Positions 1 through 64,000 of a DNA stretch of 64,000 nucleotides are shown one piece after another (within the stretch, counting starts at the first letter, position 1; each line of letters starts with the position of its first letter). The notes under the pieces were generated by a model that was given only the letters and a program-made list of their open reading frames with translations, did no database searches and was not told where the DNA came from. The position numbers and the translations under genes were made by a program. The stretch is taken from assembly GCA_039630575.1 (NCBI GenBank), contig JBCNUW010000001.1:64659-128658 (forward strand). The letters run 5' to 3'. Source of the DNA: Candidatus Hydrothermales bacterium. Lineage in GTDB: Bacteria > Hydrothermota > Hydrothermia > Hydrothermales > JAJRUZ01.

Positions 1-875
1 CTTTAAAGAGGATTCTTTATAATTCTTCTGAATTTCCTGCTCCTTACGATGAAATTGTAGGTATTGAGAATATAGATAAAGTTATTAATATAGATCAATC
101 ACCAATAGGAAGAACACCAAGATCAAACCCTGCAACCTATACAGGAGTTTTTTCACCTATAAGGGATCTTTTTGCTTCCCTTCCTGAAAGCAAAATGAGG
201 GGGTATAAACCTGGGAGATTCTCCTTTAACGTTAAAGGAGGTAGATGCGAAGCTTGTGAAGGTCAGGGCTATAATGTTATTGATATGCTTTTTTTACCAA
301 GTGTTCATGTTCCTTGTGAAGTTTGTAAAGGAAATAGGTACAATAGAGAAACATTAGAAATTAAATTTAAAGGTAAAAGTATAGCCGATGTTTTAGACAT
401 GTCTGTAAAAGAAGCTTACGAGTTTTTTGAAAATGTTCCAGTAATTAAAAGGAAGTTAGATCTTTTAATAAGCGTTGGTCTTTCTTATATAAAACTTGGA
501 CAACCTGCAACAACACTCTCTGGTGGTGAGGCACAAAGAATAAAACTTTCAAAAGAACTTTCTAAGGTTGCTACAGGTAAAACTCTTTATATTCTTGATG
601 AGCCAACAACAGGACTTCATTTAGACGATATAAAAAAGCTTTTAAATGTCTTACAGCTACTAGTTGATAAAGGTAACACCGTTATAGTAATTGAACATCA
701 GCTTGATGTAATAAAATCTGCTGATTGGGTTATAGATTTGGGTCCTGAAGGGGGAGATAAAGGCGGTTTTATTGTTGAAGAAGGTCCACCAGAAAAAATT
801 GCAAGTTGCCCAAAGTCTTACACAGGTAAATTTTTAAAAAGAATATTGAAATTGGAGGAAAAAATAAAAGTATGA
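1..875 (+). CDS. uvrA: Excinuclease ABC subunit A, 5'-partial (frame open from the window edge)
   Basis: Frame from position 3 reads ...[19 protein letters not shown]; CxxC zinc finger, [11 protein letters not shown] signature, LDEPTTGLH. Confidence 0.97.
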
Positions 876-1726
876 AAAATATTTACGATTTTATTGAAAA
901 AGAAGAACTTATTAAAATTGTGAAAAGGGCTCTTAAAGAAGATATTGGCAAAAAGGATTTAACTAGCGATTTGATTTTTAAAGATTACGAAAAAGCAAGA
1001 TTTTCATTAATTTCAAAAAAAGAAGGAATATTATGTGGCACAGAAGTTTTTAATTTAGTTTTTAAAGTTTTAGATGAAAATACCTTTATAAAATGGAATA
1101 AAAATGAGGGAGAAATTTTTAATAAAAATGAAAAAGTTGCTGTTTTAGAAGGAAAAATTAAACAAATTTTAAAGGGTGAAAGGGTAGCTTTAAACTTTCT
1201 TTCGCATCTTTCAGGTATTTCAACTCAAGTTTTCAAATTGAAAAACAAAGCTGGAGATTTGATAATAAAAGATACAAGGAAAACAATACCGTTAATAAGG
1301 AGATTACAAAAATACGCTCATTTTGTAGGTGGAGGAGAAAATCACAGAATGACTCTTTCAGAGGCTGTTATGATAAAAGACAACCATAAAAAATTAAAAG
1401 GTTTGGAAGAAATATTAAATATAATAAAAAGAAAAAAGTTAGAGAAAAAAGTTATTTTAGAAGTGGAAAATTTGGAAGAATTCAAACTAGCCCTTAAATA
1501 CAATATAAAATATGTAATATTGGACAACATGAATATTGAAGATATAAAAAAAGCTGTAGAAATAGGTAAAAATAACGTATTTATAGAAGCAAGCGGCAAC
1601 ATAAACTTTGAAAATATTGAAATGTATAAAGATACTGGAATAAACGCTGTTTCGTGTGGTTTTTTAACTCATTCTGTCAAAATCATTGATTTTTCTCTTG
1701 AGGCGGAGGAGGTTATATATGAATGA
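872..1726 (+). CDS. nadC: Nicotinate-nucleotide pyrophosphorylase (QPRTase)
   Basis: DTRKT, HRxxL, MIKDNH, LDN and EASG motifs; adjacent to nadA. Confidence 0.95.
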
Positions 1727-2660
1727 AAAAAATAAAATAATTGAGAAAATTCTTTATCTTAAAGAAAAAAAAGATGTTTTAATTTTGGCTCATAATTATC
1801 AAATTCCTGAAATACAAGATTTAGCTGACTTTGTTGGTGATTCTCTTGCCTTATCGCAAAAAGCTAAAGAAACTAATAGATCCATTATAGTTCTATGTGG
1901 AGTTCTTTTTATGGCTGAAACAGCAAAGATTTTAAATCCAGAAAAAAAAGTTCTTATTCCTGATCCTGAAGCAGGTTGTTCTTTAGTAAACAGTATAACA
2001 TTACAAGATTTAATAAAGTGGAAAGAAAAACACCCAAAAGCAGTTGTTGTTGGTTACATAAATACCTCTGCTGAAATTAAGGCTGAATGTGATTATATAT
2101 GTACCTCAAGCAATGCTGTAAAAGTCGTTGAATCAATACCGGAAGATGTAGAGATTCTCTTTCTACCTGATATGTTTCTTGGTTTATATGTAAAAGCGAA
2201 AACAAATAGAAAGAATATACATATATGGCCAGGTGAATGCCATGTCCATGCTGCGATAAGGATTGAAGACATAAAAAAAGCACACAAAGAACATCAAGAA
2301 GCAGAACTTCTAATCCACCCAGAATGCGGTTGTTCCTCTTCATGTATGTATCTCGTTCAGGATGGATTGTTAAAAGGAGAAATACTCTCCACTAGTGGAA
2401 TGATCTCCTATGCTAAAAAGTCTAATTCTCATGAATTCATTATTGCGACTGAAACAGGTATTTTACATCCTCTAAGAAAAACTCTTCCAAACAAAAAATT
2501 TTATCCTGTAAATGAAAATGCTGTTTGTGAGTATATGAAAAAAATAACGCCTCATAAATTACTAAAGAGTATTGAAGAAGAAATTTACGAAATAAACCTT
2601 GATGAGAAAATTTTAAAAAAAGCTCAAAATGCTATTGAGAAGATGCTTTCTATTACCTAA
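1719..2660 (+). CDS. nadA: Quinolinate synthase A
   Basis: LAHNYQ, CGVxFMAE, AGCS, YIN, HPEC motifs; start placed at ATG 1719 after GGAGG. Confidence 0.95.
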   Translation: MNEKNKIIEKILYLKEKKDVLILAHNYQIPEIQDLADFVGDSLALSQKAKETNRSIIVLCGVLFMAETAKILNPEKKVLIPDPEAGCSLVNSITLQDLIKWKEKHPKAVVVGYINTSAEIKAECDYICTSSNAVKVVESIPEDVEILFLPDMFLGLYVKAKTNRKNIHIWPGECHVHAAIRIEDIKKAHKEHQEAELLIHPECGCSSSCMYLVQDGLLKGEILSTSGMISYAKKSNSHEFIIATETGILHPLRKTLPNKKFYPVNENAVCEYMKKITPHKLLKSIEEEIYEINLDEKILKKAQNAIEKMLSIT

Positions 2661-2670
2661 AGTAAGAAAT

Positions 2671-3513
2671 CTATAGAACTACTTCTTCTCTTCTATCAGA
2701 GTGACATTGAATATTAACTGATACAGGTAAAGATGTTATGTGGCAAGGATAAACTTCAATATGAACATCTAAGGCTGTTATTCTGCCACCCAAACCCATA
2801 GGGCCTATTCCTAATTTATTAATTTCTTCAAGAAGCTCTTCCTCAAACTCTGCATAGAAAGGATCAGGATGTCTCTGTCCCAAAGGTCTTACAGTTGCTT
2901 TCTTTGCTAAAAAAGCTGAATATTCAAAGGTTCCACCTATGCCGACTCCAACTATAATAGGTGGACAGGGATTTGCCCCAGCATTTTTTACGGTCTCTAT
3001 TACAAATTTCTTTATACCCTCTTTTCCCTCTCCAGGAAGTAGCATCTTAAATGCACTCATGTTCTCACTTCCACCACCTTTTGGCTCTAAAATTATTCTT
3101 AACTTATCTCCTTTTACCATATCGAAATGAATTACCGGTGGAGTATTGTTTCCAGTATTTTTTCTCCTAATAGGATCAGCGACTATAGACTTTCTTAAAT
3201 AACCCTCAGTGTAACCTCTTCTTATTCCTTCAATCAAGGCATCTTTCAACGAACCACCTTCAATCTTTACATCTTCTCCTATTTCCACAAATAATACTGC
3301 AAATCCAGTATCTTGGCAAAGAGGAATTGAGTCTCTCTTTGCTATCTCAATATTCTCTAATATTTGTGATAAAATTGCTTTACCAAAATCTGATTCTTCA
3401 TTTTCGTACGCCCTTTTCAAAGCTTCTACCACATCAGGTTTTAATTCATGAGTTGCTTTCATACACATATTTTTTACTTCTTCAACAATCTTTTCATACT
3501 TTATTATCTTCAT
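2671..3513 (-). CDS. Class I fumarate hydratase / tartrate dehydratase alpha subunit
   Basis: PLCQDTG, KGGGSEN, ANPCPP, PCHI, QCH motifs. Confidence 0.9.
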   Translation of the reverse strand: MKIIKYEKIVEEVKNMCMKATHELKPDVVEALKRAYENEESDFGKAILSQILENIEIAKRDSIPLCQDTGFAVLFVEIGEDVKIEGGSLKDALIEGIRRGYTEGYLRKSIVADPIRRKNTGNNTPPVIHFDMVKGDKLRIILEPKGGGSENMSAFKMLLPGEGKEGIKKFVIETVKNAGANPCPPIIVGVGIGGTFEYSAFLAKKATVRPLGQRHPDPFYAEFEEELLEEINKLGIGPMGLGGRITALDVHIEVYPCHITSLPVSVNIQCHSDRREEVVL

Positions 3514-4360
3514 TTAATACCTCCTTTATAATATTATAATTATAATCTGAACTTTCAATCTTTAATAAATACTCGTTATCATTTTGATTTCTAATCTGTA
3601 TTCTACTAATTCTTCTACACATAAAATTATCCTTTTTTAATTCTATTAAGCAACCATCAAGTCCCAACTTTGAGTTAGAAGGGCTAAAGGGATAAGGTAT
3701 ACCACTCAAAAATCTGTTTATAATAGATTCTTTCTCTCCCCCAATCACAGAATCAAAACCACCTGTCATTCCAACGTCTGTTATATATCCGGTACCTTTA
3801 GGTAAAATTATATTATCTGAAGTTTGTATGTGAGTATGTGTACCAACAATTGCAGAAACTTTTCCATCTGCATAAAAAGCAAAAGCAACCTTTTCTGAAG
3901 TGGCTTCAGCATGGAAATCAACAATAATAGGGAGTTTTATCTTTCTCAAAGTTTCATCAAATTTTTTAAAAGGACACTCTAATGGATTAATGAACACTCT
4001 TCCCATTAAATTTATAACATAAAGCTCTATACCTTGGACATTAAACTTTGCATATCCTCTCCCAGGGGCTAAATCTGGATAATTTAAAGGTCTCAATATA
4101 TTTTCCTTTGTATCAATCCATTTTAAAATATCTTTTTTATCCCAAATATGATTTCCACTTGTTAAACAGTTCACACCACAGTTTACAATCTCGTTAAAAA
4201 TTTTCTCTGTTATTCCACTTCCATGAGCAGCATTTTCAACATTTGTAATAATAAAATTGATCTCCAAATATTTTTTTAGTAGGGGAATAAATTTCTTAAG
4301 AGCGATCCTTCCAGGTTTACCAACTACATCACCTATAAAGAGAATATTAAGGGTGTCCAC
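3494..4360 (-). CDS. YmdB-like (TIGR00282) metallophosphoesterase
   Basis: GDVVG, NxEN, TSGNH, DFHAEATSEK, GTHTH, DVGMTG. Confidence 0.92.
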   Translation of the reverse strand: MDTLNILFIGDVVGKPGRIALKKFIPLLKKYLEINFIITNVENAAHGSGITEKIFNEIVNCGVNCLTSGNHIWDKKDILKWIDTKENILRPLNYPDLAPGRGYAKFNVQGIELYVINLMGRVFINPLECPFKKFDETLRKIKLPIIVDFHAEATSEKVAFAFYADGKVSAIVGTHTHIQTSDNIILPKGTGYITDVGMTGGFDSVIGGEKESIINRFLSGIPYPFSPSNSKLGLDGCLIELKKDNFMCRRISRIQIRNQNDNEYLLKIESSDYNYNIIKEVLNEDNKV

Positions 4361-4994
4361 TTATGTATATTTTCTTTGCTAAAACAAGGTCATTAAATAA
4401 ATTTTCTTCCTCCTCAGGGTTTTTCAAAACTCTTGATGGATGTATTGTTATAATCACCTTACTTTTTCCATACTCATAGATAACACCTCTTTCCCTTTTT
4501 ACCGAAATTTTCTTTCCAGTTAAAATATATGATGCGTATCTTCCGAGAGCAACTATAACTTTTGGTTTCAAAATTTCAATTTGTTTTTCTAAGTAAGGAA
4601 AACACATTTTTAGTTCATTTTCCTCAGGATCTCTGTTCATTGGCGGTCTACATTTTATGGTATTTGTAACATAAACTCCTTCTCTTCTTATACCTGCCCT
4701 TCGCATAATATCATTCAATTTTTTTCCTGCTTTTCCAACAAAAGGTAAACTTCTTTTATCTTCTTCCTGTCCAGGTGCCTCCCCCACCATTAAAAAACCT
4801 GTCAGAGGATTACCATGACCAAAAACAACATTAGTTCTTGTTTTACTGAGAGGGCATTTTTTACACTTCAAAACAAATTTCTCTAATCTTTCTAATGCTT
4901 CAGTAACTTTTAAAGTGTTTTTCTCTAAAATTAAATTCTTTTCCCCTATTAAATCCCTAAGGTAAAAAATAGTGTCATAGGTACTTAAACTCAT
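4347..4994 (-). CDS. Family 4 uracil-DNA glycosylase (4Fe-4S)
   Basis: CxxC, GEAPG, PFVG, KCRPP, HPS motifs. Confidence 0.92.
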   Translation of the reverse strand: MSLSTYDTIFYLRDLIGEKNLILEKNTLKVTEALERLEKFVLKCKKCPLSKTRTNVVFGHGNPLTGFLMVGEAPGQEEDKRSLPFVGKAGKKLNDIMRRAGIRREGVYVTNTIKCRPPMNRDPEENELKMCFPYLEKQIEILKPKVIVALGRYASYILTGKKISVKRERGVIYEYGKSKVIITIHPSRVLKNPEEEENLFNDLVLAKKIYISGHP

Positions 4995-6163
4995 TGAGAT
5001 AGAAGTTCGGAAATTTTCTTTACAATTCTGAAGGCAGCTTTCATTTTAGATAATTCTCCCTCATCTATTACTTCTTTATTTTTATTTATAATTTTAAAAT
5101 CTATGTTGTCTGAAGAAATGGTTTTTATTGTATTTAATATTATAACATCAAGATTTTTCTCCCTGAGTTTTTTGTAGGCAACTTCAACATCAGGTTTCTC
5201 TTCAAGCGCAAATCCTATTAATTTTGTTTTCTTTTTCAAACTCGATAAACTTTTTAAAACATCTGGGTTTTCCTCAAGTTCTATCTTTAATTTCCTTCTG
5301 TTCTTTTTTATCTTTCCTTCAAATTTTTTCTTTGGTCTAAAATCAGATAAAGCAGCACACATGATTAGAGCATCGTATTCACCTTTAATTAGCTCACCCT
5401 TTAAGTTTTCTAAAAACTCTAAAGTAGAATTTAATCTGATTACATCTGGAGGAATTTCGAAATCTGTTTTTCCGGCAAATACCTTCAAGTTAGCACCGGC
5501 AATCTTTAAAACTTTATAAAGCGATAAACCCATCTTTCCAGAAGACCTATTAGTAATCACTCTTACATCATCTATCTCTTCTTCGGTTCTACCAAAGGTT
5601 AACAAAATTTTTTTACCTTTTAGTCTATTAATTAGTTCAATATAAGATTCGATTTCTTTTAAAAGTTCTACTGGCTCTTTAAGTCTTCCTTTACCCACAG
5701 TAAGATCTGACATTTCTCCTTCCACAGGTTCTATTATGAAAACTCCCATTCTTTCAAGATTTAACAGATGATTCTGTAATATTTCATTTTGATAAAGAGT
5801 TGGATGCATACAAGGAGCTACTATTTTGGGAAGGTTAGCTGAATGAAATACAAGAGAAAGTAAGTCATCAGCAAGTCCAACTGAAGCTTTTGTTATAAAA
5901 TTAAAGGTAGCAGGAATTATAGCAACTAAATCACATTCTCTTGCTAATCTAATGTGTATAGGTGTCTTATTTTCGTTTTCTTCAAACATATCATAGTACA
6001 CTTTTTCGTTTAGAAGAGATGTAAGGGATAAAGGGGTGACAAATTTAAGGGCACTTTGAGTTAAAACTGGAATAACTCTATGTCCTCTCTTAAGTAAAAG
6101 CCTAGATAATTCAATAGCTTTAAAGGCAGCAATACTTCCTGTTATACCCATCAGTATATTCAA
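4991..6163 (-). CDS. coaBC: Phosphopantothenoylcysteine decarboxylase/ligase
   Basis: GITGSIAAFKA, PAT, NRSSGKMG, AALSDF motifs. Confidence 0.93.
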   Translation of the reverse strand: MNILMGITGSIAAFKAIELSRLLLKRGHRVIPVLTQSALKFVTPLSLTSLLNEKVYYDMFEENENKTPIHIRLARECDLVAIIPATFNFITKASVGLADDLLSLVFHSANLPKIVAPCMHPTLYQNEILQNHLLNLERMGVFIIEPVEGEMSDLTVGKGRLKEPVELLKEIESYIELINRLKGKKILLTFGRTEEEIDDVRVITNRSSGKMGLSLYKVLKIAGANLKVFAGKTDFEIPPDVIRLNSTLEFLENLKGELIKGEYDALIMCAALSDFRPKKKFEGKIKKNRRKLKIELEENPDVLKSLSSLKKKTKLIGFALEEKPDVEVAYKKLREKNLDVIILNTIKTISSDNIDFKIINKNKEVIDEGELSKMKAAFRIVKKISELLSQ

Positions 6164-6375
6164 GGTCCAACCTTCCTTGTCTCAACTTCACCTTTTTCAA
6201 AGTTTGAAAGAGCTTCACTAATTGCCTTCTTGCCGGGAGATTCTACCCCAATTTCAAAAATTTCTTTTAGTATTCTTCTTGTTTCTCTCATAATTATAAC
6301 AAGGGATCTAAATTTATTTTTGTCATTTTTTAAAATTTCTTCAATAGAGAATTCTTTTAAGTTCTTTTTCTCCAT
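6160..6375 (-). CDS. rpoZ: Probable RNA polymerase omega subunit
   Basis: 71 aa; NKFxxLVxxxRETRRI...KAISEALxxFxxG resembles the omega pattern; usual position upstream of coaBC. Confidence 0.65.
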   Translation of the reverse strand: MEKKNLKEFSIEEILKNDKNKFRSLVIIMRETRRILKEIFEIGVESPGKKAISEALSNFEKGEVETRKVGP

Positions 6376-6387
6376 CTAATTTTTTGA

Positions 6388-6460
6388 TGGGCCGTCCGGG
6401 ATTCGAACCCGGGACCCCTGGATTAAAAATCCAGTGCTCTTCCTCCTGAGCTAACGGCCC
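6388..6460 (-). tRNA. tRNA-Lys (anticodon UUU), CCA not encoded
   Basis: Acceptor GGGCCGT/ACGGCCC, D-arm GCTC/GAGC, anticodon arm CTGGA-TTTTTAA-TCCAG, T-arm CCGGG-TTCGAAT-CCCGG. Confidence 0.95.
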
Positions 6461-6484
6461 TGGTTTTTTATTATAATATTTATA

Positions 6485-6883
6485 ATGAAAAAAATTCAAG
6501 CAGAGTTTCTTGAAATTTACAAATTAGCCCTTAAAGCAAAAAAGAGAGCTTATGCGCCGTACTCAAATTTTAAAGTTGGTGCTGCACTGAAAACAAAGTC
6601 AGGTAAAATTTACACCGCTTCTAATGTAGAAAATTCTTCTTTTGGTTTAACTGTATGTGCAGAAAGAATAGCTATTTTTAAAGCAGTTAATGATGGTTAT
6701 AAGGATTTTAAAATTATAGCTGTTTGTGCTGATAAAGAAGTATTTCCATGTGGTGCCTGTTTACAAGTTATGAATGAATTTTCACCTGAGTTAAAAATTC
6801 TTCTTAAAATTGAGGGAAATTTAAAAGTTTTTAAATTAAAAGAGCTCTTGCCTTTTGGTTTTGAAAAAGATTTTTCCTTATAA
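6485..6883 (+). CDS. cdd: Cytidine deaminase
   Basis: AYAPYSNF, NVEN, CAERxA, PCGACxQ. Confidence 0.95.
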   Translation: MKKIQAEFLEIYKLALKAKKRAYAPYSNFKVGAALKTKSGKIYTASNVENSSFGLTVCAERIAIFKAVNDGYKDFKIIAVCADKEVFPCGACLQVMNEFSPELKILLKIEGNLKVFKLKELLPFGFEKDFSL

Positions 6884-6889
6884 TAAAGC

Positions 6890-7246
6890 ATGGCAATAAT
6901 AAGGTTAATATTTGGCCTTGTAGTTTTTTTCTTTCTGCTTTTTGTTTTTCTTCAAAATGCTGAAGAGCGTGTAAACCTTCATTTTCTGCAATACTCTTTC
7001 ACCAATTTACCACTTTTCTGGGTTATTTTCTTTTCCTTTCTTGCTGGATCCCTATTTGTAGTTATTCTTGCAATTTATCAAGAAATAAGATTTCGATTCA
7101 AAATTTTTAAAAAAAATATTGAAATAAAAAACTTAAGAAGAGAAGTAAACGAGCTTAGAAAAATGTTAACCGAAGAAACAAGTTTTGAAACTCAAAGCCA
7201 TTTGGAAACCCAAAATCAAGAGAAAAAAGAAAAGGAAGAGGAATGA
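6890..7246 (+). CDS. lapA: LapA-family membrane protein
   Basis: Two TM segments, FxxQN motif, C-terminal coiled coil; precedes a lapB-like gene. Confidence 0.75.
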   Translation: MAIIRLIFGLVVFFFLLFVFLQNAEERVNLHFLQYSFTNLPLFWVIFFSFLAGSLFVVILAIYQEIRFRFKIFKKNIEIKNLRREVNELRKMLTEETSFETQSHLETQNQEKKEKEEE

Positions 7247-7249
7247 ATT

Positions 7250-8254
7250 ATGAAATTTTTTAATATTTTTAAAAAAAATTATGCCATTGATAGACTAATA
7301 AGGAGATTTAAAAGGGGTAAGGATTTAGACTTTGAGGAATATCTCAAACTAGGTGATTATTACAGAGAAAACGGTTTTTATGCTAAAGCCCTGAGAGTTC
7401 ATCTTAGTTTAGATATAAAAAAAGATCTTACGGATTTGCAGAGAGCAAGACTAAATAAATCACTAGGATTAGATTACTTAAACTTATATCAATATAAAGA
7501 GGCAATTGATCGTTTTATAAAGGCTGATAATTACTACAAGGGAGAGGATGAAGAAACAAGAAATGGTCTCCTTAAGGCTTACGAATTTTCAGGTGACTGG
7601 GACTCCGCTTGTGAGCTAAAAAAAGAAATTTTAATTTCAAACAAGATTTATTCTGAGGAAAAAATGGCAAGATACTACCTTTATGCAGCTGAGGATCTGA
7701 TAAAAAGAGAAAATCATAAAAAGGCTAAAAAATTTTTAAGGGAAGCGTTAAAGTTAATGGAAAACATAAATGAAACTTACTATTTTTTGGCTGAAGTTGA
7801 AGAAAATCTGATAAAGAAACTTGAATATTATGAGAAAATTTCTGATAAATTTCCATACTTAGTTTACCGGAAATTAGTAAAATTAAAAGAAAAGTTCTTT
7901 GAGCAGGGAAAAATGTTAGAACTTTTCAACTTTGTTAAAAAAAGTGAAAATACCTATTTAAAGGCTTTTTTAGTTTCTCTTTTAATTCAAAAGGGGGAGT
8001 ATGAGGAGGCAAAAAGTATTATAAAAAACTTAATTTCAGAAAATGATGAAATCTTTCTAAACATCTATCTTTTGATTCAATCAGTTGAACTTAATTTAGA
8101 AGAGGAAACCCTTAAATTAGTTAGAAGAATAGAAAGGGATCTAAAAGAATTAACTTTTATATGTACATCATGTAAAAAAGAATTCAAAGAATATAGATTT
8201 AGATGTGAAAACTGTGGTAAGACAAAGAAACTAGTTTTAAAAATAAATATTTAA
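7250..8254 (+). CDS. lapB: LapB-like TPR protein with C-terminal rubredoxin-type Cys pairs
   Basis: TPR-like helices (LGDYYRENG, LGLDY); C-terminal CTSC...CENC; follows lapA. Confidence 0.7.
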   Translation: MKFFNIFKKNYAIDRLIRRFKRGKDLDFEEYLKLGDYYRENGFYAKALRVHLSLDIKKDLTDLQRARLNKSLGLDYLNLYQYKEAIDRFIKADNYYKGEDEETRNGLLKAYEFSGDWDSACELKKEILISNKIYSEEKMARYYLYAAEDLIKRENHKKAKKFLREALKLMENINETYYFLAEVEENLIKKLEYYEKISDKFPYLVYRKLVKLKEKFFEQGKMLELFNFVKKSENTYLKAFLVSLLIQKGEYEEAKSIIKNLISENDEIFLNIYLLIQSVELNLEEETLKLVRRIERDLKELTFICTSCKKEFKEYRFRCENCGKTKKLVLKINI

Positions 8255-10746
8255 TGGAATTAACTCCACTACTAAAGCAGTATCAAAAAATTAAAAGGGA
8301 TTATTCTAAAGAGCTTTTATTTTTCAGGATGGGAGACTTTTATGAACTTTTTTACGAAGATGCAAAAATAGCAGCAAAAGAACTTGGAATTGCTCTCACC
8401 TCTAAACCTTTTGGTAAAAACCTAAGGGTACCACTTGCAGGAGTTCCTGTCAAAGCAGCTGAAGGCTATATTAAAGAATTGCTTAAAAAGGGCTATACGA
8501 TTGCAATTTGTGAACAAGTAGAAGAAGGAAAAGATTTAATGTTAAGAGAAGTAGTTGAGGTAATCACACCAGGGACAATAACATTACCTTCTCTTTTGTC
8601 TCCGGATCAAAATATTTACATTTTATCTTTATATCCATCAAATAAAAAAACCTTTGGTATTGCATATACTGACATAACCACCTTTGAACTAAGGTCAGGA
8701 ATTTTAGAGGGAGAAAGTTTACATAATTTTCTCCTTAGCTTAAAACCTAAAGAGATTCTCGCACCACATGAATTCAGTTTAGATGGTTTTTTTTTAAGCA
8801 ACTTTGATGAAACCCTTTACAGTGTTGAAAGTGCGGAAGAAAGAATAAAAAATTTTTTTGGTATTAAAAGTTTAGATGGTTTTGGAATAAAAAAAGATGT
8901 TAACCTTATTGCACTTTCCCATTTACTTGATTACCTTACATTAAAAAAGAAAACTGGACTTGAAAATTTAAGATTAAAGCCTCTTGAAGAAAGTGAATTT
9001 TTAATTTTAGATGCTACAACAGTTAAAAATCTTGAACTTGTAGATAAAATTCACCCTGAAAGTCAATCTCTTTATGAAACTTTAAACTTTACAAAGACAG
9101 CTTTAGGATCAAGATTTTTTAAAAAAAATTTACTTTTTCCTTTAAAAGACAAAGAAAAAATAAAAGAAAGACATCAAGCAGTAGAGGAAATAATTGAAAA
9201 ACCTTATTTAAGAAAAACTATCTCAGAAATCTTAGAAGATTTTGTAGATTTTGAAAGGGTACTTTCAAGAGTCGCAAGACTTAAAGCTTCTCCCTCTGAA
9301 GTCTATAAGTTATCACAAAATTTTATAGATCTTTTTAAACTAAAGGAAGCTCTGAATACTGCAAACAGTAAAATTCTTAGAGAAATATCCGGAAATTTAC
9401 ATGACTTAAGAGATCTTGCACAGTTGATCTTTAGTTATTTAAAGGAGAATCCTTCATATCCTGGTGATGGAAACTGTATAAAAAGAGGAGTTTCTGCAGA
9501 ACTTGATGAGCTAATAGAGATAAAAATTAATTCTTCACAGAAATTGAAAGAATTAGAGGAAAAAGAAAAAAGAGCCACAGGAATTCCAAATCTAAGGATA
9601 AAATACAATCAAGTTTTTGGCTTCTTCATCGAAATTACTAAGTCCTATATAGATCGTGTTCCAGAATATTATGAAAGAAAGCAAACTCTAACAAATTCTG
9701 AGAGATTTATCACAGAGGAACTTAAAAGTTTAGAAGTTAAGATCCTTTCAGCAGAAGATAGGATAAAAGAGATAGAAACTTTCCTTTATGAGGAGCTACT
9801 AAAAAAAATTATGGAAGAAAAAGAAAAAATTTTAGATATCTCAGAAAATATTGCACTTTTAGATCTTCTTTTAAGTTTTTCAGAATCGGCTATAAAGTTT
9901 AAATATGTAAAGCCAGAAATCTCAGAAGAAAAGGAGATTGTTTTAAAAAATTCAAGACACCCTGTGGTTGAGCAGAGAGTCAAGGAGTTTATCCCAAACG
10001 ATGTACTTATAACTCCTGATAACTTTTTTCAAATAATAACTGGTCCAAATATGGGAGGAAAATCGACCTATATAAGACAGGTTGCTCTATGCACCATACT
10101 TGCCCAAATTGGTTCTTTTATTCCAGCGGAGGAGGGAAAAATTGGAATTGTAGATAGGATATTTACAAGAATAGGATCATCAGATGATTTGGCAAGAGGT
10201 ATATCTACATTTTATTCTGAAATGCTTGAAGTATCCCAGATATTAAATAATGCAACAGAAAGGAGTTTGATTTTACTTGATGAGATTGGACGTGGAACTT
10301 CAACATATGACGGTTTATCTATAGCTTGGGCTGTTTCTGAAGATATAATAAAAAGAATCAAAGCAAGAACCTTATTTGCAACACACTATCATGAGCTTAC
10401 AAGTCTTAAAGACAATTATCAAGTTGTAAAGAATTTATATACTTTAGTTAAAGAATGGAAGGGAGAAGTTATTTTTCTAAGGAAAATAATTGAAGGGTCT
10501 ATGGATAGGAGTTATGGGATATATGTTGCCAAACTTGCAGGAATCCCAAAACATGTTATAGAAAGAGCAAGAGAAATTTTAATAAATTTTGAGAATAAAA
10601 GAAAAGTGTTAAAGTTTAACAAAAAACAGCTTGAACTTTTTGAAAAACCTGATCCTTTAAGAGATTTTATTGAAAAGGTAAATCCTGATGAATTATCACC
10701 AAGAGATGCTCTTGAATTAATATATAAATTAAAGAAATTACAATAA
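8254..10746 (+). CDS. mutS: DNA mismatch repair protein MutS
   Basis: FFRMGDFYELF, TGPNMGGKSTY, DEIGRGTST, FATHYHEL. Confidence 0.98.
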   Translation: MELTPLLKQYQKIKRDYSKELLFFRMGDFYELFYEDAKIAAKELGIALTSKPFGKNLRVPLAGVPVKAAEGYIKELLKKGYTIAICEQVEEGKDLMLREVVEVITPGTITLPSLLSPDQNIYILSLYPSNKKTFGIAYTDITTFELRSGILEGESLHNFLLSLKPKEILAPHEFSLDGFFLSNFDETLYSVESAEERIKNFFGIKSLDGFGIKKDVNLIALSHLLDYLTLKKKTGLENLRLKPLEESEFLILDATTVKNLELVDKIHPESQSLYETLNFTKTALGSRFFKKNLLFPLKDKEKIKERHQAVEEIIEKPYLRKTISEILEDFVDFERVLSRVARLKASPSEVYKLSQNFIDLFKLKEALNTANSKILREISGNLHDLRDLAQLIFSYLKENPSYPGDGNCIKRGVSAELDELIEIKINSSQKLKELEEKEKRATGIPNLRIKYNQVFGFFIEITKSYIDRVPEYYERKQTLTNSERFITEELKSLEVKILSAEDRIKEIETFLYEELLKKIMEEKEKILDISENIALLDLLLSFSESAIKFKYVKPEISEEKEIVLKNSRHPVVEQRVKEFIPNDVLITPDNFFQIITGPNMGGKSTYIRQVALCTILAQIGSFIPAEEGKIGIVDRIFTRIGSSDDLARGISTFYSEMLEVSQILNNATERSLILLDEIGRGTSTYDGLSIAWAVSEDIIKRIKARTLFATHYHELTSLKDNYQVVKNLYTLVKEWKGEVIFLRKIIEGSMDRSYGIYVAKLAGIPKHVIERAREILINFENKRKVLKFNKKQLELFEKPDPLRDFIEKVNPDELSPRDALELIYKLKKLQ

Positions 10747-10775
10747 GGTTCAATTCCAACATTTTTTAAGATTTT

Positions 10776-11777
10776 ATGAAAATAAAAGATTTAGCAAAAA
10801 TTTTAAATGGTGAAGTTTTAGGAACCGAAGAATTAGAAATTATTGGTGTATCACCACCTGATGAAAATACTGAAGGGTACATATCTGTTTTGTTTGAAAA
10901 AAAATATGAAAATAGAAATTATTTTGCTGTTTTAACGTCAAAGGAATTTTTAAAGAATATAAACTTTAAAAGTGCTATTGTTGTTGAAAAACCCAGAGAA
11001 AAAATGTTAGAGCTTTTAAGTTTATTTGAAGAAAAAGAAGAAAAGAGAGAAAAGATACACGAAACTGCAATCATTTCAAGAGGAGCTGAAATTGAAAGTG
11101 GAGTTTATATCGGACCTTACTGCATAATAGAAAATAATGTCAAAATAAAAAAAGGAGTTAAACTTTTAGCTTTCGTTTATGTGGGTAAAAACTCTTTTAT
11201 AGATGAAGATACTTTAATATTTCCATTCGTCTCTATTGAAAAAAATGTTAAGATTGGAAAAAGATGTATTATCCATTCAGGAACTGTAATAGGCTCAGAT
11301 GGATTTGGTTATGAAAAAAGAGATGGTAAAGTTGTGAAAATTCCACAAATTGGATGGGTTAATATAAAAGATGATGTTGAAATAGGGGCAAATGTTTGCA
11401 TTGATAGAGCAGTAATTGGAGAGACAACTCTTGAAAATGAAGTAAAGATTGATAATTTAGTTCAGATTGCCCATAACGTTAAAATTGGGGAAAGAACTCT
11501 TATTGCATCTCAGACAGGTATAGCCGGAAGCTCAAAAATAGGAAAAGATTGTTTAATTGCTGGACAGGTAGGGATAAAAGATCATGTGAGAGTTGGAGAT
11601 AGAGTAATTTTAACAGCCCAAACAGGAGTTTCAAAAGATGTTCCCGAAGGAAAAATTTATTCAGGATATTTTGCAAGAGACCATAGCATTGTTTTAAAAG
11701 CAATGAACATTCTTTATGAGCTTCCTTTTTATTGGGAAAAAATAAAAAAGTTACTTAAAAATAATATTAAGTCTTGA
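10776..11777 (+). CDS. lpxD: UDP-3-O-acylglucosamine N-acyltransferase
   Basis: Hexapeptide repeats, [26 protein letters not shown]. Confidence 0.95.
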
Positions 11778-11810
11778 AAGAAAAAGTTTATAAATTTTAT
11801 AATTTTAACA

Positions 11811-12233
11811 ATGGATGAAGTACAAATATTATTAAGACTTTTTTTATCCTTTGTTTTAGCAGGAATAATAGGAATAGAAAGGGAGCTTTCTGGTAAGGTT
11901 GCTGGTTTGCGGACACACATGCTTGTTGGCTTAGGTTCTACAGTTTATGCAATAGTATCAATTATGGTTCACTCTGAAAGAGGTATAGTTGATCCCTCAA
12001 GAGTAGCAGCTCAAGTTGTATCAGGTATAGGATTTATAGGAGCAGGAGCGATTTTTAGAGATGAGGATAGAGTAAGGGGTCTAACTACAGCATCAGATAT
12101 ATGGGTTATGGGTGCAATAGGTCTTTCAGTAGGATTAGGTTATTTTTTGCTTGCCGCACTTTCCACATTTCTTGTGCTTATAGTTTTAATAGGCGGTGCT
12201 TGGATTGAAAAAAAAGCTCTGAAGACAAAGTGA
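11811..12233 (+). CDS. MgtC/SapB family membrane protein
   Basis: IGIERE, AGLRTH, RVAAQVVSGIGFIGAG, GLTTA. Confidence 0.93.
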   Translation: MDEVQILLRLFLSFVLAGIIGIERELSGKVAGLRTHMLVGLGSTVYAIVSIMVHSERGIVDPSRVAAQVVSGIGFIGAGAIFRDEDRVRGLTTASDIWVMGAIGLSVGLGYFLLAALSTFLVLIVLIGGAWIEKKALKTK

Positions 12234-13174
12234 TAGAGATCATATTAAAAGGGACAATTTATTTAGTTTTTCTAATTGGAATTGCAGCTTATCTTACATA
12301 TTTTGAAAGAAAGTTTCTTGCTTGGTTCCAAAATAGAATAGGTCCAAACAGAGCAGGACCAGCAGGAATCTTTCAGCCTCTTGCTGACGCAATAAAGTTA
12401 TTCTTAAAAGAAGATATAACCCCTTCAAAAATTACTTCAAAATTTTTATATTTTATAGCTCCACTTTTAGTGAGCTCTTTTGCAGTTTCTCAGTTCTTTT
12501 TAATACCACTTTTTCCAGAAGGTCCTTTTCCCGATATAAACTTTGGTATCTTACTTTTATTAGTTTTATCTTCAATTAGCCTCTATGGTATAATCTTTGG
12601 TGGATTTTCTTCAACAAGTAAATATTCTGTAATAGGTGGAATAAGAGGAGTGTTGATGTTAATTTCTTATGAAACAGCTCTTCTTTTAACTCTTATAAGT
12701 ATTTCTTATCAAGCAGGTAGTTTCTCTTTAAGAGAAATAGTGGAAGCACAAAAAATTCCCTTTATTTTCCCTCAGATAATAGGTTTTTTTGTTTTTTTAA
12801 TTACAGGATTCATGGAGACAAAAAGACTACCTTTTGATATACCTGAAGCAGAATCAGAATTAACAGGAGGTTTCCACACAGAATACAGTTCCATTAAATT
12901 TGCTTTTTTCTTTCTCGGTGAGTATCTTCACATATTACTTATTTCTTCATTAATTGTTACTTTTTATCTTGCTGGATGGAAATTTCCCTTTTTACCTCCT
13001 TTTTTTGCTTTTATTTTAAAAGTGACTCCTTTTATTTTCTTTTTTATTTGGGTGAGAGCTTCATTACCAAGGTTTAGATTCACCGATTCTTTAGAAATTG
13101 GGTGGAAAATTTTGCTCCCACTTTCTTTCTTAAATCTTTTAATAACAACTTTTTGGGTTTCTATAAAAGGTTAA
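12230..13174 (+). CDS. nuoH: NADH-quinone oxidoreductase subunit H (isolated copy)
   Basis: ERK..QxRxGPN, QPLADAIKLFxKE, SYE, RLPFDxPEAESEL, PRFR. Confidence 0.92.
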   Translation: MIEIILKGTIYLVFLIGIAAYLTYFERKFLAWFQNRIGPNRAGPAGIFQPLADAIKLFLKEDITPSKITSKFLYFIAPLLVSSFAVSQFFLIPLFPEGPFPDINFGILLLLVLSSISLYGIIFGGFSSTSKYSVIGGIRGVLMLISYETALLLTLISISYQAGSFSLREIVEAQKIPFIFPQIIGFFVFLITGFMETKRLPFDIPEAESELTGGFHTEYSSIKFAFFFLGEYLHILLISSLIVTFYLAGWKFPFLPPFFAFILKVTPFIFFFIWVRASLPRFRFTDSLEIGWKILLPLSFLNLLITTFWVSIKG

Positions 13175-13179
13175 CGAAA

Positions 13180-13908
13180 ATGTTAGAAAACAAAGTTTCT
13201 ATTGTAACAGGTGCAAGTGACGGTATTGGGAGAAGTATAGCAATCACCCTTTGCAAATATGGCGCAAAGGTAATTGGTTTAGGGAGAAATGAGGAGAAAT
13301 TGAAAGAAACTTTCAGTCATATAGATAGAGGTTTTTTTTATAAATGTGATCTTTCAAAGAAAGAGGACATTGAAAATTTCATAAATGAAATAGTAAAAAA
13401 AGAAGAAAAAGTTGACATATTAGTAAATAATGCTGGAATAACAAGGGATAATTTAATTATAAGATTAAAGGAAGAGGACTTTACCCAGGTAGTTGAGGTG
13501 AATTTAAAAGCTATTTTTATACTTTCAAGAGAAATTGCAAGGATTATGTTAAAACAGAAAAGTGGAGTTATCATAAACATATCTTCTGTTGTTGGGTTAA
13601 TGGGTAATGCTGGGCAAGTAGTGTATTCTCTTACAAAAGGTGGAATTGTATCATTCACAAAGTCATTAGCAAAAGAGCTTGGAGGAAGGAATATAAGGGT
13701 CGTAGCAGTTGCTCCTGGTTACATAGAGACAAAAATGACAGAGATGTTGCCAGATGAAATAAAAAAAAGATATATAGAGAGTATACCTTTAAAGAGAGCT
13801 GGTAAACCGGAAGAGGTGGCAGAGTTAGTTGCTTTTCTTGCATCTGATAAGGCAAGCTATATTACCGGAACAACTGTTGTAATTGACGGTGGAATGTCTG
13901 GTTTTTAA
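13180..13908 (+). CDS. fabG: 3-oxoacyl-ACP reductase
   Basis: TGASxGIG, NNAGITRD, YxxxK, GNAGQ; start placed at ATG 13180. Confidence 0.9.
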   Translation: MLENKVSIVTGASDGIGRSIAITLCKYGAKVIGLGRNEEKLKETFSHIDRGFFYKCDLSKKEDIENFINEIVKKEEKVDILVNNAGITRDNLIIRLKEEDFTQVVEVNLKAIFILSREIARIMLKQKSGVIINISSVVGLMGNAGQVVYSLTKGGIVSFTKSLAKELGGRNIRVVAVAPGYIETKMTEMLPDEIKKRYIESIPLKRAGKPEEVAELVAFLASDKASYITGTTVVIDGGMSGF

Positions 13909-13909
13909 T

Positions 13910-15130
13910 ATGCTTTTAAAATTTTTTTTATTTTTTCAATATATCTTGATACCAATGGACGGGGTTCAAACTGACCATTTAAAGGCGTATGGTATTGTAT
14001 ATAGATGTTTACAAAGAGGAATAAATTTTGACTGGCTTTTGAATTACAGGGGTGGTTCATTTATAGCTGAGTATTCAAGTGAGATTGAGGAAGAGTGTGT
14101 AAATAGCTCTGTTTTTTATGAATTGATAACAAATACTGTAGCTTCGAATATTTACACCTATGTGGAAGAGCACAACATGAATGCTTTGCGTCTTGAGGTT
14201 GCACCAAAACTTGCTGTTTATGCTCCTCCCTATACAGAACCTTGGGATGACGCGGTTGAGTTAGTTTTGAAATATACAAATGTACCCTATGACAGGATTT
14301 GGGACAATGAAATACTTGAGGGAAAGCTAGAAAAATACGATTGGCTTCATTTACATCATGAAGATTTTGCTGGTATGTATGGAAAATTTGAAATGGCTTA
14401 TGGTCATACTCCTTGGTATATAAGAATGAAAGAAACTGACAATGAAGTTGCCAAGAGATACGGATTTAAAAATGGACCACTAATGAAACAGGCAGTTGCT
14501 TTAAAAATTAAACAGTATGTAGAAAACGGTGGTTTTTTATTTTCAATGTGCTCAGGACCAATAACTCTTGATGTAGCTCTTGCTTCTGTAGGAATTGATA
14601 TATGGGATATACCTTACGATGGAACCCCCTTTGATCCTAATGCAAATAAAAAATTAAATTTTAAAAACACGATGGCATTTCATAATTTTGAAATTTACAT
14701 GAGCTACTTAAATGATGAAGTATCTGATATTGATGTTACAAGAGAAGCTGATATAAGGGGGCAAAATGTTTGCTTTAAATTATTTGAATTTTCTGCAAAG
14801 TATGATCCTATTCCTTCTCTTTTAACACAGAACCATGTAAATTGTGTGAGAGAATTTTTAGGTAGAGATACGGGTTTTAAAAGAGATAAATTAAAACCAT
14901 ACATAATTATTCTTGGAGAGGTAGAGAAAACCGAAGAAGTTAAGTACATTTATTCGAGTTTTGGAAAGGGCTTTTTTACTTTTTATGGAGGTCATGATCC
15001 AGAAGATTTTAAACATTTTGTTGGTGACCCTCCAACTGACCTTTCGAAGCATAAAAACTCACCTGGTTATAGATTAATTTTAAATAATATACTTTTCCCA
15101 GCGGCACAACCTCAAAAATTAAAGACATAA
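13910..15130 (+). CDS. Conserved protein of the family often labelled 'asparagine synthetase B'; probable class I GATase-like fold, function unknown
   Basis: LIPMDxxQxxHLKAYG, WLLNYRGGSF, DWLHLHHEDF, GGFLFSMCS, GHDPED motifs recalled from this family; hydrophobic N-terminus. Confidence 0.6.
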   Translation: MLLKFFLFFQYILIPMDGVQTDHLKAYGIVYRCLQRGINFDWLLNYRGGSFIAEYSSEIEEECVNSSVFYELITNTVASNIYTYVEEHNMNALRLEVAPKLAVYAPPYTEPWDDAVELVLKYTNVPYDRIWDNEILEGKLEKYDWLHLHHEDFAGMYGKFEMAYGHTPWYIRMKETDNEVAKRYGFKNGPLMKQAVALKIKQYVENGGFLFSMCSGPITLDVALASVGIDIWDIPYDGTPFDPNANKKLNFKNTMAFHNFEIYMSYLNDEVSDIDVTREADIRGQNVCFKLFEFSAKYDPIPSLLTQNHVNCVREFLGRDTGFKRDKLKPYIIILGEVEKTEEVKYIYSSFGKGFFTFYGGHDPEDFKHFVGDPPTDLSKHKNSPGYRLILNNILFPAAQPQKLKT

Positions 15131-15966
15131 ATAAGGGAACTTTTGACTCCGAGGAATGGAGAAACTGCTTTAACTTTTTAAAAAATAGAAAATGGATTTG
15201 GATAGGTAGTGAAAATGAAGGTTTTTATGCTCTTGAAACAAAAAAGTTATTTTTTAAAGTCTATGAGTCTGGATGGAAAGGCACATTTATTTCAGGAAAA
15301 AATTTAAAGGATAAAAGACCAGAAGACTTTTTACCTTATTTTAAAAAATTTACTCTCAAAATTGTTATTAATGATTATTATAAATTACTCAAGGAAAGTA
15401 AAACTTTTAAGATTTACTGGCAAACAGCATATGTTATAGATAAAAAGACAGAAGAAGAACTTTTTAGAAATTACAAAAAGTCTTTAAGAGAGGATATCAA
15501 AAGAGGAGAAAAGTATGGACTTTTTTTTAAAGAATTAGAGATTCATCATCTTTTGGAATTTTATAAAATTTATAGATTTACGACAAAAAAACATAAAGCA
15601 GAAGTTATTCCTTTTTCTTTAATAGAAAACATTTATAAATATTTGAAAAATAAAGGTCTTTCAAATTTTTATGGAGTTTTTCTAAGTGAAGAACTCCTTT
15701 CGGGAGTAATAGTAGTATATCCAGAAGAAAAAACAGTTTTAGCTTTAATACAGGGCACATCAGAGAAAGGTTATAAACTTGAAGCCTCTTCTTTTATCTT
15801 TCACAACATAATAAAAAGAGAGTTTGAAAGAGGAAAAGAAATATTTTCATTTGGTTCAAACCCAAAAGATAAAAAAGATTTAATTTTTTTTAAAAAAAAA
15901 TTTGGAGTAAGAGATTACATTTATCCAGTTTATATTTGGTATAATCCCTGGTATACTGAAATTTGA
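15127..15966 (+). CDS. FemAB-like GNAT acyltransferase (~279 aa), probable ATA start
   Basis: Frame open from 15088; the part upstream of the tracked ORF encodes TFDSEEW and EELFRNYKKSLREDIKRGEKYG; C-terminal FSFG...LIFFKKKFG; no ATG/GTG/TTG before 15553. Confidence 0.7.
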   Translation: MNKGTFDSEEWRNCFNFLKNRKWIWIGSENEGFYALETKKLFFKVYESGWKGTFISGKNLKDKRPEDFLPYFKKFTLKIVINDYYKLLKESKTFKIYWQTAYVIDKKTEEELFRNYKKSLREDIKRGEKYGLFFKELEIHHLLEFYKIYRFTTKKHKAEVIPFSLIENIYKYLKNKGLSNFYGVFLSEELLSGVIVVYPEEKTVLALIQGTSEKGYKLEASSFIFHNIIKREFERGKEIFSFGSNPKDKKDLIFFKKKFGVRDYIYPVYIWYNPWYTEI

Positions 15967-15969
15967 TCT

Positions 15970-16395
15970 CTAATAAAAAGAGTTAAAAATTTCACTCTCA
16001 AGTTCTCTTTTTGTCTCATCAACAATTTTAATCTTAATAGTTATAGGAAAAGGGAAGTTTATGTTCTTTACTTTTTCAGGCCATTCAACTAAAAAAATTG
16101 CATTTTCTTCAATTAGTTCGGATAAATTCAACTTTTCCTCTAAGTCTTTAATCTCAGTCCTATATAAATCAATATGATATATTTTTCCTCCAGGAATGTT
16201 ATATTCATAGACATATAAAAATGAGGGACTTCTAACTGTATTATAACCAAAGTAAGATAAAATACCTCTAATTAAAGTAGTTTTTCCTGAACCTAAAGAA
16301 CCTTCAATTAAAATACTTGAAGGCATTTTGATTTTTTTTGCTATTTTATAACCTAGATCGAAAGTTTCTTCAGGTGAGTTTGTTCTGATTTTCAT
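15970..16395 (-). CDS. tsaE: t6A biosynthesis ATPase
   Basis: GSLGSGKTT, VRSPSF, YHIDLYR, VEWPE. Confidence 0.95.
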   Translation of the reverse strand: MKIRTNSPEETFDLGYKIAKKIKMPSSILIEGSLGSGKTTLIRGILSYFGYNTVRSPSFLYVYEYNIPGGKIYHIDLYRTEIKDLEEKLNLSELIEENAIFLVEWPEKVKNINFPFPITIKIKIVDETKRELESEIFNSFY

Positions 16396-17110
16396 TTTTT
16401 AAATATCTAATGTATAAAGCATATAAAGTCAGATAGGGAAAAAGTTTAGAATTTTTAAAAAATTTTTTAAAATATAAACTTCCACCTCCTGTTAGTATTA
16501 CCTTAAAATCCCTTAGTTTATATTTATTTTTAACCTTGTTCAATATTGACTCAATTCCTAATATAAGAACATTTTTTATTCCATAATTTACGCATTCGTC
16601 AGTACTTTTACCGATTAATTTTATATCTTTATATATTTTATTTACCTTTAAAAGAGCAGTTTTTTCATTCAATGTGTCAATCTGTGTTTCAAAAGATGGT
16701 ATTATAAGTCCTCCTTTAAAATCACCATTTTTAAAAGCTACATCTAAAGTTATAGCAGTTCCAAAGTCAATAACTATCACATCTTTTTTGAATAAATTTA
16801 TTGCACCGAATATGTTAACTAATCTATCTATACCCAGTTTCTCTTTATTTTTATAAGGATTTTTTATTTCCCTAAAATTATCATGTGTTAAAAATTTTAT
16901 ATTAAATCTTTCTCTTATTTTCTTTTCTATAAACGGTACAACAGAGATAGCGTATATAGGTGAGCTCTTATATTTTTTTAAAAATTTTTCAATTAATTTT
17001 AAAGAATTTTCTTTTTTATCAATCTCAATCTGTGGTTTTTCTTTTAAAGATTTAAAATATCCTATTTTTATATTTCTATTACCAATATCAACACATAGAA
17101 GTTGGTTCAT
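16370..17110 (-). CDS. coaX: Type III pantothenate kinase
   Basis: DIGN, LGIDR, DFGTAIT, GGLIxP, TGG; follows birA. Confidence 0.92.
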   Translation of the reverse strand: MNQLLCVDIGNRNIKIGYFKSLKEKPQIEIDKKENSLKLIEKFLKKYKSSPIYAISVVPFIEKKIRERFNIKFLTHDNFREIKNPYKNKEKLGIDRLVNIFGAINLFKKDVIVIDFGTAITLDVAFKNGDFKGGLIIPSFETQIDTLNEKTALLKVNKIYKDIKLIGKSTDECVNYGIKNVLILGIESILNKVKNKYKLRDFKVILTGGGSLYFKKFFKNSKLFPYLTLYALYIRYLKNENQNKLT

Positions 17111-17801
17111 CAACAAATCTTAAATTAAAAATCTCAAAAAGTGAAAAAGAAAAAGATCCCTCATTTAAATCAACTTTAATTTTAAAATCTTTGTCTAGTT
17201 CTCTAAGAAAGCCTTTATAAATTTCATTATTGTACAGGAATTGAACCCATTTTTTTACTATTAAATTTTTAGAATATTTTTCATAAAGTAAATCAAAGTC
17301 CCAATTTGCCACATCTAAAACTGTGTTGACAATCCTTCTTTTCAAATAGCTAAGATCAAATTTCTTCCCTGTCAACAGGTAGAGTGAGGAGGCTTCGTTG
17401 AGATTTTCAGGGAATTTTTGAGTATTTACATTTATTCCTATGCCACATATAAAATTATCTTCTGTTTTTTCAATCAATATACCACATACTTTTTTATCTT
17501 TTACCAGTATATCATTTGGAATTCTTATAAATGGTTTTAAGTAAAATTCTTTTAACACTTCTTCTATAAGATTAAAAGCAGATATAGAGGTTATTAAAAA
17601 AATTTTTTTTTCATCCTTCACATTCGGTAAGTAAAAGGAAACATACAAACCTCCTTTTGGTGAAAAGAAGATATTTTTGCCTCTCCCTTTTCCCTTTATT
17701 TGCTTATCTGCAAAAACAAATACTACTTTTTCATTTTTTATATATTTTCTTATAAAATCCTGAGTTGAAAAAATTTCTTCAAGCTCAATTATTTCGATCA
17801 T
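17088..17801 (-). CDS. birA: Biotin-protein ligase (no HTH domain)
   Basis: QxxGKGR, SPxGGLY, PNDI, KVCGIL, GIGIN; start placed at ATG 17801. Confidence 0.9.
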   Translation of the reverse strand: MIEIIELEEIFSTQDFIRKYIKNEKVVFVFADKQIKGKGRGKNIFFSPKGGLYVSFYLPNVKDEKKIFLITSISAFNLIEEVLKEFYLKPFIRIPNDILVKDKKVCGILIEKTEDNFICGIGINVNTQKFPENLNEASSLYLLTGKKFDLSYLKRRIVNTVLDVANWDFDLLYEKYSKNLIVKKWVQFLYNNEIYKGFLRELDKDFKIKVDLNEGSFSFSLFEIFNLRFVDEPTSMC

Positions 17802-18684
17802 TTTTTTCTCTTGGGTGAGTATTTTTATAAATTCTTTTGATTTCTCTGATTGAAAGGTTTGTATAAATCTCTGTTGTTGTAAGGGAAGCGTGCCCAAGAA
17901 GTTCTTGAATACTTTTTAAATCTGCTCCATGATCAAGGAGATGTGTAGCAAAGGCATGTCTCAGAAGATGAGGGTGAACTCCAGAAAGATTCGCTCTCTT
18001 TAAAAAAATTTCTCTAACCAACTTTCTAAGTCCAAAGTAAGAAAGAGGATTACCCTTTATTGTAGTAAATAGATATTCAGTATTTATACCTAAATTTTTT
18101 CTTTTTTCTAAAAATTTTTTCAACAAATCAAAAGTTTTTTCAGGAATGGGGAGCAATCTCATCTTATTTCCTTTACCTTTTATTCTCACCTCTTTCAATC
18201 CCATTGAGATATCATTTAACTTAATATTTAAGAGTTCACTTGATCTTATCCCAAGTCCATACAGAAATTCTATCATTAATTTGTTTCTAATCTCCAAAAA
18301 ATCTTCAGGTTCCCATTTATCAAGTAACTTTTTTATTATTTCTTCAGGAATTGTATCTGGTAATTCTTTTTCAAGTTTGGGAATATGTATTCCATTTACA
18401 GGATTTTCAACTATTTTATTTTCTCTTATTAAAAATTTGTAAAAAGTTCTAAGAGAAGATATTTTTCTGGCTATTGACTTTTTTTTGTAACCGTATTTTA
18501 AAAGGTCTGCAAAGTATTCTCTTAAATGAATTCTTTCAATTTTTTCGGGTTCTGTAATTTTATACTTTTCTTCTGTATATTCAAAAAATAAAACTATATC
18601 TTTCTTATAAGAGTTTATAGTGTTTTCAGAGTAATTTTTTAAATATTTAAGTCTTGACAAAAAAGAATCTAAGTACTTAATCAA
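17785..18684 (-). CDS. xerC: Tyrosine recombinase XerC/XerD (chromosomal type)
   Basis: GIRxSEL, GKGNKxR, HPHxLRHxFATHLL, LGH, TEIY; housekeeping context. Confidence 0.85.
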   Translation of the reverse strand: MIKYLDSFLSRLKYLKNYSENTINSYKKDIVLFFEYTEEKYKITEPEKIERIHLREYFADLLKYGYKKKSIARKISSLRTFYKFLIRENKIVENPVNGIHIPKLEKELPDTIPEEIIKKLLDKWEPEDFLEIRNKLMIEFLYGLGIRSSELLNIKLNDISMGLKEVRIKGKGNKMRLLPIPEKTFDLLKKFLEKRKNLGINTEYLFTTIKGNPLSYFGLRKLVREIFLKRANLSGVHPHLLRHAFATHLLDHGADLKSIQELLGHASLTTTEIYTNLSIREIKRIYKNTHPREKNDRNN

Positions 18685-19003
18685 CCTTTGGTTTTGTTAT
18701 AAGTCTTTTCGGTTCAACAAGCATAATTATAGAGGGATTGTTAGCCCTTGATCTGTGTCTTGTTCCCTTTTTTACAAGTAGTCCTTCTCCTTCCTTTAAA
18801 TTATAAGTTCTTTCTTCAGTATCAATATAAATTTCTCCCTTTAAAACTATAAACAGCTCGTCGCCTTCGTTGTGGGTATGAAAAGGGAACTCCCCTTGTA
18901 TCATTGCCACTCTGACAGCTACATCTTCTATTGTGGCTATTTCAAAGGGAATCCAAAATTCTTCTTTTTTCTCAAAAATTTTAAAAATCTGTATTTTCTC
19001 CAT
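18677..19003 (-). CDS. Cupin domain protein
   Basis: GEFxxHxHxxxDELF and HR cupin motifs. Confidence 0.85.
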   Translation of the reverse strand: MEKIQIFKIFEKKEEFWIPFEIATIEDVAVRVAMIQGEFPFHTHNEGDELFIVLKGEIYIDTEERTYNLKEGEGLLVKKGTRHRSRANNPSIIMLVEPKRLITKPKVD

Positions 19004-19565
19004 TTTCAAATTTAATCTCTAATTTTTCAATTTTAATTGTAACTTTAAGGTTCTTCGTATAAATAAATATATTATAAGGAATTTCTTCTTTCCAATCAAC
19101 ACTTATATTAAAATCTGGAAACCTTAATTCACTCATTTTTATTGCTTCATTAAAGGTAATTTCAATTCCGCCCTCCAGTCTAAAAATGTATTTATCTTTT
19201 TTGTAAAGGGCTTCAATAACTTTTGTATTTCTTAGATAATTAAGGGGAGAGTAGAAAATTTTTGTAAGTAAAAGAATTTTTTCGTTTAAGTGACCTTCAT
19301 ATTTTTCTGTTCCAAAGGGAGAATATAAAAAAAGTAAGGCTCTTGTGGAGTCTGCTTCAAACTTGAATTTACCTTTAAAAGTATAATCGTTTGAAAGAGT
19401 TAAATCACCCTTAGATCTTAGAAAATTAAATTTTCCCCTGTGGTTTTTTTCAAGGAAATAGTAAAATTTTTCGTAAGGGTTTTCTATCTTTATGGATTTT
19501 GCACAGTTCAGTAATAAAAAGATTATAAGATTTAAAAATAATACTTTTATATTAAAATTTTTAAT
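18981..19565 (-). CDS. Unannotated 194-aa lipoprotein (possibly LolB/DUF4292-like), probable ATT start
   Basis: Stop-free frame directly after the pdxJ TAA; AGGAGG 9 nt upstream of ATT; signal peptide with LLNC lipobox; LYSPFG motif. Confidence 0.7.
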   Translation of the reverse strand: MKNFNIKVLFLNLIIFLLLNCAKSIKIENPYEKFYYFLEKNHRGKFNFLRSKGDLTLSNDYTFKGKFKFEADSTRALLFLYSPFGTEKYEGHLNEKILLLTKIFYSPLNYLRNTKVIEALYKKDKYIFRLEGGIEITFNEAIKMSELRFPDFNISVDWKEEIPYNIFIYTKNLKVTIKIEKLEIKFENGENTDF

Positions 19566-20288
19566 TTAGAGGTTCCTCCTTGAAAGAATTTCTCTATATT
19601 CTTTTACCACACTATAGAGACCTGAAAGGATACTATCGGCAACAATAGCAAACCCTATGGAAACTTCCTCTATTTCTTCAATTTCAAGCAGAGGAATAAG
19701 GTTTTGTCTTTTCAAGCCGTGACCAGCCTTAACTATAAGTCCTTTTGATTTTGCATATTTAGCTGATTTTTTAAGTCTTTTAAGTTCCTGTTCTTTTTTT
19801 TCTCCTTTCGCTATTACATATGAATTTGTATTTAATTCAACAGCATCTGATTCTAATTCTTTTGCAATTTCGATCATTTCTTCATCGGGTTCAATAAAAA
19901 GGCTAACTTTAATTCCGGCTTTTTTTAGCTTTTCTATTGATTCTTTGATCTCCAGTTTAACTTTTTTAAGATCAAGTCCGCCTTCAGTTGTAACTTCTCC
20001 TTCTCTTTCAGGGACCAAAGTTACCCAGTCTGGTTTAACTTTTAAGGCAAAATCCACATACTGTGAACACATCTCTAAGTTCAATTCACCAGAAATATGT
20101 TTTTTAAGTTTTTCCACGTCTTCCTCTTTTATGTGTCTTTTGTCAAGTCTAATATGACAGGTTATTCCGCTTGCACCTGCTTGTTCTGCTATTATAGCAG
20201 CAATTAGGGGATCTGGAAAATTTTCTTTTCTTGCTTCCCGTAAAGTAGCTACATGGTCAACATTAACACTTAATCTTATTGGTTTCAT
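19566..20288 (-). CDS. pdxJ: Pyridoxine 5'-phosphate synthase
   Basis: VNVDHVATLREAR, HxRxDxRHI, LVPE, TTEGG, AGHGL. Confidence 0.96.
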   Translation of the reverse strand: MKPIRLSVNVDHVATLREARKENFPDPLIAAIIAEQAGASGITCHIRLDKRHIKEEDVEKLKKHISGELNLEMCSQYVDFALKVKPDWVTLVPEREGEVTTEGGLDLKKVKLEIKESIEKLKKAGIKVSLFIEPDEEMIEIAKELESDAVELNTNSYVIAKGEKKEQELKRLKKSAKYAKSKGLIVKAGHGLKRQNLIPLLEIEEIEEVSIGFAIVADSILSGLYSVVKEYREILSRRNL

Positions 20289-20289
20289 T

Positions 20290-22545
20290 TTAACATTTAA
20301 TTTTCATTTGGGCTTCCCTGGCAACCACAGCTGTCATGTTTACAATATCTTGAACATCATCTCCTTTTTGGAGCACGCAGGTTGCCATTTTTGTTCCAAG
20401 TAAGATAGGTCCTATAACTTGTGCATTTCCTAATCTTTGAAGAATTTTATAAGAAATGTTTGCCGAATCAAGATTTGGGAAAATTAAAACATTTGCCTTT
20501 CCTTTTAAAAGGGAGAACGGATAGAATTCTTCAGTAATTTCTGGAACAAGTGCAGTATCTGCTTGCATTTCACCCTCTGCAATTATATGAGGATATTTTT
20601 TCTTAAAAATTTTTACAGCTTCGCTAACTTTTTCAGTTTCCTTTACTCTTACACTTCCAAAGTTTGAGAAAGAAAGGAACGCAACTTTAGGTTCAATCTC
20701 GAGCTCTTTTGCAAAGTTTGCTGTAAGAGCTGCTATTTCAGCTATTGTCTCAGAATCAGGGTCTATATTTACTGTTGCGTCGGCAAAAAAGAACACTTCA
20801 TTTTCAACTATCACTACATATAAACCTGCAACAGTTTTAACATTATCTTCTGTTTTTATAATTTGAAGAATTGGTCTTAATGCATTCGCGTAATCAGTCG
20901 TTAATCCGGCTATAAGACCATGGGCATCTCCCTCATAAACCATCATAGATCCAAAAACAATTGGGTTAGAAAGGGAAAAGTATGCCCATTGTTTTGTAAT
21001 GCCCTTCCTTTCTCTTATTTTAAAAAGTTTTTCAGCGTATTGGTCTCTCTTATTTGACAGTGCTGGGTCAATAATCTCATAGTCAAAATTTAGTTTTAAA
21101 CTTTCAATTTTTTTCTTGATAATTTCTTCTCTACCAAGTAAAATTGGTTTTGCTATTTCATCATTTGAGACTATGTTAGCAGCTCTGATTATTTTTTCAT
21201 GTTCTCCTTCAGCGTAAACAACTTTAATAGGTCTCTTTTTTGCTTCCTGTATTATTATGCTCATCACTCTCCCACCTTTCATTACTTTTTCTTTTAACCT
21301 TTCTCTGTATTCGTCTATATCTATTTTAATTTGAGCAACTTTAGTTTCTATGGCAGCTTTTGCGACTTCAGGTGCTTCCCAATACAAGACTCTTGGGTCA
21401 AGAGGTTTAGGAATTATGTAATCCTTTCCAAATTCAAGTCTTTTAACTCCGTAGGCTTTTGCAACAGAATCAGGTACATCTTCCTTTGCAAGTTCAGCAA
21501 GAGCTTTGGCTGCTGCTAATTTCATCTCATTATTAATTTTCATTGCTCTAACATCTAGAGCACCTCTAAAAATGAAAGGAAAGCCAAGAACATTATTTAT
21601 CTGATTTGGATAATCACTTCTTCCTGTAGCAATTATTCCATCAGGTCTTGCTTCTTTTGCATCTTCATAACTTATCTCTGGAATAGGATTTGCCATCGCA
21701 AATATTATTGGCTTATCAGCCATTTTTTTAACCATCTCTTTTGTAACAACTTTGCCTATAGAAAGTCCAACGAAAACATCTGCTCCTTCTAACGCTTCAG
21801 CCAGTGTTCTTTTATCAGTTTCAATTGCAAATTCCTCCTTGAAAACATTCATTCCATCTTTTCTTCCTTTGTAGATAACACCTTTAGTATCACACATTAT
21901 TATATTCTCCTTCTTTACGCCTAAAAGTAGGTAAAATTTTGCACAGGCTATAGAAGAGGCTCCAGCACCATTAAAAACTACTTTAATTTGGTCAATCTTT
22001 TTACCAACAAGTTCAAGAGCATTCAGAAGAGCCGCTCCGGAAATGATTGCTGTTCCGTGTTGATCGTCATGAAAAACAGGTATATCAAGTTCTGCTTTTA
22101 ATCTCTCCTCAATTTCAAAACATTCAGGAGCCTTTATATCCTCAAGATTTATTCCTCCAAAAGTAGGAGAAATAAGTTTACAAGTCTTTATAAATTCCTC
22201 TATGTCTTCAGTATTAATTTCTATATCAATAGCATCTACATCAGCAAACTTTTTAAATAGTACACATTTTCCTTCCATAACCGGTTTACCCGCAAGAGCT
22301 CCTATATTTCCTAGTCCTAAAACTGCTGTTCCGTTCGATATAACAGCAACTAAGTTTCCTTTAGCTGTGTACTCATAAGCAAGGAGAGGATCTTTTTGGA
22401 TTTCAAGACACGGTTCTGCAACCCCAGGGGTATAAGCAAGAGATAAATCTCTCTGAGTATCACAAGGTTTTGTTAACTTTATTTCAAGTTTACCTTTTTT
22501 GCCTCTTGAATGGTATTCAAGTGCTTCTTCTTTTGTTATTTTCAT
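20290..22545 (-). CDS. maeB: NADP-dependent malic enzyme with PTA-like C-terminal domain
   Basis: [33 protein letters not shown]. Confidence 0.96.
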
Positions 22546-22593
22546 TTTGACTCCTTTTTGAAAATTATACAGGGATTTAAAACCCTAAAGAAT

Positions 22594-22995
22594 TTATTTT
22601 TTCTCTGACTTTTCCTTATTATACAAAAAATCAAGATAGTCTTGCAATATATAGGAGGCTGAAATTGCGTGAATATTTTTTCTATGTTTTTTTGCAAGTT
22701 TTGAGGTCCTCCATTCGTCCCAAAAAACAGTCTTTATTTTATATTCTTTTTCAATCTTTTCACTTATTTTTTTGATCTTAGTTGCTAATTCTAACTTTTT
22801 TCCTGAAATAGAGCGAGGTTCTCCAAAAAGAACCTCTGAGGGCTTATATTTTTCAATCAATTCATCTAGAGCTTTTTTGAAGCTTTTTTTTCTTGTATCA
22901 ATTTCAAAAAGAGGTGAAGAGATTAACCTATTTTCGTCAGATATTGCAAATCCAATATACCTTTCACCAAAATCAATTGCTAAGATTCTTGTTAT
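22594..22995 (-). CDS. ruvX: YqgF/RuvX RNase H-fold nuclease, probable ATA start
   Basis: Extended frame begins ITRILAIDFGERYIGFAISD (family N-terminal motif); WDEWRTS, ILQDYL; GGAG 9 nt before ATA. Confidence 0.85.
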   Translation of the reverse strand: MTRILAIDFGERYIGFAISDENRLISSPLFEIDTRKKSFKKALDELIEKYKPSEVLFGEPRSISGKKLELATKIKKISEKIEKEYKIKTVFWDEWRTSKLAKKHRKNIHAISASYILQDYLDFLYNKEKSEKK

Positions 22996-22998
22996 TTT

Positions 22999-24592
22999 TC
23001 AAAACTCCATTTTTTTAATTTTAATTTTAAGAATTTTAAAAAATATAACTAAAAGAATAAATGAAAAAAATAAGAAAAGCAAAATATAGAAGGTAAATCC
23101 TGTTTCAACACCATAATAAAATTTTTGCATAGGCTGATGAAATAAAATAAACCCTGATAACAGAAGGTAAAGAATTAGTATTGAGGCTGTTAAAAAAGCA
23201 CCCGGTCCAGATGCAACTCTTGCTGGATTTTTCTCATTAAATTGGGGGAATATGTATCCAATTGATAGTGACAAAAATGTCACGATAAATATAATAAACG
23301 GTAGGAGGAAAATGAAAAGTAAGGTCAAATCCTTAAAATATAGAACTTTAAGAGAAAAATGAGTTGAAAAAAATAAAAGATAACCAAGGAAAATGAGGAA
23401 AGTAAAGAAAAGAATTAATTGAAAATAAAAAAAATTAAGTGGATTTTCACCAGCAAGAAAAAAAAGTGAAATTCCTCTTTCCTCAATAGATGGAGCAGGG
23501 TATATAAACCTTACTGATACAGTTATTAAAAGGTATATTACAAAAATAAAGTTAGCATAAATTATCATCACATGCCATATAGGAAAACTTATTCCTATAC
23601 CTTTTCCTCTTACTGATATAACATAAAGAAAAAAGAGTAAAATTAGGAATATAAATTGCGAAATTTGTGAATAGTTTCTATAAAAACTTTTAAATTCCTT
23701 TTGAAGTAGAATAAATTTTGGGTTCCTTCCTCCTTGTGCTTTTTCTTTTATAAAACTCTTATGGTGAACTTTTTCGAAAGGTAAAACTGTAAGAATCATA
23801 AATAGAAAAAGATTAAATGCTAAAAGTAAAAGAAAAACATGCAAAATGTTTCTGTTATCTGTAAACGCAGAGAAAAACCAGTTTGATGGTAAAAAGTATG
23901 GCGACATCGTTCCTGCACGTCTGAGAATTTGAATTGCTTCATCTATACTTTTGGCATCAAAAATTTTAAAAACTTCAGGTTTACCAAATTTTAAATATAA
24001 ATAGATGAATACAAGAAAAATTACCCCAAAAAAAATTGGTAAAAGTTCCCTTTTTAAAATAGGAGAAAACCTAACAAATAGGTAAAAGAGAAATATTCCT
24101 ATAAGCCCTGCAGAAATAATATAAAGAAAAAAATCAAGAAGAATAAAAATTAGATATGTTTTTTTTATCTCAAATATAGCTATATATGAAAAAAGAAAAG
24201 GGATGAGAAAAATTAATGGAACCCAGGAAGAATAAATTATTATTTCAAAAAATTTTATAATAAATATACTTTCTTTTTGAACTGGAAATCTAAATAAAAA
24301 AGAAAACTCCTCATCTTCAAAAAAAATAGAGAAACTGCTCACAATATTAGATAATATCAAAAAAGATACTCATTAGAGTAAAATCAACAAACTTCTGTGA
24401 TACGATAATACCAAGTACTGGTATTTTATTTAAGAAGTAAAAAAATCTGTAAAAAAAGTAATAAATAAGGATAAGTAAAATAGTTGCAAAAATTAATGGT
24501 AATGAAACTCTTTTCCAAAATGAAAAAGATTTTAAAAGATTTAATAAGATCCTTGATTTCAGATAAAAAAGTAAATAAATTTCCCTTATCAA
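22999..24592 (-). pseudogene. Multi-pass membrane protein (putative ABC-type permease) split by a single-base frameshift
   Basis: ORFs 24347-24592 and 22999-24360 overlap at a T6 run (24359-24364); deleting one T gives one ~530-aa hydrophobic protein. Confidence 0.6.
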
Positions 24593-25197
24593 ATGTAACC
24601 CAAATCCTCAAGCCTTTTTTTTATTTCTTCCTCTTCTTCCTCTGTATAGCCCCTTTCTTCCTCAATTTTCTCTATGAATCCATTTTCTTCCAGAAATTTT
24701 AAAATCTTATTTACACTCTCACTGACAGTTTCCTTTTCAGTGTCACATATAACCTCAGGATTTAGAGGTTCTTCATAGGGATCATCGATTCCTGTGAAAT
24801 TCTTTATTATACCTTCTCTTGCTTTTCTATACATACCCTTAACATCTCTCTTTTCACAAGTCTCTAAACTTGCTTTGACATAAACTTCAACAAACTTTGG
24901 TAAAAGCTCTCTTGCTTTTTGTCTTCCCTCTCTGTAGGGAGAGACTAGTGCCACTATTACATTTACTCCATGTTTTGTCAAAAGTTCGGAAAGCACAGAA
25001 ACTCTCCTCATATTTTCGATTCTATCTTCTCTTGTGAAACCAAGATCTTTATTTAAAAAAGTCCTTACAATATCTCCATCAAGGATTTCCACATCTTCGT
25101 TTCTCTCTGAGAGTATTTCTGCTAACTTCTTGGCTATAGTGCTTTTACCAGAGCACGGTAAACCGGTAAGCCAAACACAAAAACCCCTTTTTTTCAA
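24589..25197 (-). CDS. cysC: Adenylyl-sulfate kinase
   Basis: WLTGLPCSGKST, LDGD, LGFTREDR, SPY, RDVKGMY, FTGIDDPYE. Confidence 0.95.
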   Translation of the reverse strand: MKKRGFCVWLTGLPCSGKSTIAKKLAEILSERNEDVEILDGDIVRTFLNKDLGFTREDRIENMRRVSVLSELLTKHGVNVIVALVSPYREGRQKARELLPKFVEVYVKASLETCEKRDVKGMYRKAREGIIKNFTGIDDPYEEPLNPEVICDTEKETVSESVNKILKFLEENGFIEKIEEERGYTEEEEEEIKKRLEDLGYI

Positions 25198-25262
25198 CTT
25201 TATTTGATAAAATTTTTAAGGCTTTGAACCTTTTTAATTCTCTCAGAGCAAAATTTTAACAC

Positions 25263-25292
25263 TTGACAAATTATTATTAATTATATTATATT
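25263..25292 (+). promoter_or_regulatory. Putative sigma70 promoter of the fbp-ptsH-ptsI operon
   Basis: TTGACA-N18-TATATT in the intergenic region. Confidence 0.5.
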
Positions 25293-25377
25293 ATAGTATT
25301 GAAAAAAGAAAAAATCAAATAAAAACATGGATTGAGGGTTCCAGGCCCTTATTATTTTGAAGTTGGAGGTTTTTTGA

Positions 25378-26472
25378 ATGAAGGTTACTGTAAGTGTAAT
25401 CAAGGCTGATGTAGGGGGATATGTTGGTCATTCCAGTATGCATCCTGCTTTGATGGCATTAGCTGAGGATGAGCTTGAAGAGGCTAAAAAGAAAGGGATA
25501 ATTATTGATTATTTCGTTGCTCATGCTGGTGATGATCTTGAGCTTGTTATGACCCACACAAAAGGTATAGACAATTCTGATATTCATGGACTTGCCTTTC
25601 AAATTTTTAAAAAATGTACAAAAAAGGCTGAAGAGCTTGGATTATATGGAGCAGGACAAGATATACTTTCTGATGCCTTCTCAGGAAATATAAAGGGCAT
25701 GGGACCAGGTGTAGCAGAAATGGAATTAGAGGAGAGAAGTTCAGAACCTATAATTATTTTCATGGCTGACAAAACCTCTCCAGGTGCTTGGAACTTACCA
25801 TTATTTAAAATATTTGCTGATCCATTTAACACAGCTGGTCTTGTAATTGATCCTAAATTACATGACGGGTTTGTTTTTGAAGTACTTCATATGAAAGAAG
25901 GTAAGGTTGTTAAATTGAACTGTCCTGAAGAGATGTATTCACTTTTAGCTCTTATTGGTGCTGTTGAAGTCTACGCAATAAAAAATGTATACAGAAAGGA
26001 CGGTATAATCGCTGCAACTGCCTCAACGCAGAGATTATCTCTGATAGCCGGAAGGTATGTAGGTAAGGATGATCCTGTTATGATAGTTAGAGCTCAAAGT
26101 GGTTTTCCTGCTGTTGGTGAGATTCTTGAAGCCTTTTCTCATGCACACCTTGTTGCTGGTTGGATGAGGGGTTCTCATTGGGGTCCACTTATGCCTGTAT
26201 CAATGAAAGATGCTTCCTGTACAAGGTTTGATGGTCCTCCAAGAGTTGTTGCCCTTGGATTCCAGTTAAAGGATGGAAAACTCATCGGACCAAAGGACTT
26301 ATTTGACGATCCTGCTTTTGATTTAACAAGAAAAAAGGCACAGGAAATTACAGATTATATAAGGAGGATGGGACCTTTTGAACCTCAAAGGCTTGGTTTA
26401 GAAGAAATGGAATATACAACTTTACCATCTGTTATAGAGAAATTAAAAGATAGATTTATAGATCTTGATTGA
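25378..26472 (+). CDS. fbp: Bifunctional fructose-1,6-bisphosphate aldolase/phosphatase (class V)
   Basis: KADVG, GDD, YGAGQD, FSGN, ADK, DPFNT, YVGKDDP, GWMRGSH, FDGPP. Confidence 0.96.
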   Translation: MKVTVSVIKADVGGYVGHSSMHPALMALAEDELEEAKKKGIIIDYFVAHAGDDLELVMTHTKGIDNSDIHGLAFQIFKKCTKKAEELGLYGAGQDILSDAFSGNIKGMGPGVAEMELEERSSEPIIIFMADKTSPGAWNLPLFKIFADPFNTAGLVIDPKLHDGFVFEVLHMKEGKVVKLNCPEEMYSLLALIGAVEVYAIKNVYRKDGIIAATASTQRLSLIAGRYVGKDDPVMIVRAQSGFPAVGEILEAFSHAHLVAGWMRGSHWGPLMPVSMKDASCTRFDGPPRVVALGFQLKDGKLIGPKDLFDDPAFDLTRKKAQEITDYIRRMGPFEPQRLGLEEMEYTTLPSVIEKLKDRFIDLD

Positions 26473-26731
26473 GAAGGAAGTAATTGTAAAAAATACACTT
26501 GGTATACATGCAAGACCTGCAACTCAATTTGTTAAAATAGCATCTAAGTATAATTGTGATGTTTATGTAATAAAGGACGGCGTGGAGGTAAATGGAAAAA
26601 GCATAATGAGTTTACTGATTTTAACAGCTACAAAAGGCAGCAAGCTTACTATAAGGTGTTCAGGTGAAGATGAGGAAAAAGCTTTGAAAGAATTAGTTGA
26701 TTTAGTGGAGGAAGGATTCGGTGAGGACTAA
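26465..26731 (+). CDS. ptsH: Phosphocarrier protein HPr
   Basis: GIHARPA (His15) and GKSIM (Ser46). Confidence 0.95.
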   Translation: MIEKEVIVKNTLGIHARPATQFVKIASKYNCDVYVIKDGVEVNGKSIMSLLILTATKGSKLTIRCSGEDEEKALKELVDLVEEGFGED

Positions 26732-28451
26732 AATTAAGACTAAGATTTTTCAAGGAATCCCAGCTTCAAAGGGTGTAGTAATAGGAAAAGTAAAGAAATT
26801 TGATCTTAAAATTTTAAAAATTTCAGATCAAGAGGTCAAAAACAAAAGAGAGGAACTTGAAAAGTTTGAAAGGGCAAAAAGAGAGATAACAAGAGAGTTA
26901 GAGCTTGTATTAGAGCACTTTAGAGGAAGTTATAGAAGAATAATTGAAAGTGAAATACTTATTATTAACGATCCTGTTATAGAAGACTACGTAAAAAATT
27001 ACATCGAAAAAGGTTACAGTGCTCAGATGGCTTTCATTGAATCAATGAAAACCTTTCTTGCAAAGCTTGAACAGAGTGACAGTCTAGTCTTTAAACAACG
27101 AGCAAGAGAGATAAATCACCTTATAAGAAAGGTTTTAGAAGTTATCCACGGTAAACCGAGTTTAATTGATGCAGAGCAAGGAACAGTAATAGTTTCAGAT
27201 GACATATCACCAATAGATGTCTTTTCAATTTCAAGACAAACTGATATAGGAATTGTGATAGAGCATGGTGGTCCCACTTCTCATAGTATCATAGTAGCAA
27301 AAAATTTAAAAATACCAACAGTTTGTGCTGTAAAGGATATAACGGAATTTGCTAAAGATGGAGATGAGATTATTTTAGATGGGTGGTCTGGAAAAGTTAT
27401 TTTAAATCCTGATGAGGAATCAAAAAGAGAATATCAGAGAAAACCGTTACTTTATACTGAAGCATTAGATAAAATTATAAAGGGACCGAAAACAGGAAAA
27501 GGAAAAGAAAGAAAAAGAGTTTCAGTTATGGGGAATGCCGCAAGTTTGGATGAAGTTGAGGAAATTGTAAGAAACAAGGGATTCGGAGTTGGTCTTTTTA
27601 GAACAGAACTTTTAATGTGGGATCCCACAGTGTGGTACAACGAAGATAAACTGGCAGAAATTTTTGAGAGAGGATCAAAAATGGTTTTTCCTGATCCGCT
27701 CATTATAAGATTAATTGATATAGCCGGTGAACCAACAATCCCTGGGTTTGAAGAAAAAAATCCCTTTCTTGGTCTAAGAGGAATAAGATTCCTTTTGTTT
27801 GAGAAAGAAATAATGAAAAAGATGATGCGTTCTATTCTTAAAGCCTCTAATCTTGGAAATATAAGGATTCTTCTACCCCTTGTATCCACATTGAAGGAAG
27901 TTGAAGAAACAAGGAATGTTTTAGAAAAAGCTAAAAAGGAACTTACAAGAGAAGACATACCTTTTGATAATTATATAAACGTTGGAATCATGGTTGAAAC
28001 ACCAGCTTCTGCCCTAATGGTAAAAGAATTTACTCCTATTGTTGACTTTTTCTCAATAGGAACAAACGATTTAACTCAGTATACTTTAGCAGTTGATAGA
28101 ACCCATCCACTACTTGCTCCACTTTATAGTGAGTTTCACCCATCTGTTTTAAATTTAGTAAATCATGTTGTAAAGGGAGCACATCCATATAGAAAAAAAG
28201 TTGCAGTTTGTGGAGAAATGGCTTCTGATCCTCTTGGTGCAATAATACTAATGGGATTGGGTGTTGATGAGCTTTCAGTCCATCCTGATGCAATACCGCT
28301 TCTATACGGTGTATTTCAATGGCTTGAATATAAAAAAGTAAAGGAATTCGCTCGTAAGACATTAGAAATGCCGGACTCAAAAACTGTCAAAGAAAAAACA
28401 ATTGAATTTATAAGGAAAAATATACCTCCTTTAGGAATATTTTACGAGTAA
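26721..28451 (+). CDS. ptsI: PTS enzyme I
   Basis: GGxTSH phospho-His motif, GLFRTE, NPFLGLRG, SIGTNDL, CGE. Confidence 0.94.
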   Translation: MRTKIKTKIFQGIPASKGVVIGKVKKFDLKILKISDQEVKNKREELEKFERAKREITRELELVLEHFRGSYRRIIESEILIINDPVIEDYVKNYIEKGYSAQMAFIESMKTFLAKLEQSDSLVFKQRAREINHLIRKVLEVIHGKPSLIDAEQGTVIVSDDISPIDVFSISRQTDIGIVIEHGGPTSHSIIVAKNLKIPTVCAVKDITEFAKDGDEIILDGWSGKVILNPDEESKREYQRKPLLYTEALDKIIKGPKTGKGKERKRVSVMGNAASLDEVEEIVRNKGFGVGLFRTELLMWDPTVWYNEDKLAEIFERGSKMVFPDPLIIRLIDIAGEPTIPGFEEKNPFLGLRGIRFLLFEKEIMKKMMRSILKASNLGNIRILLPLVSTLKEVEETRNVLEKAKKELTREDIPFDNYINVGIMVETPASALMVKEFTPIVDFFSIGTNDLTQYTLAVDRTHPLLAPLYSEFHPSVLNLVNHVVKGAHPYRKKVAVCGEMASDPLGAIILMGLGVDELSVHPDAIPLLYGVFQWLEYKKVKEFARKTLEMPDSKTVKEKTIEFIRKNIPPLGIFYE

Positions 28452-28470
28452 AAAATTTAAGAGAATCTAT

Positions 28471-29778
28471 TTAAAAAGATAACTTAAAACCTATGTTATT
28501 TATCTCCTTAATAACTAACCTTTCAAAATTAAACTTTTTAATATCTTCTTCTGAGTCAATATAAGATTTAACATCTATTTCAGGGGCATCAAATTCGGTG
28601 TGTCCAAAGATTCTTTTATCTTTTTTATATTCTGGAATAAATGTTACCTTTTTACCTATCAACTTAACAAGTGAGTTATTATTTTTTTCTAATATAAGCC
28701 TTTCCATGATATTAAATCTTTCTTCAGTAATAGTCTTTTTAAGTAATTTATAGTTTTGAAAAGCAAAACTTTCTCTTTCAGGATGAAATTTAAAAAGAGC
28801 CCATCTTTTAAATATCTCATTTTTCTTACAAAACTCGTAAAGTTCTTCAAAATCTTTTTCCTCCTCTTCAGGAAAACCCACAATTATTTCAGTTCTGATT
28901 GTCAAATCTCTTTGATTACTATACTTTTCAATCAATTCAAGGGCTTTAAAAACTGCCTTTTTACCACCTCTTCTTCTCATTTTCTTTAAAACACTCTCTG
29001 AAACATGTTGAATTGGTATATCAAGATAGGGAGCTATTTTTTCATTTTCAACTATTATTTTTAATGTTTCCTCATCTAAGTCAGCAGGATGGAGGTAGAA
29101 AACTCTCAAGATTTTGAGCTTTTTAAATTTTAAAAGCTTTTTTAGAAGATCTTTTAAACTTTTCCTTTTATAAAGATCAATTCCATAAAGACCTGTGGAT
29201 TGAGAGATTAAAATTATCTCGTAGAATTCGGAATCTAAAAGTGATTTTACCTCCTCCATAACCTTTTCCAATGGTTTTGATCGATATTTACCTCTTAAAA
29301 GTGGAATAATGCAAAAAGAACACTTTTCATTGCACCCTTCTGATATTTTTAGGTAAGCATAATTTATGGTCGGAATAATTCTTGGTGTTTTTTCTGTATA
29401 AAGAAATTTTGGTGTATCAAAGCTTGGATTAACCTTTCTATCAATTATTTTATCTATTTTTTTTATATCATCAAAACCAAATAAAAGATCTATTTCTTTA
29501 AATCTTTCTTTTATACTATCTTTAAACCTGTGAACGTAACATCCTCCTACAGCAATATAGTTAATTTTTTTTCTTTTTTTAAGTTCAATAAATTTTCTTA
29601 TAACCTCTTCAGTCTCCTTTACCGCAGGTTCAATAAAGGCACAGGTCATTACGAAAACTGCTTGCGCATCATCTTGTTTAACTAATTCAAAACCACAATT
29701 AAGAAGTTTTCCTGCTAGGTATTCACTGTCTACTTGATTTTTAGGACAGCCCAAGGTAACAATTGATATTTTTTTCAT
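28471..29778 (-). CDS. rimO: Ribosomal protein S12 methylthiotransferase
   Basis: LGCPKNxVDSE, CAFI, radical SAM CxxxCxxC, DAPEID. Confidence 0.93.
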   Translation of the reverse strand: MKKISIVTLGCPKNQVDSEYLAGKLLNCGFELVKQDDAQAVFVMTCAFIEPAVKETEEVIRKFIELKKRKKINYIAVGGCYVHRFKDSIKERFKEIDLLFGFDDIKKIDKIIDRKVNPSFDTPKFLYTEKTPRIIPTINYAYLKISEGCNEKCSFCIIPLLRGKYRSKPLEKVMEEVKSLLDSEFYEIILISQSTGLYGIDLYKRKSLKDLLKKLLKFKKLKILRVFYLHPADLDEETLKIIVENEKIAPYLDIPIQHVSESVLKKMRRRGGKKAVFKALELIEKYSNQRDLTIRTEIIVGFPEEEEKDFEELYEFCKKNEIFKRWALFKFHPERESFAFQNYKLLKKTITEERFNIMERLILEKNNNSLVKLIGKKVTFIPEYKKDKRIFGHTEFDAPEIDVKSYIDSEEDIKKFNFERLVIKEINNIGFKLSF

Positions 29779-29799
29779 TAAGTTATATTATAATATAAT

Positions 29800-30498
29800 T
29801 TGAATAACTTGAGAAATAAAGGACTTATATACGCGGTAGATGATGAATCTGATATTATAGATCTTCTAAGGCACCATCTTGAAAAAGTAGGTTATAGCTT
29901 TGAGGGATTTTATGATGCCTTGAGTTTCTTAAATACTCTTAGGAGAAAAAAACCCGATCTTATAATTCTTGATCTTATGCTTCCAGATTATGATGGTATT
30001 GAATTGTGTAAGGAGTTAAAAAGAGAGAATGATTATAAAGATATTCCAATAATTGTGCTTACAGCAAGATCAAAGATAGAGGAAAAAATTTTAGGTTTGG
30101 AAATAGGAGCGGATGACTATGTTACAAAACCTTTTTCTCCAAGAGAGCTTGTTGCAAGGGTAAATGCTGTTTTGAGGAGATATAAAGAAAAAGAGGAAGA
30201 AAAAGATGTTATTAAGGTAAATGACATTTTAAAAGTTGATATTAAAAAATATGAAGTTTATGTTAATAATAAAAAAGTTTATTTAAGACCAGCAGAATTC
30301 AAATTATTAAAACTTCTTGTTGAAAAAAAAGGTATCTTATTTACTCGGAGACAGATTCTTGAATACATATCAAAGGGAAAAAAGATTGTTTATGAAAGGA
30401 CTGTTGATGTTCATGTAAGAAACTTAAGGAAAAAACTTGGTGTAGCGGCAAAATTTATAAAAAACATAAAGGGTTTGGGGTATAAGTTTGAAACATGA
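29800..30498 (+). CDS. phoB: PhoB/PhoP-type response regulator (OmpR family)
   Basis: REC domain (DD, LDLMLP, GADDYVTKPF) plus wHTH (RTVDVHV); next to the pst genes. Confidence 0.85.
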   Translation: MNNLRNKGLIYAVDDESDIIDLLRHHLEKVGYSFEGFYDALSFLNTLRRKKPDLIILDLMLPDYDGIELCKELKRENDYKDIPIIVLTARSKIEEKILGLEIGADDYVTKPFSPRELVARVNAVLRRYKEKEEEKDVIKVNDILKVDIKKYEVYVNNKKVYLRPAEFKLLKLLVEKKGILFTRRQILEYISKGKKIVYERTVDVHVRNLRKKLGVAAKFIKNIKGLGYKFET

Positions 30499-32192
30499 AT
30501 AAAATAAATTTTAAGCTTACTTCAAGTTTTTTTCTTTTAATATTTTTTCTTACCCTTTTCATTTCAATTTTTCTATTTACAATCATAAGGAAAGAGTATT
30601 TAAAGGAAACAAAAAGAAATTTAGATAACTTTGTGACAATTTTAAATGAAAAGGTTAAAGTTTACCTTTTAAATAATGATTTAGAGAGTCTCAAAGGTGA
30701 AATAAAGATGCTTGGTGAAAAGGTTAATTTTGTTATAAGTGTTTATAATAATTCTGGCGAACTTGTAGCTGATTCAAAAATAGAAAATCTCTTAGACCAG
30801 GATAAAAGTAGACCTGAGATAGAAATAGCCTTGCATGGAGAAAAAGGATTCTTTGTAAGAAAAAGTGACACTTATAAAGGTAAATACATATTTCTAACTT
30901 TTCCTTTTGTTAAAAGTGAGGACGAAATTTTTGTTATCAGAGTAGGGGTTCCAGCAAGTGTTGTGGATAATTTTATATTAGATTTTATTAAGAGGGTAAT
31001 ATTAATCAGTTCAGTTCTTTTAATTATTTCACTTTTTATTTCCTTAATTCTTTCAAAACATTTTACTGATCCAATTAAAGATCTAATTTTTGCTTTCAAA
31101 AAAATCTCACATGGTGACACAAATATAAGGATATTTTTAAAAAGGAATGATGAATTAGGTGATCTCACAAATAGTTTTAATGAGATGGTTATTAGTTTAA
31201 ATAAAAACTTAAATGAGATAAAAAAGGAGAGAGCAACACTAGATTCTCTATTTAAAGCGTTACCTGACAATGTTTTTGTTTTAAACAAAAAGGGAGAAAT
31301 ACTTTACTATAATGAGAAAGTTAAGGAGTGTTTTAAAAATATAGAAAAATGTAAGTTTTATTATGAATTTTTAAAAGAGCCTGAATTTTCTAAAATTTTT
31401 GAGAAGGCAAATGAAAAAGAAGAGGCAGAGGGTCAAATAGGGTTTGAGTCAAAACTCTTTTATACAAAAATAAGAAAAATACCTGATACAGAAAATTTCA
31501 TTGTAGTTCTAACAGACATAACAGAAGTTAAAAAACTTGAGGAGATAAAAAAAGACTTTACCATCAATATTTCACATGAAATAAGAACTCCTTTAACTCT
31601 TATAAAGGGGTATATAGAAACAATTGAGGAAGAGGAAGAAATAAAAAATAAAAATTATATTTCCATAATCAAAAGACATATTAACAGGTTAATAGAGTTA
31701 ACTGAAAAAATAATTTATCTTTCACAGATAGAAACTGAAAAGTTTCTACAAATTGAAAAAGTTAACATAAAAGAAATAATTGAAAATGTCGTACCAATTT
31801 TTGAAAAGAGATTAAAAGAAAAAGAAATATCCCTTAAACTTGAATTGGAAGAGGAATTTAGAGAAATCAAAGCTGACAAAACTAAGTTGGAGCAGGTTTT
31901 TATTAATCTTTTTGACAATTCAATAAAGTTTACTACAAAAGGTGAGATAAGGGTTAAGATTCAAAGAAGAGATAATTTTGTGAGAATTGAGTTCATTGAT
32001 ACTGGAGAGGGTATCGAAGAAAAACATTTACCTAGGATATTTGAAAGATTTTATGTTGGCTCAAGGGAAAAAGCTGGTTTTGGACTCGGTTTATCAATAG
32101 TTAAACATATAATTAATTTACACAATGGTAAAATTAGTGTAGAAAGTCAAAAAGGTAAGGGAACAAAATTTATAATTGAATTACCTATTTAA
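30495..32192 (+). CDS. phoR: PhoR-type sensor histidine kinase
   Basis: Two TM segments, HAMP, PAS-like region, SHEIRTPL, NLxDNxIKF, DxGxG, GLGL. Confidence 0.85.
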   Translation: MNKINFKLTSSFFLLIFFLTLFISIFLFTIIRKEYLKETKRNLDNFVTILNEKVKVYLLNNDLESLKGEIKMLGEKVNFVISVYNNSGELVADSKIENLLDQDKSRPEIEIALHGEKGFFVRKSDTYKGKYIFLTFPFVKSEDEIFVIRVGVPASVVDNFILDFIKRVILISSVLLIISLFISLILSKHFTDPIKDLIFAFKKISHGDTNIRIFLKRNDELGDLTNSFNEMVISLNKNLNEIKKERATLDSLFKALPDNVFVLNKKGEILYYNEKVKECFKNIEKCKFYYEFLKEPEFSKIFEKANEKEEAEGQIGFESKLFYTKIRKIPDTENFIVVLTDITEVKKLEEIKKDFTINISHEIRTPLTLIKGYIETIEEEEEIKNKNYISIIKRHINRLIELTEKIIYLSQIETEKFLQIEKVNIKEIIENVVPIFEKRLKEKEISLKLELEEEFREIKADKTKLEQVFINLFDNSIKFTTKGEIRVKIQRRDNFVRIEFIDTGEGIEEKHLPRIFERFYVGSREKAGFGLGLSIVKHIINLHNGKISVESQKGKGTKFIIELPI

Positions 32193-32230
32193 CAAAAATT
32201 TAACAAAAATTTAACAAAAATTTAAAAAAG
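32187..32230 (+). promoter_or_regulatory. Pho-box-like 11-bp direct repeats upstream of pstC
   Basis: ATTTAACAAAA x3 plus a degenerate fourth copy; TTAACA cores at 11-bp spacing. Confidence 0.75.
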
Positions 32231-32249
32231 AGATTTTAAATTTAATTAA

Positions 32250-33134
32250 ATGGGTAAAAGGATTCAAGAAGAGATAATAAAAAGTATCTTTTTTATATTT
32301 GCTCTAATTTCTGTATTTACAACTTTTGGTATTATATTTGTTTTACTTTTCGAGACTATACAATTTTTTAAAGAGGTTTCAATTATAAGATTTTTAACTG
32401 AAAAGGAATGGACACCACTATTTGCAGTTAAAAAATTTGGTATATGGCCTCTTTTATCTGGTACATTTTTAACGTCTTTAATAGCTATTCTTATTTCTTT
32501 TCCAATGGGTCTTTCCATAGCAATCTTTGTAAGTGAGTATATGCCATTTAAATTAAAAGCAATTATTAAACCTATTATTGAGATTCTTGCTAGTATACCC
32601 ACGGTGGTATATGGTTATTTTGCTCTTTTATTTGTCACACCACTTTTGAAGAAAATAATACCTTCAATTTCTGGGTTTAATGCACTTTCTCCTGGTATTG
32701 TGCTTGGAATTATGATAATACCAACAGTTGCATCCATAAGTGAAGACTCACTTTCTTTAATTCCGAGAAGTTTGAGAGAGGCATCCTATGCGCTTGGTGC
32801 AACTAAACTTGAGACAGTGTTTAAAGTTGTTTTACCTGCTGCCTCTTCTGGAATTTTATCAGCAGTAATTCTTGGATTTTCCAGAGCAATAGGTGAAACA
32901 ATGATAGTAACAATAGCAGCAGGACAAAGACCTATACTGACACTTAACCCTCTTATTCCAATTGAAACAATAACTGCTTATATTGTACAGGTTTCTCTTG
33001 GAGATACGCCTACAGGATCTTTGGAATATAAAACAATATTTGCAGTTGGTATGGTTTTATTTTCTATAACTTTTACTTTCAACATTATAAGTCATAATTT
33101 AAGGATGAAGTTTATAAAATCCTTTAAATTATGA
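32250..33134 (+). CDS. pstC: Phosphate ABC permease PstC
   Basis: FGIWPLxx[25 protein letters not shown]. Confidence 0.94.
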
Positions 33135-34000
33135 AAGATGTTAAAGAGTTAATTTTTAAGAGAAAAAAAAGGGAGAAATTATTTATTGTTCTGTCACTTT
33201 TCTTTATAACCTTTGCATTAATGTCACTTTTGCTTTTAATAGTTAGTATTTTAGTTGATGGTTACTCTGTTATAAGTATTAAGTTTTTGACGAGTTACCC
33301 TTCAAGAAAGCCTGAAGAAGCTGGGATATTATCAGCTCTAGTTGGCTCAGTTTACGTTCTTGTTATTATGATTTTATTTATTGTTCCAATTGGAATTGGA
33401 GCAGCTATATATTTAGAGGAATTTGCTCCCAAAAATACCCTTACACATTTTATAGAGATAAACATTGTGAACCTTGCAGGTGTTCCCTCCATTATATATG
33501 GACTTCTTGGACTTGAGATTTTTGTAAGGTTTTTTGGTCTTGGAAGGTCTATACTTGCTGGATCTTTAACACTTTCTCTTTTGGTATTACCTAGTGTTAT
33601 AATTGCTACTCGAGAAGCGATAAAACTTGTTCCCTACTCAATAAGAGAAGCTAGTTTGGCTTTAGGTGCTACCAAATGGCAGACAGTGCGACATCAAGTT
33701 CTACCAGTTGCTTTACCGGGAATTCTTACTGGTATAATACTTGCTGTTTCAAGAGCTATAGGAGAGACAGCTCCACTTATAACAATTGGAGCTCTTACAT
33801 ATATTGCTTTTTTACCTACAACACCACTTTCACCCTTTACTGTGCTCCCTATTCAAATATTTAACTGGATTTCAAGACCGCAAAAAATGTTTCATAAAAA
33901 TGCTGCTGGAGCAATAATCATTTTACTTTTTTTAACATTTATGTTAAACTTAACAGCAATAATTTTAAGAAATTATTATAAAAGTAAATATAGACTATAA
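33131..34000 (+). CDS. pstA: Phosphate ABC permease PstA
   Basis: [27 protein letters not shown]. Confidence 0.94.
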
Positions 34001-34002
34001 AA

Positions 34003-34755
34003 ATGGCAGTGATAAAAACAGAAAATTTGAATGTTTATTTTGGTGAAAATCATGTTTTAAAAAACATAAATATAGAAATACCTGAAAAGAAAATAACAGC
34101 TATAATGGGACCCTCAGGTTGTGGAAAATCAACCCTTTTGAGATGTTTTAACAGAATGAACGATCTTATTGATAACTTCGTTTTGCAGGGTAAAGTTATA
34201 TTTAATGGAAAAAATATTTATGAAAATAGTACTGAACCTTCAGAAATAAGAACAAAGATTGGTATGGTTTTTCAGAAACCAAATCCTTTTCCAAAATCAA
34301 TTTATGAGAATGTTGCCTTTGGACCAAAAATTTTAGGTATAAAGGATAAATCAAAACTTGATTATATAGTAGAGGAGTCTTTGAAAAAAGCTTACCTTTG
34401 GGAAGAGGTAAAGGATAAACTTAGAGAAAATGCTTTAAATCTCTCAGGAGGTCAACAGCAGAGATTATGTATAGCAAGAGCATTGGCAGTTGGACCGGAA
34501 GTTCTGTTACTTGATGAGCCAACATCTGCACTTGATCCTGTTGCATCAAAGAAAATAGAGGAATTACTTGAGGAATTAAAAAAGAACTTAACTATAGTGA
34601 TTGTTACTCACAACCCATCTCAAGCATCAAGAATTTCTGATTATACAGCTTTTTTATATTTAGGAGAGCTGATAGAATTTAATACAACAGACAAAATTTT
34701 TACTATTCCTAAACATCCAAAAACACAGGAATATTTAAGTGGAAAATTTGGATAA
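34003..34755 (+). CDS. pstB: Phosphate ABC ATP-binding protein
   Basis: [35 protein letters not shown] end. Confidence 0.96.
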
Positions 34756-34772
34756 AATAGGAGAAATAGAAA

Positions 34773-35426
34773 ATGTTTGAGGAAAAACTAAATGAATTAA
34801 AAAGAGAAATAATAAATTATGCTTTCCTTGTAGAAAGGATGATTGAAAAAAGTATAAACGGACTTCTTGAAAAAAAGGAAGAGCTTTTAAGAGAAGTAAT
34901 TGAAAGAGATGAAATTGAGGCAAATGATTTTGAAATCAAAATTGATGAGCTTGCTATTACTACTATAGCAAAATACGAACCTAAAGGTAAGGATCTTAGG
35001 GAAGTTCTTATGATACTTAAAATAAACAACGACCTTGAAAGAATGGCAGACCATGCTGTGAATATTTGTGAAAGCGCTTTATTTTTAATCGAAAGACCAA
35101 AGGTAAAACCCTTTACAGAAATAAATAAAATAGCTAACGAAACAATAAAGATGTTAAAAGACAGTATAGACTCTTTTATAGAAGAAAACACTAAAAAAGC
35201 AAAAAGTGTTTGTGAAAGAGATTATATTGTTGACGATTTAAATAGCTCCATATCTAAAGAGTTAATCTCATATATGATGTGTGATCCAGGAGCAATAGAA
35301 AGATGTATGCATATAATGAGAATCTCAAATAATATTGAGAGAATAGCAGATCTATCAACTAATATTAGTGAGGATGTAATCTTTATGGTTGAAGGTAAAG
35401 TTATAAAACATCATAGGGAAGAATAA
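34773..35426 (+). CDS. phoU: Phosphate signalling protein PhoU
   Basis: DLERMADHA and IERIADxxTNI repeats. Confidence 0.95.
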   Translation: MFEEKLNELKREIINYAFLVERMIEKSINGLLEKKEELLREVIERDEIEANDFEIKIDELAITTIAKYEPKGKDLREVLMILKINNDLERMADHAVNICESALFLIERPKVKPFTEINKIANETIKMLKDSIDSFIEENTKKAKSVCERDYIVDDLNSSISKELISYMMCDPGAIERCMHIMRISNNIERIADLSTNISEDVIFMVEGKVIKHHREE

Positions 35427-35427
35427 C

Positions 35428-35456
35428 TTGAAAATTAAATTATAAAATCTTATAAT
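35428..35456 (+). promoter_or_regulatory. Putative sigma70 promoter
   Basis: TTGAAA-N17-TATAAT upstream of the lipoprotein gene at 35511. Confidence 0.65.
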
Positions 35457-35510
35457 TAAAATAAAATTTGGGTTCAATTCCCCTTAAAAAAATTATAAAG
35501 GAGTAATATT

Positions 35511-35780
35511 ATGAGGAAATTTTTGTTGCTAATCCCAATTTTTGGGATATTCCTTGTTTCCTGTCAGCTTCCACCTGAAATAAAAGAATTACCGGAAAAG
35601 ATGAACGAGTTTAAAACTAAAGTAGAGGAACTTGAGGGTAAGGTTTCTGATCTTGAGTCTAAAATTGAGGAGCTAAAAACAAAGATAGAAGAGATGGAAA
35701 AGGCAAAATCACAACCTGAAGTTAAAAAGGAAAGCAGCGGAACACAAACACCTAAAGTTCCACCCATAAGAAAAAAATAA
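35511..35780 (+). CDS. Small coiled-coil lipoprotein
   Basis: LVSC lipobox, heptad repeats, C-terminal RKK; AGGAG SD. Confidence 0.8.
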   Translation: MRKFLLLIPIFGIFLVSCQLPPEIKELPEKMNEFKTKVEELEGKVSDLESKIEELKTKIEEMEKAKSQPEVKKESSGTQTPKVPPIRKK

Positions 35781-35792
35781 AGAGGTTTTAAG

Positions 35793-36569
35793 ATGAAAAA
35801 AATTTTATTAATTTCAGGTTTGTTTTTAATACTTTTAGTTTTTATAGGTTGTCCTGAAGATGAAGAATTGCCAACACCTAATGCAAGAATTGCAAGCATT
35901 TTAGAGCAGGGTGAAGGAATAAGACTCGAATGGGATCCTGTTGAAGGTGCTGATGGTTACAGAGTTAGAGTTGACGACGAATTGAAGTATGAAGGAACAA
36001 GTACATATTTTGAGTGGAAAACACCTGCATTAAAAATAGAAGTTTATGCCTATGCTGGGGATAAGGAATCTACCCCAAGAGTTTTTGACTTCACACCTGT
36101 TTCAAGAACTTCTCAAGAATTATGGGAAAGAAGCGCAGCTGGTAACAGTGGCTATGGCTGGAATGCAGATGGAACAGGTTCAAGCTACTCTTTGGGAGAT
36201 GCTGCAAATCATTCAAGAATAGATTTTTATTTGGATGACTTTACTGCTGGGACTGTAGACGTTTCAAATATTTACTTGGTAAGTCCTCATCACGGGGGAT
36301 TTAACGATACTGAAACAGGTTTTGCTGTTGAAACAGGTGGAACAGGTAATATAGCACCAGCTCCTGGAACCTATGATACTCCCAGACCACAAAGTCCAAT
36401 AGTATCTGGAGGAACTTACTTTTTATGGATAGATCACAGTAATAACGAGTGGACTAGTGATGATAATTTTGTTAAAATAAAGATAATTTCTATAGGCAAT
36501 GATGGAAAGGTTGTATTTGACTATTGGTTCCAGAAACAAGGTGGACTTCGCTGGCTAAAGACAAATTAA
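35793..36569 (+). CDS. Lipoprotein of unknown function (FN3-like N-terminal part, possible HmuY-like C-terminal part)
   Basis: FIGC lipobox; LEWDPVEGADGYRV; C-terminal FVKIKII...VVFDYWFQ. Confidence 0.7.
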   Translation: MKKILLISGLFLILLVFIGCPEDEELPTPNARIASILEQGEGIRLEWDPVEGADGYRVRVDDELKYEGTSTYFEWKTPALKIEVYAYAGDKESTPRVFDFTPVSRTSQELWERSAAGNSGYGWNADGTGSSYSLGDAANHSRIDFYLDDFTAGTVDVSNIYLVSPHHGGFNDTETGFAVETGGTGNIAPAPGTYDTPRPQSPIVSGGTYFLWIDHSNNEWTSDDNFVKIKIISIGNDGKVVFDYWFQKQGGLRWLKTN

Positions 36570-36592
36570 ATTAAATTAAATTAAATTAAATT
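36563..36592. repeat. (AAATT)6 tandem repeat
   Basis: Six perfect copies overlapping the stop codon. Confidence 0.9.
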
Positions 36593-36593
36593 T

Positions 36594-36622
36594 CCCCCCC
36601 AATATTTGGGGGGGTTTTTTTT
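36594..36622 (+). terminator. Rho-independent terminator
   Basis: CCCCCCCAA-TAT-TTGGGGGGG hairpin followed by T8. Confidence 0.9.
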
Positions 36623-36666
36623 ATAATAAGTTGAATATAAAATTAAATTTTTCCTAACATAAACTC

Positions 36667-37677
36667 ATGAGAAAAACTTTATCAATTATTTCTTTTTTAT
36701 TTTTGTTTTGTGTAAAAGAGCCTCACGAAGTAGGATGGTTCTTAACATTTAAAATACCTGGAAAAATGAAAAAGACTACTGTAAAAGAGGAAGTTCAAAA
36801 AAGCGATAAGTATAGAGTGATTGCAGATTCAGTTTTTAATGTTCAAAAGAAAATTCATTCAAATTTGAACTATTCTGGTTATGCTATTATAACTAGTGAT
36901 ACATTAAGGAGATTATTACCAAAGTTTATTGATACAACGCAAAGTGAATTTGGATCCTTAATTTTTCTTATTTATGGCGGGGCAAAGTATAAAGGAAATG
37001 TAATTACATCACCTTGCACATTAAAAACAAAAATAATTTCCTATTTTTGGAACGATAATATTGATACCTTTGGGATTTTTAAAATTGACAGCATGAAAAC
37101 TTCTGTTACTGGAAACTTTAAAATAACACACAGAATACCTTTTAACGATTTTCCTGCTGGACCCCATCTTTTTATAATTATTCCACAGATTTTAACAGGT
37201 AGTGCAAATTTTGATACAATTGAAACCTTCAAAGAGGGTCTTTTTGGAGCTAAAGTTTTAGGAGATAATATCATAACATTCTTGGACACAATAAAAAATG
37301 AAAGTGAAGACTTGAGAGAATTAGCAAGGCAAAATAGAATTGAAAAGATTTTCTTACATGCCGATGTTACACATAGCTTTCCTGTGAGGTTTTTTCTATC
37401 TATTATGGTGTTTTCAAACAGCGACACCCTTATGCCTATCAATAATCTTCCTTTTAAAAGCGCACCTAAAAACCAAGAGGGTGTATCAACTGATAGTACT
37501 AAATTTTCCATTGAAATAGATCTTTCTAAAGATGTTGTAGATCTATCAAAAGATTCTTTAATATTTTATAAAGCTTTTGCAATTGTAGACAGTCAGGGTA
37601 ATGCTTATATAAAACCTGAGGATTTCATAAAATTAAAAGGATATCTCGGAGTAAAACTCTATACATTGGAGCGATAA
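36667..37677 (+). CDS. Hypothetical exported protein or lipoprotein
   Basis: 336-aa ORF; signal peptide ending FLFC; beta-rich. Confidence 0.65.
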   Translation: MRKTLSIISFLFLFCVKEPHEVGWFLTFKIPGKMKKTTVKEEVQKSDKYRVIADSVFNVQKKIHSNLNYSGYAIITSDTLRRLLPKFIDTTQSEFGSLIFLIYGGAKYKGNVITSPCTLKTKIISYFWNDNIDTFGIFKIDSMKTSVTGNFKITHRIPFNDFPAGPHLFIIIPQILTGSANFDTIETFKEGLFGAKVLGDNIITFLDTIKNESEDLRELARQNRIEKIFLHADVTHSFPVRFFLSIMVFSNSDTLMPINNLPFKSAPKNQEGVSTDSTKFSIEIDLSKDVVDLSKDSLIFYKAFAIVDSQGNAYIKPEDFIKLKGYLGVKLYTLER

Positions 37678-37679
37678 AC

Positions 37680-40022
37680 ATGATTAAATTAGTTTTGTTT
37701 TTATATCCCCTCTATTTTACTCCTGGGGAAAATTTTTTCCCAAGTTATCCATTTGCGAGTCAGAATATTTACTTTAATCCAGCCCTTATAGGTTCCGAAT
37801 TTAACCCAAGTTTTACCTTTTCCTTTTTATCAACCAACCTTGCTCTTACAAATAATGGATTATCTATATCACTATACAACGATATTATGTCTGCTCATGG
37901 TGATTCTATTACAAAATCTTTAAAAGAGAGCTTCTTTAAAAACATCGGGTCCTCATGGAAAACAAATCACCTTTCATATTTTTCACCCTTTTCATTTTCT
38001 TTAGGAAGATTTGCTTTTGGTTTAAGGGCTATCCAGGGTTTAATTTTGATGTTACCCGAACCATGGCTAAGGATTCTACTCTACGGAAATGAGCTCGATA
38101 AAACCTATTTTGCAAACAAAGACAATACTGCATTTCAAGTTTTAAACTTAATTGAAACAAGAATAGGTTCCGGTTATGGTATTTTTTTAGATAAAGAGGA
38201 AAAGTACAGGTTAATTTATGGTTTAAATTTTGCCTTCTATATATCAGGACCTTACGTTGAGCTAAATGAAGTTAATGTAAGATTAAATTCTTACTATGAC
38301 GGAATAACTGGGGATGACTATATTAAATTAAAGTTAGACACAACCTTTCTAAACTTTGGATATTCAATAGATTTAGGTTTTGGTTTAGAGTATAAAAAAA
38401 TCCTAAATTTTTCTCTAGGTTTAAACAATATAATATCAAATATAAACTTTTCAAAAGGTATTACCTATATCCACTATGGAAACCTTGACACTTTTTATTT
38501 AGGGGAGGGAATAGATTTTGATACTTTGTATACTGACAAATTAGATACCATACCAGGTGCCTTCAGTGTAAAACTTCCTCTTATTTTGAAATTTTCAACC
38601 TTCTATAGACATCCAGATGATAAGTATAGATTATTTTTAATATGGGAGCAGGGATTCAAATATACAGCATTTTCAACAAAAACACCGAGGATATCTCTTG
38701 GAGGGGAATATTTTGTTCATCCAAGAATACCATTAAGATTTGGTTTTGTTTTTGGAGGCTACGAGGGGTTAAGTCTATCTTTAGGCGCAGGTATAGTAAG
38801 CAGAGAAATTTCCTCAATAAATATTGGAATTTCACAACATAGGGGAATACTATTAGGTTCAAGGGGTATCTCATTCTCATTTTTAACGGAATTTCATTCC
38901 ACATTTAAAGGAAAATTTAAATTTAAAATAATGGATTCTCTTACAAATAAACCTATAGCTAATGCTATACTTAAACTAACAGATAAAAACAATAAAAAAG
39001 TTTTTGAAGGTCAAAGTGATGTAAACGGTGAAATAAGAGGAGAAATTAAAAAAGGCGAATATAAATTTGAAGTCGAAGCTGAGAATTATTACTCTAAGTC
39101 AGGATTTGTGGAAATAAAACAAGGTAGAGAAAAAGAAGAAAAAATTTTACTTAAAACAAGATTTGGTTATCTTACATTATATGTTAAAGATAGAGAGACT
39201 CTTAAGCCATTAGGTAATGTAGATGTTACTGTTCAGTACAAAGAAAAAACAACAAAAGTAAAAACTGATTCATCAGGTATATTAAAGCTTAGACTGGAAA
39301 GAGGAGAGTATAAATTTAAGTTTGAACATCCTGACTATATGGTGAGGACAGAAAGCTACAAGGTTGAATCTGGAGTTCAAAAGGAAGTTGAAGTTTTCTT
39401 AGCAACTCGTTTTGGTACTGTTAAGGGTAAAGTTTACAATGCTCAGACACTTGAACCCCTTAAAGGTCAACTGGAAATTTATCCTGAAGGTAAGGACAGT
39501 GTTATAGAAAAGTTAGAAACAACTTTAGATGGTAGCTATAATGTAAAACTCTCTGAAGGGATATACAAATTCAAAGTAAAAGTTTCAAATTATATTCCTC
39601 AAGAAGCTTATGTTCAAGTAATTGGAGGGAAAGAATCTCTAAAAGACTTTGCTATGCTTAAGGAAAAAATGGTTTTTACTTTTAGAAACATCTATTTTGA
39701 TTTTAATAAGGCTACAATAAGACCTGAATCTTACCCAGTTTTAGATTCTATTGCCCTTATGTTAAAGGATAACCCAACTATAATTGTTGAAATAGGCGGA
39801 CATACAGACGAGAGAGGAACAAGATCCTATAACAAAAATTTAAGTCAGCAAAGAGCCGAATCTGTCAGAAATTACCTTTTTGAAAAACATGGTATAGAGC
39901 TTTTAAGACTCATTCCTTTAGGATACGGAGAAGATTTACCTATTATAAAGAATGCTAAAACAGAGGAAGAGCATCAATTAAACAGAAGAGTAGAATTTAA
40001 AATTTTAGGAGAAAAGAGATGA
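37680..40022 (+). CDS. OmpA-family outer-membrane protein: putative N-terminal barrel, beta-sandwich repeats, C-terminal OmpA domain
   Basis: NPA motif near the N-terminus; three repeats of D/N-x-x-T-xxP...G-x-Y-x-F; NIYFDFNKA, GHTD, N..LSQQRA, NRRVEF. Confidence 0.85.
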   Translation: MIKLVLFLYPLYFTPGENFFPSYPFASQNIYFNPALIGSEFNPSFTFSFLSTNLALTNNGLSISLYNDIMSAHGDSITKSLKESFFKNIGSSWKTNHLSYFSPFSFSLGRFAFGLRAIQGLILMLPEPWLRILLYGNELDKTYFANKDNTAFQVLNLIETRIGSGYGIFLDKEEKYRLIYGLNFAFYISGPYVELNEVNVRLNSYYDGITGDDYIKLKLDTTFLNFGYSIDLGFGLEYKKILNFSLGLNNIISNINFSKGITYIHYGNLDTFYLGEGIDFDTLYTDKLDTIPGAFSVKLPLILKFSTFYRHPDDKYRLFLIWEQGFKYTAFSTKTPRISLGGEYFVHPRIPLRFGFVFGGYEGLSLSLGAGIVSREISSINIGISQHRGILLGSRGISFSFLTEFHSTFKGKFKFKIMDSLTNKPIANAILKLTDKNNKKVFEGQSDVNGEIRGEIKKGEYKFEVEAENYYSKSGFVEIKQGREKEEKILLKTRFGYLTLYVKDRETLKPLGNVDVTVQYKEKTTKVKTDSSGILKLRLERGEYKFKFEHPDYMVRTESYKVESGVQKEVEVFLATRFGTVKGKVYNAQTLEPLKGQLEIYPEGKDSVIEKLETTLDGSYNVKLSEGIYKFKVKVSNYIPQEAYVQVIGGKESLKDFAMLKEKMVFTFRNIYFDFNKATIRPESYPVLDSIALMLKDNPTIIVEIGGHTDERGTRSYNKNLSQQRAESVRNYLFEKHGIELLRLIPLGYGEDLPIIKNAKTEEEHQLNRRVEFKILGEKR

Positions 40023-42947
40023 TGGGTTAAAAAGGTTATTATTTTCAAAACCCAAGAGATTTTCCCTTTTTTGGATTCTGCTTTTTATATTTTCAAAAAT
40101 ATTAAGGTATCTTTCAAATAAATATTTAATTACTTCGTAGCTATCTATCTTCTTAAAGATCTTTATAAATTTTCTTATAACAATAAGATGTAAAAAAGGA
40201 ATGGGATATTTAAAGATCATTTCAAGAAACTTTTCTAATTCTTCAAAAGTTAGCCTTTTATCTTTTCTAACAAGCTTTAAGGATTGAATATATAGATTTT
40301 GCAATACCAAGTTTTTAGTTAAATCTTCAATTTCAGTTATACTAAAACTATTTATCAAACTTTCATCCTCTGACCCAAGAATAAGTAAAAAAAAGATGTA
40401 AGGGTCTTTTAAATAGGATAAGTTAATATATTTTGTTTCTATTTTATTTCCTTCATATAAAGTTTTAATTGAGTTGAAATAAAAAGAATAAAAAGAGTTA
40501 TAAAATCTCTGTGAAAAGGAAATCCCAATTTTATTGGACAATTTGAATAAATTTTCATTTTTAAAAATTAAACCTAAAAAACACTTTATCTTTTCAGATT
40601 CCATAACATTTTCATGGTTCATTTCCATAAAAGAAGATTTTTCAGCCTCCATTGATGCTTCTAAAGAATCTTCGAAGTTTCCGGTCCAGAATAGAAAGTC
40701 TGACAAATTTATTTTAAATTCTGAGTTAAAATAACCCTTTTTCAAAAGATCTCTTTCAGACCTTTTTAAGTATAAAAGAGCATCAAAAAATTTTCCTTCT
40801 CTCTTTGCGATTTCAGAATAGAGCAAATTTATTTTAGCTAAAGTTACTTCATTCATAACTTTAACATCCTGAAGAAATTTTCTGGCAGACTCAAAAATTC
40901 CCTTTTCAATATAGGATTTAGCTAAACTGAAATTAATTTCGTTCCATCTTGAGTCATTTTTGTCAGTCAAAAGTAAAGCTTTGTGTAAATTCGAAATAGC
41001 CTTTTCAAAATCTTTTGATAAATAAGAGTATATACCCTTAAGATAAAGATATTCTCCCATTTCAAGAGGTCTTATCTTGTGATTTTTTAGTACAACTTCT
41101 TCAATTTTTTCAAATATGAAAAAAGGGATAAAACCTGTGCCCTCCTTTAGGAATTTGTCTAAAGTCTTTAAGGAATATTCCCAAGCTATGTCATATTTTT
41201 TTGCTTTTAGTGATTGTATAAATAAAAAGTATGGATTATTTTCAGCCCAATCTGTATATTTAAGGGTATCTACAATCTCTTCGTGTAATTTGTTTTTAAT
41301 AGTGTCAGGTATAGAGTTATAAATAACTTCTCTAAGAAGAGGATTAATGAAATGTATAGTATTATTTTCTATTCTTAAAATATCCTTAGAAATAAGACCA
41401 ACTAAGCTTTTTTCTATTTTTTCTGAAAAATGTTTCGAAAGTGGAGAATCTAAATCTAACTCTACTATCAAGCTCAATATTTCAAGTAAATCTTTTTCAT
41501 ATATTGTTAATTCGTTAACTTGTGAAAGGGCAAAGCTCATTAGAGATAAAGGAAGCTCTTCTTTTCCTTCAAGATCTTTACCTTTCAACTTTAAACTTTT
41601 CAAGTACTGTGCTATAAATAGTGGTATACCACCAGTGATTGTTGCAATTTTATAAATTGTTTCAAACTTAACATTCGGATAATATTTAGAAACTAATTCC
41701 ATTACCTCATCTACATTTAGTGGTTTTAGATCAATCTTATAAATGTTTGTTAAATCTAAATTAACTGGAAGGGTTCTTGCAGTTAAAATTATAAATGTAC
41801 TATCAAGTTTATTTTTGATAAAGTTAATTAACTCAATCGAAAATGAATCAGCCCTATCTATGTCATCGAAAATTATAATTAACTTTCCTCTTTTTTTTGT
41901 TATTATTCTTAAAAAATCTAAAAAAAGATACTTTATTCTTTCACTTATATCTTTTTCTTCAGATGTTGAAGTTAATACATCCAAAAAAAATTCTATATAT
42001 CTTTTCAGAAATTTAAACTCTTCCTTACTCATTGAATTTACAAGAAAAGTTTTTAATGGATAAAATGGTTCATCTGTATAAACTTCACACCCCCTTAGTT
42101 TTATTATGAAATTTTTTTCCTTTAAATTTTTAACATAATTATCAAGAAAAAAGGTTTTCCCAACTCCTGCCTCACCTGTTAAAATAACAGATCTACTCTT
42201 TCCGGATTCTAAATCCTTTAAAAATTTATCAAATAACTCCTTTGCATCTTTTCTCTCAACAAAAGGAACATCAAAAATTCCAGGTTCATACATCTTGCTT
42301 CCTGAAATCAATGTATAAATTTCCATTTTTTCTGTCTTTCCTTTTAACCTAATATTGCCCAAATATTCAAATTCAAAAAATTCAAGTGAAGCTTCATATA
42401 TATCAAAAGAAACATATTTTTTATTTCCAAGATTAGTAGAGAGTCTTTGAGCAGTGTTAACACAGTCACCAAGCGCAGTCAAAGACATTCCTTCTCCAGG
42501 TTCAACTTCACCAAAAAAAGACCATCCAGAAGATATACCAATTCCGTAATCACACATTTCAGAAAGCTCACTTTTAATTAAATTTTCTATCTTAAAGGAA
42601 AAGTTTAAAACTTTAAAAACTAAATCTCTTTCGAATTCGTTATGACCAAAGATAAAAAGACCACCTTCATGAAAATTAAACTTTTCCAAAAAAGCGTCAT
42701 AGGATCTGGCTAATCTTTCTACTTCGTATAAAAAATTTGTAAATTTGTAAACTAAATTTAAATCTATTTTAACTTTCCATTTTAAAGTTACAAAAAGAGA
42801 AATAATATATTTTTTTCTTAAAATAAACGGGATTTTTGTTGGTCTTGTATCTTTAAGTTTTTGTCCACAATTAGTACAAAAATTGTATGAGTTTTTTAAA
42901 TTTACATTACATCTCTTACACTGAACTATTTCTATAGTACCATGCAT
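40005..42947 (-). CDS. Zn-ribbon + class III cyclase-like domain + STAND/AAA ATPase + TPR-like protein
   Basis: CxxC...CxxC; TALGDCVNTAQRL and LKGK cyclase motifs; GEAGVGKT Walker A, IFDD Walker B, GGIPLF; helical C-terminus. Confidence 0.85.
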   Translation of the reverse strand: MHGTIEIVQCKRCNVNLKNSYNFCTNCGQKLKDTRPTKIPFILRKKYIISLFVTLKWKVKIDLNLVYKFTNFLYEVERLARSYDAFLEKFNFHEGGLFIFGHNEFERDLVFKVLNFSFKIENLIKSELSEMCDYGIGISSGWSFFGEVEPGEGMSLTALGDCVNTAQRLSTNLGNKKYVSFDIYEASLEFFEFEYLGNIRLKGKTEKMEIYTLISGSKMYEPGIFDVPFVERKDAKELFDKFLKDLESGKSRSVILTGEAGVGKTFFLDNYVKNLKEKNFIIKLRGCEVYTDEPFYPLKTFLVNSMSKEEFKFLKRYIEFFLDVLTSTSEEKDISERIKYLFLDFLRIITKKRGKLIIIFDDIDRADSFSIELINFIKNKLDSTFIILTARTLPVNLDLTNIYKIDLKPLNVDEVMELVSKYYPNVKFETIYKIATITGGIPLFIAQYLKSLKLKGKDLEGKEELPLSLMSFALSQVNELTIYEKDLLEILSLIVELDLDSPLSKHFSEKIEKSLVGLISKDILRIENNTIHFINPLLREVIYNSIPDTIKNKLHEEIVDTLKYTDWAENNPYFLFIQSLKAKKYDIAWEYSLKTLDKFLKEGTGFIPFFIFEKIEEVVLKNHKIRPLEMGEYLYLKGIYSYLSKDFEKAISNLHKALLLTDKNDSRWNEINFSLAKSYIEKGIFESARKFLQDVKVMNEVTLAKINLLYSEIAKREGKFFDALLYLKRSERDLLKKGYFNSEFKINLSDFLFWTGNFEDSLEASMEAEKSSFMEMNHENVMESEKIKCFLGLIFKNENLFKLSNKIGISFSQRFYNSFYSFYFNSIKTLYEGNKIETKYINLSYLKDPYIFFLLILGSEDESLINSFSITEIEDLTKNLVLQNLYIQSLKLVRKDKRLTFEELEKFLEMIFKYPIPFLHLIVIRKFIKIFKKIDSYEVIKYLFERYLNIFENIKSRIQKRENLLGFENNNLFNPSSLFS

Positions 42948-42950
42948 GTT

Positions 42951-45185
42951 TTAAAGTCTACGCATAGCCATAGAGGCAGCAAGTTTAACTTGTCCATCTG
43001 GATCATTTAAAAGTTTTTTCAAAAATTCCATAACCTTTTCAGACTTATGCCTTGATAAAATTCTAACAACTTCAACTCTTATCTCAGATGGAAACTTTGG
43101 TTTTTTTAAGAAAGTTTTGTCAAAAAGAATTTTTTCAATTATTGGATAAGCTTTATCAGGTATGTGTTTGATCAAAAAATTTATTGAAGGTATGATAAAT
43201 TCTCTTGATTCATCTTTATCAAGGGTATTTTTAATAAATTGATAAATTAAATCAACACTTTTAAATGTCCCAATTTTTAAAAGAGTTCTCAAACATTCAA
43301 GTTTTACATCCTTATTCTGTGTTTCCAAATAGACTTCTAATATATCATCTTCAACAGATGAAACATTATATTTTGTAAAGGTCTTTAGCACCTCTAATTT
43401 TGTACTGTCTTCTCCCATTTTCAATATTTTAATTAAAAGAGGTATACCTTCCTCATCTTTAACTTCTCCTAGAATAATTGCTACATCACGAAGATTTACA
43501 AATGATTTACTTTCAAGATCTCTATAAAATTCCCTTCTATACTCAGCTGGAAAATGAGACAGAATTTTAGCTATCCTCTTTTTTATTGTAATATTTTCCA
43601 TTTCAGGAAAAATCTCCTTAAGAGCTACAAATCCCTCTTTTCCCGCAGATAAAAATGCTTCTTCTATTTCCTTCTCTGTCTCATCATCCCATAATTGAGT
43701 TAAAAGTACTCTTGTTGAAAATTGAGTACCAATTTTCCCAAGTGCCCTTATAGCAACTTTTTTCTTTGATCCCGAATCTAATAAATCTCTAAATGCCTTC
43801 TGTATATCTTCAACAATCAATAAAAGATCTTTTTCTTTAGCAACCATAACAATCTTTTCTAGTCCTTCAATATATGAGAAAATCACAGCAGGATGTTCCT
43901 CTTCAAAAACTTTTATTTTCATTAAATTTATTATTTTTTCAACAGATCCTAGCTTTTCGGCTCTTAAAAAAGTAATTGCAAAAGAAATTAAAGCATCAAT
44001 TGCAGAAATCCTTTCATTTTCATTCTCATTTGTGAGTTTTTCTATAATGGGCTGAAGGAAAGATTCCATCTCTGAAGCAGCTATTCCACCTTCAAGCTCT
44101 CTTTCTAAAAACTTCAATTTTTTCTCTCCTGTTATTACAAGCTTTTTTTCTCTTGCTATCCTTTCAAGTAATTCAGTTTCTTTGTCTTCATGTGATTTTT
44201 TAGTTGTTGTATAAATTTTTCTTTTTTGGAGTATGTCCTTTAACATATCTGGCAACTCGCTTTCTCCTTCCTTTAATCCCGAAAAAAGCAATACAAGTTC
44301 TCTATCATCCATTTCATCAAGAATTTTTCTTATTGACTCCGCTATCTCTCTATACTTTTCAGATTCCTCTATAAACCTTATTTTAAGAGCTGGAGATAAA
44401 ATTTTTAGTATATGTGTAATAACAAGAGAAAAATTATGTGAACCATCTTCTCCGTATTTTTCTATTAAATAGTGAGCAACAATTTTTAAAGCTGAAATTA
44501 AGTCCTTAACCTTTAAACTATCAAATTCTTTTTTTAAATTTAGACCCATCATATCTAAAAAAATATCTTTTACTAACTCCTCCTTTTCAATATCTTGTAA
44601 CTTATTATATTCTCTTAAAAAACCGTCAAATTTATCTTGAACCTCTTTACTTAATATTTTCTCTTCTTCTTTTTTAATTTCCGAAACAACTTTAGATAAA
44701 TGATCCTTTTCTTCTAAAGTCAAATCTAATTTTAATTCTCTTTCTGTAGAACTTAATTTGAACTTTACCTCATTTAATCTAATCCTTTCAACATTTCTCT
44801 GCAGAAGTAGTTCAGATGGGTCTTTAACCTCTAAGAACTTTTTTAAAGGTAAAGTAAAAATTTCAAAGAAAATTCTTAGATCATCCTGAATTACATCCCT
44901 GTCAATCGAAATACTTTCAATTTTAAGTCTAAAGAAATGTTTCGCCATAGATTGAATAGCTGGAATTTTGCTTATATCAATCCTTGTATCTTCAAAAAGT
45001 ATGATATTTTCAAAGAAATAAACGGATATTGTGTTATACTTTAATGGGAATTTTTTAATTATCTCGAGAACCTGCTCAGCTGCTTTATTGAAAGCAGGGT
45101 GCCCTGCTGGGTACATCTTTGAATATGTTAACCCTACTCCTATCTGTTTTAAAAGTTCAATTACTAAGGATTCTATCTGTAACAT
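42951..45185 (-). CDS. HEAT-repeat protein with N-terminal YPxGHP domain
   Basis: AIRALGKIG, VAIILGEV, LLNDPDGQVKLAA HEAT/PBS-like repeats. Confidence 0.8.
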   Translation of the reverse strand: MLQIESLVIELLKQIGVGLTYSKMYPAGHPAFNKAAEQVLEIIKKFPLKYNTISVYFFENIILFEDTRIDISKIPAIQSMAKHFFRLKIESISIDRDVIQDDLRIFFEIFTLPLKKFLEVKDPSELLLQRNVERIRLNEVKFKLSSTERELKLDLTLEEKDHLSKVVSEIKKEEEKILSKEVQDKFDGFLREYNKLQDIEKEELVKDIFLDMMGLNLKKEFDSLKVKDLISALKIVAHYLIEKYGEDGSHNFSLVITHILKILSPALKIRFIEESEKYREIAESIRKILDEMDDRELVLLFSGLKEGESELPDMLKDILQKRKIYTTTKKSHEDKETELLERIAREKKLVITGEKKLKFLERELEGGIAASEMESFLQPIIEKLTNENENERISAIDALISFAITFLRAEKLGSVEKIINLMKIKVFEEEHPAVIFSYIEGLEKIVMVAKEKDLLLIVEDIQKAFRDLLDSGSKKKVAIRALGKIGTQFSTRVLLTQLWDDETEKEIEEAFLSAGKEGFVALKEIFPEMENITIKKRIAKILSHFPAEYRREFYRDLESKSFVNLRDVAIILGEVKDEEGIPLLIKILKMGEDSTKLEVLKTFTKYNVSSVEDDILEVYLETQNKDVKLECLRTLLKIGTFKSVDLIYQFIKNTLDKDESREFIIPSINFLIKHIPDKAYPIIEKILFDKTFLKKPKFPSEIRVEVVRILSRHKSEKVMEFLKKLLNDPDGQVKLAASMAMRRL

Positions 45186-45792
45186 TTAAAGTTTCCTCCT
45201 TTAAAAGATAAAAATCTATATTTTGAACTACTTTTTTCTCATATAAGTTTTTTGGAAAAACTTTCTCAATTTCACCAAGTAAAACTATCTCATCTTTACT
45301 TATTAATGATTTTAAATAATTAATCATACTAATCAATTCAGAAGAGATAATTATATAGGATTTTTCTCCTAATCTTAGAGGATAAACAAGGCATCTCTCA
45401 TATATACCTATCATCTTCATTCTAATATCTTTTCTTATAACATCTGAATTAAAAAATTCTCTAACATCAATCAAAAAATTTATAAATTCATTAATATCGA
45501 GACTTTTACCAAGTCCAAATATAATCTCAATTTCATCACCTATGTATTGATTTACATAACCTCCATTTTTTTCAGCTATCATTTTTAAATTTGAAAATAA
45601 AAGAGAAAGATTAGATCTTAATTCAAAAAGTTCAATTCTCTCAGTTAAATTGGTAAAACCTATAATATCCATCCTGAAAACAAGAACATCTACTTCTATA
45701 GGTCCTTTCTTGATATAAAATCCGCAACTCTGACAAAAATTTCCATTACTATCAATTCGAGAACCACACTTTAGACAAATCTCACTTAGCAT
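45157..45792 (-). CDS. Zn-ribbon + class III cyclase-like domain protein
   Basis: CxxC...CxxC; MDIIGFT and YIGDE metal-binding motifs. Confidence 0.8.
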   Translation of the reverse strand: MLSEICLKCGSRIDSNGNFCQSCGFYIKKGPIEVDVLVFRMDIIGFTNLTERIELFELRSNLSLLFSNLKMIAEKNGGYVNQYIGDEIEIIFGLGKSLDINEFINFLIDVREFFNSDVIRKDIRMKMIGIYERCLVYPLRLGEKSYIIISSELISMINYLKSLISKDEIVLLGEIEKVFPKNLYEKKVVQNIDFYLLKEETLNVTDRILSN

Positions 45793-45826
45793 TTTTACTA
45801 TATTTTAAAGATTTTGCTTTAAAAAT

Positions 45827-45904
45827 TCAACTCCTTTTGAAGAAAGGTTCAAAAACAAAATAAAAAATTAAAAAAAGGAAAATAATAATATAGAAGAGTT
45901 TCAT
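45827..45904 (-). CDS. Unannotated 25-aa single-TM peptide MKLFYIIIFLFLIFYFVFEPFFKRS
   Basis: ATGA overlap with the ccmF stop; GAGGTG SD; hydrophobic core and basic tail. Confidence 0.55.
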   Translation of the reverse strand: MKLFYIIIFLFLIFYFVFEPFFKRS

Positions 45905-47772
45905 TTTTCACCTCTTTTTGAAATAATAGCTATTAAACCACCAACAAAAATTAAAAAAGTTCCAATCCAAACAAGTTGAATTAGAGGATTGTAAAAAAAT
46001 TGAACATAAACAGTTTTATCTTCCTCCCAACCTTGTATTACAGCGTAAATATCACCATATAAAAGAGGTAAAACATCCATCTCTGCTGAGGGTTGTTCCC
46101 AGTTATGATAAAACCTTAAAGCAGGATAAAGCTCTCCCTCTAATTTACCTTTATTTTTTATTAAGAATTTACCTTTAACTTCGTCATAATTATGTCCAGA
46201 ACCGAAAGTAAGTCCCTCATATTCTATTTCAAAATTTTTGAATTTTACTTTTTCACCTGTTTTAAATTTCATTTCTTTTTGTTCCTTAAATCCATAAGAG
46301 GATATTATGCCTATTGCTGATATAACTATTCCTAAATGAATTAAAAAGGGACCTGTTTTACTTATTAAAAATTTTACTTTATTTATTTCTTTAAAATAGT
46401 AATACAAATTTGATAAAAAGGCGAAGGAGGATAAACCGTAGCCAAGCACAGCTCCAGGATGACGGGAAATTTTAATAAAAACAATAGAAGAAATAATTAC
46501 GCTTATAAGTAAGGAGAGAAAAAGAAAAATCCTTGATGGATTTTTATAAGTGTAAATGAAAATACCAAGAAGCAAAAGGATTAAAAGAAAAAAAGGACCA
46601 GTTGATTTAACAAAAAATAAAGACGAAACAGTTATTTTTTGACCTGTGAAGAGCTCTGAAATTATAGGAAAAAATGTGCCGAATAGTGTTATCAGAGCGA
46701 TTGCTATAAGAGAAAAAACAAATATCAAAATAAAGCCTTCTAATCCCAAAAAATTAAACCTTTCACTCTCTTTTGAAAATTTATTCTTGAATTTAATAAC
46801 AGCTAAAATTAGAAAAGAAAGATTTATAAAAACAAAAGCTCCAAAATAAGGTCCTATTTCACTTTCAGCAAAGGCATGAACAGAAGATAAAACTCCGCTC
46901 CTTGTGATATAAGTTCCTGTTAAAACAAGCACAAAAGTTATTATAATTAAGGAAAGATTCCATAACTTTAAAGTACTTTTTGTTTCTTGAATAAAAAGAG
47001 TATGAACAAAAGCTGTAGATGTTAACCATGGTAAAAAGGAGGCATTTTCTACAGGATCCCATGCCCAGTAACCTCCCCAACCAAGCTCAATATAGGCCCA
47101 CCTACCTCCAACTACAATTCCAATTGATAAAAATAGCCACGAAATTAACGTCCATTTTCTAATCTCCAAACCCCAATCCTTTCGTTCGCCTTTTATAAAA
47201 ATAGCAACAGCATAGCCTAAAGGTATTGCAAAACCCACATATCCTAGATAAATTGCAACAGGGTGAACTAACATCCACACATTTTGAAGAAGTGGATTTA
47301 AACCCTTACCATCAGGAGGAGAAAAAGGAAGTGTTTTAAAAGGATTGGTAAAAAAGAGAGTTATAAATATAAAGAAAAGGTTTATTATAGAAATTACAGC
47401 ATAAGAAATAATTCTGTGGAAATTTTCATTTTTGACTGAAAACATGTAAACAAGAAAGTATATAGATAGTATCAAAATCCAAAAGAGCATAGAACCATCC
47501 ATACCAGCCCAGAAGGCTGAGAATTTATAAATAAAAGGCAAGTTTCTTGATGTATAATTTGCTACATATAAGACTCTAAAATCAGAAGATAAAAGAAGAT
47601 ACCAAAGGATAATAGAGGAGAGAATTACAAATATTGATCCTAAAACAACAGCTCTTTTTCCAGCTTCAACAAATACATTATCCTTTTTTATAAAAAAATA
47701 AATAAATAAAAATGAGGATAACAAAAAACAAATAAAAGAACCAGTTAATGCAGAGTATCCAAGATCTGCCAT
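45901..47772 (-). CDS. ccmF: Cytochrome c heme lyase CcmF/NrfE
   Basis: GLNPLLQ, HP, WAYxELGWGGYWAWDPVENAS, SVHAF. Confidence 0.95.
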   Translation of the reverse strand: MADLGYSALTGSFICFLLSSFLFIYFFIKKDNVFVEAGKRAVVLGSIFVILSSIILWYLLLSSDFRVLYVANYTSRNLPFIYKFSAFWAGMDGSMLFWILILSIYFLVYMFSVKNENFHRIISYAVISIINLFFIFITLFFTNPFKTLPFSPPDGKGLNPLLQNVWMLVHPVAIYLGYVGFAIPLGYAVAIFIKGERKDWGLEIRKWTLISWLFLSIGIVVGGRWAYIELGWGGYWAWDPVENASFLPWLTSTAFVHTLFIQETKSTLKLWNLSLIIITFVLVLTGTYITRSGVLSSVHAFAESEIGPYFGAFVFINLSFLILAVIKFKNKFSKESERFNFLGLEGFILIFVFSLIAIALITLFGTFFPIISELFTGQKITVSSLFFVKSTGPFFLLILLLLGIFIYTYKNPSRIFLFLSLLISVIISSIVFIKISRHPGAVLGYGLSSFAFLSNLYYYFKEINKVKFLISKTGPFLIHLGIVISAIGIISSYGFKEQKEMKFKTGEKVKFKNFEIEYEGLTFGSGHNYDEVKGKFLIKNKGKLEGELYPALRFYHNWEQPSAEMDVLPLLYGDIYAVIQGWEEDKTVYVQFFYNPLIQLVWIGTFLIFVGGLIAIISKRGEK

Positions 47773-47824
47773 AAATTAATTATAAATTCTTTTTAGAATT
47801 AAATTCAATATAAAAAAATATAAT

Positions 47825-48790
47825 TTAAAAATTTTCAGCTATGTAACTTTCTGCCATCATGGCAGCAATTGCTCCATCAGATGATGCTGTTACAGCCTGT
47901 CTTAAGGAAGTTGATCTTACATCACCTGCTGCATAGATACCCGGTATATCTGTTTCCATTTTTTGGTTTGTTATCACTCCCTTTCTTTCATCAAGTTTTG
48001 TTAAACCTTCTAAAATTTCAGAGTTAGGAGAAAGTCCAATAAAAATAAAAACTGCCTGGCAGGGTAGTTCTCTTACTTCGTTTGTTTTAAGGTTTCGTAA
48101 AACTACTCCTTCTACTTTTTTTTCTCCTTTGATTTCTTCTACAACTGTATCTAATATAAAATTAATTTTTGGATTATTTTTTGCCCTTTCAACATAAATT
48201 TTTTGAGCCCTAAACTTATCTCTTCTGTGAACTATATAAACTTTTTTTCCAAATCTTGTTAAGAATAAACCTTCGGTAATAGCTGAGTCACCGCCACCAA
48301 CAACTACTATTTCTTTATCTTTAAAAAATGGACCATCACAAACAGCACAATTTGAAACACCTTTTCCCATCAGTTCATTTTCCCCCTTTACCCCAAGTTT
48401 TTTATGATGAGCTCCTGTGGCAACTATAACAGCCTTTGAAATCCATTCTCCTCCATCTGTTATCACCTTTTTAAAACCCTTATCGAGAAGTTCTATTTTT
48501 ATAGCTCTTTCCCTAACTATTTTAGTACCAAAATTTTCTGCATGTTTTTTTAAAAGGTTTATAAGATCATTTGCTTTTATCCCATCAGGAAAACCGGGAT
48601 AATCCTCTATATATTCAGTTAGAGAAAGTTGTCCCCCGATCACATCTTTTTCCAAAATTACAGTATCTAATAAAGCTCTTGAAGAATACATACCTGCAGT
48701 TAAACCAGCTGGACCTGCTCCTATTATAATGACATCTACTTCCCTCTTTTTAATCTCCTCAAAACTTTCCCCGAACTTTATTTCTATCAT
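47825..48790 (-). CDS. trxB: Thioredoxin reductase
   Basis: GAGPAG, CAVCDG, GGGDSA, HRRDKFRA, AAGD. Confidence 0.96.
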   Translation of the reverse strand: MIEIKFGESFEEIKKREVDVIIIGAGPAGLTAGMYSSRALLDTVILEKDVIGGQLSLTEYIEDYPGFPDGIKANDLINLLKKHAENFGTKIVRERAIKIELLDKGFKKVITDGGEWISKAVIVATGAHHKKLGVKGENELMGKGVSNCAVCDGPFFKDKEIVVVGGGDSAITEGLFLTRFGKKVYIVHRRDKFRAQKIYVERAKNNPKINFILDTVVEEIKGEKKVEGVVLRNLKTNEVRELPCQAVFIFIGLSPNSEILEGLTKLDERKGVITNQKMETDIPGIYAAGDVRSTSLRQAVTASSDGAIAAMMAESYIAENF

Positions 48791-48793
48791 CCT

Positions 48794-49789
48794 TTAACCT
48801 CCTTTGATTTGAAAAGGATACTTAGTATAGGGATCAAAGAATTCATTTTTAACTTTTTTGTTTTTAAATAAATAATAAGCTCTCACCCCTATCATAACTG
48901 CGTTGTCACCACAAAATTCTTTTTCAGGGAGTAAAACTTCACCAAGGTTTTCCCTCAGAAGCGTTCTTAGCCTATTATTTACTGCTACTCCTCCTACAAC
49001 TGAAACTCTTAGATCTTTAATATCTAAAAGAATTATCGCTTCCTTCAATTTATCTAAAAGATGTGTAAAGACAGTTTCTTGAAAAGATGCTGCAATATGA
49101 GGTTTTAAATTCTCAAATTCATTTTCTCCTATTTTTTCAATAAATCTTATAAGAGAGGTTTTCAAACCACTGAAGCTGAATGTAAAAGGCTTAGTCTGGG
49201 GTAGAGGAAATTTAAAAAAGTTTTTATCACCCCTTTCAGCAAGTTCTTCAAGTCTTTTCGCTCCAGGATATTTAAAACCAAAGAGCCTTGCAGCCTTATC
49301 AAGACACTCACCACCAGCATCATCAAGTGTTCCCCCAAGATAAACAATTTCATCTATATCCTTTATTAAAAAAAGCTCTGTATGTCCACCTGAAACAAGA
49401 AGGGATAGAACGGGAAATTCAAGTTCCTTATTTATGAATATAGAAAATAAGTGACCTTCAAGGTGATCAACTCCATAAAAAGGAATTGATAAAGAATTAG
49501 CAATAGACTTTCCAAATACAAACCCTACCAGTAAAGATCCAATTAAACCTGGTCCTTGAGTAGCAGTAACAATATTAACATCCTTTAAGTCTATCTCGGC
49601 AACTTCAAGTGCAAGCTTTAATGAAGGCACTATTATTTCCATATGTGTCCTTGATGAAAATTCAGGCATTACACCACCAAAATCTATTCCTGAAATATGA
49701 GACGAGAGAATATGGGACTTTACTTTTTTATTTTCTAACACTGCTACAGAGGTTTCATCACAAGAGGTTTCAAAAGAAAGAATAAACAT
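48794..49789 (-). CDS. tsaD: t6A transferase TsaD
   Basis: ETSCDET, GPGL, HLEGH, VSGGHT, DDAxGE, FSFSGLK, DNA. Confidence 0.96.
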   Translation of the reverse strand: MFILSFETSCDETSVAVLENKKVKSHILSSHISGIDFGGVMPEFSSRTHMEIIVPSLKLALEVAEIDLKDVNIVTATQGPGLIGSLLVGFVFGKSIANSLSIPFYGVDHLEGHLFSIFINKELEFPVLSLLVSGGHTELFLIKDIDEIVYLGGTLDDAGGECLDKAARLFGFKYPGAKRLEELAERGDKNFFKFPLPQTKPFTFSFSGLKTSLIRFIEKIGENEFENLKPHIAASFQETVFTHLLDKLKEAIILLDIKDLRVSVVGGVAVNNRLRTLLRENLGEVLLPEKEFCGDNAVMIGVRAYYLFKNKKVKNEFFDPYTKYPFQIKGG

Positions 49790-49844
49790 TTATAAATATA
49801 AATCTTAAATTTTGAAAAATCAATACTTATAGTATAATTAATTC

Positions 49845-50804
<960 letters not shown>

Positions 50805-50805
50805 A

Positions 50806-53024
<2,219 letters not shown>

Positions 53025-53048
53025 GTCTCAGCAAGATTTTATAAAATA

Positions 53049-53627
53049 TTACTGACCTGATGTAAGAACTATTGGAATATTTCTCTTAGAACCAAAACCA
53101 CCGATTGCATAACCTGAAGCTGCTTGTCCTGCTGCAGGTGTCCATTGTGCCGGGTTGTTTGGGTCAAGATCATATGAACCATACTGAATCATTCCAGCAT
53201 TAGCAGCATTGTAAGCTGGGTCAAAAACACCATTTCTATCGTTATCAACACCTCCAGGACCACTTTGAAAAGCATTTGTAGCAGCTCTAACAGGATTGTG
53301 AAAATCTACAGGCAGCAAAATTGGTCCAGTGGTAGTAGGCCTAAGACCAGATGCAGCTCCAGCCACTGATGTATTGTCACCCACTGGAGGGAGTCCTACA
53401 GCTTGCCTTGCTTGATCAACAGTAATAGCAAAATTTTGTGGATAAAATCCTTCTGTAGAGGTTGAGAATGCTTCTGCAGCTGTTTGTGAAGTTTTCATAT
53501 TACTCTGAACAGAAGCATCTTTTGCCTTTCCTACCATAGCAATGAAGTTGGGTATAGCTATAGCAGCAAGAATACCAATGATTACTACTACGATGAGTAG
53601 CTCTATTAAGGTAAAGCCTTTCTTCAT
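53049..53627 (-). CDS. pilA: Type IV pilin, probable major pilin
   Basis: MKKG|FTLIELLIVVVIIGILAAIAIP class III signal; own promoter, strong SD and terminator. Confidence 0.88.
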   Translation of the reverse strand: MKKGFTLIELLIVVVIIGILAAIAIPNFIAMVGKAKDASVQSNMKTSQTAAEAFSTSTEGFYPQNFAITVDQARQAVGLPPVGDNTSVAGAASGLRPTTTGPILLPVDFHNPVRAATNAFQSGPGGVDNDRNGVFDPAYNAANAGMIQYGSYDLDPNNPAQWTPAAGQAASGYAIGGFGSKRNIPIVLTSGQ

Positions 53628-53694
53628 TTTATTTTACCTCCCTTAATTTACTTTGGGATTTGAACCCTATATTCAACTTTTTTTAATTTTTTAT

Positions 53695-53710
53695 AGCAAA
53701 GTTTGTTCCA
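53695..53710 (-). promoter_or_regulatory. Sigma54 (-24/-12) promoter of the pilin gene
   Basis: TGGAACAAACTTTGCT matches GG-N10-GC. Confidence 0.8.
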
Positions 53711-53786
53711 CAATCTTGATAATTGATTTTTAAGGAATTTTAGCTTTTCCATTTTGAAATTTGCAAATTTTATTTGCATTTTGCAA

Positions 53787-54608
53787 TTATTTTTTAGGTA
53801 TTAAGGATGCTATGCTATCTCCCTTTATAAAGTAAATCCCACCAAAGGGATGGTGAGGTATACTGTTTAAATATCCTTTTTCTAAAAGTTCTTTTAAATT
53901 CTTTGGTTTATAATTTTCTCTTTTAATAAACTCTTTGAGAATTTTTGTCAAATCTCTCATATGTATTTTCATTATTGTTCTTTTAATATAGTCCTCAGCG
54001 ATTCTTTTTTCAACATCACTTTTAGCTTTTTCGTACATATAAATCCAAAGTTTTAAAGCTGTTTCAAGATCTTTTAATTTTTTATAATAAGTAAAGGCGT
54101 AGAATCTAAAACATATATCAGGTGGATTATCCTTTAAGGTAGAAATTCTAAAAAAGGTAGCTGCTTTTTTGTAATCTTTGAAAAAAACATAATTTAAAAA
54201 ACCCATCCAAAAAGGGTATTCCCATCTCTCAGGATTCTTATACATTGCTTTCATTAGGAGAGCTTCTGATTTTTCTCTATCACCTACATCACTTGCAAGA
54301 TTTACAGACCCAAATGTGTAGGCATGTAAAAATTTTTCATCAAGATCAGTAATTATATCAACAATTGAAAACATATAAGGAAATTTTCTATCAGTTTGGA
54401 GATGATGTCCATAATACTGAATAAACTGTAACCAGTAGAAATCAGAAAGGGTGTTTCTATGATCTAAGGCAAGATATTTCAAAATTTCTCCTTTTGGAAG
54501 ATACAATATCTCTTTTGCCTTTTCTTTTATTTCTCTCAACTCTTCAATTCTATAAGATAAATTTATGATCAAAAGGATTAAAAGAAAGGTATAGGTAAAT
54601 ATTTTCAT
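53787..54608 (-). CDS. Pilus-associated TPR-like protein (PilG/XapA-like)
   Basis: N-terminal TM, DxYWLxxIQY, P..LxEL...GYL..IPxxPFGG; position in the pilin-ABC cluster. Confidence 0.65.
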   Translation of the reverse strand: MKIFTYTFLLILLIINLSYRIEELREIKEKAKEILYLPKGEILKYLALDHRNTLSDFYWLQFIQYYGHHLQTDRKFPYMFSIVDIITDLDEKFLHAYTFGSVNLASDVGDREKSEALLMKAMYKNPERWEYPFWMGFLNYVFFKDYKKAATFFRISTLKDNPPDICFRFYAFTYYKKLKDLETALKLWIYMYEKAKSDVEKRIAEDYIKRTIMKIHMRDLTKILKEFIKRENYKPKNLKELLEKGYLNSIPHHPFGGIYFIKGDSIASLIPKK

Positions 54609-55372
54609 TTAAATTCTTTTCTTTCAAAAATTATTGTTGAAAGGTAAATTAGGAAAATTATGTAAACTAAACCATAAAAACTTGAGAAAATAAAATATTC
54701 CTTTCCTGGAATTCCCTCATAAACTATCTTGTTTTTAATATTGAAATGTTCAAAATTTGGCAAGATATAATAAAAGGTATAACTTAAAAACTTTAAAAGA
54801 GGGTACTTTGTAATTTCTGCAAAAAGTTTTAACGATTCAATTAGGTGCCCAATGATATAAAATAAAAAGCCAATAAATGCTGAAAAAAGAACACCTGTAA
54901 AAGTTGAAAAGAAAATTAAAAGACTAATGATAACAGAAATCTCATAAATAAATGGATAAAGTGCCACAAACATATTAAAATCGAAACGTTTATCGTTTAG
55001 CAATATAAGAAGTTGATGAAAAAATTCCATAAAAAATACATTAACTAAAACAACAGATAAAAGACCAAAGAATTTTCCTATAATTATTTCCCTTCTTCTA
55101 ACAGGTGTTGTTATGACAAGATAGATTGTTCTTTTATCCATCTCTTTATGGAGTAGAGTAGAGCCAGTTATTATTACAAGAAGAATATTAAAGAAAGTTA
55201 TAGCAGAAAGACCAAAATCCCTTAATATTTTTGACTGTTCTCCAACTGAAAGAGGATAAAGGAAAAAGGTTACAAATAACATTGTAAATCCAAAAAAAAC
55301 TATTATAAAAAATATTTTTTGTCTTGTTAATTCTTTAAAAGTGTTTTTTGATATTACAAAAATACCCTTCAT
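54605..55372 (-). CDS. ABC-2 permease (PilI-like)
   Basis: NTFKExxR, KEMDKRTIY, GKFFG, FERKEF. Confidence 0.8.
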   Translation of the reverse strand: MKGIFVISKNTFKELTRQKIFFIIVFFGFTMLFVTFFLYPLSVGEQSKILRDFGLSAITFFNILLVIITGSTLLHKEMDKRTIYLVITTPVRRREIIIGKFFGLLSVVLVNVFFMEFFHQLLILLNDKRFDFNMFVALYPFIYEISVIISLLIFFSTFTGVLFSAFIGFLFYIIGHLIESLKLFAEITKYPLLKFLSYTFYYILPNFEHFNIKNKIVYEGIPGKEYFIFSSFYGLVYIIFLIYLSTIIFERKEFK

Positions 55373-56277
55373 TTTTTCTTTAAAGTTTCAACAAACCATT
55401 CCTCAAGAGTATAAACTAAAGGGTTTATCCTTATTATTTTAACCTTTTTACCACTATGAAAAATCTTCTTTAAAATATCCTCAATTTCACTTTCATTAAC
55501 TTTTAAGATATATTCATCGCCTCTTTTTTCTAAATTAAAATCTCCATAATTTTCATCAGTAAAATTTTTCAACACTATCTCATAACTTTTAATCCTTTCT
55601 CTTAATATCTCTTCAAGAGTTCCTTCCTTTACTATAGTGCCGTTAAAAATTAGAAAGACCCTATCACAAATTTCCTCAGCATCAGAGAGAATGTGGGAAG
55701 AAAAAAATACAGTTCTTCCAAAAAGTTTTTGCTCATAAATTAAATTTTTTATCTCTCTCCTACCAATAGGATCAAGACCAGTTAAAGGCTCATCTAAAAT
55801 TAAAAGCTCTGGATCCCTTATTAAAACATTAGCTATACCAATCCTCTGAAGCATTCCCCTTGAATAAGTTCTTATACTTTTCTTTCCATGATCCTTTAAC
55901 CCGACCTTTTCAAGTAGCTTTTCAATATTGCTTTTCAATTTTTTTTTCTCTATTCCGTAAAGTTCCCCTGTAAATTCGAGAAATTCATAACCAGAAAGAT
56001 GATCATAAAAATAGGGCTGTTCAGGCAAAAAACCCATCCTTCTACGAACTTCCTCTTTGTCTGGAGTTAATCCAAAAATTTTTACAATTCCCTCATCAAA
56101 GTTTAAAAGGTTAGTTAAAATTTTAATAGTTGTAGTTTTACCAGCACCGTTTGGACCTAAAAAACCTACTATTTCACCTTTTTTAACATTAAAGGAAAGT
56201 GAATTTAAAATTTTTCTTCTTTTAAAACCTGATGAAAAGTATTTTGACAAGTTTTCAACATATATAACATTTCCCAT
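55369..56277 (-). CDS. ABC ATP-binding protein (PilH-like)
   Basis: GPNGAGKTT, FLPEQPYFY, YSRGMLQR, LDEP; start placed at ATG 56277. Confidence 0.88.
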   Translation of the reverse strand: MGNVIYVENLSKYFSSGFKRRKILNSLSFNVKKGEIVGFLGPNGAGKTTTIKILTNLLNFDEGIVKIFGLTPDKEEVRRRMGFLPEQPYFYDHLSGYEFLEFTGELYGIEKKKLKSNIEKLLEKVGLKDHGKKSIRTYSRGMLQRIGIANVLIRDPELLILDEPLTGLDPIGRREIKNLIYEQKLFGRTVFFSSHILSDAEEICDRVFLIFNGTIVKEGTLEEILRERIKSYEIVLKNFTDENYGDFNLEKRGDEYILKVNESEIEDILKKIFHSGKKVKIIRINPLVYTLEEWFVETLKKK

Positions 56278-56279
56278 TT

Positions 56280-56798
56280 TTAGGGTAAAATTAGATCTAA
56301 AGGTTTTTTGGCTCCAAAAGCACAAATAGTATACCGTACAGCAACTTCACCCTCTGATGTGGTTGATCCGTCATCTTTGTAACCTGTATAGTAAATACAC
56401 CCACTTGGAGGAATAGCTGGAGGCCCTACAGGCAAATTGTCAATTGCTTTCACATCAGGTTTAAAAGGATTCCTAAAACTTAAATGGGGCAAAAGTAGAG
56501 CCTTTTCAGAGAATGGCGGAATTCTTCTTCCATCTGCAATTGACTTTTCACCTTCCGGATCATCTGATAACTCAGGATTCACGTCTTTTACTTTTGTATC
56601 AATACCACCTGGATAGTGGCCTTTGGTAATTGTAGCGTAGATCTCAACTACAGTATGAAGTGTATGCATGTTTAATTTTAATGATGCCTCCTTAGCATTA
56701 TTAACTACTCTAATATAATTAACAACTCCTATGGCTGAAAGTATACCGATTAGAGTAACAACAATTAAAAGCTCAATCAATGTAAAGGCAAATTTCAT
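56280..56798 (-). CDS. Second pilin-like protein
   Basis: A|FTLIELLIVV; AKxASxxxNM, YP and FxNP shared with the 53049 pilin. Confidence 0.85.
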   Translation of the reverse strand: MKFAFTLIELLIVVTLIGILSAIGVVNYIRVVNNAKEASLKLNMHTLHTVVEIYATITKGHYPGGIDTKVKDVNPELSDDPEGEKSIADGRRIPPFSEKALLLPHLSFRNPFKPDVKAIDNLPVGPPAIPPSGCIYYTGYKDDGSTTSEGEVAVRYTICAFGAKKPLDLILP

Positions 56799-56829
56799 AA
56801 ATTAATTTTATGAATTAGAAAATGTAAAT

Positions 56830-58128
56830 TCAATCATAAATATTTGTAGAAACCATAACAGAATAAAAGGGAACGGGATCATAGTTTTCAAAATAAAAGA
56901 AGTTCCCCTTTAACGGATTACTATAAGAAAAAGAAATTAAAAAAGAGGAGTAAAATTTACCCTCCAAGATAATTTTTAAAAGGTAGTTTCTATCAAAAGA
57001 GTCAAAGCTTTTAATCAAATACAAAAAATAATTTTTCTCTTTGTTTTTAAAAATAAAAAATTTTAAGGAAATCGAGTAAATTTCTTTGTAAAAATCTCTA
57101 TTCCTTAACATTTTAAATTTTATAAAAAATCTCAAAAAATCAAAAAAATATAATGTATCACAGGTAAAAATTGAGAAAAAGTTTCCTGAGAGTAATTTAG
57201 GCATCTTAAATGGGTAACTTAGATAAAGATGATTTTCAGAATTAAAATATTCAAAAAGTAATAGAAAGCTACTTTTTTTATATTTAAAACTTAGATCAAA
57301 CTTTAAACCATTTCTTTTCATATTTTTTTTATCATCAAAATAATCTGTTAAAGAATCAAAACAAAAAGGAAATAAAGGCTTTTCAATAAAGTAAGAAAAT
57401 TTAAAGTGTTTAAATTTTAAACCACTTTCAAAAGTAAATCTTTTATTTTTTGATTCACTACCTATCTCAATATCAGTGAAATTGAAAAAAAGAGAGGTTT
57501 CAATCTTTAAATTATTAAAGTTTTTTTTATCCTTTGTTAGAAGAAATTTATAATTTGAAAAAGTTATTGAATAGAAAAAATGATTTAAGTTGTTACGGAA
57601 ATTTATTCCATATTTTAATTTTCTTCTCTTCGAATTTTCCTGGGAGTAAAAAATAGAAAAAGAGAGGGGGTTAAAAGTAAATTCAAATTTTTCTAACTTT
57701 TGAAAATTGTTAAAGGGATTAGCATCAAAAATTGAATATTCAAAATTTAAAGGAAAAGGGGTTAATCTAAAAAAGAAGTAATAATTATGTTTTGCAAAGT
57801 TATAATACAATTTATTTTTATGGATAGAAATAAAAATAAGGGATTTTAATTTATTTTCAAAAAGTGGAAAAAAGGAAGATACATTATTTTGTTCGGTATT
57901 AAAAGCACTTCTAAAAAGTAAAAATCTAGTAATGACACTTTGAGAATCAATTTCAACAAATTTTTGATGAAGATTTTTGTAATAGTAATTAGGTGAAAAA
58001 TCATTAATTGAATCGGTATAAAAAAAGGGAACAAAAAGGGGATTTAAAATAAAAAGAGGATTACCAGAAAAGAAGTCAGGTTCTTTAAATTCGAGAAAAT
58101 ACAAAAATATTAAAACATGAATACCCAT
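56830..58128 (-). CDS. Hypothetical Phe/Lys-rich protein, possibly an outer-membrane beta-barrel
   Basis: 432-aa ORF with alternating aromatic residues; no recognised motif. Confidence 0.5.
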   Translation of the reverse strand: MGIHVLIFLYFLEFKEPDFFSGNPLFILNPLFVPFFYTDSINDFSPNYYYKNLHQKFVEIDSQSVITRFLLFRSAFNTEQNNVSSFFPLFENKLKSLIFISIHKNKLYYNFAKHNYYFFFRLTPFPLNFEYSIFDANPFNNFQKLEKFEFTFNPLSFSIFYSQENSKRRKLKYGINFRNNLNHFFYSITFSNYKFLLTKDKKNFNNLKIETSLFFNFTDIEIGSESKNKRFTFESGLKFKHFKFSYFIEKPLFPFCFDSLTDYFDDKKNMKRNGLKFDLSFKYKKSSFLLLFEYFNSENHLYLSYPFKMPKLLSGNFFSIFTCDTLYFFDFLRFFIKFKMLRNRDFYKEIYSISLKFFIFKNKEKNYFLYLIKSFDSFDRNYLLKIILEGKFYSSFLISFSYSNPLKGNFFYFENYDPVPFYSVMVSTNIYD

Positions 58129-58185
58129 CTTTTTATTCCATAAAATTTATTTCAAGTTAACATAAGATATCTTATCTTGACTAAA

Positions 58186-58719
58186 TCAGAAGCCCTTTAC
58201 CAAAACAACAGCATCCTCTCCGTCAATCTCCTTCAACCTTACATCTATTATCTCGTCCCTCGATGTCGGTATCCTCCTACCAACATAATCAGGATGAATT
58301 GGCAACTCCCTATGACCCCTGTCTACCATCACCAATAACTCAACTTTCTTCGGCCTACCATAATCCAACAAAACATCTATCGCACACCTTATCGTCCTAC
58401 CTGTATATATCACATCATCCACTAATATTATCTTTTCATCATCAACTGAAAAAGGTATATTTGTCTCCTTAACCTCTGGCTGCTCATATAACTTCATTAA
58501 ATCATCCCTATAAAAAGTTATATCAACAGTTCCCATCTCAATAACTTTCTTTGTCCTTAACTCAAGATTCTCCTTTAATCGACCAGCAAGATAAACACCC
58601 CTTGTATGAATCCCTATTAACTTAACATCACCCTCTGGATGCCTCTCAAGAATTTCTGAACAAAGCCTCTCTATTATCATTAAAAATTTTTTAGAATCAA
58701 TCAACTTTTTTTGAATCAT
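58186..58719 (-). CDS. pyrR: Bifunctional pyr regulator / UPRTase
   Basis: GIxTRG, DITFYRDD, LVDDVIYTGRT, DRGHRELPI. Confidence 0.95.
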   Translation of the reverse strand: MIQKKLIDSKKFLMIIERLCSEILERHPEGDVKLIGIHTRGVYLAGRLKENLELRTKKVIEMGTVDITFYRDDLMKLYEQPEVKETNIPFSVDDEKIILVDDVIYTGRTIRCAIDVLLDYGRPKKVELLVMVDRGHRELPIHPDYVGRRIPTSRDEIIDVRLKEIDGEDAVVLVKGF

Positions 58720-60427
58720 CCAAAATCCCCTCCTTTAATTCAATACCCAACTCCTCAAGTTGCTCCCGATAAACTCGAGAAGGACAATTCTCAAGAAGCC
58801 CAACCCCTTGCGCTGTCTTTGGAAAAGCTATTACATCCCTTATACTTTTTTCAAATGACAAAATCATTATTATTCTGTCAAAACCAAGAGCTATACCTCC
58901 ATGAGGAGGCGCACCATAAGAAAGAGACCTCAATAAAAAACCAAACCTATCCTCTACTTCCTCCTCAGTATACCCAAGAAACCTAAAAATTTCCCTCTGC
59001 AACTCAGGATCACTTATTCTTATACTACCTGAACCAATCTCAAAACCATTTAAAACAAGATCATACGACCTTGCTCTTGCCTTCATTGGCTCCATATACC
59101 AGAAATCATCCTTTGGCATTGTAAATGGATGATGTGCCGATACAAAACATCCGTGCTCGTCCTTCTCAAATAGAGGAAAATCAGTAATCCATAAAAACTT
59201 AAATTCTTTTTTTTCATCCTCATTCTTTTTTATCTCTTCTATAACCTTTTCTCTTAACTTTTCACATAAACTTTTTATAATTTCATCCTCTCCACCAATT
59301 ACAAACCTTGTTCCCTCTCTCTTAAAACTTTCTATACTCAAAAGCTTCTTTAAAGTTCCTCTTATTTCACTTCCCTCTAAAATACCCCACATAAAAACCG
59401 ATTGTCCCTCTCTTTTAATCTCTTGAGCTAAATTATCTATAAACTTTCTTGAAAATTTAAATGGAAAAAAGATACTTTTAATATTTTTATAATTTTTAAA
59501 AACTTCTACCTGTCCAAGAATATCTTTATAATCTTCAAATTTATAATCAAACCTTAAATCAGGTTTATCCGTACCGTATAAATTTAAAACATTTTCATAA
59601 GTCATTCTATCAAAGGGTATTTTTAATTCAATTTTAAAAATTTCTTTAAATACTTGATAAAAAATTCTTTCTACACAATTAAATATATCTTCTTCAGTAA
59701 CAAAAGCCATTTCAATATCGAGTTGAGTAAACTCTGGTTGTCTGTCCTTTCTAAAATCTTCGTCTCTAAAGCATCTTGCAAATTGAAAATATCTATCAAA
59801 TTGAGAGACCATTAGAATTTGTTTATACATTTGAGGTGATTGAGTCAGTGCATAGAATTTACCTTTATGAATTCTTGAAGGAACAAGAAAATCCCTTGCA
59901 CCTTCTGGTGTACTCTTGGAAAGATAAGGAGTTTCAACCTCAATAAAACCCATTTCAATTAATGTTTTTGTAATTATGTATTTAACATTACTCCTTAATT
60001 TAAAAACTTCTTTCTTTTTTTCACTCCTTAAATCTAAAAACCTATAGAAAAGTTTTGTTTCTTCAAAAACTTCTTTTTCCTCATCTGGTAAAAAGGGGAG
60101 TGTTTTGGACTTTGAAAAAACCTCGATCTCCTTTGCTAAAACCTCAATCTCTCCTGTTTTCATTTCTGGATTTTTATCTTTCTCTGGTCTTTCTCTTACC
60201 AACCCATTGACTTTTAAAGTTGAATAAAGAGATAAACTTTTTACCTTATTTTTCAGTTCCTCGTTTTCTATCACAACCTGAACTTCCCCCTCCCTATCCT
60301 CAAGGACAAAAAATAGAATTTTTCCAATATCTCTCTTTCTTTTAAGCCACCCACAAAGGTTAACCTCTTTGCCTAAATAACCAATATTTAAATCACCACA
60401 AAAACAACTTCTCAATTCAGTTCTCAT
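58697..60427 (-). CDS. aspS: Aspartate-tRNA ligase
   Basis: STPEGARDF, QSPQ, CFRDEDxRxDRQPEF, HHPFT, PPHGG. Confidence 0.97.
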   Translation of the reverse strand: MRTELRSCFCGDLNIGYLGKEVNLCGWLKRKRDIGKILFFVLEDREGEVQVVIENEELKNKVKSLSLYSTLKVNGLVRERPEKDKNPEMKTGEIEVLAKEIEVFSKSKTLPFLPDEEKEVFEETKLFYRFLDLRSEKKKEVFKLRSNVKYIITKTLIEMGFIEVETPYLSKSTPEGARDFLVPSRIHKGKFYALTQSPQMYKQILMVSQFDRYFQFARCFRDEDFRKDRQPEFTQLDIEMAFVTEEDIFNCVERIFYQVFKEIFKIELKIPFDRMTYENVLNLYGTDKPDLRFDYKFEDYKDILGQVEVFKNYKNIKSIFFPFKFSRKFIDNLAQEIKREGQSVFMWGILEGSEIRGTLKKLLSIESFKREGTRFVIGGEDEIIKSLCEKLREKVIEEIKKNEDEKKEFKFLWITDFPLFEKDEHGCFVSAHHPFTMPKDDFWYMEPMKARARSYDLVLNGFEIGSGSIRISDPELQREIFRFLGYTEEEVEDRFGFLLRSLSYGAPPHGGIALGFDRIIMILSFEKSIRDVIAFPKTAQGVGLLENCPSRVYREQLEELGIELKEGILDDSKKVD

Positions 60428-61514
60428 TTCTTCTCCATATCAGGTAAATATCTGATTTAAAAACCTTATAATATTTAAGCTTAAAACCTTCTAAAAAATT
60501 ATCTAATTTTAAATCCTTAAGTGGTGAAATCCCGTCTCCAGCAATTTTACCAGAGCACGAAATATGTATTTCATCGAAAAGTTTCTCCTTTAAAAAAGAG
60601 GATAAGACAGTGCTTCCACCTTCAACTAAAAGAGAAACTACATTCATTTCGTAAAGTTTCTTAACAAAATTACTTAAATTTACTCTATTTTTACCCTTTA
60701 TTTTAAGAATAAAATCTGAGTAATTACCTTCATAATCTTCTGAGACAACTAAAATACCTTTTTCCTCTTTAAAGAATTCGCTTTCAAAATGTTCAAATTT
60801 ATCCTTACCCCATATTATAAATCTAAAGGGCTTTCTAAATGAAAATACGTTTCTTGGTGTTAATTTTGGGTTATCCTTTAAGAAAGTTCCTTTTCCTACA
60901 AGAATTGCATCGTAATTTCCCCTCAGATAGTGAACAAATTCTCTTTCCTCTTCACTTGATATCCATTTTGAAGTCCCATCCTTTAGGGCAATTTTCCCAT
61001 CGATTGTCATGGCAAACTTTAGTGTTATATAGGGTCTTTTTTTTATCTTATATGTAAGATAGAACCTATTTATTTCCTCACACTCTTCTTTAAGCACTCC
61101 TAATCTAATTTTTATATTATTTTTTTTTAGATATTCAATCCCTTTTCCATTCACTCTCTCATCTGGATCGATACACCCTATAATAACTTCTTTAATTTTT
61201 TTTTCAACAATATATGTAGCACAAGGTGGTGTTCTTCCGTAGTGAATACAGGGTTCAAGATTTATATACAAAGTGGCACCGTCAATTTCTGGAGGCATAT
61301 AATCAAGAGCCATCCTTTCAGCATGTTTAGTTCCAGGACCCATATGGTAACCAATAGATAAAATCCTTTTGTCTTTAACAACAAGAGCCCCCACCATTGG
61401 ATTAGGTGATACTCTTCCCTCTCCCAACTTAGCCAATTCTAAAACTTTGCTCATATAATATTCATCTTCGTTTAAAAGAAACTTTTCTTGGTTTTTAAAA
61501 TCAAAAATATTCAC
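60417..61514 (-). CDS. ribD: Riboflavin biosynthesis deaminase/reductase
   Basis: PNPMVG, HAE, LEPCxHxGRTPPC, DNPxL, VEGG. Confidence 0.95.
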   Translation of the reverse strand: MNIFDFKNQEKFLLNEDEYYMSKVLELAKLGEGRVSPNPMVGALVVKDKRILSIGYHMGPGTKHAERMALDYMPPEIDGATLYINLEPCIHYGRTPPCATYIVEKKIKEVIIGCIDPDERVNGKGIEYLKKNNIKIRLGVLKEECEEINRFYLTYKIKKRPYITLKFAMTIDGKIALKDGTSKWISSEEEREFVHYLRGNYDAILVGKGTFLKDNPKLTPRNVFSFRKPFRFIIWGKDKFEHFESEFFKEEKGILVVSEDYEGNYSDFILKIKGKNRVNLSNFVKKLYEMNVVSLLVEGGSTVLSSFLKEKLFDEIHISCSGKIAGDGISPLKDLKLDNFLEGFKLKYYKVFKSDIYLIWRRNEN

Positions 61515-61526
61515 ATTTTATAAAGC

Positions 61527-63644
61527 TTAAAACCTAATTGTAAGAGGAACCCAAACAGCCATAGGATTTCCAAACTGGTCTTTAGCAGGTTCAAAAATAT
61601 AGCCCTTTGCCGCCTCTACTGCTGAGTTATCAAGAAAATCATATCCGCTACTTTTTAAAATCTTAACATCTTTTACCTTGCCATTCTCATCTACCAAAAC
61701 TCTCAAAAGAACACTGCCTCTTGCTCCTAACTTCCTCGCTATATCTGGATATGTTGGTTTAACCTCCTGCTTTACAACAGGTAAAACAGTAGGAATAGCC
61801 TGTTGAGGAGGTGGAGCCTCCTCCGGTTTTTCTTTCTCTTCAATTGGAGCTAAAGGTTCCTCTTCAACTGGTTTTTCAGAAACTGGAGGTTCTTCTTTCT
61901 TTACTGCCTCTTCTGCAATCCTTTTCTGTAAAATTTCTTCAGCTGTTATTTCAGGTTTAGGAACTACTTGAGGTTTTGGTTCCTCAGGTTTAATAGCTAC
62001 TGTCTCAGTTTTTCTTATTTTTTCTTCTTCAAAGGTAATTTCTTCTTTAGTTCCTACTTCCTCTTCTTTTTTAACAATTTCAAAACTTACTCTCTCTACT
62101 CTTTCTTGAGTAGGGATCCAAACTATGTCAAGGTTGGAAACAACCAGTTCAAGTGGGAAATTATCTATGTTTTTAACTCTATTAGAGAAAGCAAAAATCT
62201 CCTGAGGAACTACTAAGGGTGTAACTGGTAAATCCTCTAATAAAATTTTTTGAACAAGTCTTAACATTTTTTTAGCATTTTTTCTATTTAAGGTCATCAT
62301 TGATGAATTTAAAAGAGAATCAACTTTCTTGTTACTGTAACCCATAAAATTAAAGATTCCATCCGTGCTGAAAAGTGGGCTTATATCAGCCTTTTCATTT
62401 AAAGGGTAAGAGAGAATAAAAATATCAAAATCAAAATTAATCAATTTTGATATGAATGAGAAAGGATCAAGTGGCAAAAGATTAACTTTTATAAGTTCTG
62501 TTTTTTCTAGGTCATTTTTTATAATTTCTGTAATTTTTTCATATATTTTTTGAGTATTATCGTAAATCAGATTTATTACAAAAGGTTTTCTTTTTGTGTA
62601 TCCCATCTGATTCAAAATAGAAACTGTTTCATCCAAGTTAGCTCTTTTTAAATCTATTAGGTTGCTATCATAAGCCCAAATTGAAGGTGGAATTATTGAT
62701 TTAGCTTTTAACCCATAACCTTTAAAAACACTTTTTATAATATCATCAACATTTATTAAACCTGAAATTTTAGACCTTAATTCAATATTATCAAAGGGTT
62801 TTCTTTTTGTATTCCATCCAACAAAAATTACTCTATTTGACTCGTAATTTTTAATTTTGCCATTTTTATAATCTCTTAATCCATCCATAATCACTTCTGG
62901 AATAAGTGAAAAACCTACATCCACAATATCCATTTTTAGCGCTTCAGCTACATCAAAAGGTGTGGGATATATTTTAAAAACTATTTTATCTAAGTAGCCT
63001 GTTTTTTCAAAATATTCATCAAACTTTTCAAGAGTGAGAAAATCGCCCCTTTTGTATTCGGTGACTCTGTATGGACCGTTACCAACAGGTTTATAAAAAA
63101 ATTCAGAATTTCTTATATCTTCCACATCCTTAAGTATATGTTCAGGTAAGGGATATATTTCACAGTCAATGAGCTGAGAGGAATATGTATTTGTAAACTC
63201 TATTTTTAAAACATGATCAGACAATTTTTCTATTTTTCTAATAAATTGAAAGTTTGCTCTCAAAAGTGAAGTTGAACCTGGAGAAGTTATGACCTTATAG
63301 GAAAATATAAAATCTGCTGCAGTAACTGGTTTTCCATCATGCCACTTTGCGTCTTTTCTTAAATAAAAGGTTATAGTTTTTAAATCTTCAGAAAATTCCC
63401 ATTCACTTGCAATTCCTGGATAAACCCTGTTTTTTTCAACTCTTATTAGTGGACAAAAGATTAGATCGAATATTGAATTATCCTGTCTTGGTGAAGGGAA
63501 AATGGGTATTAAGGACTCGAAATCCTGCACAATTCCTATTCCCAAAACTCCTCCTTTTTCCGGATTTTTTGGAATTTCCCTTCCTAATCTAACACAGAAG
63601 TTAATATAAAAAATGGTAAAAATTAAAAAAATAAACCTTAACAT
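61527..63644 (-). CDS. Family 5 ABC solute-binding lipoprotein fused to a TonB C-terminal domain
   Basis: INFC lipobox; WHDGxPVTAxD, PVGNGPY; E/K/P-rich linker; YPxxA...GxVxxxxxVDxxG...SSG..LD.SA. Confidence 0.85.
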   Translation of the reverse strand: MLRFIFLIFTIFYINFCVRLGREIPKNPEKGGVLGIGIVQDFESLIPIFPSPRQDNSIFDLIFCPLIRVEKNRVYPGIASEWEFSEDLKTITFYLRKDAKWHDGKPVTAADFIFSYKVITSPGSTSLLRANFQFIRKIEKLSDHVLKIEFTNTYSSQLIDCEIYPLPEHILKDVEDIRNSEFFYKPVGNGPYRVTEYKRGDFLTLEKFDEYFEKTGYLDKIVFKIYPTPFDVAEALKMDIVDVGFSLIPEVIMDGLRDYKNGKIKNYESNRVIFVGWNTKRKPFDNIELRSKISGLINVDDIIKSVFKGYGLKAKSIIPPSIWAYDSNLIDLKRANLDETVSILNQMGYTKRKPFVINLIYDNTQKIYEKITEIIKNDLEKTELIKVNLLPLDPFSFISKLINFDFDIFILSYPLNEKADISPLFSTDGIFNFMGYSNKKVDSLLNSSMMTLNRKNAKKMLRLVQKILLEDLPVTPLVVPQEIFAFSNRVKNIDNFPLELVVSNLDIVWIPTQERVERVSFEIVKKEEEVGTKEEITFEEEKIRKTETVAIKPEEPKPQVVPKPEITAEEILQKRIAEEAVKKEEPPVSEKPVEEEPLAPIEEKEKPEEAPPPQQAIPTVLPVVKQEVKPTYPDIARKLGARGSVLLRVLVDENGKVKDVKILKSSGYDFLDNSAVEAAKGYIFEPAKDQFGNPMAVWVPLTIRF

Positions 63645-63661
63645 AATTAACCTCCTTTTTA

Positions 63662-64000
63662 TTATTTTAAAGTAAAAATATTATAATTTGTAAAATTTAA
63701 AGGGTCTACAGGAAAACCTCTATCCCATAATTCAAAATGTAAGTGTGGTCCAGTGCTTCTTCCTGTATTTCCTACTTTACCTAAAATTTCTCCTCTTTTA
63801 ACCCACTCACCTTTTCTAACTGTTATTTCTTTTAAATGTCCATAAAAAGTTTTTATGCCATTTTTATGATCAACCCATAAATAAAGTCCAAAATCTTCAT
63901 CAATACCTTTTTCTTTAACAATTCCTTCAAGGGGCGATTTCACTGGTGTCCCAAGAGGAGCTACAATATCAACACCTGGATGGATAGGAGAAAAGAAATT
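63662..64000 (-). CDS. M23 family peptidase, 5'-partial
   Basis: Frame open from 64000: HPGVD (HxxxD), YGHL, GNTGRSTGPHLHFE. Confidence 0.92.
   Translation of the reverse strand, partial: NFFSPIHPGVDIVAPLGTPVKSPLEGIVKEKGIDEDFGLYLWVDHKNGIKTFYGHLKEITVRKGEWVKRGEILGKVGNTGRSTGPHLHFELWDRGFPVDPLNFTNYNIFTLK

What the first reader, a model, noticed from the sequence alone, without database searches (positions are those of the whole stretch)
40005..45792. Split C1/C2-like class III cyclase: two genes with complementary half active sites, a STAND ATPase and a HEAT-repeat partner
Seen: the 211-aa protein (45157-45792) keeps both metal-binding Asp (D42 in MDIIGFT, D86 in YIGDE, 44 residues apart). It lacks the GDxVNxAxRL motif and has Q at the purine-specifying Lys site. 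The 980-aa protein (40005-42947) has T54 at the first Asp site and a distorted second site (KFNFHEGG; E94 may substitute). It keeps K89, T157, N164 and R168 (TALGDCVNTAQRL). Established: class III cyclases form active sites at a dimer interface; in mammalian adenylyl cyclases C1 supplies the Asp pair and C2 supplies Lys, Asp/Thr, Asn and Arg, whereas bacterial enzymes are usually homodimers. Inference: an obligate heterodimeric cyclase, switched by the STAND/TPR module, with the tightly linked 744-aa HEAT protein as scaffold or sensor. Both cyclase proteins start with a double CxxC ribbon, which suggests duplication then reciprocal degeneration.
Basis: partly seen in the sequence, partly recalled or inferred. 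Interest (0 to 1): 0.85.

Follow-up and report, generated by a model that had tools for sequence, protein, structure and literature searches.

The report
Two-gene split bacterial nucleotide cyclase
In an uncultured group of bacteria, two linked genes each carry one half of the catalytic site of a cAMP-type enzyme and are kept or lost together, so they most likely work only as a mixed pair, as animal cyclases do, whereas bacterial enzymes of this class are described as pairs of identical subunits.

Summary
Confirmed, with two corrections. A (211 aa) keeps both metal Asp in 56 of 56 orthologues and lacks the Asn/Arg motif. C (980 aa, cyclase-STAND-TPR) keeps Thr, Asn, Arg/Lys and the phosphate-binding Lys/Arg in 53 of 53; the first Asp survives in only 4. 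The locus lies in about 58 of 272 genomes of the phylum (WOR-3). In two lineages A and C, on either side of HEAT gene B, were both deleted while B stayed intact. In one 97%-complete genome they are the only class III cyclases found. An A-C model scores 0.78 against a best control of 0.41, possibly by likeness to solved dimers. Corrections: E94 is not conserved (5 of 53), and B is not a dedicated subunit, since it often stands alone. Against: 40 of 53 C proteins keep an Asp in a PD motif at the second site; no activity is measured; duplication is unresolved. A second split pair lies on another contig of this genome. This scan noted the same operon before in other WOR-3 genomes, and split pairs in spirochaetes and Verrucomicrobia.

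The parts
45157..45792 (-). Gene A, 211 aa: zinc ribbon plus C1-like (metal-side) class III cyclase domain
   Evidence: D42 and D86 in 56 of 56 orthologues, basic residue at 126 in 55 of 56, Asn/Arg motif absent
45724..45777 (-). A: CxxC...CxxC zinc ribbon (C6, C9, C20, C23); packs on the ribbon of C in the model
   Evidence: 4 Cys in 56 of 56; interface list
45667..45669 (-). A D42, first metal-binding Asp
45535..45537 (-). A D86, second metal-binding Asp (GDE invariant)
45195..45200 (-). AGGAGG ribosome-binding site for B, inside the 3' end of A (A and B overlap by 29 nt)
   Evidence: sequence
42951..45185 (-). Gene B, 744 aa: unnamed alpha/beta N-terminal domain (YPxGHP), low-confidence helical middle, HEAT solenoid
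44766..45185 (-). B residues 1-140: YPxGHP domain; same predicted fold at the N terminus of HD/HD_5 proteins and other HEAT proteins, and inside a GGDEF-AAA_16-HEAT fusion of this genome
   Evidence: Atlas TM 0.77-0.90
42954..44063 (-). B residues about 375-744: HEAT repeats
   Evidence: Pfam HEAT_2; AF2 model pLDDT about 90
40005..42947 (-). Gene C, 980 aa: zinc ribbon, C2-like (base and transition-state side) cyclase, STAND (AAA_16) NTPase, TPR/helical tail
   Evidence: T157 53, N164 53, R168 52 (+1 K), K202 K/R 53 of 53
42867..42920 (-). C: zinc ribbon (C10, C13, C24, C27)
   Evidence: Cys in 50-51 of 53
42303..42812 (-). C residues about 46-215: C2-like cyclase domain (T54 and H93/E94 at the Asp sites; K89, T157, N164, R168, K202 kept)
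41508..42263 (-). C residues about 229-480: STAND NTPase; Walker A at 258-265 (42153-42176), Walker B region near 361, GxP motif near 440
   Evidence: AAA_16 E 3e-14; Walker A G, K and T/S in 53 of 53
40008..41270 (-). C residues about 560-980: TPR/helical tail, the presumed sensor
   Evidence: TPR_2 E 1e-4 at 632-663; orthologue L130 TPR_12; sensor role inferred
45793..45900 (.). 108-bp AT-rich gap before the divergent 623-aa gene; must hold the operon promoter (not located)
   Evidence: promoter scan at chance level

Best explanation
A and C are the two unlike subunits of one class III nucleotide cyclase, most likely an adenylate cyclase. A supplies the two Mg-binding Asp (D42, D86) and a beta4 basic residue (K126). 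C supplies the base-reading K89 and T157, the catalytic N164 and R168, and the beta7-beta8 K202. The A-C dimer therefore has one complete active site and one non-catalytic pseudo-site, and neither homodimer should be active. The two N-terminal zinc ribbons probably pack together and help select the partner. The STAND-TPR part of C is the likely switch (nucleotide exchange after a signal binds the helical tail), and CRP-like and other cNMP-binding proteins of the genome are the likely receivers. B is a co-expressed member of an older HEAT family tied to nucleotide-messenger enzymes; it may modulate the pair but has a job of its own. Shown: residues, family-wide reciprocity, linkage, paired loss, purifying selection. 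Inferred: physical binding (model only), catalysis, the product, STAND control, any role of B.
For: Reciprocal conservation at the sides of the active site as defined in PMC2576301 section 7: A family n=56: Asp 56, Asp 56, beta4 K/R 55; Thr 0, Asn 1, Arg 1, beta7-8 Lys 0. C family n=53: Thr 53, Asn 53, Arg 52 plus 1 Lys, beta7-8 K/R 53; first Asp only 4. C proteins were picked by position next to A or B, or by profile score, not by residue. 56 of 58 genomes with A have C and 56 of 59 with C have A; the five exceptions lie at contig ends or assembly gaps. Two separate lineages lost both A and C while keeping B between them (L135, L136); for G047 (95% complete) neither gene was found elsewhere with the window's A and C proteins as queries. 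In G146 (97% complete) A and C are the only PF00211 matches, beside 3 cNMP-binding proteins. dN/dS 0.04-0.30 in all 12 A or C comparisons. A-C model: score 0.78, best of 3 controls 0.41; the mark was reached by 116 of 157 solved complexes and 2 of 215 mismatched pairs; runs agree in at least 80% of contacts, partner pLDDT at least 84; a pass is expected from likeness to solved cyclase dimers. Five cNMP-binding ORFs, one with a Crp HTH, in this genome.
Against: No activity or binding is measured. 40 of 53 C proteins keep an Asp in the second-site column (as PD, with a one-residue insertion; P in 39), and 4 of 53 have Asp at both columns (one of the four is a second copy in an 8%-contaminated bin), so some C proteins might be weakly self-sufficient; the window's C has neither. 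The base-reading Lys site of C is K/R in only 39 of 53. The window's A and C sit on very long branches. Most orthologues come from two families, so the counts are not independent. Catalytically empty cyclase-like proteins are kept elsewhere in the phylum, so conservation need not mean catalysis. This genome has three complete cyclases that could pair with A or C.
Confidence: 0.76

Rival explanations
1. A and C bind each other but the dimer is a pseudo-enzyme: a nucleotide or metal sensor that gates the STAND domain, with the output downstream of STAND rather than a cyclic nucleotide.
For: Long branches and strong divergence; Pfam misses the window's C cyclase domain; Lys site variable, 14 of 53 not K/R; empty cyclase-like proteins exist in the phylum.
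Against: Exactly one full catalytic set, including the transition-state Asn and Arg, is near-invariant across about 20% identity; no effector domain was found in C besides the cyclase.
Confidence: 0.1
2. C works as a homodimer (using the PD Asp and an Asn or other ligand at the first site), or A and C each pair with complete paralogous cyclases as modulators; A is only a regulator.
For: Asp in PD in 40 of 53 C proteins, Asp at both columns in 4 of 53; three complete cyclases in this genome.
Against: The window's order has no Asp at either site; A keeps both Asp without exception; paired loss of A and C while other cyclases stay in G047; G146 has no other PF00211 match.
Confidence: 0.07
3. The pair is an anti-phage signalling enzyme (Pycsar- or NLR-like) that makes a non-cAMP cyclic nucleotide when the TPR tail senses infection.
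For: STAND-TPR sensors and class III cyclases both occur in defence systems (own knowledge); base-reading Lys variable.
Against: No PADLOC model matches A, and B and C have only marginal hits; single copy, A and C subtrees mirror each other; neighbours are housekeeping-type genes and no effector gene is linked; Thr 53 of 53 fits adenine reading (Thr-for-Asp rule recalled).
Confidence: 0.06
4. Both genes are decaying copies and the complementarity is accidental.
For: Both genes were lost in two lineages.
Against: Open frames in about 58 genomes, invariant opposite halves, dN/dS 0.04-0.30.
Confidence: 0.01

Closest known systems
Mammalian soluble adenylyl cyclase (sAC, ADCY10) and sAC-like C1-C2-STAND proteins
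   Same: Unlike C1 and C2 halves followed by an NTPase domain (PMC6023465, passages); the C-family profile matches sAC C2, not C1, as its best stretch.
   Different: C1 and C2 are one polypeptide in sAC; here they are two genes, each with its own zinc ribbon, and both resemble single-domain ribbon-cyclase-STAND proteins more than the fused sAC-like pseudogene of this genome (132-149 bits against 21). Fused bacterial sAC-like proteins are recalled, not read.
Animal soluble guanylyl cyclase alpha/beta
   Same: Two genes, obligate heterodimer of homologous subunits (PMC2576301, passages).
   Different: No H-NOX, PAS or coiled coil; Lys/Thr rather than Glu/Cys at the base-reading sites; STAND-TPR instead of heme control; bacterial.
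Mammalian membrane adenylyl cyclases (C1/C2 pseudo-heterodimer)
   Same: Catalytic residues shared out between two domains, neither active alone; one degenerate site (PMC9552081 and PMC8815786, passages).
   Different: No membrane anchors, not fused, no G protein; any ligand of the second site is unknown.
Bacterial single-domain class III cyclase-STAND-TPR proteins (AAA_16 type; mycobacterial Rv0386-type recalled)
   Same: Same domain order as C; two complete examples in this genome and 10 of 10 other sampled WOR-3 cyclases are complete single domains. Likely ancestral family of A and C.
   Different: They carry all catalytic residues on one chain and bacterial class III enzymes are described as homodimers (PMC9552081); C does not.
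Chytrid heterodimeric rhodopsin guanylyl cyclases (NeoR with RGC1/2)
   Same: Separate genes, obligate heterodimers (PMC8815786).
   Different: Eukaryotic; RGC1/2 keep all catalytic residues, so the obligate pairing is not due to reciprocal loss.

Membership tests
Class III nucleotide cyclase domain (PF00211) | Fold and profile match | tested here: met
   A: AF2 plus Foldseek E 1e-10; C-family profile E 9e-32 to CyaB; the window's C alone has no Pfam hit, orthologue L130 E 7.5e-10
Bacterial homodimeric class III adenylate cyclase | All catalytic residues (2 Asp, Asn, Arg, base-reading pair) on one chain | tested here: not met
   A lacks Thr, Asn, Arg; window C lacks both Asp; first Asp in 4 of 53 C proteins
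C1/C2-type heterodimeric cyclase (works-like claim) | Metal side on one subunit, base and transition-state side on the other | tested here: met
C1/C2-type heterodimeric cyclase (works-like claim) | The two subunits bind each other | tested here: inconclusive
   Model supports binding, 0.78 against best control 0.41, but may pass by likeness to solved dimers
C1/C2-type heterodimeric cyclase (works-like claim) | Activity only when both subunits are present | not testable with these tools
   needs an assay; paired deletion is indirect
Adenylate-specific cyclase | Lys plus Asp/Thr at the base-reading sites of the C2-like subunit | tested here: met
   window K89 and T157; family Thr 53 of 53 but K/R only 39 of 53; Thr-for-Asp rule recalled
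sAC / sAC-like | C1 and C2 fused in one chain before the NTPase | tested here: not met
   separate ORFs in all loci; in the window B lies between them
Soluble guanylyl cyclase alpha/beta | H-NOX/PAS/coiled coil and Glu/Cys specificity | tested here: not met
   no such Pfam hit; Lys/Thr
STAND NTPase (AAA_16) | Walker A, Walker B, GxP motif, helical repeats behind | tested here: met
   AAA_16 over cut-off; Walker A 53 of 53, acidic Walker B column 53 of 53, GxP Pro in 41 of 53 with 12 gaps
STAND NTPase (AAA_16) | Nucleotide-driven switching that controls the effector | not testable with these tools
   inferred
Pycsar / anti-phage cyclase system | PycC match plus linked cNMP-binding effector, patchy defence-island context | tested here: not met
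   no PADLOC hit for A, marginal for B and C; no linked effector

The most novel reading that the evidence does not exclude
Bacteria have natural two-gene C1/C2-type cyclases in which pairing of the unlike halves is itself the switch: a STAND-TPR sensor releases its half-site to capture the small partner through paired zinc ribbons, and the second, non-catalytic pocket binds a ligand of its own (in the main clade it is lined by conserved Asn, PD-x-Arg of C and Gln82, Lys155, Lys161 of A), like the forskolin site of animal enzymes. A second split pair in this genome suggests that the design arose more than once in WOR-3, which would make it a living model of how animal pseudo-heterodimers began before fusion.
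Probability: 0.35. Interest if true: 0.85.

Novelty: new variant of a known kind. Interest (0 to 1): 0.66.

Why it matters
A 2022 review states that bacterial class III adenylyl cyclases homodimerize and that both monomers form two productive sites, with asymmetry arising after duplication and fusion in eukaryotes (PMC9552081, passages). A natural, vertically kept two-gene heterodimer in bacteria breaks that rule and gives an unfused intermediate for the origin of C1/C2 asymmetry. It also means that small or 'degenerate' cyclase genes in genome annotations can be working half-enzymes. The pair is directly testable in an E. coli cyaA strain, and a soluble AND-gate cAMP source with a spare pocket could be useful as a tool. 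It would also give an easy read-out for how signalling STAND-TPR proteins are switched.

Tried and rejected
Scan of genome contigs with the single B protein found nothing; the B alignment had no stretch conserved enough for that tool. No RNA holder was listed for the region; no evidence either way. Promoter and terminator scans were at chance level (32 found, 33.2 expected). Foldseek of the B model gave only generic HEAT/ARM solenoids, TM about 0.2. AU tests for A+C, A+D, C+E and D+E as clades all failed to reject (p 0.51-0.79, and each constrained tree beat the quick free tree), so neither duplication of one ancestor nor independence of the second pair is shown; the careful tree did not finish. 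E94 as substitute ligand rejected (5 of 53). B as dedicated subunit rejected as stated. A homologue search for 105-384 aa proteins gave 24 hits, the named top ones from WOR-3. A crude search for K/R-G anywhere in the last 50 residues of A hit 17 of 56 and was dropped in favour of the aligned column. Rows dropped before counts: L091 (complete cyclase cut by a contig end) from A; L116 (N-terminal part lost at an assembly gap; its N-terminal piece L238 was counted) from C. The control set of 76 cyclases is biased at the second Asp, since most were found by a pattern holding it. PMC2447327: only abstract and references are held, so its passages on heterodimers could not be read.
Full report
OBSERVATION. 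A (45157-45792, 211 aa) is a zinc ribbon plus a class III cyclase domain (AF2 pLDDT 86.5; Foldseek E 1e-10 to Cya2, CyaB and the C1 chain of 1CJK among others). C (40005-42947, 980 aa) is ribbon, cyclase, AAA_16 STAND NTPase and TPR/helical tail; Pfam misses its cyclase domain, but the family profile hits CyaB at E 9e-32 and human sAC C2 at E 2.5e-24. B (42951-45185, 744 aa) has a small alpha/beta N-terminal domain and a HEAT solenoid. A overlaps B by 29 nt and B is 3 nt from C. Relatives that hold the locus are titled WOR-3.

DISTRIBUTION. A search of 272 genomes of the phylum with A listed 56 matches in short frames outside this genome; I fetched all 56. One (L091) was a complete cyclase cut by a contig end. 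Of the other 55, 54 have B directly behind A (gap -14 to +6 nt in 53, 154 nt in one); the last ends at a contig end, and B and C lie on another contig of that genome (L137). C follows B only in the window's own order (L039, L040, L042, L043, L137, L236, L237). For 40 of the 50 other A loci I fetched the upstream DNA: 39 hold a C orthologue directly before A, and one is broken at an assembly gap. So the order is C-A-B in most of the phylum and A-B-C here. From profile searches, 58 genomes have A and 59 have C, 56 both; the five odd cases lie at contig ends or gaps (read from the top 150 matches listed). Most come from two families, so these are not independent counts.

RECIPROCAL LOSS. PMC2576301 (section 7 read) assigns two Asp and a beta4 Arg to one monomer, and Asn, Arg, a beta7-beta8 Lys and the two base-reading residues to the other. 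In 56 A proteins: Asp 56, Asp 56, beta4 K/R 55; Thr 0, Asn 1, Arg 1, beta7-8 Lys 0 (52 have a gap there). In 53 C proteins: Thr 53, Asn 53, Arg 52 plus 1 Lys, beta7-8 K/R 53; first Asp 4 (Asn 27, Ser 9); beta4 K/R 22. In 76 other cyclases the full set is usual (75, 76, 67 and 75 of 76 for Asp, Asp, Asn, Arg/Lys; the second Asp is biased by how most were found). Against a clean picture: the second-Asp loop of C has a one-residue insertion, and 40 of 53 keep an Asp there, mostly as PD; 4 of 53 have Asp in both columns; the Lys site is K/R in 39 of 53. In the window's order neither Asp is kept, and E94 is not conserved (5 of 53). dN/dS is 0.04-0.30 in 12 of 12 A or C comparisons.

PAIRED LOSS. 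Starting from B rather than A, I fetched 20 further loci. In G047 (same genus, 95% complete) the flanks and B align to the window at 77-83% DNA identity, but A and C, on either side of B, are both gone, and the window's A and C proteins found no orthologue elsewhere in that genome. On contig L136 (from a mixed bin, closest to the neighbouring family) B is intact while A is cut to about 20 codons and C to about 16 plus 20 codons. Two deletions in each of two lineages tie A to C and free B from both; B stays under purifying selection there (dN/dS 0.14 twice). Sixteen more of the 20 loci hold more distant B homologues or paralogues with no cyclase hit in the DNA fetched, some cut by contig ends (L137 has C, L150 is cut just before B). 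In G146 (97% complete, 250 contigs) A and C are the only two PF00211 matches, against four in each of 4 other genomes of its genus, which argues against pairing with complete paralogues.

MODEL. A(1-203) with C(5-222), ATP and Mg scored 0.78 against a best control of 0.41; the mark was reached by 116 of 157 solved complexes and 2 of 215 mismatched pairs; the runs agree in at least 80% of contacts and the partner's pLDDT is at least 84. A pass is expected from likeness to solved cyclase dimers. The interface includes A 45-48 and 82-87 and C 87-94, 154-161, 164, 168 and 201-205, and its most confident contacts are between the two zinc ribbons.

MECHANISM. Best reading (0.76): one active site with A's Asp pair and C's Lys, Thr, Asn, Arg and Lys; one pseudo-site; product most likely cAMP (the Thr-for-Asp rule is recalled). 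Walker A of C is intact in 53 of 53, so STAND control is plausible but inferred. The genome has five cNMP-binding ORFs, one with a Crp HTH. B's N-terminal domain has the predicted fold of N-terminal domains of HD/HD_5 and other HEAT proteins (TM 0.77-0.90), and a B-like module is fused behind GGDEF and AAA_16 in this genome and in 4 of 5 relatives tested. This links the B family to nucleotide-messenger enzymes with STAND domains, but binding to A or C is untested. A defence role is unlikely: no PADLOC hit for A, marginal ones for B and C, no linked effector, and mirrored A and C subtrees.

ORIGIN. A and C are each one clade (support 96 and 87, quick tree of 119 rows) and both score far better against single-domain ribbon-cyclase-STAND paralogues than against the pieces of a fused sAC-like pseudogene in this genome, so duplication is more likely than fission of an sAC-like gene; sisterhood itself is unresolved. 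A second split pair lies at G000:C89:53068-58102: a 1120-aa ribbon-cyclase-STAND-TPR protein (Glu and WP at the Asp sites; Lys, Thr, Asn, Arg kept) overlapping a 559-aa cyclase-TPR protein (both Asp kept, Asn and Arg lost), with no B. Close homologues were found in 2 other genomes of 272; the pattern holds in 2 of 2 large and 3 of 3 small partners. The tree places it apart from A and C, but the AU tests do not prove independence.

WHAT IS KNOWN. PMC9552081 (passages) says that bacterial class III ACs homodimerize with two productive sites. PMC8815786 (passages) describes heterodimeric class III cyclases in eukaryotes; PMC6023465 (passages) gives the C1-C2-NTPase layout of sAC; PMC2576301 (passages and section 7) covers sGC alpha/beta. 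PMC2447327: abstract only. Eight searches (listings read) showed no paper on a natural two-gene bacterial heterodimer; subscription papers such as the class III reviews of Linder, Shenoy and Bassler (recalled) are not in the library, so this is not proof. Fused bacterial sAC-like proteins and engineered complementation of Rv1625c mutants are recalled. Earlier AI notes of this scan describe the same operon in other WOR-3 genomes and split pairs in spirochaetes and Verrucomicrobia; I had stated my reading before seeing them. Two of them call the three genes intact in every relative examined, which the paired deletions here qualify.

VERDICT. A real, conserved, reciprocally degenerate pair; works like C1/C2, is not a member of sAC, sGC or the homodimeric bacterial cyclases. 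New variant of a known kind, interest 0.66; activity remains to be shown.

Noticed in passing
G000:C89:53068-58102 (L004, L005); homologues L234, L235: Second split cyclase pair in this genome: 1120-aa C2-like ribbon-cyclase-STAND-TPR gene overlapping a 559-aa C1-like cyclase-TPR gene, without a HEAT gene; close homologues in only 2 other genomes of 272 (62-64% identity, one in another family), which hints at recent transfer.
   Followed up: partly
G000:C1:6372-10034 (L250:876-4535, minus): 1220-aa GGDEF-AAA_16-(B-like domain plus HEAT) fusion, full-length in 4 of 5 relatives tested: the B module can sit where a STAND sensor usually sits.
   Followed up: partly
G000:C5 about 40340-43810 (L251:1841-5314): Heavily frameshifted pseudogene that appears to have been a fused two-cyclase-domain STAND-TPR (sAC-like) protein; many breaks, so possibly also an assembly artefact.
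   Followed up: partly
L270:1435-2061, L272:1477-2004: Stand-alone cyclase-like proteins of about 200 aa that lack the first Asp and the Asn/Arg motif, directly behind an SPFH/prohibitin-like gene (label recalled), in genus g61; about 10 kb from a B paralogue in three genomes.
   Followed up: no
L138-L154: Solo B homologues and 680-aa B paralogues often lie next to guaA-, rpe- or purH-like genes (labels recalled from sequence), a hint of a link to purine metabolism.
   Followed up: no
L042, L043, L136: In the neighbouring family the operon runs straight into chemotaxis-like genes (cheW, cheY, cheA, cheC; labels recalled from sequence).
   Followed up: no
L160, L163, L196, L208, L218, L226: Actinomycete cyclase-STAND proteins that keep both Asp and the Arg but have Ala, Ile or Val-type residues at the catalytic Asn position; no partner cyclase seen in the loci.
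   Followed up: no
window 37680-40022 (+): Convergent 780-aa gene (carboxypeptidase-regulatory-like repeats plus OmpA) overlaps the 3' end of C by 18 nt; kept in place in G047 after loss of C.
   Followed up: partly
window 44660-44090, B residues about 175-365: The window's B and that of G047 are about 130 aa shorter than B of other members of the order (879-921 aa), which carry a low-complexity insert in the middle.
   Followed up: no
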